The notes beneath the pieces are model-generated. The model was not told where the DNA came from. It worked only from the letters and a program-made list of their open reading frames with translations, and made no database searches. 64,000 bases of DNA. Source: Candidatus Poribacteria bacterium (lineage in GTDB: Bacteria; Poribacteria; WGA-4E; WGA-3G). Positions 1-64,000 of the stretch are shown here, in pieces. The stretch covers positions 5,568,001 through 5,632,000 of the forward strand of contig OZ251518.1 of assembly GCA_965242965.1 (NCBI GenBank), written 5' to 3'. Every line of letters begins with the position of its first letter. The stretch's first letter is position 1. Both the position numbers and the translations under genes were made by a program.

Positions 1-2
1 AA

Positions 3-665
3 GGGTTCTATCTGAAACTTACCGATAGAAATAGGAATCTCGTCGATGAAGTCGGGAATAGGGACAGCGATCGGCGTTCGGACGATGCGCCGGCCTGGGC
101 ATTACCGCTGAGTAGCGAGGAAGGTTCGCGGAGTTCCCTCATTCGGCGTTACACCGAGGGCACCTCGGCTGCGGCACCGGGGCAAAAGAGGTCGAGTTGG
201 ATCTTGGCGGCGCATGTCAAGAAAGTCGTCTCTAGTAGCGATGCGCTCTACTGGGGTGATGCCGAGGACATCGGCACGCCGGGGCATCGTGAAGGCGGTG
301 CATTACCTGTTGAGTTATCAAGTTTCTCGCTGACGCGCACCGAAGCCGGTGCTGTCGTCTTGACATGGACAACCGAGTCTGAAGTCGACAACGCCGGTTT
401 CAATCTACGCCGCAGTGAAAAGCGCGCGAGTGGTTTCACGCTCTTGAATCCTGCGCTCATCGCCGGTGCCGGCACGACAGGGGAACGTCAAACGTATACG
501 TTTACGGATACGTCTGCGAAGCCGGGGGTTGAGTATTACTATCAGATCGAGGAAGTTGCGTTTGATGGTAAGCCAGAGACATTAGCGATGCGTATGTTGC
601 GCGGTCCCGTCTCTGCGGCAAATCGGATGCTGACGACGTTTGGTGAGGTGAAGAAAACGAAGTAA
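3..665 (+). CDS. 5'-truncated secreted protein; lamin-tail-like end, LPVELSSF Ig/FN3-like module, C-terminal LTTFGEVK tag
   Basis: Frame 3 is open from the window start (GFYLKLTD..VDEVGN..GTPG..LPVELSSF..WTTESEVDNAGFN). Confidence 0.7.
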   Translation, partial: GFYLKLTDRNRNLVDEVGNRDSDRRSDDAPAWALPLSSEEGSRSSLIRRYTEGTSAAAPGQKRSSWILAAHVKKVVSSSDALYWGDAEDIGTPGHREGGALPVELSSFSLTRTEAGAVVLTWTTESEVDNAGFNLRRSEKRASGFTLLNPALIAGAGTTGERQTYTFTDTSAKPGVEYYYQIEEVAFDGKPETLAMRMLRGPVSAANRMLTTFGEVKKTK

Positions 666-865
666 CCGTAGCGCGGGGGCCTGTCCCCCGCAATCTCTCG
701 ATCACCGTAGCGCGGGGGCCTATCCCCCGCGCATTTTTTTCTTTCTGGCCCGTAGCGCGGGAACCTGTCCCCCGCGTTTTTTTTCATTCACCGTAGCGCG
801 AGGGCCTGTCCCTCGCGATCTCTGGCGATACCCAACATTGGCGAGGGACAGGCCCTCGCCCTACG
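666..865. repeat. GTAG-REP cluster (families A and B)
   Basis: Four GTAGCGCGGGGGCCTGTCCCCCGCG-like copies plus an inverted GGCGAGGGACAGGCCCTCGCCCTAC. Confidence 0.9.
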
Positions 866-892
866 ATTTTGTCATTTTTCTCATAATTTTCC

Positions 893-918
893 AACCTTTT
901 CTACACAAGTTTGTCTAA
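893..918 (+). promoter_or_regulatory. Putative ECF sigma promoter of the DUF4956-CotH operon
   Basis: AACCTTTT-N12-GTCTAA, with the same boxes and spacing as 4648-4673. Confidence 0.55.
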
Positions 919-970
919 TTATGATATAATCGGCACAGACTCTTGACAGATTTTTGATTGACAAAACGGA

Positions 971-1630
971 ATGCATAACTTGACCGAATTTTTAACATTG
1001 CCGCCGCTCATTGCGCTTGGCGTGGATGCACTGAGACTGCTCCTCGCGTTCGCGCTCGGCCTTTTTATTGTTAGCATTTATCAGTGGACGCACACGAAAG
1101 TCCCGCAAAGGTCGTTTACCGACACGCTCATCATCCTCTGCATGCTTATCTCTGTCGTGATGGTTATCATCGGAGATAGCATCGCGCGGGCGTTTAGCCT
1201 CGTCGGCGCGTTATCGATTATCCGATTCCGGACCGCGGTACAAGACCCGCGCGATATCGCTTTCGTCTTTTACGCGCTCGCAGTCGGCATGGCAGTCGGC
1301 GCAGGAAATCCATCTGTCGCCGTGCTGGCAACGTTTCTCATTGGCATCATTATCTTCGCGATGCACCGCTGGCACCAGCGGTTCGGTGACGACAACGAAT
1401 TTAACCTTGAATTTTGTCTACCGCCTAACAGCGAAGCCGAAACCGTTTACCGTTCCGTTTTTGAAAAGCATCTCATTTACGAACGGCTGCTTGAAAAGCG
1501 GATTAAGAGATCTGGGCAAGTTGAACTGACATTCCGCGTGAAATTGGCAGAACCTGACGCATGGATTGCCTTCTTTAACGCATTGTCGGAAATCGAAAAC
1601 GTCACGGACGTGAAATTGGACAAAGAATAA
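971..1630 (+). CDS. DUF4956 family membrane protein
   Basis: SIARAFSLVGALSIIRFRTAVQDPRD motif, several TM helices and an ACT-like C-terminus. Confidence 0.85.
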   Translation: MHNLTEFLTLPPLIALGVDALRLLLAFALGLFIVSIYQWTHTKVPQRSFTDTLIILCMLISVVMVIIGDSIARAFSLVGALSIIRFRTAVQDPRDIAFVFYALAVGMAVGAGNPSVAVLATFLIGIIIFAMHRWHQRFGDDNEFNLEFCLPPNSEAETVYRSVFEKHLIYERLLEKRIKRSGQVELTFRVKLAEPDAWIAFFNALSEIENVTDVKLDKE

Positions 1631-1692
1631 AGGTGAATAAGGGGAATAAGGGTGGATGTCTAGAGCCGCCCAAAAAATGGAGAATTCATTCA

Positions 1693-4164
1693 ATGAAACG
1701 CACAATTTTAATTGCACTTATTGCACTTATCGCCGGACTGGCGATGAACGCAGACGCTAAACTCACAGACGAAGAGAAACGGTTTGACCTGGATGGAAAC
1801 GGGATGCTGGCACCCGAAGAAGGTGAACTCATGATGCATGTCACGGGATTGGAAGCGTTCACCGGCGAAAAATTCACGCGGGAAGATATTGAGGATGTCA
1901 ACCGCTCCCTCGACGCTGACAGAAATGCTGGCGGACCCGGGGGAATGCCCAGATTCGGCGGCGGCAGGGGACGCGGGCCGGGGCCCGCCGAAAAAATCGT
2001 CGCGCAATTTGATACCGATGGCGATGGAAAACTGACCGGGGACGAACGAACAGCGGCACTAAGCACACGCCTCGGCGGAGATTTCTCTCGGGTAAGTCCC
2101 GCAAAGCCGAGCGGCGATATTGAGAGCGACATCGCCACAAGCCGCGCAGCGAAACCTAAAGGTTCACCGGCACTCTACGATGAAGATACGATGCGCACCC
2201 TCTACCTCCGCTTCCACGACGAGGATTGGTATGAACAGATGAACGCGTTTTATCGCACCGATGTGGAGGTGCCCGCTGATCTGGTTGTCGATGGGAAGGT
2301 GTATCGGGATGTCGGTGTCCACTTCCGCGGCTCATCCTCCTATTTCACGGTGGATTCGGAGAAGAAGTCGTTCAACATCGCTGTCGACTATGGAGATGAT
2401 GGACAGCGGTTGGACGGCTACAAAACGCTCAACCTGCTCAATGGGCACGTCGATGCCTCGTTTATGCGAGAGGTGCTTTACAATCGCATCGCGCGCGATT
2501 ACATCCCCGCCATGAAATCCAATTTTGTCAAACTGGTAATCAACGGCGAAAGTTGGGGTGTCTATATCAATCTCCAGCAGTATAACAAGGATTTCCTCGC
2601 CGAGTGGTTCGGCACGAAAGGGGGAGTTCGGTGGAAGGTGGGACCCGGGGGTGGCGCGCTCGTTTATTCGGGAGACGAGCTCCAATACTACAAAGAGACT
2701 TACCAGATCAAAACGAGGGATGCCGAAGATTCTTGGCAGGCTCTCATCGCGCTCTGTCAGCTGCTTGATGACGCGACACCGGATAAGGTGCTGGAGGAGA
2801 AACTGCCCGCAGTCTTCAACATTGATGGCGCGCTCTGGCAACTCGCCGTTGCGAACGTCTTCATGGATGACGACAGTTACATCCACAAGGGCGGCGATTA
2901 CGCCATTTATCTTGATGTCAACGGCAGATTCCACCTCGTCCCGCACGATAACAATGAGAGTTTCCGATTTGCGAGAGGCGGTAGACGAGGCGGTCCCGGG
3001 GGTGGCCGCGGTCCCGGTGGCTGGTCTTGGGGAACAATAGAGGATGGCATGGTATCGCCTGTCACGCACCAAGACAGCCCGACTCGTCCTGTCATCAAAC
3101 GGCTGCTTTCGCACCCGCAATGGCGCGCCCGATATCTCGCGCACGTCCGCACTGTCGTTGAGGAATCGCTGGATTGGGAGGTGATTGAACCGATTGTCAC
3201 GGCGTATCAGCAGCTCATCAATGCCGAAGTGCTGGATGACAATAAGAAACTTTACGCCTACCAAGACTTCACGAACTCGATCAGCGGTAGTGGTGCTAGC
3301 GGCGGCAGAGGCGCGCCGAGTCTTGAGGGGTTCGTCACGCAAAGACGCGATTATCTGCTCAAGCATCCGGAGTTGAATAAACCCGCGCCGAAAATTGTCT
3401 CTGTTTCCAAGCCGCTTTCCGAACCAGTCGCGGAGCAACCCGTGGACATCAAGGCGGAACTTGATAAATCTGTTGCAGTAGATTCGGTCTGGTTGTATTA
3501 TGGCACAGACCTGGATGGCGTTTTCGATTCCGTTGCAATGGCATCGGTAGACACCGGTTCCAATGCTGTGCGCGGCGAGATTCCTGCTTTTCCGGCAGGC
3601 ACCACAGTCTACTATTACGTTGAGGCGAACGCAGTGAAAACCCATGGCACGACGGCATTTTGGCCTGCGCGCGCCGAGATGGGCGCGGCGCATTACCGCG
3701 TCGGTGCAACCCTTGCGAAAGAAACCCCGGTCGTCATTAACGAGTTGATGGCGGCAAATACGAATAGCCTCGCGGACCCGCAGGGCCAGCACGAGGACTG
3801 GCTCGAGCTGCACAACATCACCGATAACACGGTAAGCCTTGCGGGGATGTATCTGACAGATAAGGCGGACAATCTTGCGAAGTGGGCATTTCCGGAAAAC
3901 ACGACGATTCCGGCGCGTGGGTATCTCATTGTGTGGTTAGATGAAGACGGTAAGGCTCCGGAAGGGCTCCACGCCAACTTCAAACTATCCCGCAGCGGTG
4001 AGACTGTGATGCTAGTGGATACGAATGCGCGCGGGAATCAGGTGCTTGACAAAGTCGCCTTTGACGAACAGGAAAGGGATGTCGCTATTGGCAGGTGGCC
4101 GAACGGCTCGGGCAACCTCCGTCAGGTGATGATGACACCGGGGGAAGGGAACAAGTTGAAATGA
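1693..4164 (+). CDS. CotH kinase family protein with EF-hand-like motifs and C-terminal lamin-tail domain
   Basis: Signal peptide; DLDGNG/DTDGDG loops; VGVHFRGSSS, KKSFNI, LVINGESWGVY, PHDNNESF; VVINELMA..DWLELHN. Confidence 0.85.
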   Translation: MKRTILIALIALIAGLAMNADAKLTDEEKRFDLDGNGMLAPEEGELMMHVTGLEAFTGEKFTREDIEDVNRSLDADRNAGGPGGMPRFGGGRGRGPGPAEKIVAQFDTDGDGKLTGDERTAALSTRLGGDFSRVSPAKPSGDIESDIATSRAAKPKGSPALYDEDTMRTLYLRFHDEDWYEQMNAFYRTDVEVPADLVVDGKVYRDVGVHFRGSSSYFTVDSEKKSFNIAVDYGDDGQRLDGYKTLNLLNGHVDASFMREVLYNRIARDYIPAMKSNFVKLVINGESWGVYINLQQYNKDFLAEWFGTKGGVRWKVGPGGGALVYSGDELQYYKETYQIKTRDAEDSWQALIALCQLLDDATPDKVLEEKLPAVFNIDGALWQLAVANVFMDDDSYIHKGGDYAIYLDVNGRFHLVPHDNNESFRFARGGRRGGPGGGRGPGGWSWGTIEDGMVSPVTHQDSPTRPVIKRLLSHPQWRARYLAHVRTVVEESLDWEVIEPIVTAYQQLINAEVLDDNKKLYAYQDFTNSISGSGASGGRGAPSLEGFVTQRRDYLLKHPELNKPAPKIVSVSKPLSEPVAEQPVDIKAELDKSVAVDSVWLYYGTDLDGVFDSVAMASVDTGSNAVRGEIPAFPAGTTVYYYVEANAVKTHGTTAFWPARAEMGAAHYRVGATLAKETPVVINELMAANTNSLADPQGQHEDWLELHNITDNTVSLAGMYLTDKADNLAKWAFPENTTIPARGYLIVWLDEDGKAPEGLHANFKLSRSGETVMLVDTNARGNQVLDKVAFDEQERDVAIGRWPNGSGNLRQVMMTPGEGNKLK

Positions 4165-4194
4165 AGGGGTTAATACCAAAACGCCTTTGGGCCT

Positions 4195-4625
4195 GTAGTG
4201 CGGGGGCCTGTCCCCCGCAAGTGCGTGGCGAGGGACAGGCCCTCGCCCTACGGTGACGTTCCGTTTTTTTTCGTAGTGCGGGGGCCTGTCCCCCGCAAGC
4301 GTTCGTTAAGCAAAGAACCTCCGCCGCATTCGGAGCATGGCGAGGGACAGGCCCTCGCCCTACGGTGACGTTCCGTTTTTTTTCGTAGTGCGGGGGCCTG
4401 TCCCCCGCAATCATGCCTTAAACGAAGAACCTCCGCTGCATCCGGTGCATGGCGAGGGACAGGCCCTCGCCCTACGGAATTGGGGAACAAAGGCGAGAGA
4501 CAGACCTGTTTGTGATCAGGCGATCACAAACTACAGATGGGGAGGAACTGGGGAACAAAGGCGAGGGACAGGCCTCGCCCTACGGAAACGGGGAACGAAT
4601 CGGGGAACAAACCGGGGAACGAAAT
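4195..4625. repeat. GTAG-REP cluster with internal tandem duplication and GGGGAAC short repeats
   Basis: Alternating A and inverted B units; repeated CGGGGAAC(G/A)AA at ~4588-4623. Confidence 0.85.
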
Positions 4626-4647
4626 CGTTCCGCGAATGAAAAAAACG

Positions 4648-4673
4648 AACCTTTTGTTGCATTGAACGTCTAA
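4648..4673 (+). promoter_or_regulatory. Putative autoregulatory RpoE-type promoter
   Basis: GAACCT-N16-TCTAA resembles the sigmaE consensus GAACTT-N16-TCTAA and lies directly upstream of the ECF gene. Confidence 0.6.
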
Positions 4674-4732
4674 TACAGTAACAACCGAAGATTGCCGCAA
4701 CGATGAACGGCAAAACAGTTTTGGAGGAAACA

Positions 4733-5365
4733 ATGTCTGTTGCTACCTTTACAACCTATATGGATATCTACTCGGAGGTTGAAACCGAGTCGCTAGAAGA
4801 TTTTGACCTCGAGGAGGAGCGCGAAATCGTCTTGCAGTGCCAAGGTGGCGATGTCGATGCGATGGAGGTGCTCGTGCTGCGCTATCAGCAGTGGGGATAT
4901 AACATCGCCTACGGCATTCTCGGCCATCACGAAGACGCGCAGGATGTCACGCAAGACGCGTTCCTCTCCGTGTGGCAAAACATCGGGCAGTTCAAGTTCA
5001 AGTCCCGATTTTCCACGTGGTTCTACCGCATCGTGAAGAACAAGGCTCTGAATCTGATTAATCAGCGGCAACGCCGCAAAACCGAGCCGATGGATATCGA
5101 CGATACGCAGCCGTGGGTACCGCTTGAAACGGAAACGCCGGAACGCTTGGCACTGCTTGAGGAACGCAAGCGGCTCGTCCACGAGGCACTCGCTAGACTG
5201 AAGGAGAACCATCGGACTATCCTGGTCCTTCGCGAACTGCAGGAGCTCTCCTATAACGAGATCGCCGAGGTTGTCGGTTGCACGCTCGGACGCGTCAAAT
5301 CCCGACTGCACGAGGCGCGGAAGGCGTTGAAAGCGGAATTGGAGAAGATTGACTACGAGTGGTAA
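4733..5365 (+). CDS. ECF RNA polymerase sigma factor (RpoE-like)
   Basis: DAQDVTQDAF, FSTWFYRI, LSYNEIAE..GRVKSRLH; GGAGG RBS. Confidence 0.92.
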   Translation: MSVATFTTYMDIYSEVETESLEDFDLEEEREIVLQCQGGDVDAMEVLVLRYQQWGYNIAYGILGHHEDAQDVTQDAFLSVWQNIGQFKFKSRFSTWFYRIVKNKALNLINQRQRRKTEPMDIDDTQPWVPLETETPERLALLEERKRLVHEALARLKENHRTILVLRELQELSYNEIAEVVGCTLGRVKSRLHEARKALKAELEKIDYEW

Positions 5366-5376
5366 GGGGTTTTTCG

Positions 5377-5943
5377 ATGGACCATGAACGAATCCAAAAG
5401 GAATTATCCGCCTATTTAGACGACGAATTGTCGCCGGCGAAGCAGGAACAGGTTGCGGCGCATCTGCGCGACTGCGCCGAGTGTCAGCAGATGTTCAACG
5501 CGTTCAAGCGGAACCGTCGTCGGATTGCCGGCATTAAGTCTACTGTGCCGCCGATAAGGGAAGCAGTAATGGGCCGGATTCGCGCGGGAGAGGTGCTGCA
5601 GCCTGTGCCCGTTTCCCAACGCCTCGGCATCCTCATCAGAGATGCCGCGCTTGCACTGCAATCGCTGAAGGGCACAAGGCACTGGTTCTTCCGTCCGATA
5701 ACGGCAGGAGCTAGCGCGGTTTTGACACTCGCGCTTATCGTGGGATTCCTTTACCTTTATCCGACTGGCACTCACTATGAAGAGGCACTCGATTTCTACT
5801 TCGGCATCCATGCTGAACAGGTGTCGGGGAGCCCGTTGCGTTCAAACGTCGGGACCCCGCTCAGCCGTAGTCTGACAGATTCCATCGCCACCGTTGCCAC
5901 CATTGATGATGCTGAGTTGTTTGAGTTGTATTTGGAGGAGTGA
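5377..5943 (+). CDS. Zinc-finger (zf-HC2) membrane anti-sigma factor
   Basis: LSAYLDDEL..HLRDCAEC plus one TM helix; follows the sigma gene. Confidence 0.88.
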   Translation: MDHERIQKELSAYLDDELSPAKQEQVAAHLRDCAECQQMFNAFKRNRRRIAGIKSTVPPIREAVMGRIRAGEVLQPVPVSQRLGILIRDAALALQSLKGTRHWFFRPITAGASAVLTLALIVGFLYLYPTGTHYEEALDFYFGIHAEQVSGSPLRSNVGTPLSRSLTDSIATVATIDDAELFELYLEE

Positions 5944-5992
5944 GCCTGCGTCGGACAGGTTTCCCTCGCCTTGCGAACGATGGAAATTTTTT

Positions 5993-7009
5993 ATGAAGTA
6001 TCTCAACCTCATTTGTCTCTTGACGTTAACCTTTTGCTTCTGGCCCGCTAGCGCGCCGGTTGCTGATGTTGACACGCTTTGCCGCATCGCGGCGGCCCAG
6101 CGCGATGTCAGTTACGTCGGCGTTCGACTCAAGACGCGCGGTACCGCCAGAGGCACGAAGACGATGGAGGAGCTCGTCATCCATAAAAGTGCCGAGGACT
6201 CCTACCGGAAAGTGTTGTCCATTGTCGGCGAAAAACAGCCCACCGCGCGGGAACACAAACGCGATGCAGACAACAGAACCCGCCGTCGCAGAGGCAGAGA
6301 ACGGGGTAAAGGCAGAGAGTTTAGCAGATGGGAACGCAATCGGAGCCAATTCTCTCAGAAAGAAATCGAACTTATCACCCAAAATTACCATCTGAAAGTG
6401 GAGGATAGAGGCGAGAAAACCTTGGGCCACGAGACTCTCCTCTTAATGATTGAACCGAAACTGCCGCAGCGTCCCTCTAAATATATCACCTTCGCGCGCA
6501 AAAACGGCGTGATTTTGGAGGTGAAAGACATGGACTCGGAAGGCACGCTGCGCGAAATGTTCGCCTATACGCGACTCAGTTTCGAGCCGGAAGTGGTGCA
6601 GGCGCAATGGCAGAAATACCAAGGTGAAATTCACGTCCCACCACGGCGCAGTCAACCGATTTCTTATGAAGAGGCAAGTCGGTTGCTTAATGACAAACTT
6701 GTCCAGCCGGCATACCTGCCGACAGGCTTCCAACTGCTAGAACTTCGGAGCATTAAAGAGAAACGCGCAATTCACCTGACTTACACGGATGGGCTGCTGG
6801 GTTTCTCAATCTTTGAGACTGCCAGGAGTCGGATGCGGGGGGAGCGGCGCGGCGAGAGAATTCACCTCCACGGAACGGATGTCTATAAACACGAACGCGG
6901 GCATGAAGATGTCTTCATCTGGTCCCACGCGGACATCGTCTTTTTCTTATACGGCGCAGTCCCATCTTCCGAAAAGTTGAAGGTGGTTGAGTCTATCATC
7001 AAACGGTGA
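5993..7009 (+). CDS. MucB/RseB-like periplasmic anti-sigma partner
   Basis: Signal peptide; PAYLPTGF..LTYTDGLLGFSIFE C-terminal motif; third gene of the sigma operon. Confidence 0.7.
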   Translation: MKYLNLICLLTLTFCFWPASAPVADVDTLCRIAAAQRDVSYVGVRLKTRGTARGTKTMEELVIHKSAEDSYRKVLSIVGEKQPTAREHKRDADNRTRRRRGRERGKGREFSRWERNRSQFSQKEIELITQNYHLKVEDRGEKTLGHETLLLMIEPKLPQRPSKYITFARKNGVILEVKDMDSEGTLREMFAYTRLSFEPEVVQAQWQKYQGEIHVPPRRSQPISYEEASRLLNDKLVQPAYLPTGFQLLELRSIKEKRAIHLTYTDGLLGFSIFETARSRMRGERRGERIHLHGTDVYKHERGHEDVFIWSHADIVFFLYGAVPSSEKLKVVESIIKR

Positions 7010-7072
7010 CGCGATGCCCTAGGCTCGTAGCGTGAGGGGCCTGTTCCCCGCGATAAAATGCCTTACCAAAGC

Positions 7073-7119
7073 CCGAGTCAAGGTTTCCCCATCCTTTAGG
7101 TTGGGGATGTAGACTCGCC
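7073..7119. mobile_element. IS200/IS605-like end hairpin
   Basis: CCCCATCCTTTAGGTTGGGG stem-loop enclosed by GAGTC/GACTC, upstream of the tnpB remnant. Confidence 0.55.
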
Positions 7120-7155
7120 CTCTTTTGTCAGTGCAAACCTTTAAGCAAAAAAGAT

Positions 7156-7184
7156 TTGCATTTCTATTGCAATAGATGTATAAT
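7156..7184 (+). promoter_or_regulatory. Sigma70 promoter with a palindrome in the spacer
   Basis: TTGCAT-N17-TATAAT; the spacer holds the perfect palindrome TCTATTGCAATAGA. Confidence 0.7.
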
Positions 7185-7292
7185 TAACGTTACCGTGTCG
7201 GCGAGAGACTTTTCTACCCGTTGCATCCTTGCAACGGTTTCTCTCGCCACCGAACTGTAGAAAAGCGGTGAATCGGACGGTGATGCGGTACC

Positions 7293-7765
7293 ATGATACG
7301 CACATTTGGCTATAAACTCAAACCGACAAAGACGCAAGTGCTTTGGTTTGAGGATATCTTGGAACGCCTTCGGCAACTCCAGAATTCCGCACTGAACGGG
7401 CGAAAAGCCGTTTATGAGACTGAAGGACGCACACTTGGATTCAGTGAGCAGTGTCAGGAACTCACGGCGGCACGTCGTCAGGATACCTACTATCGGAAAG
7501 TGCCTGCACAATTCCAATAAAGCGTGTTGAAGCGTGTGGACAAATCGTTCAAAGGCTTCTTCCGGCGGGTGCGTGTGGGTGAAACGCATGGGTATCCTCG
7601 ATTTCGGAGTCGCAACCGTTCTTTCACGTGGAGTCTCCTCAAGGATAAGCATGGAAACCGCCAGCAACCTATACGGGATACGGACATCCGTTATGCTCGG
7701 TTGAAAGTGCCGAAGCTGGACGAGGTGAAGGTGCGGTTGTCTCGTCCATTGCAAGGTGACCCGGC
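7293..7765 (+). pseudogene. tnpB: TnpB (IS605 OrfB) N-terminal fragment with in-frame stop; RuvC half lost
   Basis: RTFGYKLKPT..LQNSAL..; TAA at 7518-7520, then in-frame SVLKRVDKSFKGFF..GYPRFRS..LKVPKL..SRPLQG; similarity ends at ~7765. Confidence 0.8.
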
Positions 7766-7807
7766 CGCCGAGAGAAACAACGAGATAACAAGCGAGGAGG
7801 TGTACGA

Positions 7808-8293
7808 TTGTATTTGTGCCATCGACGACTTGAAAGACGACCTGGCCGAGATCGACGCAGCACTCGCGACAATGCCCGATCTGTGCTGGTCGCACTCTTG
7901 CTAGCCGGGCTACTGGTGGGATGCAGTGCGACACAACGTAATCATGTCGCCCCCGAACCGACACAGGCGCAAGAGATCCTGGTAGTTAAACCTACCAGCG
8001 AGTTCTTCCCGCCAGGATCGTGGATAAGCCCAGAAGAGTTTGCCCGTTTGAATGGTAAACAAGCACTGGTATCTGGCAGAATTATTGATACCATGTTTGA
8101 GGAATTACCAGGCGTTGACACACATCTCTATCTGCGTCTTGGTGACAAGAAAGTTCAGTGCAAGATGTCACAAAGATTAGCAGCGCATGTTGTACGCAAA
8201 CTGGAACGGGAGGGCACCGAGATAACAATTCAAGGTCGTCTAGCAACTTTTACTGAAAATCATTTGTATATGAACGGCTGCCGATTGAAATAA
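7808..8293 (+). CDS. Putative lipoprotein with OB-fold-like domain; start uncertain
   Basis: LLLAGLLVGC lipobox; GKQALVSGRI..VQC..ITIQG..MNGCRL pattern. Confidence 0.5.
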   Translation: MYLCHRRLERRPGRDRRSTRDNARSVLVALLLAGLLVGCSATQRNHVAPEPTQAQEILVVKPTSEFFPPGSWISPEEFARLNGKQALVSGRIIDTMFEELPGVDTHLYLRLGDKKVQCKMSQRLAAHVVRKLEREGTEITIQGRLATFTENHLYMNGCRLK

Positions 8294-8587
8294 CTAACGG
8301 CGGGTCGGCGCGGTCGGGCCCGCACTACCATTGGAGAGGCGAAATAGGTTGCGCGACGATCCTCGCTAGTACGCGAGGCGTATGCGCCGTGTGGCGGTTG
8401 TCAATGCCGATGTGGCATCAGATACTGTCCGTGATGCCCATCAGCGTTTTTTTTCGGGAGGGGTATGCCCGCTGTCATTTTTGGTGGCGGTATGCGGGGT
8501 TTCGGGGAAGAGCAGGTCGAAATCTCATGAATTCTTATGAAATTATATGATTTTTAGGATAAAATCGTAAAAAGTCGTATATTTCAC

Positions 8588-8616
8588 TTGACTTTGCCCC
8601 CGAAATATCATATACT
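8588..8616 (+). promoter_or_regulatory. Sigma70 promoter
   Basis: TTGACT-N17-TATACT with an AT-rich upstream region. Confidence 0.65.
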
Positions 8617-8706
8617 TACAGTAGACTACGGCGGGCTGATCGTCCGCATAACAGCAAACGGTGGGTGCACGACAGACCCGCATTCTCAAATAGGAGGAAT
8701 TTGGTT

Positions 8707-9432
8707 GTGAATAAAGAACGTGATCCACGTGATCCAATCAAGACCGACATACAGATGGTAACACACAGGAAGTCATCGTGTTGTAAAGTCGATATGGTCG
8801 ATATAACTTTTGGCGGCGGTTTGACGGTGAATGCAACGCTCACGCCTATAGACAATATACTCTATGTAGCGTCTACAGGGACTATGCATAATTTGTGGAT
8901 TCTGCGGCAGGACGAGTTGCGTGCGTTTGGTATCGAGGTGCAGATGCCAATGGACAAACTGGTCTGGGATGGCATTGCACGCGAGCGTGACGAAGACGGC
9001 GAGATACTCCCGCATCAAGTCGCCAACATGTCGTGGTCAACAACTAAGGATTTCCTAGCATATGTCGGCAAACCTGTTATAGGGCGTGTTGACGAAAACG
9101 AGTACGGTATGGGACAACTCACCGCGATTGATGGCAACACTGCTAGCGTTGCGCGCGCGGATGAGAGTTCGTTCCAAACCACGCTCGATCACTTGTATGT
9201 GATGCAGCCCCTCTGCGATACCTATAAACGTGAATGGCAGAAGACACAAGTGCTCTACAAGATTCCGAAACGCGGACGCGGCGTGAGAACCTACGACGAA
9301 CTCTGCAAACTCCTTGCAGAGGAAATGACGCGCGCGGAACTGAATATCGCGCTTGTCGCATTGTTGGAAGAAGGTGTAATCGCACGGGACATCGATGGCT
9401 ATGATCATAACTACACCAGGATTGAGGCGTAG
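8707..9432 (+). CDS. Hypothetical protein, possible C-terminal winged helix
   Basis: AGGAGG RBS before GTG; C-terminal TYDELCKLL..ELNIALVALLEEGVI. Confidence 0.55.
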   Translation: MNKERDPRDPIKTDIQMVTHRKSSCCKVDMVDITFGGGLTVNATLTPIDNILYVASTGTMHNLWILRQDELRAFGIEVQMPMDKLVWDGIARERDEDGEILPHQVANMSWSTTKDFLAYVGKPVIGRVDENEYGMGQLTAIDGNTASVARADESSFQTTLDHLYVMQPLCDTYKREWQKTQVLYKIPKRGRGVRTYDELCKLLAEEMTRAELNIALVALLEEGVIARDIDGYDHNYTRIEA

Positions 9433-9462
9433 TCACTAACGCCGGCGGGTCGGCATAGCTCG

Positions 9463-9840
9463 GCCCGCGCTACGATGAAAAAAACGCTTCCCCTTCACGT
9501 AGGGCGAGGGCCTGTCCCTCGCCATGCGTCTTGGTGTCAGACCGCCTCACCCCTGTAGGTCAGGCTCGCCTGATCCTGCCCGTTTGTGATCAGGCGAGCA
9601 CAAACTACAGCGGGGGAAACACACATCGGGACGATGGAGTTCGCGCAATCCAACGCTCGCGGGGGACAGGCCCCCGCGCTACGATGAAGGGGGATTTCTA
9701 CCACCCTATTGCATCGAGACCGGGAGGTCTCTCCTACGGGGAGCCATCGAGACCAGGAGGTCTCTCCTACAAGAAATCATCGAGACCCCGGTGACTGTAG
9801 TTCGGGATCGCCTGATCCCGAAGAGGCGGTCTCGCCTACG
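9463..9840. repeat. Mosaic GTAG-REP cluster (A, B, C, D)
   Basis: Includes TCGAGACCGGGAGGTCTCTCCTAC and GTAGTTCGGGATCGCCTGATCCCGAA. Confidence 0.88.
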
Positions 9841-9851
9841 AAGGAGGAAAC

Positions 9852-10655
9852 ATGTTAAACACCATCACCATTTGTATCATCGCCACCGGCGTGTTGCTCG
9901 CCGCGAACGCGAATGCTGACACGATAAAGGCTGAACTCGAAAATTCACCGCGCCACGGCGAGTGGGTAAAAATCACTGCCGCCGATGGACATGTCGTCAA
10001 CACGTTCGTTGTCTATCCGGAGGTAAAGGATTCAGCAACCGCCATCATCGTCATCCACGAAATTTTTGGGTTAACGGATTGGATTCGGCTTGTTGCTGAC
10101 AGACTCGCCGCCGAAGGGTTTGTCGCGCTTTGCCCAGACTTGCTTTCGGGGATGGGCCCTGATGGCGGCGGGACAGACAGTTTCGCCTCTGGCGACGATG
10201 TCCGACGCACAATCCGAGAGCTCTCCGACGAAAGGGTTCATACAGATTTGGATGCAGTGCAGAAATATGCGCGCGGCTTACCTTCAACTAACGAGAAAGT
10301 CGCCGTTTCTGGATTCTGCTGGGGCGGCAAACAGACTTTCAGTTATGCTGTCCATTCCGATGAAGTCGCCAGTTCTTTCGTCTTCTACGGCTCCGCACCG
10401 CCAGTGGCAGATGTGCCGAAAGTGTCCGCGCCTGTCTACGGGTTTTACGGTGAGAGTGACAACCGCATCAACGCTACTATTGATGAAACCAAAGCGGCGG
10501 CGGATGCTGCAGAGGTTAAGTATGAGCCGGTGATTTATGAGGGAGTCGGCCACGCTTTCCTGAGACGCGGCATGGCGGAAGATGCCAACGATGCCCAGAA
10601 AACTGCAGTGAAAGCGGCGTGGGAACGATGGGTTTCGTTGCTGCAGGGGTTATAG
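9852..10655 (+). CDS. Dienelactone hydrolase family protein, secreted
   Basis: HEIFGL, GFCWGG, GESD, GHAF catalytic motifs. Confidence 0.9.
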   Translation: MLNTITICIIATGVLLAANANADTIKAELENSPRHGEWVKITAADGHVVNTFVVYPEVKDSATAIIVIHEIFGLTDWIRLVADRLAAEGFVALCPDLLSGMGPDGGGTDSFASGDDVRRTIRELSDERVHTDLDAVQKYARGLPSTNEKVAVSGFCWGGKQTFSYAVHSDEVASSFVFYGSAPPVADVPKVSAPVYGFYGESDNRINATIDETKAAADAAEVKYEPVIYEGVGHAFLRRGMAEDANDAQKTAVKAAWERWVSLLQGL

Positions 10656-10666
10656 GTTTCTTTTCT

Positions 10667-11431
10667 ATGGCAAACCGATTAACAAACAAAATCGCGATTA
10701 TTACGGGTGCTGCGCGCGGCATCGGCGCGAAAAGCGCGCAACTTTTCGCGCAAGAAGGATCCGCCGTTGCCATCTGGGATCTGAACGTTGAACGTGGACA
10801 AGCCACCGTAGCCGAAATTCAGACCGAAGGCGGCACGGCGATGTTCTGTCAATGTGACGTAACCGACTCAGCGCAAATTAAAAACGCCGCTGCCGAAGTA
10901 GTCAAGACATTTGGCACACCCAATGTTCTCTTTAACAACGCTGGCATCGCTGTTGTCGGTGAGTTGGAAGAGATTTCTGAGTCAGACTGGGACAGGCAAT
11001 ACGCTGTCAATGTGAAGAGCATCTATCTCGTCTCGCGTGCGATAATTCCGCTGATGCGAGAGGCTGGCGGTGGTTCGATTATCAACATGGCGAGTGAATC
11101 GGCGTTCGTTGGGTTCCCGATGCATCCGGCGTATACTTCCTCGAAAGCCGCTGTGGTGCATCTCACGCGCAGCATGGCGGTGCGGTATGCCGCTGACAAC
11201 ATCCGCGTCAACAGCCTGTGCCCCGGCACCATTAACACCGAACTCTATCAAGAATTCTTGGCGCAGCAGGCAGACCCGGGTGCGATAAACCGCGAGATTG
11301 AGGCGATGCATCCCTTGGGTATCGGGGAGCCGATGGACATCGCCTGGGCGGCGGTGTATCTTGCATCCGATGAGTCAAGATACATGACTGGGGCACCAAT
11401 GCTCGTTGAAGGTGGGATTTTGTCGCGCTGA
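10667..11431 (+). CDS. Short-chain dehydrogenase/reductase
   Basis: TGAARGIG, NNAG, YTSSK. Confidence 0.92.
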   Translation: MANRLTNKIAIITGAARGIGAKSAQLFAQEGSAVAIWDLNVERGQATVAEIQTEGGTAMFCQCDVTDSAQIKNAAAEVVKTFGTPNVLFNNAGIAVVGELEEISESDWDRQYAVNVKSIYLVSRAIIPLMREAGGGSIINMASESAFVGFPMHPAYTSSKAAVVHLTRSMAVRYAADNIRVNSLCPGTINTELYQEFLAQQADPGAINREIEAMHPLGIGEPMDIAWAAVYLASDESRYMTGAPMLVEGGILSR

Positions 11432-11449
11432 AAAATAAGGAGTGAAATT

Positions 11450-11644
11450 ATGTTTTTTATCGTATTGCTCGTTTTCGTAATCGTTGTTTTCCTCATCGTC
11501 GCTTTAGTGAGAAATAGCCGCAACCGGTCTTCTCGTAAGCGTCGTGATTCCGATTCATCTGGGGGTGGATTCTACGATGATGGTGGCGGTTGGTTTGATG
11601 GTGGCGGTGGCGATGGTGGCGGCGATGGCGGTGGAGCCGATTAG
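11450..11644 (+). CDS. Small membrane protein with Gly/Asp-rich tail
   Basis: N-terminal TM helix, basic patch, GGGDGGG tail; AGGAG RBS. Confidence 0.65.
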   Translation: MFFIVLLVFVIVVFLIVALVRNSRNRSSRKRRDSDSSGGGFYDDGGGWFDGGGGDGGGDGGGAD

Positions 11645-11646
11645 GT

Positions 11647-11940
11647 GAGGGTGTTTCGTAAATCGCTCAACGTCGCGGGGACAGGCCCCGCGCTACGGTG
11701 AAAAAAACGCCGCCCCTTCACGTAGGGCTTGGGCTCTCGCATGCCATACACGCCTGCGAGCGGGTTCCCCTCGCTATGCGTTTTGCTGTCAGACCGCATC
11801 CCCCTGTAGGTCAGGATCGCCTGATCCTGACCTGTTCGGGAGCGGGCGCTCCCGAACTACAGAGTTGGGCCCGATGCCTTTCGGTATTCGCCCTCCCCCA
11901 AGGGGGAATAAATACCGAAACGGAGTTATGAAACACCCGC
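11647..11940. mobile_element. MITE with GAGGGTGTTTCATAA-type TIRs carrying REP units
   Basis: Both ends match, inverted, the ends of 37760-38210. Confidence 0.75.
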
Positions 11941-11944
11941 GTTT

Positions 11945-12574
11945 TTACTCTGGCGGCTGATACCCCGCCTCAATGAGCATTCCGAAATACTGCTCCCATG
12001 CCTGGTCTAAAATTTCCGGGTTCTCCTCCACGAGTTCTGCGACCTTGGGTGTTAATTGGCTACGCAGCGAGTTCCGAGTCTCCTCCAAAAAGTTGCGCTG
12101 TTCTTGCGGAGACAGCGAGTTGAGATGTTCTAAAATGATAGGCACGGATGCCTCCAGCGACTGCTGTGCCTCCTCTAACAAGGCATCGCCGCCTGCTAAC
12201 GCCTTTTCTGCCGCCTCCATTTCCGCTTTCACCTCGGGTGGTTCTGCCTCTGTAAACCCGGTCTGTCCCGAGTCACTGTCGGTAGCAACCGAATCTTCGG
12301 GGTTTGCGTTGGTGTTATCGCCTTCGGAGCCACTCAGTTCTGAATCGGAAAACATGTCTGTGGTTTCCATATCAGTGAGTGTTTCTCCGGCTGAATCCAT
12401 CTGAAGTTCAGAATCTGCAGACGTTTTCTCCTTTTGGGTATCGGATTTGGCAGGCGTTGCACTGTAGGTTTTCGTCGGCGGGGCATCCGTTTTTTCCCGA
12501 AGGAAGAAGTGGTATACGCCGAATGCGACTAGCAGTAAAGCCAACGCTGAAAACACGTAGATGCTCCGGTTCAT
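11945..12574 (-). CDS. Membrane-anchored hypothetical protein with acidic linker
   Basis: AAGGAG RBS; N-terminal TM helix; helical C-terminal domain. Confidence 0.7.
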   Translation of the reverse strand: MNRSIYVFSALALLLVAFGVYHFFLREKTDAPPTKTYSATPAKSDTQKEKTSADSELQMDSAGETLTDMETTDMFSDSELSGSEGDNTNANPEDSVATDSDSGQTGFTEAEPPEVKAEMEAAEKALAGGDALLEEAQQSLEASVPIILEHLNSLSPQEQRNFLEETRNSLRSQLTPKVAELVEENPEILDQAWEQYFGMLIEAGYQPPE

Positions 12575-12779
12575 AAATGGCTCCTTTCTCAAGAATTGAG
12601 CGGGACACTTATCTGTGTTCCAGCGCAGAGCTGCAGGTGCTGGAGAGGTGTCCCGCGGCACGGTAAAGTTTCGGTGGCCGCAGGGCTTGCTGTCCCTGGG
12701 CCTGATAGCTATACGGCATGGGGCGAGGGATACCCCTCGCCCCACTGCGATTCGCGGCGGCGTGTGCCGCCGGGTGTTA

Positions 12780-13175
12780 TTAGTTGTCACCGAAGTCGAT
12801 CGAATCGATGCACGCCGAGCGTGCGGCGACAGCGGCTCTGGCTTCGGCGAGGCGTTGCTGCGCTACCGCCTTAGCCGCAGCTAAATTGAATGAGGCAGCG
12901 AAGATAAAATGCAGCCGCAACAAAGAAGTTGAGGCTATTGCGGCATCGAGGTCGTCCTGTGCGTCCTCAACCGCTTCAACTGCATCCACGTATGCGTTGA
13001 CAGCGGCTACCATGGCATCGGCAGGGCAGTTTTGGTTGATGAGCCGGGTCCTCTCGGCGGCTCTCCGTTGCGCTTCTTGTAGATTGAAGCCTTGCGCGAA
13101 CGCGGCAGTGGCAGTGAACGCCATTGCGCACAGCACGGTAAGGCTGAGTAAACTTAGCATCTGTCTGTTTTTCAT
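12780..13175 (-). CDS. Secreted Ala-rich helical protein, tandem copy 2
   Basis: Signal peptide ending AFA-Q; AGAGGAG RBS; near-identical to 13245-13643. Confidence 0.8.
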   Translation of the reverse strand: MKNRQMLSLLSLTVLCAMAFTATAAFAQGFNLQEAQRRAAERTRLINQNCPADAMVAAVNAYVDAVEAVEDAQDDLDAAIASTSLLRLHFIFAASFNLAAAKAVAQQRLAEARAAVAARSACIDSIDFGDN

Positions 13176-13244
13176 TTTCGTTTCTCCTCTTTGCCTGCCT
13201 TCATCGAGGCAGGCAGGTTTCATTGCGGCGCGTGCCGCCGGGTG

Positions 13245-13643
13245 TTATTGTCTGTCAACGATGCCGATCGATGTTAAGCACGCCGAGCGTGCGGCAACGG
13301 CGGCTCTGGCTTCGGCGAGGCGTTGCTTCGCTACCGCCTTAGCCGCAGCTAAATTGATTGCGGCAGCGATGACAAAATGCAGTCTCAACAAAGAAGTTGA
13401 GGCTACTGCGGCATCGTAATCGTCCTGTGCGTCCTCAACCGCTTCAGCTGCATCCACGTATGCGTTGACAGCGGCTCTCATGGCATCGGCAGGGCAGTGT
13501 TGATTGGCGAGCCGGGTCCTCTCGGCGGCTCTCCGTTGCGCTTCTTGTAGATTGAAGCCTTGCGCGAACGCGGCAGTGGCAGTGAACGCCATTGCACATA
13601 GCACGGTAAGGCTGAGTAGACTGAGCATCTGTCTGTTTTTCAT
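13245..13643 (-). CDS. Secreted Ala-rich helical protein, tandem copy 1
   Basis: Paralogue of 12780-13175; upstream TTGACG-N17-TATCCT on the minus strand (~13766-13794). Confidence 0.8.
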   Translation of the reverse strand: MKNRQMLSLLSLTVLCAMAFTATAAFAQGFNLQEAQRRAAERTRLANQHCPADAMRAAVNAYVDAAEAVEDAQDDYDAAVASTSLLRLHFVIAAAINLAAAKAVAKQRLAEARAAVAARSACLTSIGIVDRQ

Positions 13644-13943
13644 TTGGATTTCTCCTCTTTGCCTGCCTTCATTGAGGCAGGCAGGTTTCGTTCCTTCTTT
13701 TTTTTTCGGCGGATGAGAGCCGCACGGAAGGTGCGGGGTGGTATTCTCATCCAGCAAGTTGCTATAGGATACCACAAAAACATCAATGCGTCAAATCCAA
13801 ATGCGGGACGCATCAGATGAATGTGATTTTACTTACTTACTTAAACACCTAAGTTAGGAAAAGGTTCCCAAAAAACACATTTTTTTTGTAATTCTCGGGA
13901 AGATGCGGAAATTCCAAGGGATTTTTCTGCTTTCTCCTCAGAT

Positions 13944-14151
13944 CGCGGGGGACAGGCCCCCGCGCTACGGGACTAGGAACGTCACCTTTCACCGTAGGGC
14001 GAGGGCCCTCGGATGCCACACGCGCATCCGAGCGGGTTTCCCTCGCCATGCACCGATCGCGGGGGACAGGCCCCCGCGCTACGGGCCGTGGGGCGTTTAT
14101 CGCGGGGGACAGGCACATCGTTCGCATCGAGACCGGGAGGTCTCTCCTACG
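13944..14151. repeat. GTAG-REP cluster
   Basis: A, B, C units and the CTCGGATGC..GCATCCGAG hairpin. Confidence 0.85.
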
Positions 14152-14176
14152 CCGTGAGGCGTTTTACGGGTAAAAC

Positions 14177-15112
14177 TTACAACGCGTGGTCTTCCGGACG
14201 GACACCTTTTTTGAAAGTGCCGAAGCCGAAGAATGTTGGCGAATAATCGCCCACGTAATCCACGACGCTTTTTTCGGGGATTGCGTCTTCCATCTCCATA
14301 CCCCAATAGCAGGCATTGACGAGGAGACGACGAAGTCCCTCACTCTCCAGATCGACAGACGCGCCCATCGTCGTATTGAAGATGCGTGAGGTATTGCCAT
14401 CGTCACCGGTGTAGGTTTTAATCCACGCCATCGGCATCGTGACGGTATCCGGTTTTGGTGCATCGGTGGACTCCATGCCGACTAGCACCTGTCCGTGAAC
14501 CAGGACATGCGCGTCACCGGTTAAATCGTTAATACCGTAGACATCGGAAGGCCCCCAGATATCGTCAACACCGGTAAGGATAGGGTGTTCCTTCATCGCG
14601 TCGTCAATGATGCCGCGCGCGCTCTCTTTGCCGTGGTGGCCGTGATGATTCACCCACGTTTCGCCGAGGACCTGTCTGCCGTAGCCGCCCTCAAACGCCT
14701 CGCTGTTATGGCTATATTTGGCGTAGGGACTATTGAGGTTTCGGCTGTAACTGAAGGCGTGCGTCGCCGTGCGGAGTCCCGCGACCGGTTTCCCCGCGTT
14801 CGTATAATCCACGATATGCTTCATCTGTTCATCGGGCAGTTCGCGGAAACGGGTGAACAGCACCATCATATCCGCCGAATCGAGGTGATGGAGCCCCGGA
14901 ATGTTAGTCTGCACCTCCGGATCGATCTCGCCGGTTTCCGGGTGAATAGCGAACAGCACGGTGCATCGGAATCCGTGGTGCGTGGCGAGGATTTTTCCGA
15001 GCATCGGCAGTGCTTCTTCGGAACGATACTCCTCATCGCCGCTGACGAGGACAATATGTTTGCCTGTGCCGGGTCCTTCGTTCCCTTCATAAACAACCCA
15101 TTCGTTTTTCAT
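14177..15112 (-). CDS. ThuA-like (class I GATase fold) domain protein
   Basis: HIVLVSGDEEYRSEE, GLRTATHAF, HPILTGV, RIFNTTMGA. Confidence 0.7.
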   Translation of the reverse strand: MKNEWVVYEGNEGPGTGKHIVLVSGDEEYRSEEALPMLGKILATHHGFRCTVLFAIHPETGEIDPEVQTNIPGLHHLDSADMMVLFTRFRELPDEQMKHIVDYTNAGKPVAGLRTATHAFSYSRNLNSPYAKYSHNSEAFEGGYGRQVLGETWVNHHGHHGKESARGIIDDAMKEHPILTGVDDIWGPSDVYGINDLTGDAHVLVHGQVLVGMESTDAPKPDTVTMPMAWIKTYTGDDGNTSRIFNTTMGASVDLESEGLRRLLVNACYWGMEMEDAIPEKSVVDYVGDYSPTFFGFGTFKKGVRPEDHAL

Positions 15113-15192
15113 CAAATTAAACTCCTGACTGAATAAAATAGTTTCAATTGAGTGTATCACATTCTTTGGATAAAGTCACGTTAAATTAGTCT

Positions 15193-15626
15193 GAGGGTGT
15201 TTCATAATTCGTTGTTGTAAAAATGGTTTCGTGAGACCTCAAACGATTCCGTTTCCCGGTAGGAGAGACCTCCTGGTCTCGATGCAATAGGGCGGCGCGC
15301 ATCCCGGGGCTGCGGCGGCAGAAAGCTCCCCTTCGTCGTAGTACGATAAAAAACGCCATCCCTCACCGTAGGGCGAGGGCCTGTCCCTCGCCATCGTTCT
15401 CGTGCCAGGCCCTGTAGGTCAGGATCGCCTGATCCTGACCCGTTTGTGATCAGGCGATCACAAACTACAGAGTGGGAAACACACATCATGACGATGGAGC
15501 TCGCGGGGGACAGGCCCCCGCGCTACGGGCACATCGAGACCAGGAGGTCTCTCCTACCGGAAGAAATCGAGACAGGGAGGTCTCTCCTACGGGGAGGTTG
15601 CATCGAGATCAGAAGGTCTCTCCTAT
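15193..15626. repeat. IS-type TIR end followed by mosaic REP cluster
   Basis: GAGGGTGTTTCATAA..TTGTAAAATG matches the IS end at 61890-61918; B, D, A and C units follow. Confidence 0.8.
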
Positions 15627-15753
15627 GCAAAAAGAAAAAAGTTTGACACACATATCCGATTTGTGTTAAACTCTAACTATATTTTTACGTTGCGGCACGT
15701 CAAAGGGCACGCTGCACACGGTTTGGGCATACTTTTTTATTGGAGGATTTGGA

Positions 15754-17118
15754 TTGTTAAAGGTATCAAAATTTGGCGGGAGCTCCCTTGCGACAGCGGA
15801 GCAGGTCCGCCGAGTCTGCGACATTATCACGGAAGACCCGGGGCGACGCATCATCGTCGTTTCGGCACCTGGAAAACGACACAGCCAAGACATCAAAGTC
15901 ACTGATCTGCTCATTGCGGCAGCGTCGGAACGGCTCATGGGCAAACTCGGCGCGTCCGAATGCGCAGAAGCGATTGAACGTTACCGAAGCATCGCCGCAG
16001 AACTGGAACTACCGGCAGACGCTGTTGACGCGATTGCGCACGATTTAACAGAACGGCTAGAAAACAGCACCGAGAACGCCGATTTATACATGGATACGAT
16101 GAAGGCAGGCGGCGAGGACAACTGCGCCCGGCTCATCGCAGAAGCATTGCAGGCGCGCGGCGTAGAGGCGCACTACGTCAGTCCAAAAGAGGCGGGGCTG
16201 TTGCTCTCCGATGAACCGGGCAACGCGCAAGTTTTGCCTGAGGCATACACCTATTTGCGTGAACTGCGCGAGCGGCCCGGTGTCACCATTTTCCCCGGAT
16301 TCTTCGGGTATGCCAAAGAGGGGCACGTCGTGACGTTCTCGCGTGGCGGTTCGGATATCACCGGCGCGATTCTCGCCAGCGCGGTGCGCGCCGAGGTCTA
16401 CGAAAATTTCACGGACGTTGACTCGGTGTTCGCCGCGAATCCATCGATTGTCGAAAACCCGGCGGCGATTGCGGAACTTACCTACCGTGAGATGCGGGAG
16501 CTCTCTTACGCAGGCTTCTCTGTTTTCCATGATGAGGCACTTGAACCTGTCTATCGCGCGCAGGTGCCGGTGCATATCCAAAATACCAACAACCCGAAGG
16601 CAGCCGGCACGCGCATCGTCCCGACTCGCGCGACGAACGGAGAGTTGCCGGTTGTCGGCATCGCCGCGATAGACAGCGTCTGCTGCGTTTATCTCAGCAA
16701 GTATCTAATGAACCGCCAGATCGGGTTTGGCAGGCGGCTGTTACAGGTCTTGGAGGCGGAGGACATTTCGTTTGAGCATGTGCCGTCTGGGATAGACAAC
16801 ATGTCCGTTATTGTCCGCGAGGAAAGTCTATCGGCGGAGAAAGAGAAGCGGATTGTTGAGCAGATCCGGCAGAGACTCGCGCCTGAAGATGTCTCGGTGG
16901 AACGCGGGTTGTCGCTCATCATGGTTGTCGGCGAAGGCATGCGTCATACTGTCGGGATGGCGGCGCGCGCGAGCGGCGCGTTGGCGGCTGCCGATGTGAA
17001 TATTGAGATGATTAACCAAGGTTCTAACGAAGTGAGCATGATGTTCGGCATCAAATCTGAAGATATGGAAACTGCCGTACGCGCGCTCTATCAGGAATTT
17101 TTTGCGCGAGCCGATTAA
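15754..17118 (+). CDS. lysC: Aspartate kinase
   Basis: KFGGSS, VVSAPGK, FSRGGSDITG, TDVD, two ACT domains. Confidence 0.92.
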   Translation: MLKVSKFGGSSLATAEQVRRVCDIITEDPGRRIIVVSAPGKRHSQDIKVTDLLIAAASERLMGKLGASECAEAIERYRSIAAELELPADAVDAIAHDLTERLENSTENADLYMDTMKAGGEDNCARLIAEALQARGVEAHYVSPKEAGLLLSDEPGNAQVLPEAYTYLRELRERPGVTIFPGFFGYAKEGHVVTFSRGGSDITGAILASAVRAEVYENFTDVDSVFAANPSIVENPAAIAELTYREMRELSYAGFSVFHDEALEPVYRAQVPVHIQNTNNPKAAGTRIVPTRATNGELPVVGIAAIDSVCCVYLSKYLMNRQIGFGRRLLQVLEAEDISFEHVPSGIDNMSVIVREESLSAEKEKRIVEQIRQRLAPEDVSVERGLSLIMVVGEGMRHTVGMAARASGALAAADVNIEMINQGSNEVSMMFGIKSEDMETAVRALYQEFFARAD

Positions 17119-17119
17119 T

Positions 17120-17267
17120 CGAGACGCGGGAGGTGCATCGAGACCGGGAGGTCTCTCCTACGGGTGTTTGGGTAGGCGGGACATCCTTGTCCCGATACGG
17201 AGTATTGCATCGAGACCAGGAGGTCTCTCCTACCCGAAGAAATCGAGACCGGGAGGTCTCTCCTACT
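17120..17267. repeat. REP family C cluster
   Basis: Three TCGAGACC(G/A)GGAGGTCTCTCCTAC copies. Confidence 0.85.
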
Positions 17268-17281
17268 ACGGAGGAATTGAT

Positions 17282-18106
17282 ATGGAAATTACCGTTCAAC
17301 CCGAAGAATTAGCCGCCGGTAAACTCACGGAGGCACACGTCAAGCAAGCCGTTGAAGCCATCCGCGTTGATGGATATGTCGTTTTAGAGAACGTGGTCGA
17401 TCATGGGCATCTGGACATTCTGCGCGAACGAATGGATGCCGACGCGCAGGTTTTAATCAATGCAGAAAAATGGGGCGGCGCGGGGAGACTCGCAGGACAC
17501 CTCCAGCAAGGACCGCCTCCGTTCGCGCCCTATATTTTCAGGGACATCGTCGCGAACCCGTGGATTGTGCAAGTGACACATGCACTGCTCGGGGACGGGC
17601 TCTACAACAATTTTTACAACGGCAACACGAATTGTCCGGGGAGCACCACGCAACCCCTGCATAGAGATGGAAATCATCTCTGGCCCGAACGAGAAGTAGC
17701 GCATCCGACAACGGAGGTGGTGGTAAACATCTCGCCGCAAGATACGATGGAGGAAAACGGCAGCGTGGAGTTGTGGCCCGGTTCGCATCTGGATGTTAGC
17801 GGTAAGCGGATAGAGCCTGCGCATGAAGCTGCACGCCGCGAGGTTGCGCCGCCTATCCGTGGCAATGCGAAGAAGGGGAGCGCGCTGATTCGGGACATAC
17901 GTCTTTGGCATCGCGGTGTCCCCAACTTGTCCGATGAACCGCGCCACATGATTGCGATGATTCACCGCGTCCGCTGGCTCCGTTCTAACCGCCGCCTGAA
18001 ATATCGGACTGGATGCGAAGCCGCCTTTGAAAACAGCGATTTAGATGCAAACGCCGAGTTTGTGGACAGAACATTGGACGATTATCTCTTCAACCCGAAG
18101 TTTTAG
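17282..18106 (+). CDS. Phytanoyl-CoA dioxygenase (PhyH) family protein
   Basis: DGYVVLENV, QPLHRD, WPGSH, WHRG..N..R. Confidence 0.88.
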   Translation: MEITVQPEELAAGKLTEAHVKQAVEAIRVDGYVVLENVVDHGHLDILRERMDADAQVLINAEKWGGAGRLAGHLQQGPPPFAPYIFRDIVANPWIVQVTHALLGDGLYNNFYNGNTNCPGSTTQPLHRDGNHLWPEREVAHPTTEVVVNISPQDTMEENGSVELWPGSHLDVSGKRIEPAHEAARREVAPPIRGNAKKGSALIRDIRLWHRGVPNLSDEPRHMIAMIHRVRWLRSNRRLKYRTGCEAAFENSDLDANAEFVDRTLDDYLFNPKF

Positions 18107-18121
18107 AGGGATAAACTTGTC

Positions 18122-18970
18122 ATGGATACGATTATGCATACTGAAACCAATTGGATACCTGCTGAACCAGATCTTGCCGCGGTCTGCCGTAACTACCGCA
18201 ATCCTATTCACGCGCTCTCGCAGGCGGAGATGCCGGCGATTATCTTGCGGAACGCCTATTCGCCGGCGCAGTGCCAAGGGCTCATCGAGCGGTTTACCAA
18301 CATGGGGTTAATGCGCGATGAAGCGGAGAGCAACTCCGCCGACAAGCGCACCCGCATCGACATCGGCACGAGTCTCGGAAATCGGGGTAGCGATAAACAG
18401 CGTTTCTTGGCGCACGCCGAAGAGACGCAGCACCTCTTCAATTTCCTATTTGATGGATTCGATAATCCGGTCTCTCTCATTTACGAGTCGCTTTCGGCAC
18501 TTGCGCCCGGGAAAGCGGTGAAAGTTGCGCGTGAACCCGATGGCGCGCTTTACGGGCCCGCCATTTTCCGGGTGCATTATGAAACGCATAGTTACAAGCC
18601 GCACATCGATCATGTCAAATACCGCGAGCAGCGGACGGACTACGCCGTTTATCGGTTTGAGCATCAGTTTGCGGGTGTGCTGTGCGTTCAGAACGCCGAT
18701 GAGCGAGGCAAAGGCACACAGGCGATTCTGCATCGGTGCCTCTGGTCTGACGAAATCCAGCCGCATATCGCCGAGGAGACTTTTGACAGATACGCCGCTG
18801 AAAACGGCATAGAAAACTGTCAAGTCGATTTAGCGCAGGGCGATCTTTACTTTTTCAACACACGGTGCATCCACGAGGTGCCGCCTGTTGCGGGCAATCG
18901 CGCCCGGATTGTCTTGGCGGTTTTCATCGGCTATTCGCCTGCTGATGACGAAGTGTTCGTCTGGTCTTGA
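18122..18970 (+). CDS. 2OG-Fe(II) oxygenase superfamily protein
   Basis: PHID, GDLYFFN..HEV, RIVL. Confidence 0.7.
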   Translation: MDTIMHTETNWIPAEPDLAAVCRNYRNPIHALSQAEMPAIILRNAYSPAQCQGLIERFTNMGLMRDEAESNSADKRTRIDIGTSLGNRGSDKQRFLAHAEETQHLFNFLFDGFDNPVSLIYESLSALAPGKAVKVAREPDGALYGPAIFRVHYETHSYKPHIDHVKYREQRTDYAVYRFEHQFAGVLCVQNADERGKGTQAILHRCLWSDEIQPHIAEETFDRYAAENGIENCQVDLAQGDLYFFNTRCIHEVPPVAGNRARIVLAVFIGYSPADDEVFVWS

Positions 18971-19010
18971 GTTTTCCTCGCCTGAACCCGTTCTGCCTCC
19001 CGTTTTAACC

Positions 19011-19300
19011 CGTAGGGCGAGGGCCTGTCCCTCGCCATGCAAATTGCTCCCTTCATTCGTAGGGCGAGGGCCTGTCCCTCGCCATGCCTCGGCCGGAACG
19101 GAAAACGGCCTTGGTCGGCGTGCATTTTTCGCGTAGATCGAACGATCGCGGGGGAAACCCGCTCGGATGCGCGTGTGGCATCCGAGGGCCCCCGCGCTAC
19201 GATAAAAAACGCCACTCCCTCACCGTAGGGCGAGGGACAGGCCCTCGCCATGCTCTCCGCTGTCCCTCACCGTAGGGCGAGGGCCTGTCCCTCGCCATGC
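19011..19300. repeat. GTAG-REP cluster (mostly B)
   Basis: Four GTAGGGCGAGGG(CCTGT)CCCTCGCC-like copies. Confidence 0.88.
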
Positions 19301-19503
19301 TCCTCCCTCGCGCGAACTGTTCACATTCTGGACAACCCCCTTCCAACTTTTCACACACCGCACCCTTTAAGGCACGCTATATTGCCCCATATCGTGCATT
19401 ATCACGTGAGTTATGTCCATTTGTGTGCAGTTTTTTCGCAAATTCGCGTTATTTTAATTGGCATCATATTTGCTAATGATGCAGTAGTTAGGAGGACAAA
19501 ATC

Positions 19504-21567
19504 ATGAAAACGGGACACTTTTTGCTTTTGTCGTTACTTATCGCTGCAGCTTTCCTTTGCGCTGATGCCTTCGCGCAGGATTCTCCGCAATGGCATTTAC
19601 CGGAAGGAGCTCGGATGCGCCTTGGGAAAGGTTGGATAAGGGCCCTCGCGTATTCCCCTGATGGAAACCGCCTTGCAGTAGCCAGCTCCATCGGGATTTG
19701 GTTTTACGATGCACATACCTACGAAGAGCTCGCGTTGCTCACGGGGCATCCGGAGGGTGTCACCAGTCTCACCTTCAGTCCCGATGGCAGCATGATTGCT
19801 ACCGGCGGGGGAGACGGAACAGTCCGGCTGTGGGATGCTGAAAGTCATCAACTTCACGCGTCCTTCCCGGTAGGGGGCGGCTCCGTTTCTACTATCGCCT
19901 TTAGTCCGGACGGTAGCACGCTTGCTTGTGAGAATTGGGATGAGGTGATTTTATGGGATGTTTCCAGCGGCCAACAGAAAACGCCTCTCACCCCTGAGAA
20001 TGAAGATGATCGGCTTACCTCGATTTCCTTTAGTCTGGATGGTAGCACGCTTGCCGCCGGGTCTCAACAGAACGTGTTGATCTGGGAACTTGCCACAGGC
20101 GAAAGGATAGCAACGCTCGCTTTCCATGATAACAACGAGCGACAGGAAAACACTGTCTGGGAGGTTCGCTACAGTCCCGACGGGAGGACACTCGCTGCTG
20201 GGAGTTCGGAGAAAATAGTGCTGTGGGATGTTGTGACAGAACAACCGAGGGAAACCCTCTCCGTTGATGGAGAGGGTGCTTATGTCCTTGCTTTCAATCC
20301 TGATGGAAGCATGTTGATAAGTGGGCGATGGAGCAATTTGCATCTGTGGGATACCGCGACAGGCGAGCATCAAGCCGCGCTGACAGCGCATCTAGGGAAT
20401 CTGCGTAGCATTACCTTCAGTCCTGACGGTAGCACTATCGCAAGCGGTGGCGGTGCAGAGTTGCATTTGTGGGATCCCGTCAGCGGTGCGCGCAAAGCCG
20501 CTCTTACAGGACATACGAGCACCATCTATCAACTCGCGATGAGTCCGGATGGACGCACCCTGGCTTCGGCAGGCGGAAGGGACGAGTTGATACTTTGGGA
20601 CGCAGCCAACGGTGCGCGCAAAGCGCGTCTCGCTGGGCATGATGAGTGGGTTTACTGTGTCGCCTTCAGTCCGGACGGTAACACGCTTGCAAGTTTCAGT
20701 TGGGACATCTACTTTTGGGATGTTGCTACTCGGCATCTCAAAACTATCTCCAGAGGTTGGACAGGGACTTCTTTTTCCTCTTCGGGCGGCGGTTATGCTC
20801 TCGCTTACAGTCCCGATGGCAGTCTTCTTGCCAGTACCATTGGAGATAGTGCGGTGCGGCTGTGGTATGCCGGCCGCACCTACAAAACGAAGTTGCCTCA
20901 CAGAAATGTATCTGCAATCGCTTTCAGTCCGAACAGCAGGACGCTTGCCAGTGGTGGGCGCGATAATACGGTGCGCTTGTGGCATGTTGCCACGGGCGAG
21001 CAGCAAGCTGAGTGGACTGGGCATACGGGCGGCGTTAGTGCCCTGGTCTTTAGTCCTGACGGTAGGACACTCGTTAGCGGCGGGGGTTGGAAGGACAACA
21101 CGGTGCGGTTATGGAACGCTGTCACAGGCGAGCCGAAAGCCACATTCGTTGGGCATACAGGCAGTGTCAATAGCCTTGTTTTTAGTGCGGATGGCCGCAC
21201 CCTCGCAAGTGCTGGCGGTTGGGAAGACAGGACGGTGCGGTTATGGGACGTTGCCACTGGCGAACTCAAAACCGTTCTCAGGGGACATACAGGTGGTGTC
21301 AATAGTCTTGTCTTCAGTGCGGATGGCGGCACCCTCATCAGCGGGAGTTCCGACAGCACAATTCTCTACTGGAATGTGGCATTAACACCGCCATATCTCG
21401 CGGCCGATGTGAATCGTGATGGTATTGTTACGCGCGCGGATATGGATTTTGTCGCGGCGCGGTTTGGACAAACTGGCTCCAACGAAGCAGATGTCAATGG
21501 TGATGGCGTTGTCAACATTCTAGATATTGTCGTGGTATCAAGGGCTCTCAGCGCGCCGAGGGAATAA
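19504..21567 (+). CDS. Secreted WD40-repeat protein with C-terminal dockerin-like domain
   Basis: Many GH..FSPDG..LWD repeats; ADVNRDG..ADVNGDGVVNILDIV. Confidence 0.9.
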   Translation: MKTGHFLLLSLLIAAAFLCADAFAQDSPQWHLPEGARMRLGKGWIRALAYSPDGNRLAVASSIGIWFYDAHTYEELALLTGHPEGVTSLTFSPDGSMIATGGGDGTVRLWDAESHQLHASFPVGGGSVSTIAFSPDGSTLACENWDEVILWDVSSGQQKTPLTPENEDDRLTSISFSLDGSTLAAGSQQNVLIWELATGERIATLAFHDNNERQENTVWEVRYSPDGRTLAAGSSEKIVLWDVVTEQPRETLSVDGEGAYVLAFNPDGSMLISGRWSNLHLWDTATGEHQAALTAHLGNLRSITFSPDGSTIASGGGAELHLWDPVSGARKAALTGHTSTIYQLAMSPDGRTLASAGGRDELILWDAANGARKARLAGHDEWVYCVAFSPDGNTLASFSWDIYFWDVATRHLKTISRGWTGTSFSSSGGGYALAYSPDGSLLASTIGDSAVRLWYAGRTYKTKLPHRNVSAIAFSPNSRTLASGGRDNTVRLWHVATGEQQAEWTGHTGGVSALVFSPDGRTLVSGGGWKDNTVRLWNAVTGEPKATFVGHTGSVNSLVFSADGRTLASAGGWEDRTVRLWDVATGELKTVLRGHTGGVNSLVFSADGGTLISGSSDSTILYWNVALTPPYLAADVNRDGIVTRADMDFVAARFGQTGSNEADVNGDGVVNILDIVVVSRALSAPRE

Positions 21568-21624
21568 ATTGCGGGTGGTTCATACCTGAAGAGACCAGGA
21601 GACGTTTTTTCCCTAGCGCGAGTG

Positions 21625-22116
21625 ATGGCGAGGGGAACCCGCTCGGATGCGCGTGTGGCATCCGAGGGCCCTCGCCCTACGGTGAAAGGGAAACGGCCTT
21701 GCCTACCGTAGCGCGGGGGCCTGTCCCCCGCGTTGGCCAGCGTCAAGCGGTGGCGTTTTAGGTCCTTTAGGTCCTTAATGTCTATAGAAAAACGTGTCGT
21801 TCTGTTTTCAAGGTCCTTTAGGTCCTTAATGAAAAACACGCGGACTTGGCAAAAACTATTAAGGACCTAAAGGACCTTAGAGTTTTTCGCGTCGTTGAGT
21901 GCTATAGACATTCAGGTCCTACGGACCTGAAGAGAACAAGAGACGTTTTTTCCGTAGCGCGAGGCATGGCGAGGGACAGGCCCTCGCCCTACGGTAACGC
22001 ACGCCGTTTTTTTCGTAGCGCGGGGCCCCTCGGATGCCATACGCGCATCCGAGCGGGTTTCCCCCGCGATCGTTGGAGTGCGCGGACGATATCGAGACCA
22101 GGAGGACTCTCCTACC
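21625..22116. repeat. REP cluster including family E (AGGTCCTTTAGGTCCTTAAT) element
   Basis: Family E element at ~21760-21930, also at 42430-42600 and 60998-61175. Confidence 0.85.
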
Positions 22117-22174
22117 GGGAAGACATTGATATATGAAACTCTCAATAAATTTCAAACACGCGGAGGACGAACCT

Positions 22175-24376
22175 GTGAAAATTTTGCAAGTCTTCATCAT
22201 CAGTCTACTGAGCGTCTCATCCCTTTTTGCAGAGGATGTCACGCGGTGGCATTTACCGGAAGGTGCCACGTTTCGCATTGGGAGAGGCTGGATAAGCGAT
22301 AACGTCGCTTTCTCACCCGATGGCACTCGGCTTGCTGTTCCTACCGGTATCGGTATGTGGATATACGATGCGCGCACGCTTGAACCACTGAACCTGTTTC
22401 CCGGCGTGCATCACGGGAGTGCCTTCAGCCCGGATGGGAAAACGCTCGTCAGCGCAACGGAAGAAGATACGCTGCGGGTGTTTGATAGTTTCACCGGGCA
22501 ACAAAAATTGGCACTTGGAGGACAGACACACTGGCTCCGAAGTTTTGTCTTCAGTCCGGATGGGCAAACCCTCATCAATGGTGGGTATGACGACACGGTG
22601 CAGGTGTGGGATGCTGTTACCGGACAACATCAGGCGACGTTCGTAGGGCACACCGATAGTGTCTCGGCTCTCGCCTTCAGTCCGGATGGCAGCACGTTTG
22701 CGAGTAATGGATGGGAGGACAACACCGTCCGCCTGCGGGATGCTGTCACGGGGCACGTTATCTTAAGACTCACTGGCCACACCGAGAACGTCAATGCCGT
22801 TGCCTACAGCAGTGATGGGCGAACGCTTGCAAGTGGCGGATTTGGCTTTGGCGGCAAGGTGCGGCTTTGGGATACCGCTACCGGTGAGCAGCTCGCCGTT
22901 TTCATTGGGCATACGCGCAGCGTTGCCGCACTCGCCTTCAGTAACGATGCGCGCACCCTTGCGAGTGCCAGTTGGGATGGCACCGTCTGCCTGTGGGATG
23001 TGCCTTCCCGCAGTTACAGAGCCACCCTTGAGCATTCGCACGGCGTTATGAGCATCGCCTTCAACGCGGATGGGCGCACTTTGGTTAGCGTGCCTTGGGC
23101 AGGCACCCTACATCTGTGGGATACCGTTACCGGACAAGAGAAGGCAATCCTTGAAGCCCACGCGCTCAATGGCGCGCGGGTTGCCTTCAGTTCCGACTGG
23201 CAAACCGTTGCAAGTGGGGATGATGACAGAAAAATCCGATTGTGGGATATGCGCACTGGCGAACTAAAAACCACCTTCCCCGGCCACGCCAGTTCCATTG
23301 TATCCATCGCTTTCAGTCCAGATGGGCTGACGGTTGCCAGCGGCGGTGGCGGGCTCGGTGACAACACGGTGCGGTTGTGGGACGCGGAAACCGGGCACCT
23401 CCAAACTGTCCTCACGGGCCACACGCGCGCGGTGTCAAATCTTGCCTTCAGTCCCGACAGCAAAACACTCGCTAGCGCGAGTCCCCTCAAAATATGCCTG
23501 TGGGACGTGATAAGTGGACACCACAAACGCACGTTCCTTGTGGAAAGGGGCTGGCGGATTTTCAGGTGTCTTGCCTTCAGTCCTGATGGCAAGACGCTCG
23601 CTGGGACAGATACAGGCGACGTACTCCTGTGGGATGCTGACACCGGACAGCTCAAAGCCACTCTCACCGGGCATGCATCGGACCGCGGGGTTAGCAGCAT
23701 CGCCTTCAGTCCAAACGGCGAAACTCTTGCTAGTGTAAGTCTGGACGAGGTGTTCCTATGGGACACTCGCACCGGGATGCGCAAGGCAGTCCTCAGTGAG
23801 CAGACAGAAATCTCAAGTCTCGCCTTCGGGCCGCGTGGCCGCATTATCGCCAGCGGAAATATCAAAGGGACAGTGCTTTTATGGGATACACAGACAGGCG
23901 CGCCCATCGGTTCATTCACCGGGCACGCCGAGTCTGTGAGTGCCCTCAAATTTCGTTCTGATGGACAATCTCTCGCCAGCGCGGGTTCTGGAGGCACTGT
24001 GCTATTGTGGGATGTATCCTCTCACTTGCAAGAATTGCGCGCAACTATTCCAGCACCGACACAGATTGATATTGCGCGAATTCACGAGACTGCCTTGTTG
24101 CCAAATTACCCCAATCCGTTCAACCCGGAGACGTGGATACCGTATCAGTTGGCAAAACCTGCAGCAGTGACGGTGCGCATCTATGCCGCGAGCGGACAAC
24201 GCATCCGCACGTTGGCACTCGGCTATCAACAGGCAGGGAGTTATCGTCAGCGTCACCGTGCGGCGTATTGGGATGGGAAGAATGCGCGCGGTGAATCGGT
24301 AGCGAGCGGCGTGTATTTTTATACGTTGTCTGCCGGCGGGTTCACCGCCACGCGGAAGATGTTGATTCGGAAATAA
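22175..24376 (+). CDS. Secreted WD40-repeat protein with FlgD-Ig/T9SS-like C-terminal domain
   Basis: WD40 repeats; LLPNYPNPFNPETWIPYQL..YWDGKN..GESVASGVYFY..RKMLIRK; GGAGG RBS before GTG. Confidence 0.9.
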   Translation: MKILQVFIISLLSVSSLFAEDVTRWHLPEGATFRIGRGWISDNVAFSPDGTRLAVPTGIGMWIYDARTLEPLNLFPGVHHGSAFSPDGKTLVSATEEDTLRVFDSFTGQQKLALGGQTHWLRSFVFSPDGQTLINGGYDDTVQVWDAVTGQHQATFVGHTDSVSALAFSPDGSTFASNGWEDNTVRLRDAVTGHVILRLTGHTENVNAVAYSSDGRTLASGGFGFGGKVRLWDTATGEQLAVFIGHTRSVAALAFSNDARTLASASWDGTVCLWDVPSRSYRATLEHSHGVMSIAFNADGRTLVSVPWAGTLHLWDTVTGQEKAILEAHALNGARVAFSSDWQTVASGDDDRKIRLWDMRTGELKTTFPGHASSIVSIAFSPDGLTVASGGGGLGDNTVRLWDAETGHLQTVLTGHTRAVSNLAFSPDSKTLASASPLKICLWDVISGHHKRTFLVERGWRIFRCLAFSPDGKTLAGTDTGDVLLWDADTGQLKATLTGHASDRGVSSIAFSPNGETLASVSLDEVFLWDTRTGMRKAVLSEQTEISSLAFGPRGRIIASGNIKGTVLLWDTQTGAPIGSFTGHAESVSALKFRSDGQSLASAGSGGTVLLWDVSSHLQELRATIPAPTQIDIARIHETALLPNYPNPFNPETWIPYQLAKPAAVTVRIYAASGQRIRTLALGYQQAGSYRQRHRAAYWDGKNARGESVASGVYFYTLSAGGFTATRKMLIRK

Positions 24377-24384
24377 CGCCTTGC

Positions 24385-24584
24385 CTACCGTCGCGCGGAA
24401 AGGGGTCGGCTTTGCCCACCGTAGCGCGGGGGCCTGTCCCCCGCGATCGCCCGCGTGCTCCAGAGACTGTAGTTCGGGATCGCCTGATCCCGAACGGGTC
24501 AAGAGCACGGCCGCCTCACCTACCGTAGCGCGGGGGCCTGTCCCCCGCGATCGTTGCTTGGCAAGGGCCAGGCCCTCACCCTAC
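24385..24584. repeat. REP cluster between convergent genes
   Basis: A, D, A units. Confidence 0.85.
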
Positions 24585-25297
24585 GAACTCGGGACGTTTT
24601 TCTGCAACGCCGCCGCCAATCCCGCAAAATCGCTCACCGTCACATCCGGCTGATAAGGCGTATCTTCATACGGCAATTCGTAGCGATTGACGAACGCACC
24701 GCGATATCCACACGCCCGCGCGCCCATGATGTCAAACGAATTCGCTGATACCATGAGGCACTCGTTGACTTCAAGTCTCAATGTTCTCGCTGCGCCACGG
24801 TAGACTGCCGGATGCGGTTTGAACGCGCCGAAGGATGTCACCGAAATCACATCGTCAAAGTCCCACTTGACGCGTTCGGTGACAAGGTAGTCTAAAAAAC
24901 TCGGGTCGCCGTTGGAAAGCACCACGAGTTGATAATCAGTTTGCAGGCGTTCCAATGCCGACAGCACCTCTGGAAATGGAGAGAGGGATTGCCATCCTAC
25001 CATAAATGCTTCCACTGTATTAGGAGTTGCCGCAATGCCGTTGCGGCGCAGAGTGTAGTGCAGGGCGCGGCGCACCGTTTCCAGGTAGCCGCTATGTCCG
25101 AGCATCGTTATCGTATCTTGATATTGTTCGATGCGTTGTCGGTATCGCCACTGCTCCCAGAAACTCGCCGCTGATATGTCAACAGCGCGTTCTTCCAGCG
25201 ATTCGGCGATGAAGGGAGTGAGACTGCCCCCGAGGTCTAGAATTGTGCCGAACAGGTCAAAAGTCAGTGCTTTAATGCGAGAAAACTCTGTCATCAT
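24581..25297 (-). CDS. Haloacid dehalogenase type II
   Basis: FDLFGT, LSNG, FKPHPAVY, VSANSFD. Confidence 0.88.
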   Translation of the reverse strand: MMTEFSRIKALTFDLFGTILDLGGSLTPFIAESLEERAVDISAASFWEQWRYRQRIEQYQDTITMLGHSGYLETVRRALHYTLRRNGIAATPNTVEAFMVGWQSLSPFPEVLSALERLQTDYQLVVLSNGDPSFLDYLVTERVKWDFDDVISVTSFGAFKPHPAVYRGAARTLRLEVNECLMVSANSFDIMGARACGYRGAFVNRYELPYEDTPYQPDVTVSDFAGLAAALQKNVPSS

Positions 25298-25394
25298 TTT
25301 TCCTTTTTCGCGGATAAAATTCATAGCGTGTGCGTATTATACTGGTATTTGGGATTAATTGCAAGCGTGTTCCAAGTGCGGCCTTCCCGCGGTC

Positions 25395-25725
25395 CGTAGG
25401 GCGAGGGCCTGTCCCTCGCCGTGCCAAGCAGGAGCAGGATTTACAAGATTTCCAAGATTAGGAGCAGGATTTACAAGATTTCCAAGATTAGCAAGATGAG
25501 TCCGTAGCGCGGGGGCCTGTCCCCCGCGATCGCTCGCGTAACCCAGAGATCGTCGTTCGGGATCGCCTGATCCCGAACGGCGTATGGCGAGGAGAACCCT
25601 TTCATGGCCCGTAGCGCGGGGGCCTGTCCCCCGCGATCGCCCGACCCGCGCGAAAAACGCACACCAGCCAAGGCCGTTTTTCGTCCAGATCGAGGCATGG
25701 CGAGGGACAGGCCCTCGCCCTACGG
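25395..25725. repeat. REP cluster plus ~9-nt-period CAAGATT repeats
   Basis: B, A, D units; CAGGATTTACAAGATTTCCAAGATTAG twice. Confidence 0.85.
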
Positions 25726-25763
25726 TAAGCTGCACGTTTTTTCACGGTGAAACGGCACGTTTC

Positions 25764-26756
25764 CTACTCATCAAGCCAACTCATCATGCTACGGAGATTT
25801 TTGCCGACTTCTTCGATCTGATGTTCCGTTTCTTGCCGACGAAGCGCGCCGAGGACAGGCTGATTCGCTTGATTTTCTAGCACCCACTCCCGCGCGAAAA
25901 TGCCGCCCTGCACATCCGCTAAGATTTGACGCATCCGGTCGCGGACACTATCGTCAATGAGCACCGGACCGCGCGTCAGATCCCCGTATTCCGCGGTGTT
26001 GCTGACATCGTTGCGCATTTTGCTCAAACCACCCGTGTAAATTAGATCGACGATGAGTTTTAACTCGTGGAGGCACTCAAAATATGCCATCTCCGGTTGA
26101 TAACCGGCTTCAACGAGGGTATCAAAGGCGGCTTTGATGAGTGCAGCGGTGCCGCCGCACAAGACTGCCTGCTCGCCGAAGAGATCTGTCTCGGTCTCCT
26201 CACGGAAGGTTGTTTCGATGACACCGGCGCGGGTGCCGCCGATGCCTCTGGCATAAGCGAGCGCGACATCGCGCGCCATGCCACTGGTGTCCTGATGAAT
26301 AGCGATGAGACACGGCACACCACCACCGCCTTCAAATACCTCACGGACAAGAGAACCAGGTCCCTTCGGCGCAATCATCGCCACATCAATATCGGCGGCG
26401 GGGACGATCTGCCCGAAATGGACGCTGAACCCGTGCGATACCAGCAGCATGTTGCCAGCCTGCATATTCGGCGCGATTTGCTCGCGGTAAACGGCGGAGT
26501 GCAGTTCGTCGGGGATAAGCACCTGCACGACATCCGCCATCGCCGATGCTTCCTCGACGGTTTTGACGGTGAGTCCTTCGGCTTCGGCGCGCGCTTTGGA
26601 GCGGCTGCCTTCGTATAAGCCGACAATGACGTTCGCACCGCTGTCTTTGAGGTTAAGCGATTGCGCCCTGCCCTGCGCACCATAGCCGATGACTGCGACG
26701 GTGCGCTGTTTCAGCAAATCGAAATTCGCATCGCTATCGTAGTAAATTGTTGCCAT
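25764..26756 (-). CDS. ilvC: Ketol-acid reductoisomerase
   Basis: [27 protein letters not shown]. Confidence 0.97.
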
Positions 26757-26828
26757 TTTTTGTTGTTCCTCCTACATTTGTCTGAAGCAGGATTGACTGG
26801 ATTTCCAATTAATCCTGTGATTCCTGAT

Positions 26829-27332
26829 TCAGCCGCTCGCCCCGCGCAGCATAGCGATTTTGCCAGTGCGGGCCAATTCAAGAATGCCGTAGGTGTCAAG
26901 AACCTCAAGTGCCGCGTTCAGTTTCCCCTCATCGCCGGTGATTTCCAGCGTGAGTGAGGCGGGTTTCACGTCAACGACGCGCGCGCGGAAGATTTCTGCG
27001 ACTTGTAGAATATCGGCACGTTCATGAGGTTGCGCGCTGAGCTTGATGAGAACGAGTTCGCGCTCAACATGCGTACCGGTGGAGAGGTCTGTCACCTCGA
27101 TTACGTCTATCAGCCGGTTGAGATGCTGGTAGATCTGCTCAATAATTTGCGCGTCGCCGTGTGTGACAAGCGTCATCTGTGAGATGCTTTCGTCGTGCGT
27201 TTCGGCGACGTTGAGGCTGTCAATATTGAAGCCTCGCCCGCTGAAAAGCCCTGCGACGCGGGCGAGGACTCCGAATCGGTTTTCGACTAAAACCGAAAAA
27301 ATGTGTCGTTCATCTGAGTTGATGTTTTCCAT
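26829..27332 (-). CDS. ilvN: Acetolactate synthase small subunit
   Basis: VENRFGVLARVAGLFSGRGFNIDSL, ELARTG. Confidence 0.96.
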   Translation of the reverse strand: MENINSDERHIFSVLVENRFGVLARVAGLFSGRGFNIDSLNVAETHDESISQMTLVTHGDAQIIEQIYQHLNRLIDVIEVTDLSTGTHVERELVLIKLSAQPHERADILQVAEIFRARVVDVKPASLTLEITGDEGKLNAALEVLDTYGILELARTGKIAMLRGASG

Positions 27333-27353
27333 TTTTTAAATATTGTTTTTAAT

Positions 27354-27830
27354 CGTAGGGCTTGGGCCCTCGCGTGCCACACGCGCATGCGAGCGGGTTT
27401 CCCTCGCCATGCAACGATCGCGGGGGACAGGCCCCCGCGCTACGGTGAAAAAAACATGCCGATTACCGTAGGGCGAGGGCCTGTCCCTCGCCATGCTGCG
27501 ATCGCGGGGGACAGGCCCCCGCGCTACGGGCCCACGAAAATTGTTTCTAACCGAAGGGCGAGGGCCTGTCCCTCGCCGTGCTATCGGACACGCGTGCGCA
27601 TCCCCTCTGTAGGGCAAGAGCACCTGATCTTGATCCGTTCGGGAGCAGGTGCTCCCGAACTACAGACTCTGGAGCACGCGGACAATCGCGAGGGACAGGC
27701 CCACGAAAATTGTTTTTAATCGTAGGGCGAGGGCCTGTCCCTCGCCCTACGGGCCAATAAGAATTGTTTCTAACAGCGATCGCGGGGGACAGGCCCCCGC
27801 GCTACGGGCCGACGGGGTCCCGCGCTACGA
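27354..27830. repeat. REP cluster inside the ilvB-ilvN operon
   Basis: Multiple A, B and D units. Confidence 0.88.
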
Positions 27831-27857
27831 GCCAAAAGGTTATTGCATCACCATAAC

Positions 27858-29534
27858 TTAAGACAACCCGCGGATGACATCGCCGAGGCCCGCGCCAGCA
27901 GGCACCATCGGGAAGACATTCTCCTCTTCTGCCACGATGAAATCGATGACAACAGGACCATCGTCAATCCCTTTCGCCTTCTGTAAAGCGGGACGGACAT
28001 CTTCCACATGCTCAACACGGAGTCCGGTCGCGCCGAACGCCTGCGCCAGCATCGCGAAATCGGGGTTATCGTGGTAATCAACAGCCGAATAGCGTTTGCC
28101 GTGGAACAACTCCTGCCACTGCCGCACCATCCCCAAATACATGTTGTTGATGATGAAGATTTTAAGCGGCAGCTTCAGCGTAACCGCCGGCACGAGCTCC
28201 TGAATCGTCATGATGTAGGAGCCATCGCCGTTGATGTTCACCACAGTCTTGTCCGGACATCCAAGTTGCGCGCCGATGGCGGCAGGCAAACTGAACCCCA
28301 TCGTGCCGAGGCCGCCGGAGTTGAGCCACTGCCGCGGCTCCGTAAATTTGAAATACTGCGCCGCCCACATCTGGTGCTGTCCGACATCCGCAACGACGAT
28401 GGCATCACTGTAATGCTCGTAAATCTGCTCGATGACATACTGCGGCATCACCTTGCTGCCCTGCTGTTCATATTCAAACGGATATTTCTGCTTCCATTCC
28501 TGAATCTGAGCGCGCCACGGGTCGATGTCTGCTTTGGTGACGAGTTTGTTCAGTTCGGTGAGGACGCTCTTCGCATCGCCGACGATTGGCACGTCTGTCG
28601 GCACGTTTTTCCCGATGCACGATGCGTCAATGTCGATGTGAATTTTCTTGGCGTTCGGCGCGAATTTCCCGAGGTCTCCCGTAACCCTGTCATCAAATCT
28701 GGCACCGATGGCGACAACCAGGTCTGCGTCCGTGAAGGCGTAATTCGCGCAGCAGGAGCCGTGCATGCCGGGCATCTCCATTGCAAGGGGATGCGTCTCC
28801 GGAAACGCGCCGAGCCCCATCAACGTGACGGTAATCGGAATGCCGGTTTTAAGGGTGAGCTCGCGCAGCTCCGCCGAGGCATCCGCGAGGACAACGCCGC
28901 CGCCGGCGTAGAGCATCGGACGTTTCGCACGCTTCATCAACTCCGCCGCTTTGGCAATTTGACCCGGGTCGCCGTGAACTTGCGGTTTGTAACTGCGGAT
29001 GTCCACCGATTCGGGATAATGATAAGGTGCCTCCTTCATCTGGGCATCCTTGGCGATGTCAATGACGACGGGCCCCGGCTTCCCGGTGCTCGCGATGTGA
29101 AACGCTTCGGCGACGACATCCGCCACCTCGTCGCTACTTTTGATGAGGTAACTGTGCTTGCAAATCGGGCGCGTCACGCCGATAATGTCACACTCTTGGA
29201 AGGCATCGCTGCCAATATAGTGCGTGAATACCTGTCCGGTAATCGCCACCATCGGGATAGAATCCATGTAGGCGGTTGCGATGCCGGTAACAAGGTTCGT
29301 CGCGCCCGGCCCTGAGGTTGCAAGGGCGACTCCTACTTTTCCGGTGGCGCGGGCGTAGCCGTCAGCGGCGTGTGAACAGCCCTGTTCGTGCCGCATCGGG
29401 ATGAGGTTTATATCTGTCTCACCGTAGAGTGCGTCGAAAATCGGCATCGCTGCACCACCGTTGACACCGAAGATATACTCAACGCCTTCCCGTTTGAGAC
29501 TTTCAACCAGGCTTCTGGCTCCTGAGAGTTCCAT
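27858..29534 (-). CDS. ilvB: Acetolactate synthase large subunit
   Basis: RHEQG, TSGPGATN, SGGLGTMG, GDGS..NN TPP motif, GMVRQWQ. Confidence 0.97.
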   Translation of the reverse strand: MELSGARSLVESLKREGVEYIFGVNGGAAMPIFDALYGETDINLIPMRHEQGCSHAADGYARATGKVGVALATSGPGATNLVTGIATAYMDSIPMVAITGQVFTHYIGSDAFQECDIIGVTRPICKHSYLIKSSDEVADVVAEAFHIASTGKPGPVVIDIAKDAQMKEAPYHYPESVDIRSYKPQVHGDPGQIAKAAELMKRAKRPMLYAGGGVVLADASAELRELTLKTGIPITVTLMGLGAFPETHPLAMEMPGMHGSCCANYAFTDADLVVAIGARFDDRVTGDLGKFAPNAKKIHIDIDASCIGKNVPTDVPIVGDAKSVLTELNKLVTKADIDPWRAQIQEWKQKYPFEYEQQGSKVMPQYVIEQIYEHYSDAIVVADVGQHQMWAAQYFKFTEPRQWLNSGGLGTMGFSLPAAIGAQLGCPDKTVVNINGDGSYIMTIQELVPAVTLKLPLKIFIINNMYLGMVRQWQELFHGKRYSAVDYHDNPDFAMLAQAFGATGLRVEHVEDVRPALQKAKGIDDGPVVIDFIVAEEENVFPMVPAGAGLGDVIRGLS

Positions 29535-29610
29535 GCCAATTCTCCTATAATGCGTAGCGCGAGGCCCTGGGCCCCGCGAACGCCAAAACGTTTCCAGCAA
29601 GGTGATAATT

Positions 29611-29652
29611 AAAAAAAGCCCAACTCGTTCCAAATTTGGAGACGAGAAGGGC
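29611..29652 (-). terminator. Intrinsic terminator of the T-box leader
   Basis: GCCC..CTCGT..ACGAG..GGGC followed by T7; overlaps the antiterminator. Confidence 0.8.
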
Positions 29653-29932
29653 TGCAAAGGTCCTTTCCGTGGTACCACTCCAATTCTCTTTCTCATTGCC
29701 GTGCGGTGCGCGCCTATCCAGAAAAGCGCGACGATACGGCTAAGAAAGAGCACTCATTCGGATGCGATAACGGGCATCACGCCGGCCCATCCTAATGCGT
29801 TCTGGCATCGGACGGTTCAGATGGGCAGCTCGGGGGCGACATTCAGTCAAGGTAACTTGAGGAGACTTCTCAGCCTACGAGTCTCCCGCTCTGGCAAGGC
29901 CGGACGACTTACTCCTCCCCTTCAACGCTTTT
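29611..29932 (-). ncRNA. T-box riboswitch, probable Val (GUC) specifier
   Basis: Minus strand: Stem I with AGUA, AGAG, GCUGAGA and GAAU-GUC-G; T-box GGAG-UGGUACC-ACGG pairing with CGUCUCC; terminator with U7. Confidence 0.85.
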
Positions 29933-29959
29933 CGATGACTGGATAGACTCGCGTCTATC

Positions 29960-30271
29960 CTAAAGATGACTTTTGAAGTCTGGCTCATCAGACTCCAAGC
30001 GGCGGATTTCGGTGTGCTTCTTGCGGAGTTTTCTAACACCGATTAGCATCCCCACGATATACACTCCGACAAGCAACCAACGATACGGATACGGTGTTAT
30101 CCAAAGTAGCCCGACATAGAGGGACACCACGGGCCAAACTATCGCGGCGGCTTTCACGACGAAAGCGCGTTCTTTCGGGCCCTGCGTGGAGACGATGGCA
30201 AGGGCTGTGCCGAGGATGCCGCCGAGGATGCCAATGATTCCGCCAATTATTCCTACCATGTTTTGATCCAA
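29960..30271 (-). CDS. Small membrane protein; start uncertain
   Basis: Three hydrophobic segments and a basic C-terminus. Confidence 0.65.
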   Translation of the reverse strand: MDQNMVGIIGGIIGILGGILGTALAIVSTQGPKERAFVVKAAAIVWPVVSLYVGLLWITPYPYRWLLVGVYIVGMLIGVRKLRKKHTEIRRLESDEPDFKSHL

Positions 30272-30842
30272 ATCGAGACCGGGAGGGCCTGTCCCTCGCC
30301 ATGCGTTTGGCTGTCAGACCGCATCACTCCTGTAGGTCAAGATCGCCTGATCTTGACCCGTTCGGGATGCGGTGAAAAAACGCCTCCCCTTCACCGTAGG
30401 GCGAGGGCCTGTCCCTCGCCAGCGTTCATGCGCCGGACCCTGTAGTTCAAGATCACCTGATCTTGAACTGTTTGTGATCAGGCGATCACAAACTACAGAG
30501 GAAACACACATCGTGACGATGGAGATCGCGGGGGACAGGCCCCCGCGCTACGATAAAAAAACGGTTCTTGAACCATCGCGGGGGACAGGCCCCCGCGCTA
30601 CGGTGAAAAAAACGGCCCCTTTCACCGTAGGGCGAGGGCCTGTCCCTCGCCATCGTTCATGCACGCACAATCCAACGCTCGCGGGGGAAACCCTCTCGGA
30701 TGCGCGTATGGCATCCGAGGGCCCCCGCGCTACGATAAAAAAAAACGATTCTTGAGCCATCGCGGGGGACAGGCCCCCGTGCTACGGGATAATCGAGCCC
30801 CGAGGTCTCTCCTACCCGAAGACATCAAGACCGGGAGCTACA
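30272..30842. repeat. Large mosaic REP cluster
   Basis: B, D, A and C units. Confidence 0.88.
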
Positions 30843-30864
30843 ATGCATAACACGGTTATTATTA

Positions 30865-30893
30865 AGTATACCACATTTTAAGCGAAATGTCAA
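30865..30893 (-). promoter_or_regulatory. Sigma70 promoter
   Basis: TTGACA-N17-TATACT on the minus strand, with extended TG. Confidence 0.75.
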
Positions 30894-30949
30894 GAAAAAT
30901 GTGATTTGGCGTAGGTAAGGCTCACGTGAGCCCTACCTACAGGTTAATG

Positions 30950-31555
30950 CTACGCGTTCGCGATGTAGAGTTCGTTGACGCGCGTCCAATTGATGACGTT
31001 CGTCCACGCCTCAACGTAATCGGGACGGCGGTTCTGGTACTTGAGATAGTAGGCGTGCTCCCAGACATCAATGCCGAGCAGCGGAGTGTGCCCATGCATC
31101 AGCGGGCTGTCCTGATTCGCCGTGGAGTAGATCTCCAGTCCGTTATCGCCGAGGACGAGCCATGCCCATCCGGAGCCGAACCGTGTCGTCGCGGCGGTGC
31201 CGAACAAGTCGCGGGCTTCGTGCAGTCCACCGAAGGCGGACTCGATTGCAGACGCGATTTCGCCGCCGATTTCGCCACCGTTGGGGCTCATGGTAGACCA
31301 GAAGAGCGAGTGGTTCGCATGGCCGCCGCCGTTGTTAATCACCGCTTGGCGTTTGTCTTCGGGCACCCTGTCAAGGTTTTGCAGCAGATCTGCAACGTCC
31401 ATATCAGCGAGTTCCCCGAGCCCTTCCAAAGCAGCGTTCAGGTTATTGACGTAGCCTTGATGGTGTTTCCCGTGGTGGATTTCCATCGTCTGTGCGTCAA
31501 TGTAAGGTTCCAAAGCATCGTGCGCGTAAGGCAGTGCCGGTAATGTATGTGCCAT
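30950..31555 (-). CDS. sodA: Superoxide dismutase, Mn-type signatures
   Basis: [31 protein letters not shown]. Confidence 0.95.
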
Positions 31556-31669
31556 TTTGAATTCTTCGTCGGCGTTTCATCCAAATTGAACGAGTTCCGA
31601 CAAAAAACCTCCTTAAAATATAATGTTAAAAATTATAACAGATTTGCGATTTGCATGCAAGCGAAAAAT

Positions 31670-34600
31670 TTATGCATCCGCATCATTCGTTTCGGGAACC
31701 GCGCCGACGCGGCACATCTGCTTGTAGGAACAATAATTACAAGGTGCCGTTTTGTTGCGCGGTGTGAGTGGGAAACTGCCGTCTTCCACAGCATCCACAA
31801 ACGTCTTCACGCGTGTGATGAGCGGGAATTTGCCGTCGCACATTTCATCAACGTAATGCGCGACATAGCCAATCACGCGCTGAATGACAGGAGGAAGGGG
31901 CTCAACGAGTTGTCCACTTCTGCCACTTCTGCCACCAACTTTATTCCAGACTTCGCCATTGTAACCCTGGAAGCTGGTACCGTTGTCATCTTTGTTGCCG
32001 ACACCCAATTCAACGGTGCATGTATCAAACCTGACTTTGTGATACAACCCCGCCGCTGGGCGGTATTCTCCCTGCAGGAGATGCTTGGCAATTTCCAGAT
32101 AGATAGGCAGTTGGAGGGCGCGTCCCTCGCAGATGTCTCGGATGCGAATCGTTGAGTTCCCGGTTTTATAGTCAATGACGTTGAAAACGCCATCGCCGAT
32201 ATCAATCCGGTCGATTTTCGCGTGCAGCGGCACACCGCCAATAGAAATAGGCTGCTCGCGGCTGAGTGCCGCATCGGCGTTCCCCGATTTTTTGTCTCCG
32301 ATGTTGACTTCAAAATAACGTGGGAGCACCGGCAAATCGGCATCGCGTTCCGCCTCAAGCCATCGGTGCAAGGCGATTTGCAACCGCTCTTTCTCGATTT
32401 GCCAGAAGAGGTTGTCGCTGCCAATCGCGGTTTCCTGTCTTGCGCTAAGGCGGAGGCGATGCTCTTCGGTGGCGCGCTCGATCACTTCATCTAATTGTCG
32501 TTTCGCTTCGGCAAAGTTCGCCGCGTTCGGCTGTTGTCCATCGCGGTTCGTGTAGAATTCAAAGAGGATCTGGTGGACCAGGGTGCCTTTTTCTCGCGCG
32601 GAGAGTCCCTCTTCGTCATCTCTCGGTGCGTTGAGCCGCAAAATTCTATCCGCAAAATATTGGAACGGGCACTTCGCGTATGTCTCTAATTCTGTGACAG
32701 AGTGTGGCTTAACGCGCAGTTCTGCCAAGGCACTGTGGTTTCGCTCCGTTAAAATCCCTTCATAGGCTAAGCGATTGTGCGTTTCCTCTCGGCTTTTCTC
32801 GACAAGGGCGACATGGTTTACCAGGGGCATAGTACGCGCCCAACGCGCGTCTCTGAAATCGGTTGCCGGTGCTTCAGTTTTCCATACGTATTGCCCATAT
32901 TTCCGCAGGAAACTGGCGTGACTGAATTCGCCGGTAGTCTCAACTTCTTCCGTGCCGATTTTCGCCACCTGTTCAAGTTGCGCGAGGAACGGAGAAGGAA
33001 TGAGGTCTGACTCGTTTTCGCGCTCAGGGCTTATCAAATAGAGACGTTCCCGGAAAGCCTTGAGTGCCATATAGAAGAGAAAGCGTTGCTCGCACTGCTG
33101 GTCTGACTCACTACGGACGTATGTTTCCGGGAGCAATGCATCTGGCAGATAATTAGTAGGGAACCGGCCATCGGTGAAGTCACCGAGGATCACCGTGTCA
33201 AAGTCAAGACTTTGAAGTTGGGATAAACTGAGGATGCGCACGCCGCCGCTCGTTTCAGGCGTTGGATATGTGGTCCGCGCCGCCATCAGCCGGAGAGACT
33301 GGACGTATTTGTGATACGGATGCTTCGCCTCTTTGGAACCAGAGTCCGACTCGTTAAGTGTTCGACACAATTCGTCAACAAGAATATTGAGTGCGCGATA
33401 CGCAGCAATTTCCGATGAAATCACTGCACTATCAATCGCGTCCGGTGAGTTCAGAATGTTGCGCTGAACTTTTCCCTGTTCAAGCAGCTGAGTAAAATAG
33501 GTTTGAAACGCCTTGGGTGTCATCTCTCTCTGGCGCGGCGGCATCTCAACCTCCGAGAAATAGGGCGGTTCGTTCGGGACGGCATTCTCCGTAAGGCAAG
33601 AGAAGATTGCCTTTACCACCGGCGACTGAGCGAGAGGATGCGCTTCCATCACCGAATAGGGGATACCGTGCTCGGGGAAAATCTCGGCGATGCGCTGTAG
33701 ATACAGCTCAGGGTTGTGATACGTGACACAGATGTCGTCTGGCTGACATGCGCCGTTCTTGATGCGCTGCCTGATGAGATGCGCTACATGCTCTACCTCG
33801 TCCATCCGGTCTGGGGGCCTGACGAGTTTTATTTTCTCGTGCAGGTTCATCCGTGAACTAGCATCTGAATAAGACTGGAACAGATTCTGTGCGAAATGCG
33901 CGATGCGTTCTAACCGGGGTGGCAGCAACTCTTCAGTGATAACCTCGGAGTCGCAGAGCTCCTCAAAGAGGTTCTCTACGTGCCCAAACAGCGCAGGATT
34001 GCCTTCCTGATAATCCGCTCGGAAGTATACCTGCATATTCGGGATGTCGGCAATCTGTGCCAAAATTTTGATATCCGCTTTGGAGAAGACATCAAAATCC
34101 TCAACGCTAACGAGAGAGACACCTGGGAACGCGGCCGTCATCAACTTCGGTTCAAAGTGCGTGGAGAGGAAAAGGTGCATCCCCTGTTCATCTATCCAAT
34201 TTGGGTTGAGTTTATCCTGATAGTCACGATAGAGTTTGGTAAGCGCAGTTAAGTAGGGGTTGTCCGTCTTTCGCGCGTCCGATTTAAGTCCGCTCCATCC
34301 CTCAGCGTCAGTGCCTCGTGCGTTGAGATAGTTAATGGTGTTGACGATGAGGGAGAGTGTGCTATCCGGCACTGGAACGTCTTGCACCGGGCTGAACGCT
34401 TGTTGCGCTTTTTCGTCAACAAGCTCGCGTAGCCAGAGGGTTTGCATGCCGGGGGAAATTTCTACGCGCTTTTCGTTCGTATCAAGTTGTGCGTAGAGGC
34501 GGCGCACAAATTTGGCGAGCGTATGCACGCGCAGATTCGCCACTGTCTTGCTCGGATGATACTGGAGCAACTCGCGTTGTCGTTTCAAACGCGCCGCAGG

Positions 34601-34678
34601 AGTAGGGACAATGACGACAAATGTTTCTGCGTTGTCCTCTCTGATACGAGATTTGAGGATGCTCTCAATATTTTGCAT
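31670..34678 (-). CDS. AddB/RexB-like protein: inactive helicase plus PD-(D/E)xK nuclease with Fe-S cysteines
   Basis: SVTELETYAKCPFQYF, KGTLVH, KIDRID..IDYKTG, LQLPIY, CNYCSYKQMC. Confidence 0.8.
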   Translation of the reverse strand: MQNIESILKSRIREDNAETFVVIVPTPAARLKRQRELLQYHPSKTVANLRVHTLAKFVRRLYAQLDTNEKRVEISPGMQTLWLRELVDEKAQQAFSPVQDVPVPDSTLSLIVNTINYLNARGTDAEGWSGLKSDARKTDNPYLTALTKLYRDYQDKLNPNWIDEQGMHLFLSTHFEPKLMTAAFPGVSLVSVEDFDVFSKADIKILAQIADIPNMQVYFRADYQEGNPALFGHVENLFEELCDSEVITEELLPPRLERIAHFAQNLFQSYSDASSRMNLHEKIKLVRPPDRMDEVEHVAHLIRQRIKNGACQPDDICVTYHNPELYLQRIAEIFPEHGIPYSVMEAHPLAQSPVVKAIFSCLTENAVPNEPPYFSEVEMPPRQREMTPKAFQTYFTQLLEQGKVQRNILNSPDAIDSAVISSEIAAYRALNILVDELCRTLNESDSGSKEAKHPYHKYVQSLRLMAARTTYPTPETSGGVRILSLSQLQSLDFDTVILGDFTDGRFPTNYLPDALLPETYVRSESDQQCEQRFLFYMALKAFRERLYLISPERENESDLIPSPFLAQLEQVAKIGTEEVETTGEFSHASFLRKYGQYVWKTEAPATDFRDARWARTMPLVNHVALVEKSREETHNRLAYEGILTERNHSALAELRVKPHSVTELETYAKCPFQYFADRILRLNAPRDDEEGLSAREKGTLVHQILFEFYTNRDGQQPNAANFAEAKRQLDEVIERATEEHRLRLSARQETAIGSDNLFWQIEKERLQIALHRWLEAERDADLPVLPRYFEVNIGDKKSGNADAALSREQPISIGGVPLHAKIDRIDIGDGVFNVIDYKTGNSTIRIRDICEGRALQLPIYLEIAKHLLQGEYRPAAGLYHKVRFDTCTVELGVGNKDDNGTSFQGYNGEVWNKVGGRSGRSGQLVEPLPPVIQRVIGYVAHYVDEMCDGKFPLITRVKTFVDAVEDGSFPLTPRNKTAPCNYCSYKQMCRVGAVPETNDADA

Positions 34679-34736
34679 CTATTCGCTCCTAAGTTGATTG
34701 ATACATCGGGGGCGCGGTTAGAAACCGCGCCTTGCA

Positions 34737-35711
34737 TCAGCGTGCTTCATTCGCGCTGGAGACAAGATTTGCCGCAAATTCTTCAAGCGTTGGCACCTGT
34801 ATCGCTTCGCGATGCAACTGCTTGAGACGCTGCGAATCGTCAATCGCCTCCAAGGCGGGTTTCAATGTCTGGACACCGCGTGGATGAAAGCGGACTTCTA
34901 ACACGTCAAGCAAAGCCCCAAGGGCAGTCTCGCGTATCCCTTGTTGGATACCGCGTTCAATCCCTTGCTCGATGCCCTGTGCTACTGCTTTCTCGGTGAA
35001 GTATTGGACAATCGATGATTCGTTCATGGTTTCCTCTAATATGATTTTGCGAAGGGTCGCGGCGTTTAAAATTAAGCCGCCCAAAACGCCTAATTCGCCC
35101 AAACACTCGCTCTTGCTCGCTGCATCCGGTAGAGCGATGTCAATAGTTTTCACACAGTGCCGGAGCCACTGCGCCTCGTCCATCCCGGTTTGCGGCTTCA
35201 TCAGTGCAGCAAAAGGAAATAAACCGGTTTGGCCCAGATTCAGCAACGCCTGGCCTTCCATCTCGCCGAGTCTGATAACCTTATACTGGACGCGGACCTC
35301 GTATTCTGGAATATCTTGATGATACTCCCCCGGGTCTTTCGCACCTGCATCGGGGTGGAGATAAACGACATGAGATAGGATAGGCAGCCCGTAGAGTCCA
35401 ATGCCTCTGCAGGCGTATCCTGCCATGCGAAATTCGATGGGAATCTGAGTACTATCGCGCGTCTGAAACTCGCAATGCACAATGGTTTTTCGCCCGCGGA
35501 TATTGACGAGTACGAAACTATCCGCGTGGTGCGTTTTCATTGTCAGTTGTGTCGTTTCAACAACCTCAAGAAAGTCCGCATCTTGGATGCCAAGAAGTTC
35601 TTTGACGAACGCCTCCGGGTGTCTTTGCACCACCAATTTTGTGACAGTATCAAACCGTGCCGGCAGTATGTCTGTCTTTTCGGACGCTTTCTGTTGTAGG
35701 CTACTGTTCAT
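34737..35711 (-). CDS. Rpn family recombination-promoting nuclease
   Basis: FDTVTK, ADSF..HCEFQT..RMAGY; C-terminal GIEQGIERGIQQG repeats. Confidence 0.8.
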   Translation of the reverse strand: MNSSLQQKASEKTDILPARFDTVTKLVVQRHPEAFVKELLGIQDADFLEVVETTQLTMKTHHADSFVLVNIRGRKTIVHCEFQTRDSTQIPIEFRMAGYACRGIGLYGLPILSHVVYLHPDAGAKDPGEYHQDIPEYEVRVQYKVIRLGEMEGQALLNLGQTGLFPFAALMKPQTGMDEAQWLRHCVKTIDIALPDAASKSECLGELGVLGGLILNAATLRKIILEETMNESSIVQYFTEKAVAQGIEQGIERGIQQGIRETALGALLDVLEVRFHPRGVQTLKPALEAIDDSQRLKQLHREAIQVPTLEEFAANLVSSANEAR

Positions 35712-35762
35712 AGTGAAATTTCTCGTGATTCATCATTGTGGCATCGCGGTTCAAAACCGCGC

Positions 35763-37685
35763 CTACCGGATTTGTGTGCCGAGCGGAACCTCTGTCTCCA
35801 AAGTTGCCAAAACTACCGCATCCCCACTCGCCGCGAGGAGCATGCCTTGCGACTCAACACCGCGGATAGTCGCCGGCTCTAAATTCGTCACGACGATTAC
35901 TTGCTTCCCGATTAAGGTTTCTGGCGCGTAGTGCTCAGCAATCCCCGCGACAACCTGCCGTTTTTCTGCCCCGAGGTCTACTTGCAATTTCAGGAGTCGG
36001 TTTGCCCCCGCAATCGGTTCGGCGGCGATAACTTTGGCGGCGCGTATGTCCAATTTTTGGAATTCCAAGAACGAGACGAGCTGGCTGGCTGCTTTTGCCG
36101 CCTTCTGTTTTGCGGTTCCAGCCTTAGTGCTTGAAGTCGGCGACGCTTTTTTCTCCCGCGTCTGTTTATCAATGCGCGGGAAAATCGGTTCACCGCGCGC
36201 TATCGCGAGGGTTGTCGGTAAGCCGCCCCACGCCGCAATGGTATCAAAACCGTTGGCACTATCGGCAGGGAGATTCAGTTGCTGTCGAATCCGGTCTGCC
36301 GTTTCGGGCATAAACGGCGAAACCAGCACGGCGATGATGCGCAACGCTTCCAAGCCGTTGTAGAGGATGGTGCCCATGCGCGGCCGGTTCTCCGGCGTGT
36401 TGAGCGTCCAGACTTCGGTTTGCTGGATGTAGCGGTTGATACGCCGCACGAACTCCCAGATTGTCTCTAGCACCGTGTCAAAAGCGAACGTCTCCATTAA
36501 CGCGTCCAATTTCTGAAGCGTTTCGCGATGCATCGCCTTAATTTCATCGTCAAATTCGCCCGGTGTCGTCGGTGCCGGCACCTGTTTGAAGTGTTTGCCG
36601 ACGAGGCCGAGGACGCGATTGAGCAGATTACCCAAATCGTTGGCAAGATCAGCGTGATAGCGCGCGTTGAGTCGGCTAGGACGATAGTCGCCATCGTTTC
36701 CAAAACTAAACTCGCGCAGCAGATAATAACGGAACGCATCCACGCCGTAGGTGGCGATGTCAGTATCCATATCAATGAAAATACCGCGCGTCTTGCTCAA
36801 CGCCTCACCCTCCTTCGTTAACCATCCATGTGCGACGATGTGTTTAGGCAGCGGGAGGTTCACCGCCATCAGCATCGCCGGCCAGATTAAGGCGTGGAAA
36901 CGGGTGATATCCTTCGCCATCATGTGGACATCGGCAGGCCAAAACTGCTGATACCGTTCGCTGTCGGTTTCATAGCCGAGTCCGGTGATGTAGTTACTCA
37001 GTGCTTCGATCCAGACGTAGGCGATATGCTCGGTATCAAACGGTAGCGGAATTCCCCACGAAACGGAGGAACGGGAGATGCTCACATCTTCCAACCCCGA
37101 TTCCAAAAAACTCAAGAGCTCGTTGCGCCGGGGCTCCGGATGGATGAACGTTGGGTTCTCACGGATATGCGCAATCAGCCGCGCCTGATACTTGGAGAGT
37201 TTAAAAAAGTAGTTCTCCTCTTCCACCCATTCTAACGGCAATTTATGGATAGGACAGATTTTCTCCTCGGTTAGTTCTTTTTCGGGGAAGAATTGTTCGC
37301 ACGGGCGGCAGTAGTGGCCTTCGTAGGTGTCTTTGTAGACATCGCCGCTGGCTTTGAGCGCGGTGAGGAATTTCCGGACACCGCGCTTGTGCATCTCGCT
37401 CGTCGTGCGGAGGAAGATATCGTGCGAGATGTTCAGCCGTTGCCACAACTTTGTGAACGTGGGTGCCATCTTATCGCAGTAGGCTTGCGGCGCGAGCCCC
37501 TCTTCCTCGGCGGCTTTATGCACATTCGCACCGTGTTCATCGACACCGGTGAGGAAGAACACATCGTGCCCTTTGAGGCGGTGATACCGCGCCAAGACAT
37601 CGGCGGCGATGTTGGTGTAGGCGTGCCCGGCATGCGGTTCGCCGTTGACGTAGTAAATGGGTGTGGTGAGGTAAAACGCTGTCAT
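35763..37685 (-). CDS. metG: Methionine--tRNA ligase with C-terminal tRNA-binding domain
   Basis: TTPIYYVNGEPHAGH, TGVDEHG, KDITRFH, C-terminal ESQGMLLAA. The ORF track's N-terminal extension is repeat-derived. Confidence 0.96.
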   Translation of the reverse strand: MTAFYLTTPIYYVNGEPHAGHAYTNIAADVLARYHRLKGHDVFFLTGVDEHGANVHKAAEEEGLAPQAYCDKMAPTFTKLWQRLNISHDIFLRTTSEMHKRGVRKFLTALKASGDVYKDTYEGHYCRPCEQFFPEKELTEEKICPIHKLPLEWVEEENYFFKLSKYQARLIAHIRENPTFIHPEPRRNELLSFLESGLEDVSISRSSVSWGIPLPFDTEHIAYVWIEALSNYITGLGYETDSERYQQFWPADVHMMAKDITRFHALIWPAMLMAVNLPLPKHIVAHGWLTKEGEALSKTRGIFIDMDTDIATYGVDAFRYYLLREFSFGNDGDYRPSRLNARYHADLANDLGNLLNRVLGLVGKHFKQVPAPTTPGEFDDEIKAMHRETLQKLDALMETFAFDTVLETIWEFVRRINRYIQQTEVWTLNTPENRPRMGTILYNGLEALRIIAVLVSPFMPETADRIRQQLNLPADSANGFDTIAAWGGLPTTLAIARGEPIFPRIDKQTREKKASPTSSTKAGTAKQKAAKAASQLVSFLEFQKLDIRAAKVIAAEPIAGANRLLKLQVDLGAEKRQVVAGIAEHYAPETLIGKQVIVVTNLEPATIRGVESQGMLLAASGDAVVLATLETEVPLGTQIR

Positions 37686-37759
37686 CGGTTTTCCTTTTTT
37701 GTTGTTCGCGAGGCGTTCGATTAGGGTTGTTCGCGTTAAGAACGTCTCTTTGCATAATT

Positions 37760-38210
37760 GAGGGTGTTTCATAACTCCGTTTCGGTAGTTATCCCGCCTT
37801 GGAGGGCGGGCGAATGCCGGCAGGCATCGGGCCCCCTCTGTAGTTTGTGATCGCCTGATCACAAACGGGTCAGGATCAGGCGATCCTGACCTACAGAGAT
37901 GATGCGCTCTGCCAGCCAAACGCATGGCGAGGGACAGGCCCTCGCCCTACGGTGAAGGGGGACGTGTTACCGTAGCGCGGGGGCCTGTCCCCCGCGATCG
38001 CTCGACCTCAGCGGAAAACGCCCGCAGCCCAGAGACTACGGATGTTTGCTGCTCAGCCCGGTGCATGGCGAGGGACAGGCCCTCGCCCTACGGTGAAAGC
38101 GGCCATCAAGCATGGCGAGGGACAGGCCCTCGCCCTACGTGAAGGGAGGCGTTTTTTACCCTATCGCGGGAAATGTCACCGCGACGTTGAGCGATTTATG
38201 AAACACTCTC
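37760..38210. mobile_element. MITE with GAGGGTGTTTCATAA TIRs carrying REP units
   Basis: Inverted TIRs; subterminal sequences shared with 11647-11940. Confidence 0.78.
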
Positions 38211-38215
38211 ACACA

Positions 38216-38244
38216 ATTATATCATAAAAATTGGGGTTTGTCAA
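38216..38244 (-). promoter_or_regulatory. Consensus sigma70 promoter, probably for metG
   Basis: TTGACA-N17-TATAAT on the minus strand. Confidence 0.8.
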
Positions 38245-38262
38245 CATTTTTCCAATTCAGGA

Positions 38263-39768
38263 TTATTTCGCTGCATCTTGCGCCGCCTGAATTTCTGACA
38301 ACAACTTTCGATACGCCTCCCTCTTCGGCTCCATCTCCAGCGCGCGATGAATTGCAGCGAACGCTTCCGCATACTGTCCATTGCGGTAATAGGCATACGC
38401 CAAGGTGTCGTAATACTTCGCTGTGGGGGATAATGCAACCGCCTTCTTCGCTAATGCCACAGCCGCTTGCAATTCCTCGCCGAGCCCGGCGTAGACGCGC
38501 GCCAAGTTGTTGTGCGCTTCCGCCGACATGCTATCGGCAGCAATTGCCGATTGGAATGCCTGAATCGCATCGGGGAACCGTTTTTGGTTAATAGCGATGA
38601 CACCTAACTTCAGCCACGCCTTTGCATCATCGGGAACGATTTCGGTGGCGCGGGTATAGACAGCACGCGCCTTTTCGAGAGCGCGTTGTCGGATAAACAA
38701 CTCGCCGAGGCGATGATAAGGCGGCAAAAACTTCGGATGCACCGTTGTCGCGATGTGGTAAACGCGTTCCGCCGCTGCTAGATTGTCAACCGACTCGTGG
38801 AGCGCGCCTAACTTGACATAAAGCGTCGGTTTGTTCGGATACGTGTAGAGCGACTCGCGATAGTAATGCACCGCATCCTCGTAAACTTTCATCCGGGTGA
38901 ATTCCGACATGGCGGTTTTCGCGCGCTCGGGTTCACGTAAAAGACGATAGGTGAGTGCAAGGCGGTAATAGGCTTGCGCCAAGTATTGATTGCGCGCAAG
39001 GGCATCGCGATAATGGGCAACCGCATCCGTCAAATTATTCTCCATCTCCGCGACTCTGCCTAACCCGTAATAGGATTCGGGACGCTCCGGATCCAGGCGT
39101 ATCCCGGCGCGATAGGCACGCTCAGCCGCTTTCAATCGGTGTTGGAGGAGATGGACATCGCCGAGGTGGATACGCACCTCGGCGGTTTCGGGAAGGAGCA
39201 TCACTGCCTGTTTAAGGTGTTTTTCAGCGAGCGGCAATTGTCCCTGCGCTTTGTAGACGATGCCACTGTGCAAGTGGGCATTACCGTGGACATGTGGCGG
39301 CGCATCCACTGCCAACGCCGCCTGATACGCCGCTATCGCCTCGCTGAGCATGTTTTTTTCTTCATAGACGATGCCGATGTAGCAGTATGTCAGACTCTGC
39401 GCCGGTGTCTGTTTTAAGATTGCCTGAAATGCGGCGAGTGCTTCGTCGTATTGTTCCTGTTCCAAATAGCGAACTGCCTCCTCAAATCGCGCCCGCGCCT
39501 GGGAGGTTGCGCCTACATCAAACTGCCCAGTAGGAGAGACCTCCCGGTCTCGATGCCTTCCGGTAGGAGAGACCTCCTGGTCTCGATGGACATCCTGCCA
39601 CGCAGGGAGGACGAACCCATGCCTTCCCGTAGGAGAGCCCTCCTGGTCTCGATGCCTTCCGGTAGGAGAGCCCTCCCGGTCTCGATGAGCATCCTGCCAC
39701 ACAGGTAGCACGAACACACCAAAGAAAAGCAGCAGAAATGGGAAGAAAAGCAGGACGCGCGTTAACAT
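38263..39768 (-). CDS. Exported tetratricopeptide-repeat protein with in-frame REP insertions
   Basis: Hydrophobic N-terminus, four HRD(R/Q)E(G/V)SPTG units, then ~11 TPRs. Confidence 0.88.
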   Translation of the reverse strand: MLTRVLLFFPFLLLFFGVFVLPVWQDAHRDREGSPTGRHRDQEGSPTGRHGFVLPAWQDVHRDQEVSPTGRHRDREVSPTGQFDVGATSQARARFEEAVRYLEQEQYDEALAAFQAILKQTPAQSLTYCYIGIVYEEKNMLSEAIAAYQAALAVDAPPHVHGNAHLHSGIVYKAQGQLPLAEKHLKQAVMLLPETAEVRIHLGDVHLLQHRLKAAERAYRAGIRLDPERPESYYGLGRVAEMENNLTDAVAHYRDALARNQYLAQAYYRLALTYRLLREPERAKTAMSEFTRMKVYEDAVHYYRESLYTYPNKPTLYVKLGALHESVDNLAAAERVYHIATTVHPKFLPPYHRLGELFIRQRALEKARAVYTRATEIVPDDAKAWLKLGVIAINQKRFPDAIQAFQSAIAADSMSAEAHNNLARVYAGLGEELQAAVALAKKAVALSPTAKYYDTLAYAYYRNGQYAEAFAAIHRALEMEPKREAYRKLLSEIQAAQDAAK

Positions 39769-39821
39769 ATTGATGCGTGGAGGGACGGCATAAAAGCCGT
39801 CCCTACCTCTCGGGTGAGAAA

Positions 39822-40613
39822 TTAATCACGACGCGCTTTCACAGAGCCCCACGTCGTGGTGAGTTTATCCTTCGCTTCAACAGGCAGCAGATTTCCATCC
39901 ATCACATCTACCACCTCGTCGGCACTCAGGGCGCGGTCATACACGTAAAGATCATCGAGGTAGAAGAGCGCAGCCCCGTAGCCGGTTTTGCCGACATAGA
40001 GTTGCTCTGCGCCTTGCGCGTGGTCCTTCGGCACCGCCTGTTCCTCGATTTCCTCGCCATCAATGTAAAACCGCAGTTGGCCACCGTCTTTGACACCAGC
40101 AATATGATACCATTCACCGGTCTCAAATTCATCGCCTTCGCCCCCGGGTCCGGTGCAATGCGTGCCTTGGTTTCCGGGATTGAACCGGTAGTGAATGTGC
40201 AAGGTAACGCGATTGCAGGTCCAAATACCGGGCGACCGGTCGGAGCCAGGTGCCTTCTTCGCGATGATTTGGTTCCAACTCCCGGAGTTCTTATCGGTGA
40301 ATTGGAGCCAAAAGAGATAGGAATTATCTTGGTAATCCTCCAACTCTTTGAAGGAGTCCACCGTCATCCCTGCCCCAGCATCTTCGCATCGCAGTGCGCC
40401 AGAGCCGTAGACAATCTCTTCATCGCTTATCTCCGCTTTGTCAAGCGTTCCATCGTTACCGCCGCCGGTTTCATCCTCCACCGTTCCGCCTTTTTCGTTA
40501 TCGAAACTGAAATAGAGGATGAGGCCGTCGTCTTGCACCGTTGCGGCTTGCGCGAAGAGTGCGCCGCTTCCGAACAAGAGCGCGAGCGTGAATAAAAACA
40601 TCGTCATTCGCAT
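39822..40613 (-). CDS. Secreted LamG-like (concanavalin A) domain protein
   Basis: LILYFSFD, WYHIAGV..YIDG, LDDLYVYDRALS; C-terminal PVEAKDKLTTTWGSVK. Confidence 0.88.
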   Translation of the reverse strand: MRMTMFLFTLALLFGSGALFAQAATVQDDGLILYFSFDNEKGGTVEDETGGGNDGTLDKAEISDEEIVYGSGALRCEDAGAGMTVDSFKELEDYQDNSYLFWLQFTDKNSGSWNQIIAKKAPGSDRSPGIWTCNRVTLHIHYRFNPGNQGTHCTGPGGEGDEFETGEWYHIAGVKDGGQLRFYIDGEEIEEQAVPKDHAQGAEQLYVGKTGYGAALFYLDDLYVYDRALSADEVVDVMDGNLLPVEAKDKLTTTWGSVKARRD

Positions 40614-40818
40614 GAGTCAACCTCCTCATACTATGTGTAGAAAAGCGTTTACAGTTTGTGCGAACCTTTTAAGATTCGCGTTCTGGACTCGTGTGGCTAT
40701 TTTACAAAAAACGCGAAAATTTGTCAAGAAAAAACATTTGACATGCAAAATCAGGTGTGGTATCATATATTTATTATTGATATAACCCGCGAGATTGTTG
40801 AGGAAGAAAAAATAAACA

Positions 40819-41388
40819 ATGCCACAAATCGAAAAGAGAACCATTTCTGTTGTCGCTTTGTGCGGGAGCCTCCGGACAGGGAGTTCAACGCACGCCGCCC
40901 TCCGCATAGCCCTTGCCGGTGCCGAAGAGGCAGGTGCGGCGGTTGAACTGTTGGAGCTGGGTGCGTATCATCTCGTCTTCCAAGGTTCCGTCGCAAACGA
41001 TTCGGACTATCCGCCGGGTGTCTTCGCGCTCCGCGAGAAGGTGCAGCGCGCCGATGGCATCCTCCTCGGTTCACCGGAATACCATGGGAGTTTCAGCGGT
41101 GTGCTGAAAAGCGCGCTCGACCTGATGGGATTTGACGAATTTGAGGACAAAGTCATCGGGCTCATCGGTGTTTCCGGCGGCCGGATGGGCGCGGCGAACG
41201 CGCTGTCCATGTTGCGGATAGTCGGCACCGCCTTGCGGGCTTGGGTTGTGCCAAACGATGTCTCCATTCCGCGTTCATCCGAGGCGTTTGATGAAAACGG
41301 GAACTTACACGATGCCGAACTCGCGGGACGGCTTAAATCCGTCGGCAGGGATGTAGCACACTTCGCCGCCGTGCGTCGCGCGCTGTAA
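40819..41388 (+). CDS. NADPH-dependent FMN reductase
   Basis: GSLRTGS, SPEYHGSFSGVLKSALD. Confidence 0.92.
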   Translation: MPQIEKRTISVVALCGSLRTGSSTHAALRIALAGAEEAGAAVELLELGAYHLVFQGSVANDSDYPPGVFALREKVQRADGILLGSPEYHGSFSGVLKSALDLMGFDEFEDKVIGLIGVSGGRMGAANALSMLRIVGTALRAWVVPNDVSIPRSSEAFDENGNLHDAELAGRLKSVGRDVAHFAAVRRAL

Positions 41389-41443
41389 TAGCAGAGTCGG
41401 GGCGGATATCGTTCCTAGCCGACTTCTACAAAAACCTGAAAAC

Positions 41444-42115
41444 ATGCACACAATACACAACTGGGAGACATGGCTCGGGACAGACGAGGCAGGGAAAGGT
41501 GATTACTTCGGACCGCTTGTTGTCGCAGGCGTTTACGTGAACGCGGCATGTCGCGAGGCTTTCGAGGCATTAGGGATTACAGATGGGAAGACGCTCTCAA
41601 TCAAGCGTGTCCGGGAACTCGCCGAAGCAATGTGGTGCGACTACGGCGATTCCATCGCTGTTGTGGAAAAGATGCCTGCCGCCTATAACGCGCTCTATGA
41701 CGATTTTCGCCGACGTAGGAAAAACTTGAACCATCTGCTCGGCGCGCTCCATGCGGAGGTTATTGAAACGTTGCACGTTCGCTCGGGCGCGCGGCATGTC
41801 TGTGTCGATAGATTTGCCACCGCGGATGTCATCACGCCGCAGATAGGCACCGCTATTCGGCGCGATTTGCGGATAATACAGGTGCCGAAAGCAGAACGGG
41901 ACATCGCTGTCGCCGCCGCCTCTGTCATCGCTCGCGACGCATTTCTGAGCGGCATGGCGGCGTTATCGGAAAAATACGAGTTTCAATTGCCGCGCGGTTC
42001 CTATCGGGTTACCGAAGCCGGTAAGGAATTTGTCGCGTTGCACGGGGCAGACGCATTGGGAGAGGTTGCGAAGTTGCATTTCAGTCTAACGGATGCTGTC
42101 CTCGCGCGGAAATGA
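41444..42115 (+). CDS. rnhC: Ribonuclease HIII, catalytic domain only
   Basis: GTDEAGKGDYFGPLVV, DRF, KAE..VAAASVIAR, VAKLHF. Confidence 0.8.
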   Translation: MHTIHNWETWLGTDEAGKGDYFGPLVVAGVYVNAACREAFEALGITDGKTLSIKRVRELAEAMWCDYGDSIAVVEKMPAAYNALYDDFRRRRKNLNHLLGALHAEVIETLHVRSGARHVCVDRFATADVITPQIGTAIRRDLRIIQVPKAERDIAVAAASVIARDAFLSGMAALSEKYEFQLPRGSYRVTEAGKEFVALHGADALGEVAKLHFSLTDAVLARK

Positions 42116-42182
42116 TTTCGTCCCGTTTGAAACAAATGGACAAATCGTTCCAGATATATTATATTTTATATTGAGAATTGCC

Positions 42183-42892
42183 TGTAGGAGAGACCTCCTG
42201 GTCTCGATGTTGCCTGATCCGGGCGGGTGCAGGCGCACCCGAACTACAGGGCTAGAGCGCGCCCCGCCTGTAGTTCAGGAGCACCTACTCCTGAACTGTT
42301 TGTGAGCGGCGATAAACTGAGGGTGTTTCATATTTCGATGTGTTCGGTAGGAGAGACCTCCCGGTCTCGATTTGCCCGTAGCGCGGGGGACAGGCCCCCG
42401 CGATCGCCATCGTCAAGAGGGGCGTTTTTAGGTCCTTTAGGACCTACATGTCTATAGAAAAACGTGTTGGCGCGTTGTCAAGGTCCTTTAGGTCCTTAAT
42501 AAAAACACGCGCCGCATGGAAAAACACATTAAGGACCTAAAGGACCTTAGGATTCTTCGCGTGCGCGCGGGCTATAGACATTAAGGTCCTACGGACCTAA
42601 GAACCGTTTTTTTTTCGTAGTGCGGGGCCCTCGGATGCCACACGCGCATCCGAGCGGGGTTCCCTCGCCATCGCTCGCGCGTCAGGCTCTGTAGGTCAGG
42701 ATCGCCTGATCCTGACCCGTTTGTGATCAGGCGATCACAAACTACAGTTGGGGAAACACACATCGGGCCGATAGAGATCGCGGGGGACAGGCCCCCGCCC
42801 TACGGGCACATCGAGACCAGAGGTCTCTCCTACCGGGAACATCGCTTGCATCGGACCGGGAGGGCGCACCATAGGATTTATGAAACACCCTC
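42183..42892. repeat. REP cluster including TIR-bounded element 42319-42892
   Basis: GAGGGTGTTTCATA..TATGAAACACCCTC enclose C, A, E and D units. Confidence 0.85.
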
Positions 42893-42935
42893 ACTTTATA
42901 TTCAGCGGTGTGCAGGAATACAAGGAGATACACCG

Positions 42936-43310
42936 ATGAGAAAAATGGGAGAGTGGCGCGAATCCTTAATCAATGAACTCGCCGAGAATAAGGAGGAAGC
43001 GATTGACTATCTTCAAGTGGTTCTTGAAGAGTCTTATCGCTATGATTGGGATATTGCCGTCTTTTTATACGCGCTAAAAGTCGTTGTAGAGGCACACGGC
43101 GGAATTGCCAAACTGGCGAAGCAAACGCAACTCGCACCGCAAGTCCTCTCAAAAATGCTTTCCGGCGAAGAGGCATTTCCGGTTGATGTTCTCGGTGCTA
43201 TCCTCAAAGCACTCGGATGCCAACTGACAATCGCACCTTTAGTGGCGGCGAACTCTTGTGTGGGACGCACCGGCGAAACCGAGGCAGCGCGCATGGAGAA
43301 TGTCGCATAA
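42936..43310 (+). CDS. Addiction-module antidote-like HTH protein with no adjacent toxin
   Basis: EEAIDYL..ALKVVVEAHGGIAKLA..LSKMLS..ILKALG; AAGGAG RBS. Confidence 0.75.
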   Translation: MRKMGEWRESLINELAENKEEAIDYLQVVLEESYRYDWDIAVFLYALKVVVEAHGGIAKLAKQTQLAPQVLSKMLSGEEAFPVDVLGAILKALGCQLTIAPLVAANSCVGRTGETEAARMENVA

Positions 43311-43364
43311 GTAGGACTTGCGCAAATCCTCGCATCTCCTCTGGGGCGCGAACAGAGAAAAAAT

Positions 43365-44534
43365 ATGGAAGAACTCTTTATCATTCACTACGCCGAAGTC
43401 GGGTTGAAAGGGAAAAATCGGGCGTTTTTTGAAAAACGGCTGGTGCAGAACATCAAGCAATCGCTGCACGGCACTGGATACGCCGCCGTCAAACGGCTCC
43501 ATGACAGGATTCAGGTGCAACTGGATCCGGACACCGACATCCCCGAAATTAAGAAACGCCTCAGCCGCGTGATGGGCATCGCGCACTTTGAACTCGTCTG
43601 CCGCACCGAAAAGGACATGGCGGCGATTAAAGCGACGGCTCTCCGGCAAACCGAAGACAAGACGTTTCGGACGCTGAAAATTGAGACAAAACGTTCGGAT
43701 AAAACCTTTCCGCTGACTTCTCCGGAAATCAGCGCGGAGGTAGGCGCGTATCTCATCCAACATACTGGCGCGAGCGCCGATATGCATAACCCGGAACTGC
43801 TCTGTCGCATTGAGGTATCCCAAAACGGTGCCTATCTCTACACCGATAAACTGCCGGGCAGCGGCGGGTTGCCTGTCGGTGTGAGTGGCAAGGTGTTGGT
43901 GATGCTTTCGGGTGGTATTGATTCGCCTGTCGCCGCGTGGCGGATGATAAAACGCGGTGCGAAAGCGGTTTTCATTCACTTTTATAGTTATCCCTACACC
44001 GACAAAGCCTCGCTGGAAAAGGTGATGGAGTTGAGCCACATCTTGGCAGAATCGAACTATCGGAGTGCAGTCTATCTCGTTCCCTTCGCCGATGTGCAAC
44101 AAGCCATTGTGGCCGAAACGCCCGCGCCGTTTCGGGTGCTCCTGTATCGGCGGCTGATGACGCGGATTGCGGAACGTGTTGCGGCACTCGTCGATGCGGA
44201 GGCGATTGTCACCGGTGAAAGCCTCGCACAGGTAGCATCGCAGACGTTAACGAATCTGCGCGCAATCGAAGCGATTGCCGATATCCCCATCCTTCGTCCG
44301 CTCATCGGTGATGACAAAGCGGAGATTATCGCGCAGGCGGAGCAAATCGGCACGTTTGCGGTATCCACGTTACCGCATCAGGACTGCTGTTCGCTTTTCG
44401 TTCCGAAGCATCCAGCGACGCGCGCCACCGTCACCGATTTAGAACGTGCTGAGGCAGGTTTGGACATCGCAGCGTTGGTAGAACGCGCGATGGATGGGAT
44501 TGAAAGGCGGGTTGTGAGTTTTTCATACGGATAG
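43365..44534 (+). CDS. thiI: tRNA 4-thiouridine synthase
   Basis: HYAEVGLKGKNR, THUMP domain, SGGIDSPVA, GESLAQVASQT, DCC. Confidence 0.95.
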   Translation: MEELFIIHYAEVGLKGKNRAFFEKRLVQNIKQSLHGTGYAAVKRLHDRIQVQLDPDTDIPEIKKRLSRVMGIAHFELVCRTEKDMAAIKATALRQTEDKTFRTLKIETKRSDKTFPLTSPEISAEVGAYLIQHTGASADMHNPELLCRIEVSQNGAYLYTDKLPGSGGLPVGVSGKVLVMLSGGIDSPVAAWRMIKRGAKAVFIHFYSYPYTDKASLEKVMELSHILAESNYRSAVYLVPFADVQQAIVAETPAPFRVLLYRRLMTRIAERVAALVDAEAIVTGESLAQVASQTLTNLRAIEAIADIPILRPLIGDDKAEIIAQAEQIGTFAVSTLPHQDCCSLFVPKHPATRATVTDLERAEAGLDIAALVERAMDGIERRVVSFSYG

Positions 44535-44684
44535 ACTGAAAACGAAAAACTCAATCCCTCTGAACTTCTTCCTTGTTTTTTTGCCAGAGATATGGTAGAC
44601 TTAAATTAACTGGCGGCAGACAGGGTGGTTACATGAGTTTTCTGGCTCGTCTGTGTGATATTGCAACGCTCTTCGGAGGAAGAT

Positions 44685-46707
44685 ATGAAGGTAAACATCT
44701 CACAACTGAAATCCGATGACTTAGGCACAGTGGATATGCTAATGAAGCGTTCCAGTCAGACACTTGGTTTTCTGCCCATGCAAGCTTTGGAAAGTTATCT
44801 TGAAAAAGGAACTGTGCTGGGAGCGAAGACTGACGCGGGTGAACTCGTTGGTTACCTGCTTTACGCGGCCTATCCGAATTACTTCCGGATTACGCATCTC
44901 TGCGTGTCGGAAGAATACCAAGGACAAGGTATCGCGAAGCGTCTTGTCAAGACGTTAAAGATGTCTGCCGACACCCAGAAAGTAATCAAACTTCATTGTC
45001 GGCGCGATTTTCCGGCGAATGATTTGTGGCCCAAACTAGGATTCGTGGCCCTGGGTGAAAAATCCGGCAGATCCAAGGCAGGACACCGCCTCACAATCTG
45101 GCACTTTAGGCTAGCTCCCGAAGACCAGATGGAACTTTTTCAGGCAGCAACGTCCGATGACACTCTTGACATCATCATTGATGCCCAAATCTTCTTCGAT
45201 TTTGATGAGCCAGATAGCGATAAAGCTCAGCCATCTAAGGCACTGCTGTCAGACTTCTTAGTCGATTCGCTTAACCTCTGGATTACGGACGAACTGCTGA
45301 ACGAAATCAACCGGCAGGAAAATCGCGAGAAACGTGAAAATTCCCGGCGTAGGACTCATCGTTTTCCGAAAGTAGCGTGCCAGCCACACCTCGTTGAAGA
45401 ATTCGAGAGACGTTTAAGGGGACTCCTGCCTGAACGTAAGGCAAGCCAAGGGTCTGATATTAGACAATTAGCGAGGGCTGCCGCTTCGCCCATCAAAACC
45501 TTTGTCACCAAAGACCACGCTCTTTTGGAAAAGGTAGAGAAAATCGGGGAGCTGACGGGGCTTGAGGTAATCAACCCCGTGGACTTAATCGTCCGACTTC
45601 ATGAGTTGTCCGAAAAGCAAACCTACGCGCCAGATTATATTGCAGGGCTTAATCTTCGTTGGGCTCGCTTGGCTTCAAATGAGCTAACCTCTTTGCACCT
45701 TGAGGCTTTTCTCAAACCTCAGGAGACGAAAGGTAAATTTAGAGAGAAATTGGAATCCTTGGTCGCCCAAGTCGATCATTATGAATGCGAACTTCTCCGG
45801 TCTGGGGATAAGGTTATCGCCATCCGAGTTCTCACAGTCGGTTCTAATAAGGTGCTTACCGCTCCGTTGGCGAGAGTTGCCCATTCTGCAGATCAAGTGC
45901 TATTCGGCCGCTTTTTAATCGCGGACGCTATTTCCAAGGCGGTGGAAGAGAATCTGGACCTGGTCAGATTTGAAACAGCCGAGCTCACTCCCAACTTAAT
46001 GCCATGCTTGTTAGAGATGGGATTTATCGCGGGTAACGGCAGTTTTGTGAGGTTTTGCTTCTCGCGTTGTTTGCGTCGCGAAGAAGTCTTGGCTGCGATT
46101 TCTGAATCATGTCCTGAATCTGTGAGCAGGTATCAGGAGATGTCACCCCGTGAACTTGAAAGGTGTTGTTCTCCTCTTGTTAAGGTGTTGTTCTCCTCTT
46201 GTTCTAGAACCGACAGAACAGGAATGCTTTTTGATTCCCATTCTCCCATTCTACGCGACTGGACTCATTGACAGGCATCAGTCAGGAGCAGAACTCTTTA
46301 GGGAGAATCCCAATGTTCTATTGCGTTGGGATAATGTGTACTACCGAGCCGCAAATCGGCACAAGATGCTCAAACCGCCGGCACGCATTTTGTGGTATGT
46401 CAGCAGTCCAAGGCAACAAATCATCGCCGTGTCCTGTCTTGACGATGTCTTAATTGATACCACTAAGGAACTTTTCAGACAATTCCGAAAATTTGGGATT
46501 CTGGAATGGAGGGACCTTTTTAAGATGTGCAATCGCGACCCGTTCAAACAACTGATGGCGTTGAAATTTTCGCACACTTTCCTCTTTCGGAAACCCGTTT
46601 CATTGGCGACGATGAGAGAGATAGGCATCTCGCATCCACAAGCCCCTTTGAAAATATCGCCTGAAATCTTCCAAGAATTTTTTCAGAGAGGATATCCGAA
46701 CCAATGA
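44685..46707 (+). pseudogene. GNAT-PIN-(EVE/ASCH-like) multidomain gene split by a frameshift
   Basis: GNAT (LCVSEEYQGQGIA), PIN (IIDAQIF..E..DIRQLA..FVTKD). ORFs 44685-46271 and 46150-46707 join into 666 aa if one 22-bp repeat copy is removed. Confidence 0.8.
46160..46203 (+). repeat. Perfect 22-bp tandem duplication
   Basis: AAGGTGTTGTTCTCCTCTTGTT occurs twice in tandem. Confidence 0.97.
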
Positions 46708-47225
46708 CGAACACTACAATGCCCCCATTGCTTCTTTCTTTGAAGCCTTGCTACGCGGAACTAGTCTTTGAAGGGCTCAAAACGGCTGAACTTCGGCGGC
46801 GTATCGCTTTGGATATGGAGAATCGCGACGTGTTCATTTACGTTTCCAGTCCTGTTATGGCACTGCGCGGCGGGTTCCGTGTGGGACAGGTGTGGCGTGA
46901 TACACCCGATAAAGTGTGGGACATAGTCTCCGAACTCGCGCGGGTTGAAAAGCAGGATTTCGACACCTATTTTGCGGGAAAAACTGTCGCTTGCGCCTTT
47001 GAAATCAGAAAGGTTTGGGAATACGAAAACCCTGTCAGCCTCAACATGTTGAGAGAACAGTTTCCCAACTTCGTTGTCCCGCAGTCATGGCGGTATGTTC
47101 GCGATGATGAACACCTATTTTTCAGGTTTTTCCGGACAACGCGCATGAAACCTACGAAAGAATCCTATCGTGAGAAACGTCAAGTAGGCGGCAAACCGTT
47201 GCGTGCTCAACACCTCTATCTTTGA
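46704..47225 (+). CDS. ASCH domain protein
   Basis: LLSLKPCYAELVFEGLKTAELRR, YVSSP, PQSWRY; ATGA overlap with the upstream gene. Confidence 0.85.
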   Translation: MTNTTMPPLLLSLKPCYAELVFEGLKTAELRRRIALDMENRDVFIYVSSPVMALRGGFRVGQVWRDTPDKVWDIVSELARVEKQDFDTYFAGKTVACAFEIRKVWEYENPVSLNMLREQFPNFVVPQSWRYVRDDEHLFFRFFRTTRMKPTKESYREKRQVGGKPLRAQHLYL

Positions 47226-47260
47226 GGCTTCAACTTAACCCCAGTGCCCAATAGAGAACC

Positions 47261-48358
47261 ATGCAAAACATATTGCTTATTCGGCTCAGTTCACTCGGCG
47301 ATGTTATGTTGACAACACCAGCCATCCGCGCGGTGCGCACACACTTCCCACACGCGCACATCGCTATGCTCGTCGCCAAGCAATCCGCCGATGTCCTGCG
47401 CGAAAATCCTCATCTCAATGAGCTCATCCCATTCAATAGACTCGCCGCTGACAAAGATACTGGCGAGATGTGGCGGGTTCTCCGCACGCTACGCAAACGG
47501 AAATTCTCGCTGACGATTGACTTCCAAGGGAAATGCCGGACAGAAGTATTGGCGTATCTCAGCGGTGCCGCCGAACGCGTCGGAAAAGGGAGGTTATGCA
47601 CCGTGCGCGCGCCTGACGCAGCGGCGGTGACGCATGCAACCGAACGAAACCTTGCCTTGCTACACGCCATCGGCATTCCAGCCGAAGACAGGACGTTAGA
47701 GATGTTTCTCACCGAATCTGAACGCGAAGAAGCTTGCCAGCGGTTTGAAGCAGCCGGCATCGCGAGGAGGCGCAACACCGCAGTCCCGATAGTTGGCATG
47801 TTTCCCGGCGCAGGATGGAAACTGCGCGAATGGATGCCGGAACGGTTCGCTGCCATCGGCGATAAACTAGTGCGGCACTTTAACGCACACGTGCTGATTT
47901 TCGGCGGGCCTCGGGAGGTTGGATTGGTGGACACCGTCGCGAATCTGATGCACGCTCCCGCAACTCGGTTTGCTGGCAAGTTACAGATTCGGCAGCTCGC
48001 GGCGTGTATTGAAAAGTGCTCCCTCTTCCTCACCAACGACACCGGCCCGATGCATATCGCCTCGGCAGTGGGAACGCCTACCGTTGCGCTGTTCGGGCCC
48101 GGCAATCACTACCGATTTCAACCCCTCGGCGTTTTGCACCAGACTATCCGTCACGATGTGCCGTGTAGTCCGTGTAAGCAGTTTACGGATAAATGCAAAG
48201 ACAACGTCTGCATGAAGCAGATTCGTGTCAATGAGGTATGGGAGGCAGTAAGGGCACGATTACAAAGCGCGTCTATCCACACGCCGCCTCAAAAACGCGG
48301 AGGTGATTCCCACCTAGCACCTTCTGGATATCCTCATCGGAATAGCCGCGCGCGCTGA
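47261..48358 (+). CDS. Glycosyltransferase family 9 (heptosyltransferase-like)
   Basis: RLSSLGDV, PGA..W, NDTGPMHIA..LFGP. Confidence 0.9.
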   Translation: MQNILLIRLSSLGDVMLTTPAIRAVRTHFPHAHIAMLVAKQSADVLRENPHLNELIPFNRLAADKDTGEMWRVLRTLRKRKFSLTIDFQGKCRTEVLAYLSGAAERVGKGRLCTVRAPDAAAVTHATERNLALLHAIGIPAEDRTLEMFLTESEREEACQRFEAAGIARRRNTAVPIVGMFPGAGWKLREWMPERFAAIGDKLVRHFNAHVLIFGGPREVGLVDTVANLMHAPATRFAGKLQIRQLAACIEKCSLFLTNDTGPMHIASAVGTPTVALFGPGNHYRFQPLGVLHQTIRHDVPCSPCKQFTDKCKDNVCMKQIRVNEVWEAVRARLQSASIHTPPQKRGGDSHLAPSGYPHRNSRAR

Positions 48359-49328
48359 GCTCTTCCGTGATTTGCGGGAATGCTCTCGCGTCTGGGAGCA
48401 AGTCACCACCGCCATCAAAATCAGAACCGATGCCGACGTGGTCAATGCCGGCGATATCGATTGCGTACGTAAAGTGATTGATGAGTTGCGCGAACGGCGG
48501 TGTTTTCGTCCAGCCATCCACCGTGATAAACCCCGGCACGAACGTTATGCCGACTACGCCGCCGTTCGCCGCCAACGCCTTGAGTTGTTCGTTCGTCAGG
48601 TTGCGGGGATGTCTGCACAGCGTTTCGCAGTTGCTATGCGATGCGATGACAGGGCGTTCTGAGATATCCAGCACGTCCCAAAACCCGCGTTCGCTGATGT
48701 GCGACACGTCTATCAGCATGCCGAGTCGGTTCATCTCCTGCACCAAGTCTATCCCGAACCGGGTTAACCCGCCGCCCATATCGCTCTCGTCGTTGCCTGT
48801 CGATGCCCACGTATTCGGGTTGTGCGTCAAGCCGATAGAGCGCACCCCGAGCAGGTGGAGCGCGTGCAAGATATTCAGGCTTCGTTCCACCGCCTCGCTA
48901 TTTTCAATGGCAAGCACGGCGGCGAGTTTCCCCTGCGTCTTCGCCTCGCGAATGTCGTCCGCTTTCCGGGCGATGCAGACTTCCTCAGTATTCGCTTGCA
49001 CTTCGGCGTTGAACCAGCCGAAAGCATCTAACGCATAGGCGAGATGGTTTTTCCACGCCCGTGTCACGTCTACTGCAAAGAAGGCGGCATCAATACCACC
49101 TTGCCGCATTTTCGGGAGGTTGAGTTGGATGCCTATTGCTTCCTCCTCAGGTGGCACGGGCCCGCGCAGATAGGCGATGGTGCCGTTGTGCTGCGCTGGA
49201 TTCTTGGCGTTCTCATCGGCGAGGCTGACGTTGCCGCGGCGGATGTGCGCAACGATGGCATCGTTGTGCGAATCAATAACGAGGGATTGCTGGTGTAAAT
49301 CAAGAACTTGTGGTTCTGATGGCATCAT
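48273..49328 (-). CDS. Membrane dipeptidase (peptidase M19)
   Basis: DSHND, DVSH, ASHSN, RN, GIGSDFDG. Confidence 0.92.
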   Translation of the reverse strand: MMPSEPQVLDLHQQSLVIDSHNDAIVAHIRRGNVSLADENAKNPAQHNGTIAYLRGPVPPEEEAIGIQLNLPKMRQGGIDAAFFAVDVTRAWKNHLAYALDAFGWFNAEVQANTEEVCIARKADDIREAKTQGKLAAVLAIENSEAVERSLNILHALHLLGVRSIGLTHNPNTWASTGNDESDMGGGLTRFGIDLVQEMNRLGMLIDVSHISERGFWDVLDISERPVIASHSNCETLCRHPRNLTNEQLKALAANGGVVGITFVPGFITVDGWTKTPPFAQLINHFTYAIDIAGIDHVGIGSDFDGGGDLLPDARAFPQITEELSARGYSDEDIQKVLGGNHLRVFEAACG

Positions 49329-49479
49329 ATTCTTTACTCCTTTTTGGAACGCTACCCGGCGGAGAGCCTTCCCTGTCTCAATGTCGTATCGGGACAGAGA
49401 TGCCCCTTCTACCCCCGGTAGGCGAGCCCTCCTGGTCTTGATGATACGCCCAGGTCGCGACAGAGATGTCCCTTCTAAC

Positions 49480-50478
49480 TCACCTTAAGACGTTTTGTAT
49501 CGTTCGTTCGGCGATTTCTGGTGTGATTCGCAACGTCGAAGCAACAGTATAGGGCAGCTGATGCTCTGCGACATACGCCGATAAATTGACGAGTGTCTCC
49601 GCAATCGCATCGGATGAAACGGCATCCGGACGGTAGTTAATCTGCAAACACTCCAAGGCGTGCTGATACTGAAGCCACGGTTGCGATTGCAGGGATGCCA
49701 TGAGTAAGATACCCAATCCGACGCATTCGCCGTGTAAAACGGGGGCTGTCACTCGGTTCTCAAGCGCGTAGGTAAAATAGTGCTCACTCCCTTCTTCAAG
49801 CCGGCTATGCCCACACAGATTGCAGAGTTGTACCTCCATACAGAGCAAGTCCAAGAGTAGCGTTAACCCCTCAGGTGTGCCTCTGCCAATCTCTCGTGCG
49901 TTGGCTAAAAGTGTCTGGAGGAGCGCGTCGCCGATGTCAACGGCTTGCGGCGTAACGCGTTCGTTGGCAGGATTTGCGCCTAACTTTTCTGCCTCTTGCC
50001 AATCCCACATCGCCGTTGCGATGGAGAGGACATCCGCCGCGCCGCTGGCGCGCATCGCCGCTGGCGCGTTGCATAAAACTGCCATGTCAATAATAACAGT
50101 GTCTGGCGATTTTGTCGGCAGATATTGGACGCACCCCGCCTCTCGCACGCCTGTCGCATCGGTGAGAAAGGCATCGGTTGAGAGAATCGTGGGGAGCGCG
50201 ATGAGGGGCAAATCGTTCGCGGCGGCGACGTATTTCGCCGTGTCTATCGCGAGCCCGCCGCCGATGCCGTAAACCACTTCGCCCTCGCATGTTTCGGCAA
50301 TAGCGTCCATGTCGGCTCGCGTATTCCCGCCGATAGAGACGCGCTGGCGCGGGTTTATGGCGATGGCACTCGCACACTTCCACGCCGGCTCCGTTGTCAG
50401 GACGACAGCCTCACGCGTGTCTTCCACCGTGGCGAAGGGACGTTTCTCAATGTTCGGTAATCGTGAGATTTTCATCAT
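49480..50478 (-). CDS. Glycerol-1-phosphate dehydrogenase-like (EgsA/AraM family)
   Basis: GIGGGLAIDTAK, PTILSTDA, SR..EGSEH, LHGE. Confidence 0.7.
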   Translation of the reverse strand: MMKISRLPNIEKRPFATVEDTREAVVLTTEPAWKCASAIAINPRQRVSIGGNTRADMDAIAETCEGEVVYGIGGGLAIDTAKYVAAANDLPLIALPTILSTDAFLTDATGVREAGCVQYLPTKSPDTVIIDMAVLCNAPAAMRASGAADVLSIATAMWDWQEAEKLGANPANERVTPQAVDIGDALLQTLLANAREIGRGTPEGLTLLLDLLCMEVQLCNLCGHSRLEEGSEHYFTYALENRVTAPVLHGECVGLGILLMASLQSQPWLQYQHALECLQINYRPDAVSSDAIAETLVNLSAYVAEHQLPYTVASTLRITPEIAERTIQNVLR

Positions 50479-50539
50479 TGGAACAAATAAATCAGTGTCA
50501 AAACGGATGACGTTCAGAACCGCCTACTGCAAGAAATCT

Positions 50540-51673
50540 TCAGAGATGCCGCAAATCAACGCGGTATATCTGCCGCGAACCTTCATGAACCGAATCGAAC
50601 GTGACTGTCGTGCCATCCGGTGCCCAGCGCGGATGCAAATCGCATCGGATATCGCCGGTGAACTGCTTCTCGTGATGGAATTCGCCCAAGACAACTTTTC
50701 GGTTTTCGGCGATATGATAAACCATCAACTGCGCCAACCGTTCTGAACCTCGCGGGTAGGTATCGCACAGCAGCCACTGCCTATCGGGTGAAAACGAGGC
50801 GTGTCCATCGCTCGGCAGCACGCCGCGCCCGAACGGTGTAAAGTCGCGCGCACCGTCGGTAAACACAACGAACCCCATCTCACCGGTGATGTTTGAAGAG
50901 ACGAGAATCTGCGTTGGCGTTCGCCAATCAAAATGCGAGACGCGGTAACCAAAGGGGATTTGCATCGCCAAATCGGAACCGTCCGGGTTAACCGTCCAGA
51001 GGGATGAGTCAAACCCGTTTTCGTGGCGGCAGCGGCAGAAAAAGAGGACGCGCGTGCCATCCGTATTAAAAAGGACATGATTAAACCACGCCCGTCCACC
51101 GGCGAGGCGTTCGTCTCCGCTCTTCTGGACAACCTCGGCGATGGAGAGGACAAGCCGCGCGCTGCCATCTTGCAGGTTAAGGAGATATAGCCCATCGTCT
51201 TCAGGTTGCGCAATGATGTCGTCAGGATGCATCTCGTTGGCATAGCCGACGACAGCGCGGCAGTGCGCCATCCGCGCGTAGTTCAACCCGATAGCCATCG
51301 GTGCAGTCGGTGAAACAGCGGCAATAGCGCCTTGTATCGTGCGGACTTGCCTAGTTGTCGGATGGACGGCACGCGAGACGAGTTCGCCATCTTCCCAATC
51401 GTTAAACGTGAATGCGTCGCCTATCCAGTGCAACATGCTTCCTTGCTGGAGGTTGAACGCCGATGTTTTCGCATACGCGATAAATTCATGCGTCTCGCCG
51501 TGGATAAGCCCAACAGCGGCGACATCTGCCGGGAACGGCCGGCGCGTATGGAAATCTGTCTCCAGCGCGAGATGATACGTTCCCGTGCTATCCCACGGGT
51601 TAATGCCGTAATAGCCGAAAAAGTGGTGCTGAGGCGGCATAGATAATCTGTGAATATCCATATTTTGAAACAA
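50540..51673 (-). CDS. Beta-propeller protein (TolB/oligogalacturonate-lyase-like); function unknown
   Basis: HHFFGYY, FNLQQG, DGHASFSPD..DTYP, RCDLHPRW..FDS. Confidence 0.6.
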   Translation of the reverse strand: MFQNMDIHRLSMPPQHHFFGYYGINPWDSTGTYHLALETDFHTRRPFPADVAAVGLIHGETHEFIAYAKTSAFNLQQGSMLHWIGDAFTFNDWEDGELVSRAVHPTTRQVRTIQGAIAAVSPTAPMAIGLNYARMAHCRAVVGYANEMHPDDIIAQPEDDGLYLLNLQDGSARLVLSIAEVVQKSGDERLAGGRAWFNHVLFNTDGTRVLFFCRCRHENGFDSSLWTVNPDGSDLAMQIPFGYRVSHFDWRTPTQILVSSNITGEMGFVVFTDGARDFTPFGRGVLPSDGHASFSPDRQWLLCDTYPRGSERLAQLMVYHIAENRKVVLGEFHHEKQFTGDIRCDLHPRWAPDGTTVTFDSVHEGSRQIYRVDLRHL

Positions 51674-51828
51674 AAACCTACTTGCATCGTTTTATTTACA
51701 GAGGAAGAATCACTGCACAGACGCAATCCGGCATTTTCGCCGAAGACTCCGGTGTTTTCCGGCACCCTAATTTTACCCGTGAGGCGAGGGGAACCTACCC
51801 CTCCATACATGCACCGATGCAGCAAGCA

Positions 51829-52563
51829 ATGAAAATCGTAGCGAAAACAGACATAGGCAAACTTCGTGAACGGAACGAAGATTCATACTATTTTGACACC
51901 GGCCTCCAACTTTTCGCTGTCGCCGATGGCATGAGCGGGCACGAACGAGGAGACCTGGCGAGTTGTCTCGCTCTAGGCGTTATCAAGGATTGGGCCACCG
52001 GTAAAGCACGTTCCGATAGCGATGTGGGGCCCATCAAAAAACTGGAAATCCTGAGCGAACTCGCCACGGAAGCGAACCAACGTGTTTACGCCACCGCGCA
52101 GCACCAGACACAGCGCAGCGGTATGGGCACCACACTTATCGCAGGTTTTGCCACTGCCAGTTATCTTGCCTATGTCTCTGTCGGCGATAGCCGACTCTAC
52201 GTGTTACAGGATGAGACGCTCACACAGATAACAACCGACGACTCGCTCGTGCAAAAAATGGTTGATGAGGGCGAAATTACTCCCGAAGAAAGCCGAGTGC
52301 ATGCGAAACGAAACATCCTCATGCAGGCAATCGGCTTGTCCCCAGATGTCACCGTTAACGCCGATGTGCATCCGCTCAAGCCGGGTGACATCATCCTCGG
52401 GTGCACCGATGGCTTGCATGACTTGATTATTGACGACGCGGAAATCGCTGAAATTATCCTCTCTGCACCGACGCTTGAGGCGGCGTGTGAAAACCTCGTT
52501 GACAAGGCACTGAATTATGGCGGCACCGATAACGTTACGGTGCTTCTAGCCGCTGTGGAATAA
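51829..52563 (+). CDS. PP2C-family Ser/Thr phosphatase
   Basis: RERNED, ADGM, GMGTT, GDSR, TDGL, GGTDNVT. Confidence 0.93.
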   Translation: MKIVAKTDIGKLRERNEDSYYFDTGLQLFAVADGMSGHERGDLASCLALGVIKDWATGKARSDSDVGPIKKLEILSELATEANQRVYATAQHQTQRSGMGTTLIAGFATASYLAYVSVGDSRLYVLQDETLTQITTDDSLVQKMVDEGEITPEESRVHAKRNILMQAIGLSPDVTVNADVHPLKPGDIILGCTDGLHDLIIDDAEIAEIILSAPTLEAACENLVDKALNYGGTDNVTVLLAAVE

Positions 52564-52571
52564 TCTCCTAT

Positions 52572-52910
52572 GAGGGTGTTTCATAAATCCGTTGGCGCGC
52601 CCTCCCGCGTCTCGATGTTCCCGTAGCGCGGGGGCCTGTCCCTCGCGAGCGTTGGTCCCTCTGTAGGGCAAGAGTGCCTGCTCTTGACCCGTTCGGGAGC
52701 AGGTGCTCCCGAACTACGGTCTTTTCCAAGGTCCAGGCACGGCGAGGGACAGGCCCTCGCCCTACGGTAAAACGTGGCCCCCTCTGTAGGTCAAGAGCGC
52801 CTGCTCTTGACCCGTTCGGGAGCAGGTGCTCCCGAACTACGGTCTTTGGGCATGGCGAGGGGAACCCGCTCGCATGCGCGTGTGGCATGCGAGGGCCCAA
52901 GCCCTACGGT
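52572..52910. repeat. TIR end plus REP cluster between convergent genes
   Basis: GAGGGTGTTTCATAAATCC end resembles the 42892 end; duplicated D units. Confidence 0.85.
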
Positions 52911-52941
52911 GCGGGGACAGGAATTATGCCGCTGTCATTCG

Positions 52942-53370
52942 TCATTCTTCCTGCAGCCCCAAAATCAGCGCGTCTTCATCGTATGCATCGGGTTCGGGAA
53001 GAAGCGGGCGTTCCAGTACCGGCAGCTCAACCCGGGCCGCCTCTGCCCACAGCCGTTCCAGGTTATAGTAGTCGCGTCGTTCGGCGAGAAAGATATGCAC
53101 CACGAAGTCGACGTAGTCAAGCAGTATCCAGTCCGCCTTCCGCGCACCCTCCCGATGCCAAGGTCGCTGCTGCCAGTTCTGTTCCAATTCCTCAACTACA
53201 GCTTCCGAGATACCTTCGACCTGGATGTCGGAGGCACCGCTGAAAATTGCGAAGTAGTCTGTGAAGCCATCTAGTTCGCGCAAATCGAGGATAACGCCAT
53301 CTTGCGCGCGTCGGCCTATTGCGGCGGCTGCCGCCGCTTTTACCATAGCTAATGTGCTGTTTTCTGTCAT
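52942..53370 (-). CDS. rsfS: Ribosome silencing factor
   Basis: TDYFAI, WILLDYVDFVVHIF..RDYYNLERLW. Confidence 0.93.
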   Translation of the reverse strand: MTENSTLAMVKAAAAAAIGRRAQDGVILDLRELDGFTDYFAIFSGASDIQVEGISEAVVEELEQNWQQRPWHREGARKADWILLDYVDFVVHIFLAERRDYYNLERLWAEAARVELPVLERPLLPEPDAYDEDALILGLQEE

Positions 53371-53510
53371 TTATGATACCTCCTCAAAACAGGTTCGTTT
53401 TCGTTTTTTTTGCCATCTATGCCATCGCCGCATTTAAAATCCGATTTAGAACGGACAATTGCTATTGAACGGCCCGTAAGAGAGTTCTCCTAGTCTCAAT
53501 GCATACGAAC

Positions 53511-54170
53511 TCAAACATTAGAACTAGGGGGCAGCTCGAACGTGCTATTATAGGTATGTAGTGTATTCGGATGAATCATCACCCCTTTTTCAAGGAGATG
53601 CTGGATTTTATAGTTAGCGACGTGATGCACGGCGCGCGACAGCTGCGTGTAAGCCAGTTCGCGCACCACGTCTACTCCTTCGTGCGTGCGCGTCGGTTCT
53701 GCAAAATCGGCGACGTAAAGCACCTGCGCGATAGGGCCCATGGCCGGATGCCCTGTCGTGTGCCAACGAATGGCTTCAAGCACCCCGGTGTCTACCACGC
53801 CGAATTGCTCCTGGGCGAGTTTTACGCCGATAATCGCATGCAAGAGCGCGGGCGTAACTTGCTCTACCGAATCGAGAAGAATTTCATAACGCGCCGCTGC
53901 GCGATAGAGCTCCTCTCGGTTCATCCACTTCGCGCAGTCATGAAGAAGTGCAGCGAGACGCGTTTTCTCCACATCTACCGCATGGCATTGCGCGAGTTCA
54001 ATAGCCATATCCTGCACCGAGAGGACGTGGTGGTAACGCCGCTGCGTCAGTTTCTCGGCGAGATATTCTTGGAGCGCAACAGCAGGCCGGGCGCATGCAT
54101 CGTTCGGGGGTTCCCGACGTTCTCTTTTTCGCTTATTCGGTGCCTTCGGTGCCTTCGGTGCCATTATCAA
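53511..54170 (-). CDS. yqeK: YqeK HD-domain Ap4A hydrolase; start uncertain
   Basis: RYHH, LLHDCAK, LLHA, WHTTG, VADFAEP; nadD-rsfS context. Confidence 0.88.
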   Translation of the reverse strand: MIMAPKAPKAPNKRKRERREPPNDACARPAVALQEYLAEKLTQRRYHHVLSVQDMAIELAQCHAVDVEKTRLAALLHDCAKWMNREELYRAAARYEILLDSVEQVTPALLHAIIGVKLAQEQFGVVDTGVLEAIRWHTTGHPAMGPIAQVLYVADFAEPTRTHEGVDVVRELAYTQLSRAVHHVANYKIQHLLEKGVMIHPNTLHTYNSTFELPPSSNV

Positions 54171-54384
54171 GGTTCATTCCTAATTGGGACAGAATTTCGT
54201 ATTCTGTTTCAGAGGTTATGGGCACAGACAAAGGGGTGCTGATGACGTATTCCTCGTTGAGCCATTTACCCAAGTCAAGTGCCTTGCACTGCTCGCTGCA
54301 AAAAGGGAAGTTTTTGGGCAGGGGTGTGCCTTTTTCCCAGACAAATTCGTAGTCCGTTCCGCAGAGGCTACAGGTGTGTTGCAC
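54133..54384 (-). CDS. yacG: DNA gyrase inhibitor YacG
   Basis: CSLC..FPFCSEQCKALDLGKWLNEEYVI. Confidence 0.85.
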   Translation of the reverse strand: MQHTCSLCGTDYEFVWEKGTPLPKNFPFCSEQCKALDLGKWLNEEYVISTPLSVPITSETEYEILSQLGMNLDNGTEGTEGTE

Positions 54385-54396
54385 GTCTCTTTCTCC

Positions 54397-54990
54397 TTAT
54401 TGATACAGCCGATGCTGGCAAATATATTCGCGGACAGGCTCCGGAACGAGATAGCGAATGGAACGTCCCAGTGCAATCCGTTCCCGAATTTCTGTCGCCG
54501 AGATATCCACGCCTGTTATCCGAAAGGTGGTAACGCGATTTCGGATGGCGGGCGGCACGCGCGTCAACTCATAACTCGGGCGCGTCGTCGCAATCATCTC
54601 GCACCGTGCCAAAACTTCGTCGAAATCCTTCCAGATTTGATATTCAATGAGCGAGTCCGCGCCGATAATCCACCCGATTTTGGCCGTATCGCCGTAGAGG
54701 GTTTGCAAGTCTTTCAACGTCTGGATAGTATATGAGGGCCCGGCGCGCTCTACCTCCATCCGCGACACCTCAAAGCGCGGATGCTCTGCCGTGGCTAAGC
54801 ACACCATCTGATAGCGGTGTTCCGGCGAGACGATATGCGTTGCGGCTTTATGCGGCGGGCGTGCCGAGGGCATAAACAAGATTTTTTCGTAGCCTAACCC
54901 TTCCCGCACTTGCTCCGCGCTGAGCAGGTGCGCGTAATGAATCGGATTGAAGGTGCCGCCCATGATGGCGATTTTCTCTTGGGTTTCCAT
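54397..54990 (-). CDS. nadD: Nicotinate-nucleotide adenylyltransferase
   Basis: GGTFNPIHYAH, PPHK, SYT, IIGADS, ISATEIR. Confidence 0.95.
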   Translation of the reverse strand: METQEKIAIMGGTFNPIHYAHLLSAEQVREGLGYEKILFMPSARPPHKAATHIVSPEHRYQMVCLATAEHPRFEVSRMEVERAGPSYTIQTLKDLQTLYGDTAKIGWIIGADSLIEYQIWKDFDEVLARCEMIATTRPSYELTRVPPAIRNRVTTFRITGVDISATEIRERIALGRSIRYLVPEPVREYICQHRLYQ

Positions 54991-55068
54991 ACCGCGTTCC
55001 GCGCCTTGATAAAAAGTATATCACTTTAAAAAAGAAAAGTCAATTAAAAAAAGAGAACGCCATCCAAC

Positions 55069-55255
55069 CGTAGGTTGAGGGCCTGTCCCTCAACATGCCG
55101 AGAAATAGAACGCCACCCAACCGTAGGTTGAGGGCCTGTCCCTCAACATAGAGAACGCCGCCCAACGGTAGGTTGAGGGCCTGTCCCTCAACATGCCGAG
55201 AACTCAACAGCACCGCACGCAACCGTTGCTCGCCAGGGAAAAGCCCCGCGCTACG
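55069..55255. repeat. REP family B variant cluster
   Basis: Three GTAGGTTGAGGGCCTGTCCCTCAAC copies. Confidence 0.88.
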
Positions 55256-55271
55256 AACCGCTGGCGATTAT

Positions 55272-56336
55272 CTATCTTTCGCCGAGCGTAACCACCCGGG
55301 TCATTTCCTGTCCGTTCCGATAGATTTTAAGATTGACTCGCGTCTGCGGTGCGGCAGTCATGACACATCGCAGAAGTTGCGGATAATTCTCGACTGGATG
55401 CTCGTTGAATTGAAGGATGACATCTTCCGGCAGAAGTCCGCTTTTGTGCGCCGGTCCGTTTTCAGTGACGCGCGTGATGAAGACACCCGATTCGCCCATC
55501 TCAATTTGGACACCGAGCCAGCCGCGCGCGACTTTCCCGTGCGCGATAATTTCCTTCGCAACCGACAAAACCGTTTCAATCGGAACGGCGAAAGTCACCC
55601 AAGATTGCGCCACCGGTGGGATGCGGAACTCTGTGATGTCATCGCCTGCCATCACTGTCGGCATTTCGGGAACGGCATCTGTCAAAACTGCCAAGATCAT
55701 CCCGACAACTTCGCCTGCGGTATTGACGACTGCGCCGCCGCTGTTGCCGGGCGTGACAGGCGCGTTGATTTTGATGACTTCGGCGCAATGAGAATTGGGC
55801 AAGATGTCCCAACCCCCGACGATACCGAATGAGATAACAGGGCTCGCGCCGTAAGAACTGCCTACCGTGACTACCCAGGAGCCGCTATCAATGTCGGCAG
55901 AATTGCCGAAGTGGATTTGGGCATCCTCGCGGCCGGGGACAGTTTTGACGCGCAGCACGGCGATGTCTGTCATCACATCCTCACCGAGCAGTTCAGCCTC
56001 GGCACGCTTACCGTCGTGAAAGACGACTTCTATCTGCTGAGCAGTGCTATCAAACGTCGTCGTCACAACGTGCCCGGCTGCATCAATGACGATGCCGGAG
56101 CCGACGCTCTGCCGCGTGAGGACAGTTTTCTGAATCTCCGATGGGAAACTCGGCAATTCAAGCTGATGCGTTGCTACCACTCTGACAATCGCCGGCCGTG
56201 AGGCGGCGACTACCTTCTGAAATTCCTTCTCAATCAGTTGGAGCATGTTGCTTTGCGCGATGCCCGGGGCGATTGCATAGGCGATTGCGTAAAAGAGTAA
56301 GCTAAGTATGAGGAGCGTTAATTTGTTGGGACGCAT
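55272..56336 (-). CDS. HtrA/DegP-like trypsin plus PDZ protein; catalytic His absent
   Basis: GSGIVID..VVTTTF, TDIAVL, PGNSGG, GWLGV PDZ. Confidence 0.88.
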   Translation of the reverse strand: MRPNKLTLLILSLLFYAIAYAIAPGIAQSNMLQLIEKEFQKVVAASRPAIVRVVATHQLELPSFPSEIQKTVLTRQSVGSGIVIDAAGHVVTTTFDSTAQQIEVVFHDGKRAEAELLGEDVMTDIAVLRVKTVPGREDAQIHFGNSADIDSGSWVVTVGSSYGASPVISFGIVGGWDILPNSHCAEVIKINAPVTPGNSGGAVVNTAGEVVGMILAVLTDAVPEMPTVMAGDDITEFRIPPVAQSWVTFAVPIETVLSVAKEIIAHGKVARGWLGVQIEMGESGVFITRVTENGPAHKSGLLPEDVILQFNEHPVENYPQLLRCVMTAAPQTRVNLKIYRNGQEMTRVVTLGER

Positions 56337-56401
56337 GCGTTTATCCTCTGTGGCGAGGGACAGATTGCCCTCGCCTTACGGGTAATAAAGGTTACGAAAA
56401 C

Positions 56402-56923
56402 CTACAATCCTCCTTGCGTTGGCACGCCGGTGTAGCTCACCTGTTTTAAGACGTAATGCTGCATCGGTTGCGATGAGATACTGGTGCCGGCGAAGCCAGT
56501 GGGCAGTGCCGGTCCGCGCGTTTGCATTGCCGCAGGCAGTTGCCCCGTCTGTTCTATAGTCACCGCGCGTCCGCGGTCGCCGTCATGATAAACGACGTAG
56601 GTGACAAAAAAGGTGGCGAACACCAACACCAGCGCGCCGTATGCCCATCGTGGCAGCGTGAAGCCATAGAAGAGCCGTTGCCAGAATGGCAGTGTGACGC
56701 GCGGTTCATTGGCGAGCCGTTCGTGTAGCGTTGCCCTAAAATTGGGCGAAGGTTCAATTTGCGGTAACTCCTCCACCTCCGTGAGCGTCTGCGCGAAGAG
56801 GACGTATTCACGCTGACATCGTTCGCACTGTTCAATATGCGTCTCGAAATTTTTCAACGTTCGATAATCGATGCTGTCTTCGAGATGGGCGGAGAAGTGG
56901 TTCTCAGCCTGTAAGCAGTTCAT
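56402..56923 (-). CDS. zf-HC2 anti-sigma factor
   Basis: MNC..HIEQCERC plus a TM helix. Confidence 0.88.
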   Translation of the reverse strand: MNCLQAENHFSAHLEDSIDYRTLKNFETHIEQCERCQREYVLFAQTLTEVEELPQIEPSPNFRATLHERLANEPRVTLPFWQRLFYGFTLPRWAYGALVLVFATFFVTYVVYHDGDRGRAVTIEQTGQLPAAMQTRGPALPTGFAGTSISSQPMQHYVLKQVSYTGVPTQGGL

Positions 56924-57525
56924 AATTTCTCCATGAAAGGCTTTAACTTATCCTTCAATATGAGTCGAGCTCGGTTGATTCGAGATTTGGTTGTGCCGGC
57001 GCGGATGCCAAGCACCTTGCTGATTTCCTCGTAACTGAGGCCTTGAATGTCACGTAGCACCAGCGGTTCTCGATATTGTTCGGGTAATGCCGCGATGGCT
57101 TTTCGGAGCGCGTCGCGGAGTTCCTTGCGTTGCAGCACCACATCGGGTTCGTAAGAGGCATCGGCAGGCGCATTGGCGATGCGGCTCTCAATCCCTGCCC
57201 CGGCATCCTCTTCCTCGTCTTTCACCGTGTTATCCACCCAATGCCGGTCGCGGCGCGCGCGATTGCGGAGCTCATTCTTGCACAAATTCGACGCGATGTG
57301 ATACATCCACGTGTTGAATTGCGCGCGCCCCGGCTTGTAACGAGGGGCAGCCTGAAAAATGCGGATGAACGTGTCCTGCGCCAAGTCCTCGGCACTGTCT
57401 CTGTCACCGATGAATTGCGCTATAAAATTAATCAGCGGCTTCTCATGTCGGCGGACTAGGAGCGTAAATGCATCCTCATCGCCTTTCTGAAAGCGTTCCA
57501 TTAATTCATCGTCTAATTCAGGCAT
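56920..57525 (-). CDS. ECF sigma factor
   Basis: AEDLAQDTF, FNTWMYHIA, LSYEEIS..GTTKSRINRAR; GGAGG RBS. Confidence 0.92.
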   Translation of the reverse strand: MPELDDELMERFQKGDEDAFTLLVRRHEKPLINFIAQFIGDRDSAEDLAQDTFIRIFQAAPRYKPGRAQFNTWMYHIASNLCKNELRNRARRDRHWVDNTVKDEEEDAGAGIESRIANAPADASYEPDVVLQRKELRDALRKAIAALPEQYREPLVLRDIQGLSYEEISKVLGIRAGTTKSRINRARLILKDKLKPFMEKL

Positions 57526-57554
57526 CAGTTCCCTCCATAGGTGCTTATTGTATA

Positions 57555-57582
57555 ATACACACCTCACCGCCGAGTTAGTTCC
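57555..57582 (-). promoter_or_regulatory. Putative autoregulatory ECF promoter
   Basis: GGAACT-N16-GTGTAT on the minus strand, upstream of the sigma gene. Confidence 0.45.
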
Positions 57583-58016
57583 AATTTTTTTTATTTTGCA
57601 AAATGAACCTCGCGCGCATGATAACAAAAAAATTTTATCATATATCTCTGAAAATGTCAAATTGCGTCGGAATCTCGCGTTTTTCATTGCATCGCCAACT
57701 AGAATATGGTATCATAACATTTGTCAACACATGCAAATGGAACGAGACAGGCGCAAATTCTGCGTCTGTCGCAATCCCCGCGGCAACCGTAAACATACCG
57801 CCAGCGAAAAAAGGCGTGGGCATTTTGTATTACCCGCGCCTTTTTTCTGTTTACAAAATCCAAACGTTGTGATAAACTGATACCTCAGGAAACGTTATCA
57901 GGACTTCCGCGAATGCCTGAATTCTCCCGCGGGTAGGCACGGTTTCAAACCGCTACCACGGTGACGGGGTTCGCGCTGCGTCCATCGTAATCACAAAGAA
58001 CAATTGGAGGAAAGTT

Positions 58017-58586
58017 ATGTTTGAAGAGGTTTTACAAGAAGTTGAGGCGCAATGTCGCGAGGAACGCATCCCGATGTTGGGGTCCGAAAAAGCGAGATTT
58101 CTTGCCGACTGCGTGGAAAAGGCGAAACCGACGTTGATTGTGGAGTGCGGGACAGCCATCGGCTACTCCGGGCTCTGGATGCTGCGTGTGTTGAAGAATC
58201 TCGGCGCAGGCCGGTTAATAACGGTGGAGATTGACGCTGAACGCGCGAACCGCGCGCGCGCCAGTTTTGAACGCGCCGGTGTGGCAACCCTGGTTGACTC
58301 GCGCATCGGCGATGCACAAGAAGTGCTGAAAGGCATCGAAGAGCCGGTAGATTTTCTGCTCCTTGATAACAGTTTCAGCAACTATTTTCCCTGTTTCCAA
58401 GCGATTGAGCCGCAATTGACGAACCCGGCCACGGTTCTGGCGGATAACGTCGGCATCGGCGCGGAGCAGATGGAAGATTACCTCACGCATGTCCGAGAGC
58501 ACTATGCATCCGAAACCCATTGGTTTGACATCAATCTTCCGTGGGTGAAGCAGGACGCGATTGAGGTGAGTATTTATAGGCGTTGA
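58017..58586 (+). CDS. Class I SAM-dependent O-methyltransferase
   Basis: VECGTAIGYSG, TVEID, GDA, ADNV. Confidence 0.88.
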   Translation: MFEEVLQEVEAQCREERIPMLGSEKARFLADCVEKAKPTLIVECGTAIGYSGLWMLRVLKNLGAGRLITVEIDAERANRARASFERAGVATLVDSRIGDAQEVLKGIEEPVDFLLLDNSFSNYFPCFQAIEPQLTNPATVLADNVGIGAEQMEDYLTHVREHYASETHWFDINLPWVKQDAIEVSIYRR

Positions 58587-58652
58587 GGCGGGATAGGAAC
58601 GCCATCCGTCCTTACGCGCACCGCCGGAGGTTTGCAAGGCCGTTTCCGTTTA

Positions 58653-59085
58653 CCGTAGGGCGAGGGCCTGTCCCTCGCCATGCCAATCGTCTGAAGCAGG
58701 ATTTACACGATTATCACGATTTACCACGATTATAGCGTCGTCACCGTAGGGCGAGGGCCTGTCCCTCGCCGTGCTATCGAGCACGCGTGCGCGCATCACC
58801 TCTGTAGGGCAAGAGCGCCCGCTCTTGCCCCGTTCGGGATCAGGCGATCCCGAACTACGGTCTCTGGGGCACGCAAACGATCGCGGAGGAAACCCCCTCG
58901 CCATGCCAATCGTCTGAAGCAGGATTTTCAAGATTTACAAGATTTCACAGGATTAGATCTCTGGTGCATCGGCGCGGTTGTGGCCTGCCACGGGGTATTC
59001 GATGCATCAGCGTCTATAATCGTGGTAAATCGTGATAATCGTGGTAATCCTGCTCAATCTTGCTAATCTTGAAAATCCTGCTCAT
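58653..59085. repeat. REP cluster plus inverted ~9-nt-period GATT/AATC repeats
   Basis: B and D units; CAGGATTTACACGATTATCACGATTTACCACGATTA with an inverted copy at ~59017-59053. Confidence 0.85.
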
Positions 59086-59095
59086 AATTTTTAAT

Positions 59096-59124
59096 TTGAC
59101 AAAAACACAAAAAAATGGTATAAT
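59096..59124 (+). promoter_or_regulatory. Consensus sigma70 promoter
   Basis: TTGACA-N17-TATAAT with extended TG. Confidence 0.85.
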
Positions 59125-59181
59125 TAAGACAGTGTTTAATTTTCGATCGTTTTTTACATCAATTTAGAGGAGATAAAACAA

Positions 59182-59340
59182 ATGAGAATCCTATTCTCTA
59201 CCATTTTCGCGGGCATTGCTGTCCGCTTGAAACCTACCGTCACCGCGTTATTGCAGCACCCGCTGCAAGTTTTCCGCGCGCATGCGCTCTCCGGTGACGC
59301 ATCCACCCTGAAAAGCCCCCCCTTCATCAACACACGTTAA
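59182..59340 (+). CDS. 52-aa leader ORF containing a C7 tract
   Basis: AGAGGAG RBS, first ATG after the promoter; MRILFSTIF..KSPPFINTR. Confidence 0.45.
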   Translation: MRILFSTIFAGIAVRLKPTVTALLQHPLQVFRAHALSGDASTLKSPPFINTR

Positions 59341-59414
59341 CCCCTGCGCGTTGCAGGATAGCGGCGCACGGCGGTACGGACAGATTATTATCTACCAAGT
59401 TTAAGGAGACCGGC

Positions 59415-60668
59415 ATGACCTTTTTGAACAGAACGTTAACGTTATTTTTGACCCTGCTGTTGCTCTGCTGCTGGAGTTGTGGAGACCCGCCCAACTCCGT
59501 CATGGAGATGGTGCTACCCGATAAAGACATGCCCGCCGCAGAAGAACCACCCGCCGTCACCATGGCAGATGTCAAAACGACACCTGTCGAGGAAGGGACA
59601 GCCGCCGAAGAGCAACCGCCCGCAGACGAACCACCGGTGACGATAGAGACAGAAACGGAGGCAGAGATAGAACCGCCGCCATCTGTCGAACCGGAACTGC
59701 CAGACCTCGGGCTCGCCGCAGAAATGGATGCAATCATGGCATCCGAAGGACAAGTGCACTCCCCCATTCCTGATGAGATTTACGAACAACTCTGGGGAAA
59801 CTGGACAAAAGCAGGCTCGCTCGCACCGCGCAAATTCTACAAAAAGTTCATTGACGCAGACGGCATCGCCATTGTCGGAAGCGAAAATGTCGATAACATG
59901 TTCTTTCAAATGGCGAGACACATCGTCCTCGTCATGACATCGAAAGTGCCAGGGCTCCGCGAAGCACTCTCCGCTAATCAGCCCGGCGGCATTAGCGGCG
60001 ATGATGCACCGTTCCGACTCGTCCTTACAAACCGGGATGCACGAGACGTTATCAACATGCCTGAGAATCTTGAATTCAGACTCAAGTCCGACGACTGGTT
60101 AGCCATCATCCTCGGCACATTTGACGGCTCTCTCGCCCGCGCCGATGTCTACTTCTGGGGAAATAATGAGAACCTTGCAGGGCACAAGACTATCATGCAT
60201 GAGATGGCACACGCAATTGAATCGGCTATTTACGCCCGCAACCTCGTGCCGAACTTCTACGAACGCCTCGGCACCGCATGGGAACGGGAAGCCGAGAAAA
60301 TCGAACGCCGATGGGAAGTCGACGGAAACCCATATCTGCCGTATACAGATGCCGATGGAAACATCATAGGCGCAGAAGACCTGCCCGAATGGGAGGACAG
60401 ACCGAATTATTGCTACGCAAACGGCAATTCGCACGACAGTGCCTCCGAATTCTGGGCACAGTACGTCTCACTGTCATGGTTTGATTTCACGTTTAGCCCG
60501 ACGAGACTTAGGAATCCGGACTATAAACCGTTAGAAATTCGCCGCGAACGCTGCCCGAACCTCGTCGGCATCACCGAAGAAATCTTTCCAAAGTTTTCAC
60601 TCCACTTCGCCGTCGAGACACACGGCTACGAAACCGAAGACGGACGCATCATACGCCACTATTGGTAA
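59415..60668 (+). CDS. Lipoprotein with HExxH zinc-metallopeptidase-like domain
   Basis: Signal peptide ending WSC, Pro/Glu linker, HEMAH, YA..SEFWAQ. Confidence 0.7.
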   Translation: MTFLNRTLTLFLTLLLLCCWSCGDPPNSVMEMVLPDKDMPAAEEPPAVTMADVKTTPVEEGTAAEEQPPADEPPVTIETETEAEIEPPPSVEPELPDLGLAAEMDAIMASEGQVHSPIPDEIYEQLWGNWTKAGSLAPRKFYKKFIDADGIAIVGSENVDNMFFQMARHIVLVMTSKVPGLREALSANQPGGISGDDAPFRLVLTNRDARDVINMPENLEFRLKSDDWLAIILGTFDGSLARADVYFWGNNENLAGHKTIMHEMAHAIESAIYARNLVPNFYERLGTAWEREAEKIERRWEVDGNPYLPYTDADGNIIGAEDLPEWEDRPNYCYANGNSHDSASEFWAQYVSLSWFDFTFSPTRLRNPDYKPLEIRRERCPNLVGITEEIFPKFSLHFAVETHGYETEDGRIIRHYW

Positions 60669-60802
60669 ACGAAGAGTATTAGGAAAAGCCAATGGACAAT
60701 CTAGAACTGCACGAAAATCTCAACGCGCAACCCGAGAAGTTGCAAGAACTCTTGGAAACGCCGCGCCTCTGCCAGCTCCTCAATCCGAGTGCCTAAAGTT
60801 AC

Positions 60803-61750
60803 CGTAGCGCGGGGGCCTGGCCCCCGCGCTTTTTCGTCCTCTCCCGTAGCGCGGGGGCCTGTCCCCGCGAGCGTGCTCATGCCCCGGATCTGTAGTTCGG
60901 GAGCACCCGCTCCCGAACGGATCAAGAGCAGGTGCTCTTGTCCTACAGAGATACACCGCCGCAGAGCTTTCCAAGATGAACGGCATTTGTCTCCTCCAAG
61001 GTCCTTTAGGACCTTAATGTCTATAGTATACGCAGATCGCCAAGTCCTCAAGGTCCTTTAGGACCTTAATGTTTTCCGTATCTGCGGTGCGTGTGCTGCC
61101 TATTAAGGACCTAAAGGACCTTAGTGTTCTTCTCGTCCGGGGTTTCTATAGACATGCAGGTCCTAACGGACCTGAAGAGGTGTCGTTTCACCGTAGGGCG
61201 AGGGCCTGTCCCTCGCCGTGCCTCGATCGGAACGGGAAATGGCCTTGGTCGGCGTGCGATTTTTGCGCAGGTCGAACGATCGCGGGGGACAGGCCCCCGC
61301 GCTACGGTATGCAAGGCCGTCTCCTTTTACCGTAGGGCGAGGGCCTGTCCCTCGCCATGCCTCGATCGAGGAGGGAAACGGCGTTGGTTGGCGTGCGTTT
61401 TTCGCGTAGGTCGAACGATCGCGGGGGACAGGCCCCCGCGCTACGGTATGCAAGGCCGTCTCCGTTTCACCGTAGGGCGAGGGCCTGTCCCTCGCCGTGC
61501 CTCGATCGGAACGGGAAATGGCCTTTGTCGGCGCGGTTTTCGCGCGGGTCGGGCGCTCGCGGGGGACAGGCCCCCGCGCTACGGTGAAACGGAGACGGTC
61601 TCGCGCTTGATCCGTTCGGGATCAGGCGATCCCGAACTACAGTCTCCTGCTCCAATCCTGCTAATCGTGATAATCCTGCAAATCCTGCTCCACTCTGGCC
61701 CCAGACTCTGGGGCACGCGGGAGAAAGCGGAGGACAGGCCCCCGCGCCGG
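60803..61750. repeat. Largest mosaic REP cluster, with three tandem B/A doublets
   Basis: ~140-bp units at 61192-61582 with similar internal sequences; E and D elements. Confidence 0.9.
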
Positions 61751-61918
61751 GGGGTTGGGTTCTGTATGGCAAAAAAAATCTGCTAGCAAAGAAAACAGCA
61801 ATGTGATATACTGATTCATGTCAGGAAACTTCATCGGGTATCTCCTAAAATGTTTTTGGTTCTTCGTGCTAGGATACCCCATCTCCTGACATTTTACAAC
61901 CATTTATGAAACACCCTC
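61745..61918 (-). mobile_element. IS left end with truncated transposase-like N-terminus
   Basis: TIR GAGGGTGTTTCATAA, AGGAG RBS, ATG at 61834 (MKFPDMNQYITLLFSLL..) running into a REP after ~30 codons. Confidence 0.6.
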
Positions 61919-61927
61919 AGGTTATAT

Positions 61928-64000
61928 ATGAAATACGATTTTACCGAGATTGCGCGGCTGCCTGCATCAGGAGATAACGTCGCTATCGCAACGCAGCGGT
62001 TAGAAGCCGGCACCCAGATTCACTACAACGGCGACTCGTTTCGCCTATCGCACACGATTTTAGAGGGGCATCGCTTCGCCATTGAGCCAGTTGCGGCAGA
62101 GGCACCGCTGTTGTCCTGGGGTTTGCCGTTCGGGTTCGCCTCAAGCACGATTGCACCCGGCGATTACGTCTGCAACCAGAAGATGATTCAAGCGTTGACG
62201 ATTCGGAACCTTGATTTCGCGCTGCCTGCAAGTCCCAACTTTCGCGATGTCATCGCACCTTACGCCTTGGATGAGACAAACTTCCGCGCAGGAAATCAGG
62301 TGACGCGTTACGAACACCAACGGACTTTCCGCGGCTATCGGCGGCCAGGGAAGCGCGGTGTCGGCACGCGGAACTACATCGTCGTGATGGGCACAACGGC
62401 GCGCACCGCCAGTTTCGCACGGTGTCTCGCCGATGAATTTGACAGCGTTGCAGATGCTTACCCAAACATTGACGGTATCGTCGCCGTTGCGCACACCGAA
62501 GGCGGCGAGAGTCAAGAACCGAACAATCTGGAGATGCTCCTCCGAACCCTCGCCGGTTTCATGGTGCATCCGAACATCGGCGCGATGCTGCTCGTCGATT
62601 ACGGCACAAGCCCTGTCACGAATGAGATGCTGGCGGACTACATGGCGCGCGAAGGATACGGACCGGACACTGTCCTTCACCACTTCTTTCAGTTGCAGGG
62701 AAGTTTTGACAGGGATTTAGTGCGTGGCACTGAAATTCTTAACGGCTGGCTTGAGAAAGTCAACGCCGTTGAACGGACAGAGCAACCGTTGGAGAATCTC
62801 AAAATTGCGTTGCAATGCGGTGGTTCGGATGCATTTTCGGGGGTGTCTGGCAACCCCCTCGCTGCTTACGTCGCGAAGGAAGTTATCCGTTACGGCGGAT
62901 GTGCCAACCTCGCGGAGACAGATGAACTTATCGGCGCGGAAGCGTATGTGCTGCAGAATATTCGCGATGTGCCGACAGCGCGCAAATTCCTCAAGACAAT
63001 TGCGGATTTCAAGGAACGCGCGGGGTGGCACGGACATTCAGCAGAAGGCAACCCATCGGGCGGCAACAATTTCCGCGGGCTCTATAACATCGCCATCAAA
63101 TCCATCGGCGCGGCGATGAAACGGCACCCTGATGTCTGCCTAGATTATGTCATCAACTACAGCGAGTTGATGAAAAAGCCGGGCTACTATTTCATGGATA
63201 GCCCCGGCAACGATTTGGAGAGCATCGCTGGGCAGGTGGCATCCGGTTCTAACATGATTTTCTTCGTGACAGGCAACGGCTCGATCACTAACTTCCCCTT
63301 CGTGCCGACGATTAAGATTGTGACGACGACGGAACGATACGAGATGTTGTCAAACGATATGGATGTGAACGCCGGCGCATACCTCGATGGCACGCCCATG
63401 GATAAACTGGGGGAGGCGATGCTGAATCTTACCGTAGATGTCGCATCTGGCACGCGCTCCGTGGGCGAAAAAGCAGGGCATTCGCAAGTCTCGCTGTGGC
63501 GCGATTGGAAGCAAACGGGGCCCGCGGATTTGACACCGGCACTGGAAGCATCCGCATTGAAATCGGGTGAGCCGGTCGCGATGGAGAAAGCAGACGATGA
63601 AACTGAACCCATCGGAAAAGAGACGTTCCGCGCCTTCCAAACCGAAGAAGGATACCGAACCGAACAGCTCGGGCTCATCCTGCCGACAAGCCTCTGCTCC
63701 GGACAAATTGCACAGATGATAGCGCATCGTTGCAACAAGAAAGGCATCGGTAAGGAGAAGGGTATCTCCCGGTTTGTGGCACTGCCGCATACTGAAGGAT
63801 GCGGTGTATCCAGCGGCCGTTCAGAGGAAATTTACATCCGCACGATGATAGGGCATCTCACGCATCCGTCTGTTGCGCTCGGTTTACTCTTGGAGCACGG
63901 ATGCGAGAAAACTCACAATGACCAGGTTCGGCACGCCATCCAGCAACTCGGCATCTCACCTGAACGATACGGGTGGGCGAGTGTGCAACTTGATGGCGGT
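61928..64000 (+). CDS. UxaA/GarD family dehydratase (SAF plus catalytic domains), 3'-truncated
   Basis: Translated by hand, absent from the ORF track: GDNVAIA..GHRFA, VGTRNY, HTEG, LQCGGSDAFSG..NP; a second HTEGCG..LEHGCEK segment near the end. Confidence 0.85.
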   Translation, partial: MKYDFTEIARLPASGDNVAIATQRLEAGTQIHYNGDSFRLSHTILEGHRFAIEPVAAEAPLLSWGLPFGFASSTIAPGDYVCNQKMIQALTIRNLDFALPASPNFRDVIAPYALDETNFRAGNQVTRYEHQRTFRGYRRPGKRGVGTRNYIVVMGTTARTASFARCLADEFDSVADAYPNIDGIVAVAHTEGGESQEPNNLEMLLRTLAGFMVHPNIGAMLLVDYGTSPVTNEMLADYMAREGYGPDTVLHHFFQLQGSFDRDLVRGTEILNGWLEKVNAVERTEQPLENLKIALQCGGSDAFSGVSGNPLAAYVAKEVIRYGGCANLAETDELIGAEAYVLQNIRDVPTARKFLKTIADFKERAGWHGHSAEGNPSGGNNFRGLYNIAIKSIGAAMKRHPDVCLDYVINYSELMKKPGYYFMDSPGNDLESIAGQVASGSNMIFFVTGNGSITNFPFVPTIKIVTTTERYEMLSNDMDVNAGAYLDGTPMDKLGEAMLNLTVDVASGTRSVGEKAGHSQVSLWRDWKQTGPADLTPALEASALKSGEPVAMEKADDETEPIGKETFRAFQTEEGYRTEQLGLILPTSLCSGQIAQMIAHRCNKKGIGKEKGISRFVALPHTEGCGVSSGRSEEIYIRTMIGHLTHPSVALGLLLEHGCEKTHNDQVRHAIQQLGISPERYGWASVQLDGG

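Follow-up and report, generated by a model that had tools for sequence, protein, structure and literature searches.

Organization of the locus

The locus lies in a 64,000-nt stretch of Candidatus Poribacteria contig OZ251518.1 (positions 5,568,001 to 5,632,000), referred to below as the window. It contains two genes, A and B, set between thiI and a GT9 gene, with the following features.

43365–44534: thiI, upstream neighbour of the pair
44675–44679, + strand: GGAGG ribosome-binding site, read from the sequence, 5 nt ahead of the gene A ATG (44685)
44685–46707, + strand: gene A, a pseudogene in two overlapping frames
44655/44685–46271, + strand: open reading frame, first frame of gene A
46150–46707, + strand: open reading frame, second frame of gene A
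46160–46203, + strand: perfect 22-bp tandem duplication, AAGGTGTTGTTCTCCTCTTGTT twice (TRF: period 22, 2.0 copies, 100% match)
46704–47225, + strand: gene B, intact, encoding a 173-aa ASCH protein
47261–48358: GT9 gene, downstream neighbour of the pair

The positions of the reading frames, their + strand orientation and the thiI and GT9 flanks agree with the coordinates and gene order given in the original prediction. The stop codon of gene A and the start codon of gene B share an ATGA at positions 46704–46707, bearing out the translational coupling that it had proposed. The AT-richness of the module, also part of that prediction, is real. Specifically, its GC content of 48.25% is the lowest in the window, for which 615 sliding 2541-bp segments give a mean of 54.5% (sd 1.8); 0.33% of the segments are as GC-poor, and all ten lowest overlap the module. 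In addition, GC3 is 0.50–0.53 in the module versus 0.61–0.63 in the flanking genes. Two promoter-like sites and one terminator-like site were found in a scan of positions 44400–47400, which is not above the number in shuffles.

The module is an insertion between thiI and GT9 and is patchy among relatives. ThiI makes 4-thiouridine in tRNA. The position of the module, immediately after thiI and in the same orientation, and the frequent occurrence of PUA and ASCH domains in RNA-modifying enzymes (Bell et al. 2020 BMC Biol) would fit a housekeeping accessory of RNA modification that is tied to thiI and acts on tRNA in normal metabolism. We consider such a role highly improbable and reject it on synteny, as thiI adjoins GT9 in five of five relatives without the module. 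Full-length matches to the module occur in only 7 of 40 relatives, thiI is absent among the flanking Pfam hits of 14 loci from other lineages, the GC content of the module is foreign, and gene A is broken in a genome that has retained its thiI.

Gene A is inactivated by a 22-bp duplication

The two frames of gene A together align end to end with intact homologues of ~670 aa. An intact homologue of 683 aa (P0002) shares 94% identity with the first frame and 92% with the second. The frame breaks directly after ERCCSPLV in the alignment with homologues, because the tandem duplication at 46160–46203 shifts it; the original description of the stretch as repeat-free was wrong on this point. Contigs from runs X1 and X2, which belong to two studies, contain the duplication, whereas in run X6 a contig of 98% identity is missing precisely those 22 bases; no contig of run X5 covers roughly 46108–46500. 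Since the duplication is exact, recurs in contigs of two studies and is missing from the 98%-identical contig, programmed frameshifting and assembly error were both rejected as the cause of the two frames. The window copy of gene A is a recent pseudogene, and the module is most likely switched off in this genome. The locus illustrates, in a natural setting, how a gene of this type becomes inactivated, and, its gene A being a recent pseudogene, its main value lies in directing attention to the family.

Gene A is broken in four of 15 copies by four different events, while gene B is open in all 15. Besides the duplication in the window copy, these events are an IS256-type transposase (L005), an internal deletion (L007) and a 1.2-kb insertion (L014). 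The last insertion has no Rfam match at E ≤ 0.01, and its 302-aa open reading frame has no Pfam match at 1e-5. We take the loss of gene A, and never of gene B, as a hint of toxicity, although the four broken copies could also reflect the ordinary decay of accessory genes in MAGs.

Gene A is predicted to comprise four domains

To describe the domains of gene A, we used a predicted structure of its intact, 94%-identical relative (full model, pLDDT 92.6). GNAT1 filled the structure-match list of the full model, which gave no ranges for the other domains, so the PIN and GNAT2 region was folded separately (pLDDT 95.2). The models show, with confidence, that gene A is composed of four domains.

44685–45116, + strand: GNAT1, N-terminal acetyltransferase with motif A consensus RGxGIA (QGQGIA in the window); Pfam Acetyltransf_10, 1.1e-12
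45162–45584, + strand: VapC-like PIN domain; fold match to VapC11 (6a7v_A), Z 12.1, rmsd 2.7, 126 aligned
45642–46064, + strand: GNAT2, internal GNAT fold lacking acetyl-CoA motif A; fold match to 8osp_C, Z 13.5, rmsd 2.9, 136 aligned
46204–46707, + strand: ASCH-like (PUA-superfamily) C-terminal domain, now out of frame; PADLOC PDC-M11A, 5.1e-9, and a weak match to PDC-M11B, 5.3e-6

GNAT1 (model residues 18–161) superimposes on Ard1 (4pv6_D) with a Z of 20.6 and an rmsd of 1.7 over 141 aligned residues. In its motif A, G99 is invariant and A101 nearly invariant among 74 sequences; the acetyl-CoA motif is intact, and GNAT1 is apparently catalytic. The type II GNAT toxins of the TacT/AtaT/KacT type are small, stand-alone proteins that acetylate aminoacyl-tRNA and are encoded next to an RHH/DUF1778-type antitoxin. 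In contrast, GNAT1 is a single domain within the ~670-aa product of gene A, which has no antitoxin gene of this kind beside it. The nearest solved folds among the matches listed are protein N-terminal (N-alpha) acetyltransferases and not tRNA-acetylating toxins, and no name of the TacT/AtaT/KacT type occurs among the 60 PDB sequence matches or the 50 fold matches listed.

The sub-model resolves residues 12–152 as PIN (Z 12.1) and residues 172–312 as GNAT (Z 13.5). The PIN fold also matches VapC15 (4chg_A, Z 12.0). Its four acidic residues, D18, E55, D110 and D129 (numbered from the residue encoded at 45129), show no variation across 75 sequences, the window among them; a Pfam search gave no PIN match at E ≤ 0.1. 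The VapC fold and the conserved acidic residues are shared with VapBC systems, but the PIN domain of gene A is internal to a ~670-aa protein, it is thiI that lies upstream, and a VapB-like gene is absent. GNAT2 matches many other GNATs besides 8osp_C. At the motif position it has the consensus PLxRxxxxxxxxTxxRxL, with no R/Q-x-x-G-x-G/A in 74 sequences; the same degeneracy is described for the PIN-associated GNAT-like domain of PIN_15 and PIN_17 (Matelska et al. 2017 NAR).

The C-terminal domain aligns with the gene B family (hhalign, 68%, E 4.7e-5). In a Foldseek search, the full model matches ZmASCH (5y6b_B) at a TMt of 0.84 and an rmsd of 2.4, a match reported without residue ranges. Against PDB sequences, the profile of the full-length gene A family finds GNAT entries only, so that neither the PIN nor the C-terminal domain is detected, and the profile of the C-terminal domain finds nothing below E 0.68. 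The GNAT, the PIN, the PUA-like C-terminus and the stand-alone ASCH protein of the original prediction are all recovered by Pfam, fold or profile matches, but its three-domain gene A had missed the internal GNAT fold. The gene A family has 879 clusters at E ≤ 1e-30, and at least 129 of the best 150 50%-identity clusters are 640 aa or longer. Taken with the four-domain model, this length indicates that a common branch of the class carries an additional, apparently catalytic GNAT.

Gene B is a homologue of ZmASCH

Gene B matches PADLOC PDC-M11B (1.3e-30), while its Pfam ASCH match, at 0.0075, is below the cut-off. Of 839 candidate sequences, 793 are homologues of gene B at E ≤ 0.001. When its profile was compared with all PDB sequences at E ≤ 10, all four entries found were ZmASCH (5GUS/5GUQ, 2.4e-20 over 136 of 167 positions) and none was YqfB; the lack of a YqfB entry is silence and does not exclude kinship. 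Judged by these profile matches, gene B is a homologue of ZmASCH and not detectably of YqfB.

ZmASCH of Zymomonas mobilis is reported to be a single-stranded RNA nuclease (Kim et al. 2017 Sci Rep), in which Tyr47, Lys53 and Ser128 were shown to be important when RNA is bound and cleaved. Tyr47 and Ser128 align with Y46 and S128 of gene B, the latter in a PQSWRY motif, and both are invariant in 26 sequences; Lys53, in contrast, aligns with a variable position of the gene B family (M52 in the window). ZmASCH was also studied as a single protein, whereas gene B is encoded next to gene A. The comparison adds a solved and assayed homologue for the small partner. A prediction of the A–B complex from the full-length A alignment and the B alignment, run without controls, scored 0.00 in two runs, a value that speaks neither for nor against a complex.

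The original prediction had assigned gene B an eraser role by parallel with YqfB, an assignment that the ZmASCH matches do not support. In the wider scheme, the GNAT would acetylate a DNA or RNA base, the PUA-like domain would target or read it, and the ASCH protein would remove or read the mark, giving an epigenetic self-mark or a modification sensor. Acetylation of DNA bases, with RNA as guide or substrate, has been proposed for this class, a proposal that Bell et al. (2020) and Matelska et al. (2017) attribute to Iyer et al. (2013), and a review describes YqfB as an ASCH fold able to hydrolyse N4-acylcytosines. The retained acetyl-CoA motif of GNAT1, the two PUA-superfamily domains (at the C-terminus of gene A and in gene B) and the DNA-modifying enzymes encoded nearby in related loci would suit such a scheme. 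Nevertheless, we regard it as unlikely: the best folds for GNAT1 are protein acetyltransferases, a pure marking system would have no evident use for a conserved PIN active site, and the repeated loss of gene A alone is more easily reconciled with a toxic effector than with a protective mark.

The pair is a variant of a predicted class of operons

The pair resembles PDC-M11, listed in PADLOC and one of 145 candidate systems named "phage defence candidates", which were obtained by guilt-by-embedding and, according to the preprint, occur inside BREX, DISARM or type I restriction–modification (R-M) systems (Payne et al. 2024 preprint). Gene B matches three PDC-M11B models (PDLC04425, 1.3e-30, positions 3–126 of 132; PDLC04424, 2.2e-28; PDLC04423, 2e-14). 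The matches of the broken gene A to PDC-M11A are weak and partial, leave the middle unmatched and were scored independently of PADLOC's own thresholds: the first frame matches PDLC04421 at 2.1e-7 (positions 2–159 of 486) and the second frame matches PDLC04422 at 5.1e-9 (positions 320–492 of 501). As in PDC-M11, a large protein with a PIN domain and a C-terminal PUA-like part is followed by a small ASCH protein, and loci related to the window pair are embedded in or beside R-M systems. The PDC-M11A models, however, comprise 486–501 positions and start at the PIN domain (window residues 172–331 correspond to model positions 2–159), whereas proteins of the window family extend ~160 residues further at the N-terminus, a stretch that forms a GNAT in which the acetyl-CoA motif is intact.

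Operons of the type (PIN)-GNAT-EVE/PUA plus ASCH, for which a toxin–antitoxin (TA) or defence role is predicted, are described by Bell et al. (2020 BMC Biol) and Matelska et al. (2017 NAR). Comparative genomics has flagged the class since at least 2017, and both papers cite a 2013 analysis. The order of a PIN, a GNAT-like domain without motif A and a PUA-like C-terminus is found here, as are the second PUA-like (ASCH) gene in the operon, namely gene B, a sporadic distribution and an R-M association, the last in 11 of 14 related loci and not at the window copy. Compared with the published text descriptions, the window family differs by an extra canonical N-terminal GNAT before the PIN, and the window branch has neither the AAA_17 ATPase nor the HTH fusion on the ASCH protein. 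In addition, the R-M neighbours of the related loci are not only of type I but also of the Eco57I/MmeI and N6_N4/ResIII types. None of these modules was characterized according to the account in Bell et al. (2020), and our literature searches found no experiment on the class, in agreement with the original statement that similar architectures had been predicted but not characterized.

Related loci associate with restriction–modification genes

We gathered 14 related loci, from six named lineages and two MAGs, with six peptide patterns from one query, which makes them a biased and partly related sample. The original prediction had looked to linkage with ASCH genes and defence loci, and both are seen in this sample: gene B lies directly downstream of gene A in 14 of 14 loci, and 11 of the 14 have a DNA methyltransferase or R-M specificity gene no more than 4 kb away. 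Gene B also follows gene A in all seven loci of the relatives; the genomes of some of these loci may already be counted among the 14. No methyltransferase is nearby in the remaining three loci (L006, L008 and L009). R-M operons of Latescibacterota, Gammaproteobacteria and Dehalococcoidia include the pair, on the same strand as the R-M genes. In L010 and L013 the pair lies between an N6_N4 methylase (mod) and a ResIII (res) gene, so that clear cases of the pair between mod and res genes are now documented. Other genes near the related loci encode ThsB-TIR, Schlafen, HEPN/RES, PIN and PLD-SNF2 proteins.

On a Calothrix plasmid (pCAL6303.01 of PCC 6303), gene A is only 27.5% identical and its partner is still a gene B homologue (hhalign, 99.4%); the pair there is flanked by an Eco29kI R-M pair on one side and an AAA_5/McrC pair on the other. 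The window copy and that of a same-genus relative, in contrast, are located between housekeeping genes and not in a defence island, and no methyltransferase or specificity gene is near the window copy. A search of 50,697 phage records with gene A gave no match. The candidacy of the module as a TA or defence system holds for the class, which is predicted as such and has R-M and defence neighbours, but the window copy, with its pseudogene, is most likely not a working example.

PIN and GNAT are common TA toxin domains. The pair could accordingly be a plain addiction module that stabilizes mobile R-M or defence islands and plasmids, with no direct anti-phage role, gene A being the toxin through PIN and/or GNAT and gene B the antidote. 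The translational coupling, the presence of the pair on plasmids of Calothrix, Nostoc and Caulobacter and the loss of A with retention of B in four of 15 copies are what such a module would show, and the class is filed under TA systems (Matelska et al. 2017; Bell et al. 2020). Yet gene B comes after the toxin-like gene, and its 173-aa product in the window branch has no recognised DNA-binding antitoxin domain. Moreover, the embedding of the pair in same-strand R-M operons is a defence signal in guilt-by-embedding work (Payne et al. 2024 preprint). We judge an exclusively addictive role improbable, while TA and defence roles are not mutually exclusive.

A candidate anti-phage or toxin-like module

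We conclude that the pair is probably a horizontally acquired, four-domain variant copy of a candidate anti-phage or toxin-like (PIN)-GNAT-PUA plus ASCH module, with a putative mechanism. The best reading of the module type is a mobile, R-M-associated system of the abortive-infection or toxin-like kind, inactive here. In such a system, the two ASCH-type domains would read a modified base, nucleotide or nucleic acid, and, upon a phage-linked trigger, the large protein A would act as the effector. Its PIN domain would cleave RNA, and the substrate that GNAT1 acetylates may be a component of translation or a nucleic acid; growth would then stop and the infection abort. The gene B protein would restrain or tune A. 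Because DNA methyltransferases and restriction subunits keep recurring beside it, the module may have as much to do with DNA modification as with RNA acetylation, or more. Should it be a defence system, a single effector under PUA-type sensing would combine RNA cleavage with acetylation.

A more specific version, which we put forward as a long shot by analogy, is that the ASCH-type domains of A and B guard the methylome. They would sense methylated or otherwise modified mono- or oligonucleotides, released as a phage degrades host DNA marked by the neighbouring methyltransferase, and would switch on the VapC-like RNase and the acetyltransferase, which would make up a novel type of dual effector; B would keep the basal signal low, like MisB in Metis. 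According to preprints, PUA sensors read released modified nucleotides in Metis and PUA-Cal-HAD, and the defence by Metis depends on host DNA methylases. These systems likewise fuse a PUA-superfamily sensor to an effector and encode a second small enzyme in the operon, but their effectors are calcineurin-like and HAD enzymes acting on NAD+ or dNTPs, not PIN and GNAT, and the relation to the window pair is one of functional analogy only. Guarding of this kind would explain why the pair is so frequently wired into mod–res operons and why gene A alone decays. Among the carriers of the pair, Calothrix PCC 6303 and Nostoc CENA543 are named cultured strains with the pair on plasmids.

An accessory module with a broken first gene

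Between thiI and a family-9 glycosyltransferase (GT9) gene, the window carries three ORFs, of which the first two are a single gene (gene A) split in two frames.

Genes at the thiI–GT9 locus
43365–44534, +, thiI (Pfam ThiI, 8.5e-67)
44655/44685–46271, +, first frame of gene A
46150–46707, +, second frame of gene A
46704–47225, +, gene B
47261–48358, +, GT9 gene (Pfam, 7.1e-36)

The stop codon of A overlaps the start codon of B (ATGA). Of the possible starts of A, the shorter one at 44685 is likely the real one: a GGAGG site lies 5 nt ahead of this ATG, and most homologues begin here. The homologue P0002 begins 17 codons further upstream than MKV, but the corresponding window ATG, at 44634, is not in frame with 44685. 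The A–B module is the lowest-GC 2.5-kb stretch of the window (48.25% versus 54.5%, sd 1.8), and its GC3 is 0.50–0.53, compared with 0.61–0.63 in neighbouring genes.

The module is single-copy in its genome. Of 40 relatives, 7 have full-length matches and three more have weak GNAT-level matches alone, and a relative of the same genus has the identical order thiI–A–B–GT9 with A open. In all five family relatives that lack the module, thiI adjoins the GT9 gene, so A–B is an accessory pair inserted between them and a part in the function of thiI is rejected; a housekeeping role more broadly deserves little weight. The sequencing runs containing the stretch include sponge metagenomes, the named homologues are from Poribacteria, and A is 46–61% identical across phyla, a level of identity that would suggest exchange among such symbionts.

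Just upstream of thiI is a small HTH gene (42936–43310, +) with a match to dnstrm_HI1420, a family of 'addiction module antidote' proteins (8.5e-7). Since Pfam matched none of four small ORFs at 42093–42933 (cut-off 0.01), the gene resembles an orphan antitoxin.

Gene A is disrupted by a recent 22-bp duplication

The stretch had been described as repeat-free in the original prediction, but gene A is broken by a perfect 22-bp tandem duplication at 46160–46203 (TRF: period 22, 2.0 copies, 100% match). Aligned to intact homologues, the first frame follows them as far as the peptide ERCCSPLV, and the second resumes at this peptide and reaches the end; P0002, the closest relative of A (683 aa), is 94% and 92% identical to the first and second frames, respectively. 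Contigs from runs of two studies (X1 and X2), one of which is possibly the assembly's own source, show no difference over 1201 bases around the break, duplication included. A contig from a third study (X6) shows 24 differences, and at 46160 it is shorter by exactly 22 bases. An intact allele is thus present in a 98%-identical strain, and the duplication is, at contig level, a recent strain-level mutation. The absence of the exact duplication from X6 also argues against a programmed frameshift, and its presence in contigs of two studies, together with that absence, against an assembly slip; both were rejected. The window copy of A–B is most likely dead.

In all four runs compared, additional short contigs, which differ in depth, align here over no more than ~35 bases (46555–46589, 2–3 differences) and continue into unlike sequence beyond. 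These bases encode ALKFSHTF, a conserved stretch in the C-terminal domain of A, and homologues are probably present in other organisms of those samples.

Domain architecture of proteins A and B

We modelled P0002 with AlphaFold2 from an alignment of 74 full-length homologues (mean pLDDT 92.6, pTM 0.87), and searched a second model, of the window's unbroken stretch 45129–46172 (pLDDT 95.2), against 48,161 PDB representatives. GNAT1 (residues 18–161 of the P0002 model) has as its closest solved folds protein N-terminal acetyltransferases (Ard1, 4pv6_D, Z 20.6, rmsd 1.7, 141 aligned), with RimI also near (Z 20.0). Its acetyl-CoA motif has the consensus RGxGIA, in which G99 is invariant and A101 nearly so among the 74 homologues. 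Residues 12–152 of the second model form a VapC-type PIN domain (VapC11, 6a7v_A, Z 12.1, rmsd 2.7, 126 aligned; VapC15, Z 12.0), whose four acidic residues are the same in all 75 sequences compared, the window included; residues 172–312 form a second GNAT fold, GNAT2 (8osp_C, Z 13.5, 136 aligned). The GNAT2 consensus of the 74 homologues has no R/Q-x-x-G-x-G/A motif, and motif loss in a PIN-associated GNAT-like domain is likewise reported in a passage of Matelska et al. 2017.

The last 170 residues of the P0002 model form a beta-rich domain with a weak sequence match to the family of B (PADLOC PDC-M11B, 5.3e-6; hhalign 68%, E 4.7e-5). Foldseek, run on the full model with an output that omits residue ranges, matched chains of the Zymomonas ASCH protein, ZmASCH (5y6b_B, TMt 0.84, rmsd 2.4), a match that we infer to belong to this C-terminal domain. 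The predicted GNAT, PIN and PUA-like C-terminus are therefore recovered, although the internal second GNAT fold had been missed.

Protein B has a weak Pfam ASCH match (0.0075, below cut-off), and its profile, built from 26 homologues, matches ZmASCH at 2.4e-20. YqfB, to which B may still be distantly related, gave no match in the B-profile search of the PDB. Kim et al. 2017 report that ZmASCH binds nucleic acid and cleaves ssRNA in a Mg-dependent manner, with contributions from Tyr47, Lys53 and Ser128. Throughout the family of B, the counterparts of Tyr47 and Ser128 do not vary (Y46, and S128 in PQSWRY), whereas that of Lys53 is not kept.

A–B belongs to a predicted class linked to DNA methyltransferases

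In the PADLOC library, B matches PDC-M11B (1.3e-30) and both halves of A match PDC-M11A weakly (2.1e-7 and 5.1e-9). The Payne et al. 2024 preprint presents the PDC set as 145 untested candidates, chosen because their genes are embedded in systems of the BREX, DISARM or type I R-M kind. Passages in Matelska 2017 describe the same class as PIN_15/PIN_17 with GNAT and PUA-like domains, and those in Bell 2020 as (PIN)-GNAT-EVE operons that include an ASCH gene and lie near type I R-M, adding that no such module had been characterised. Compared with the operons in these text passages, the window family adds an N-terminal, motif-bearing GNAT. The four-domain form is common, as at least 129 of the best 150 50%-identity clusters reach 640 aa by their listed lengths, out of 879 clusters at E≤1e-30 in all. 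Apart from the repeat and the missed domain, the two-gene module is as first described. Its class is predicted and untested, and the window carries a pseudogenised copy of a variant form with one additional GNAT.

Scanning one genome per species gave 14 related loci (three in Poribacteria, two in Latescibacterota, one each in Binatia and Nitrospirales, two in Gammaproteobacteria, three in Dehalococcoidia and two in further MAGs). B directly follows A in all 14, and in 11 of them a gene for a DNA methyltransferase or for R-M specificity lies within 4 kb (Pfam, 86 flanking ORFs).

Methyltransferase and specificity genes near A–B
L001–L004, L012: Eco57I/MmeI-type methyltransferases, directly upstream or one gene off
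L005, L007: type I M or S genes, upstream
L010, L013: N6_N4 methylase upstream and ResIII gene downstream, with A–B between mod and res on one strand
L014: N6_N4 methylase, overlapping the end of B
L011: N6_N4 methylase, two genes off

Pfam found no methyltransferase among the flanking ORFs of L006, L008 and L009. Other genes near the 14 loci encode ThsB-TIR, TIR, Schlafen, HEPN/RES, PIN and PLD-SNF2 proteins.

In the two gammaproteobacterial MAGs (L010, 834–9676; L013, 1071–9661), a ~1000-aa N6_N4 DNA methylase, A–B and a ~1045-aa ResIII-type protein are encoded on one strand, and A–B looks to be inside a mod–res operon. In both Latescibacterota loci (L005, 7867–8953; L007, 5072–6164), the genes after B encode a RusA-family protein and a protein with an AHJR-like restriction-endonuclease fold, which may be further system components there.

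Four of the 15 copies have a disrupted A, each through a different event, and B is open in every copy.

Disruptions of gene A
Window: 22-bp duplication
L005, 5614–6789 (Latescibacterota MAG): Mutator/IS256-family transposase gene (Pfam, 6e-127), between the internal GNAT-fold and C-terminal domains
L007: internal deletion
L014, 2794–4000: 1.2-kb insertion after the first PIN strand (~50 residues into the PIN region)

The L014 insertion carries a 302-aa reverse-strand ORF without Pfam match at 1e-5, and has no Rfam match at 0.01. Loss of A with retention of B, in a small and partly related sample, is the pattern expected if A is costly or toxic.

Proposed function

We favour a defence or abortive-infection module as the probable reading. 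A would be the effector, its PIN domain cutting RNA, and would be gated by the ASCH-type domains of both proteins, which would bind a nucleic acid, nucleotide or base that carries a modification. The substrate of GNAT1 would be either a translation component, judging from the folds nearest to it, or nucleic acid, in line with the proposal of earlier authors. A system that lays down a nucleic-acid acetylation mark is unlikely, as is a plain addiction module. The predicted class and the R-M context support in part the defence or toxin–antitoxin role originally proposed; in the window, A is a pseudogene.

The methyltransferase linkage leads to two models. PrrC acts as guard of an R-M system, and A–B could be a PrrC-like guard of this kind. 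PrrC is named as an embedded gene in the Payne et al. 2024 preprint. Alternatively, A–B could sense methylated nucleotides set free when host DNA is degraded, which preprints show the PUA sensors in Metis and PUA-Cal-HAD to do.

No match to A was found among 50,697 phage records. The A–B family deserves testing, and cultured carriers exist. Plasmid pCAL6303.01 of Calothrix sp. PCC 6303 (L033, 3844–11548) encodes, in this order, a C5 DNA methylase, an Eco29kI endonuclease, A (712 aa, 27.5% identical), a B-like protein (164 aa, weak EVE match) that is a clear homologue of B (hhalign 99.4%), an AAA_5 ATPase and a McrC-family protein. This island is compact, its host strain is in culture, and it could be used for tests. 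A Nostoc plasmid carries A with a small partner and an AAA ATPase.
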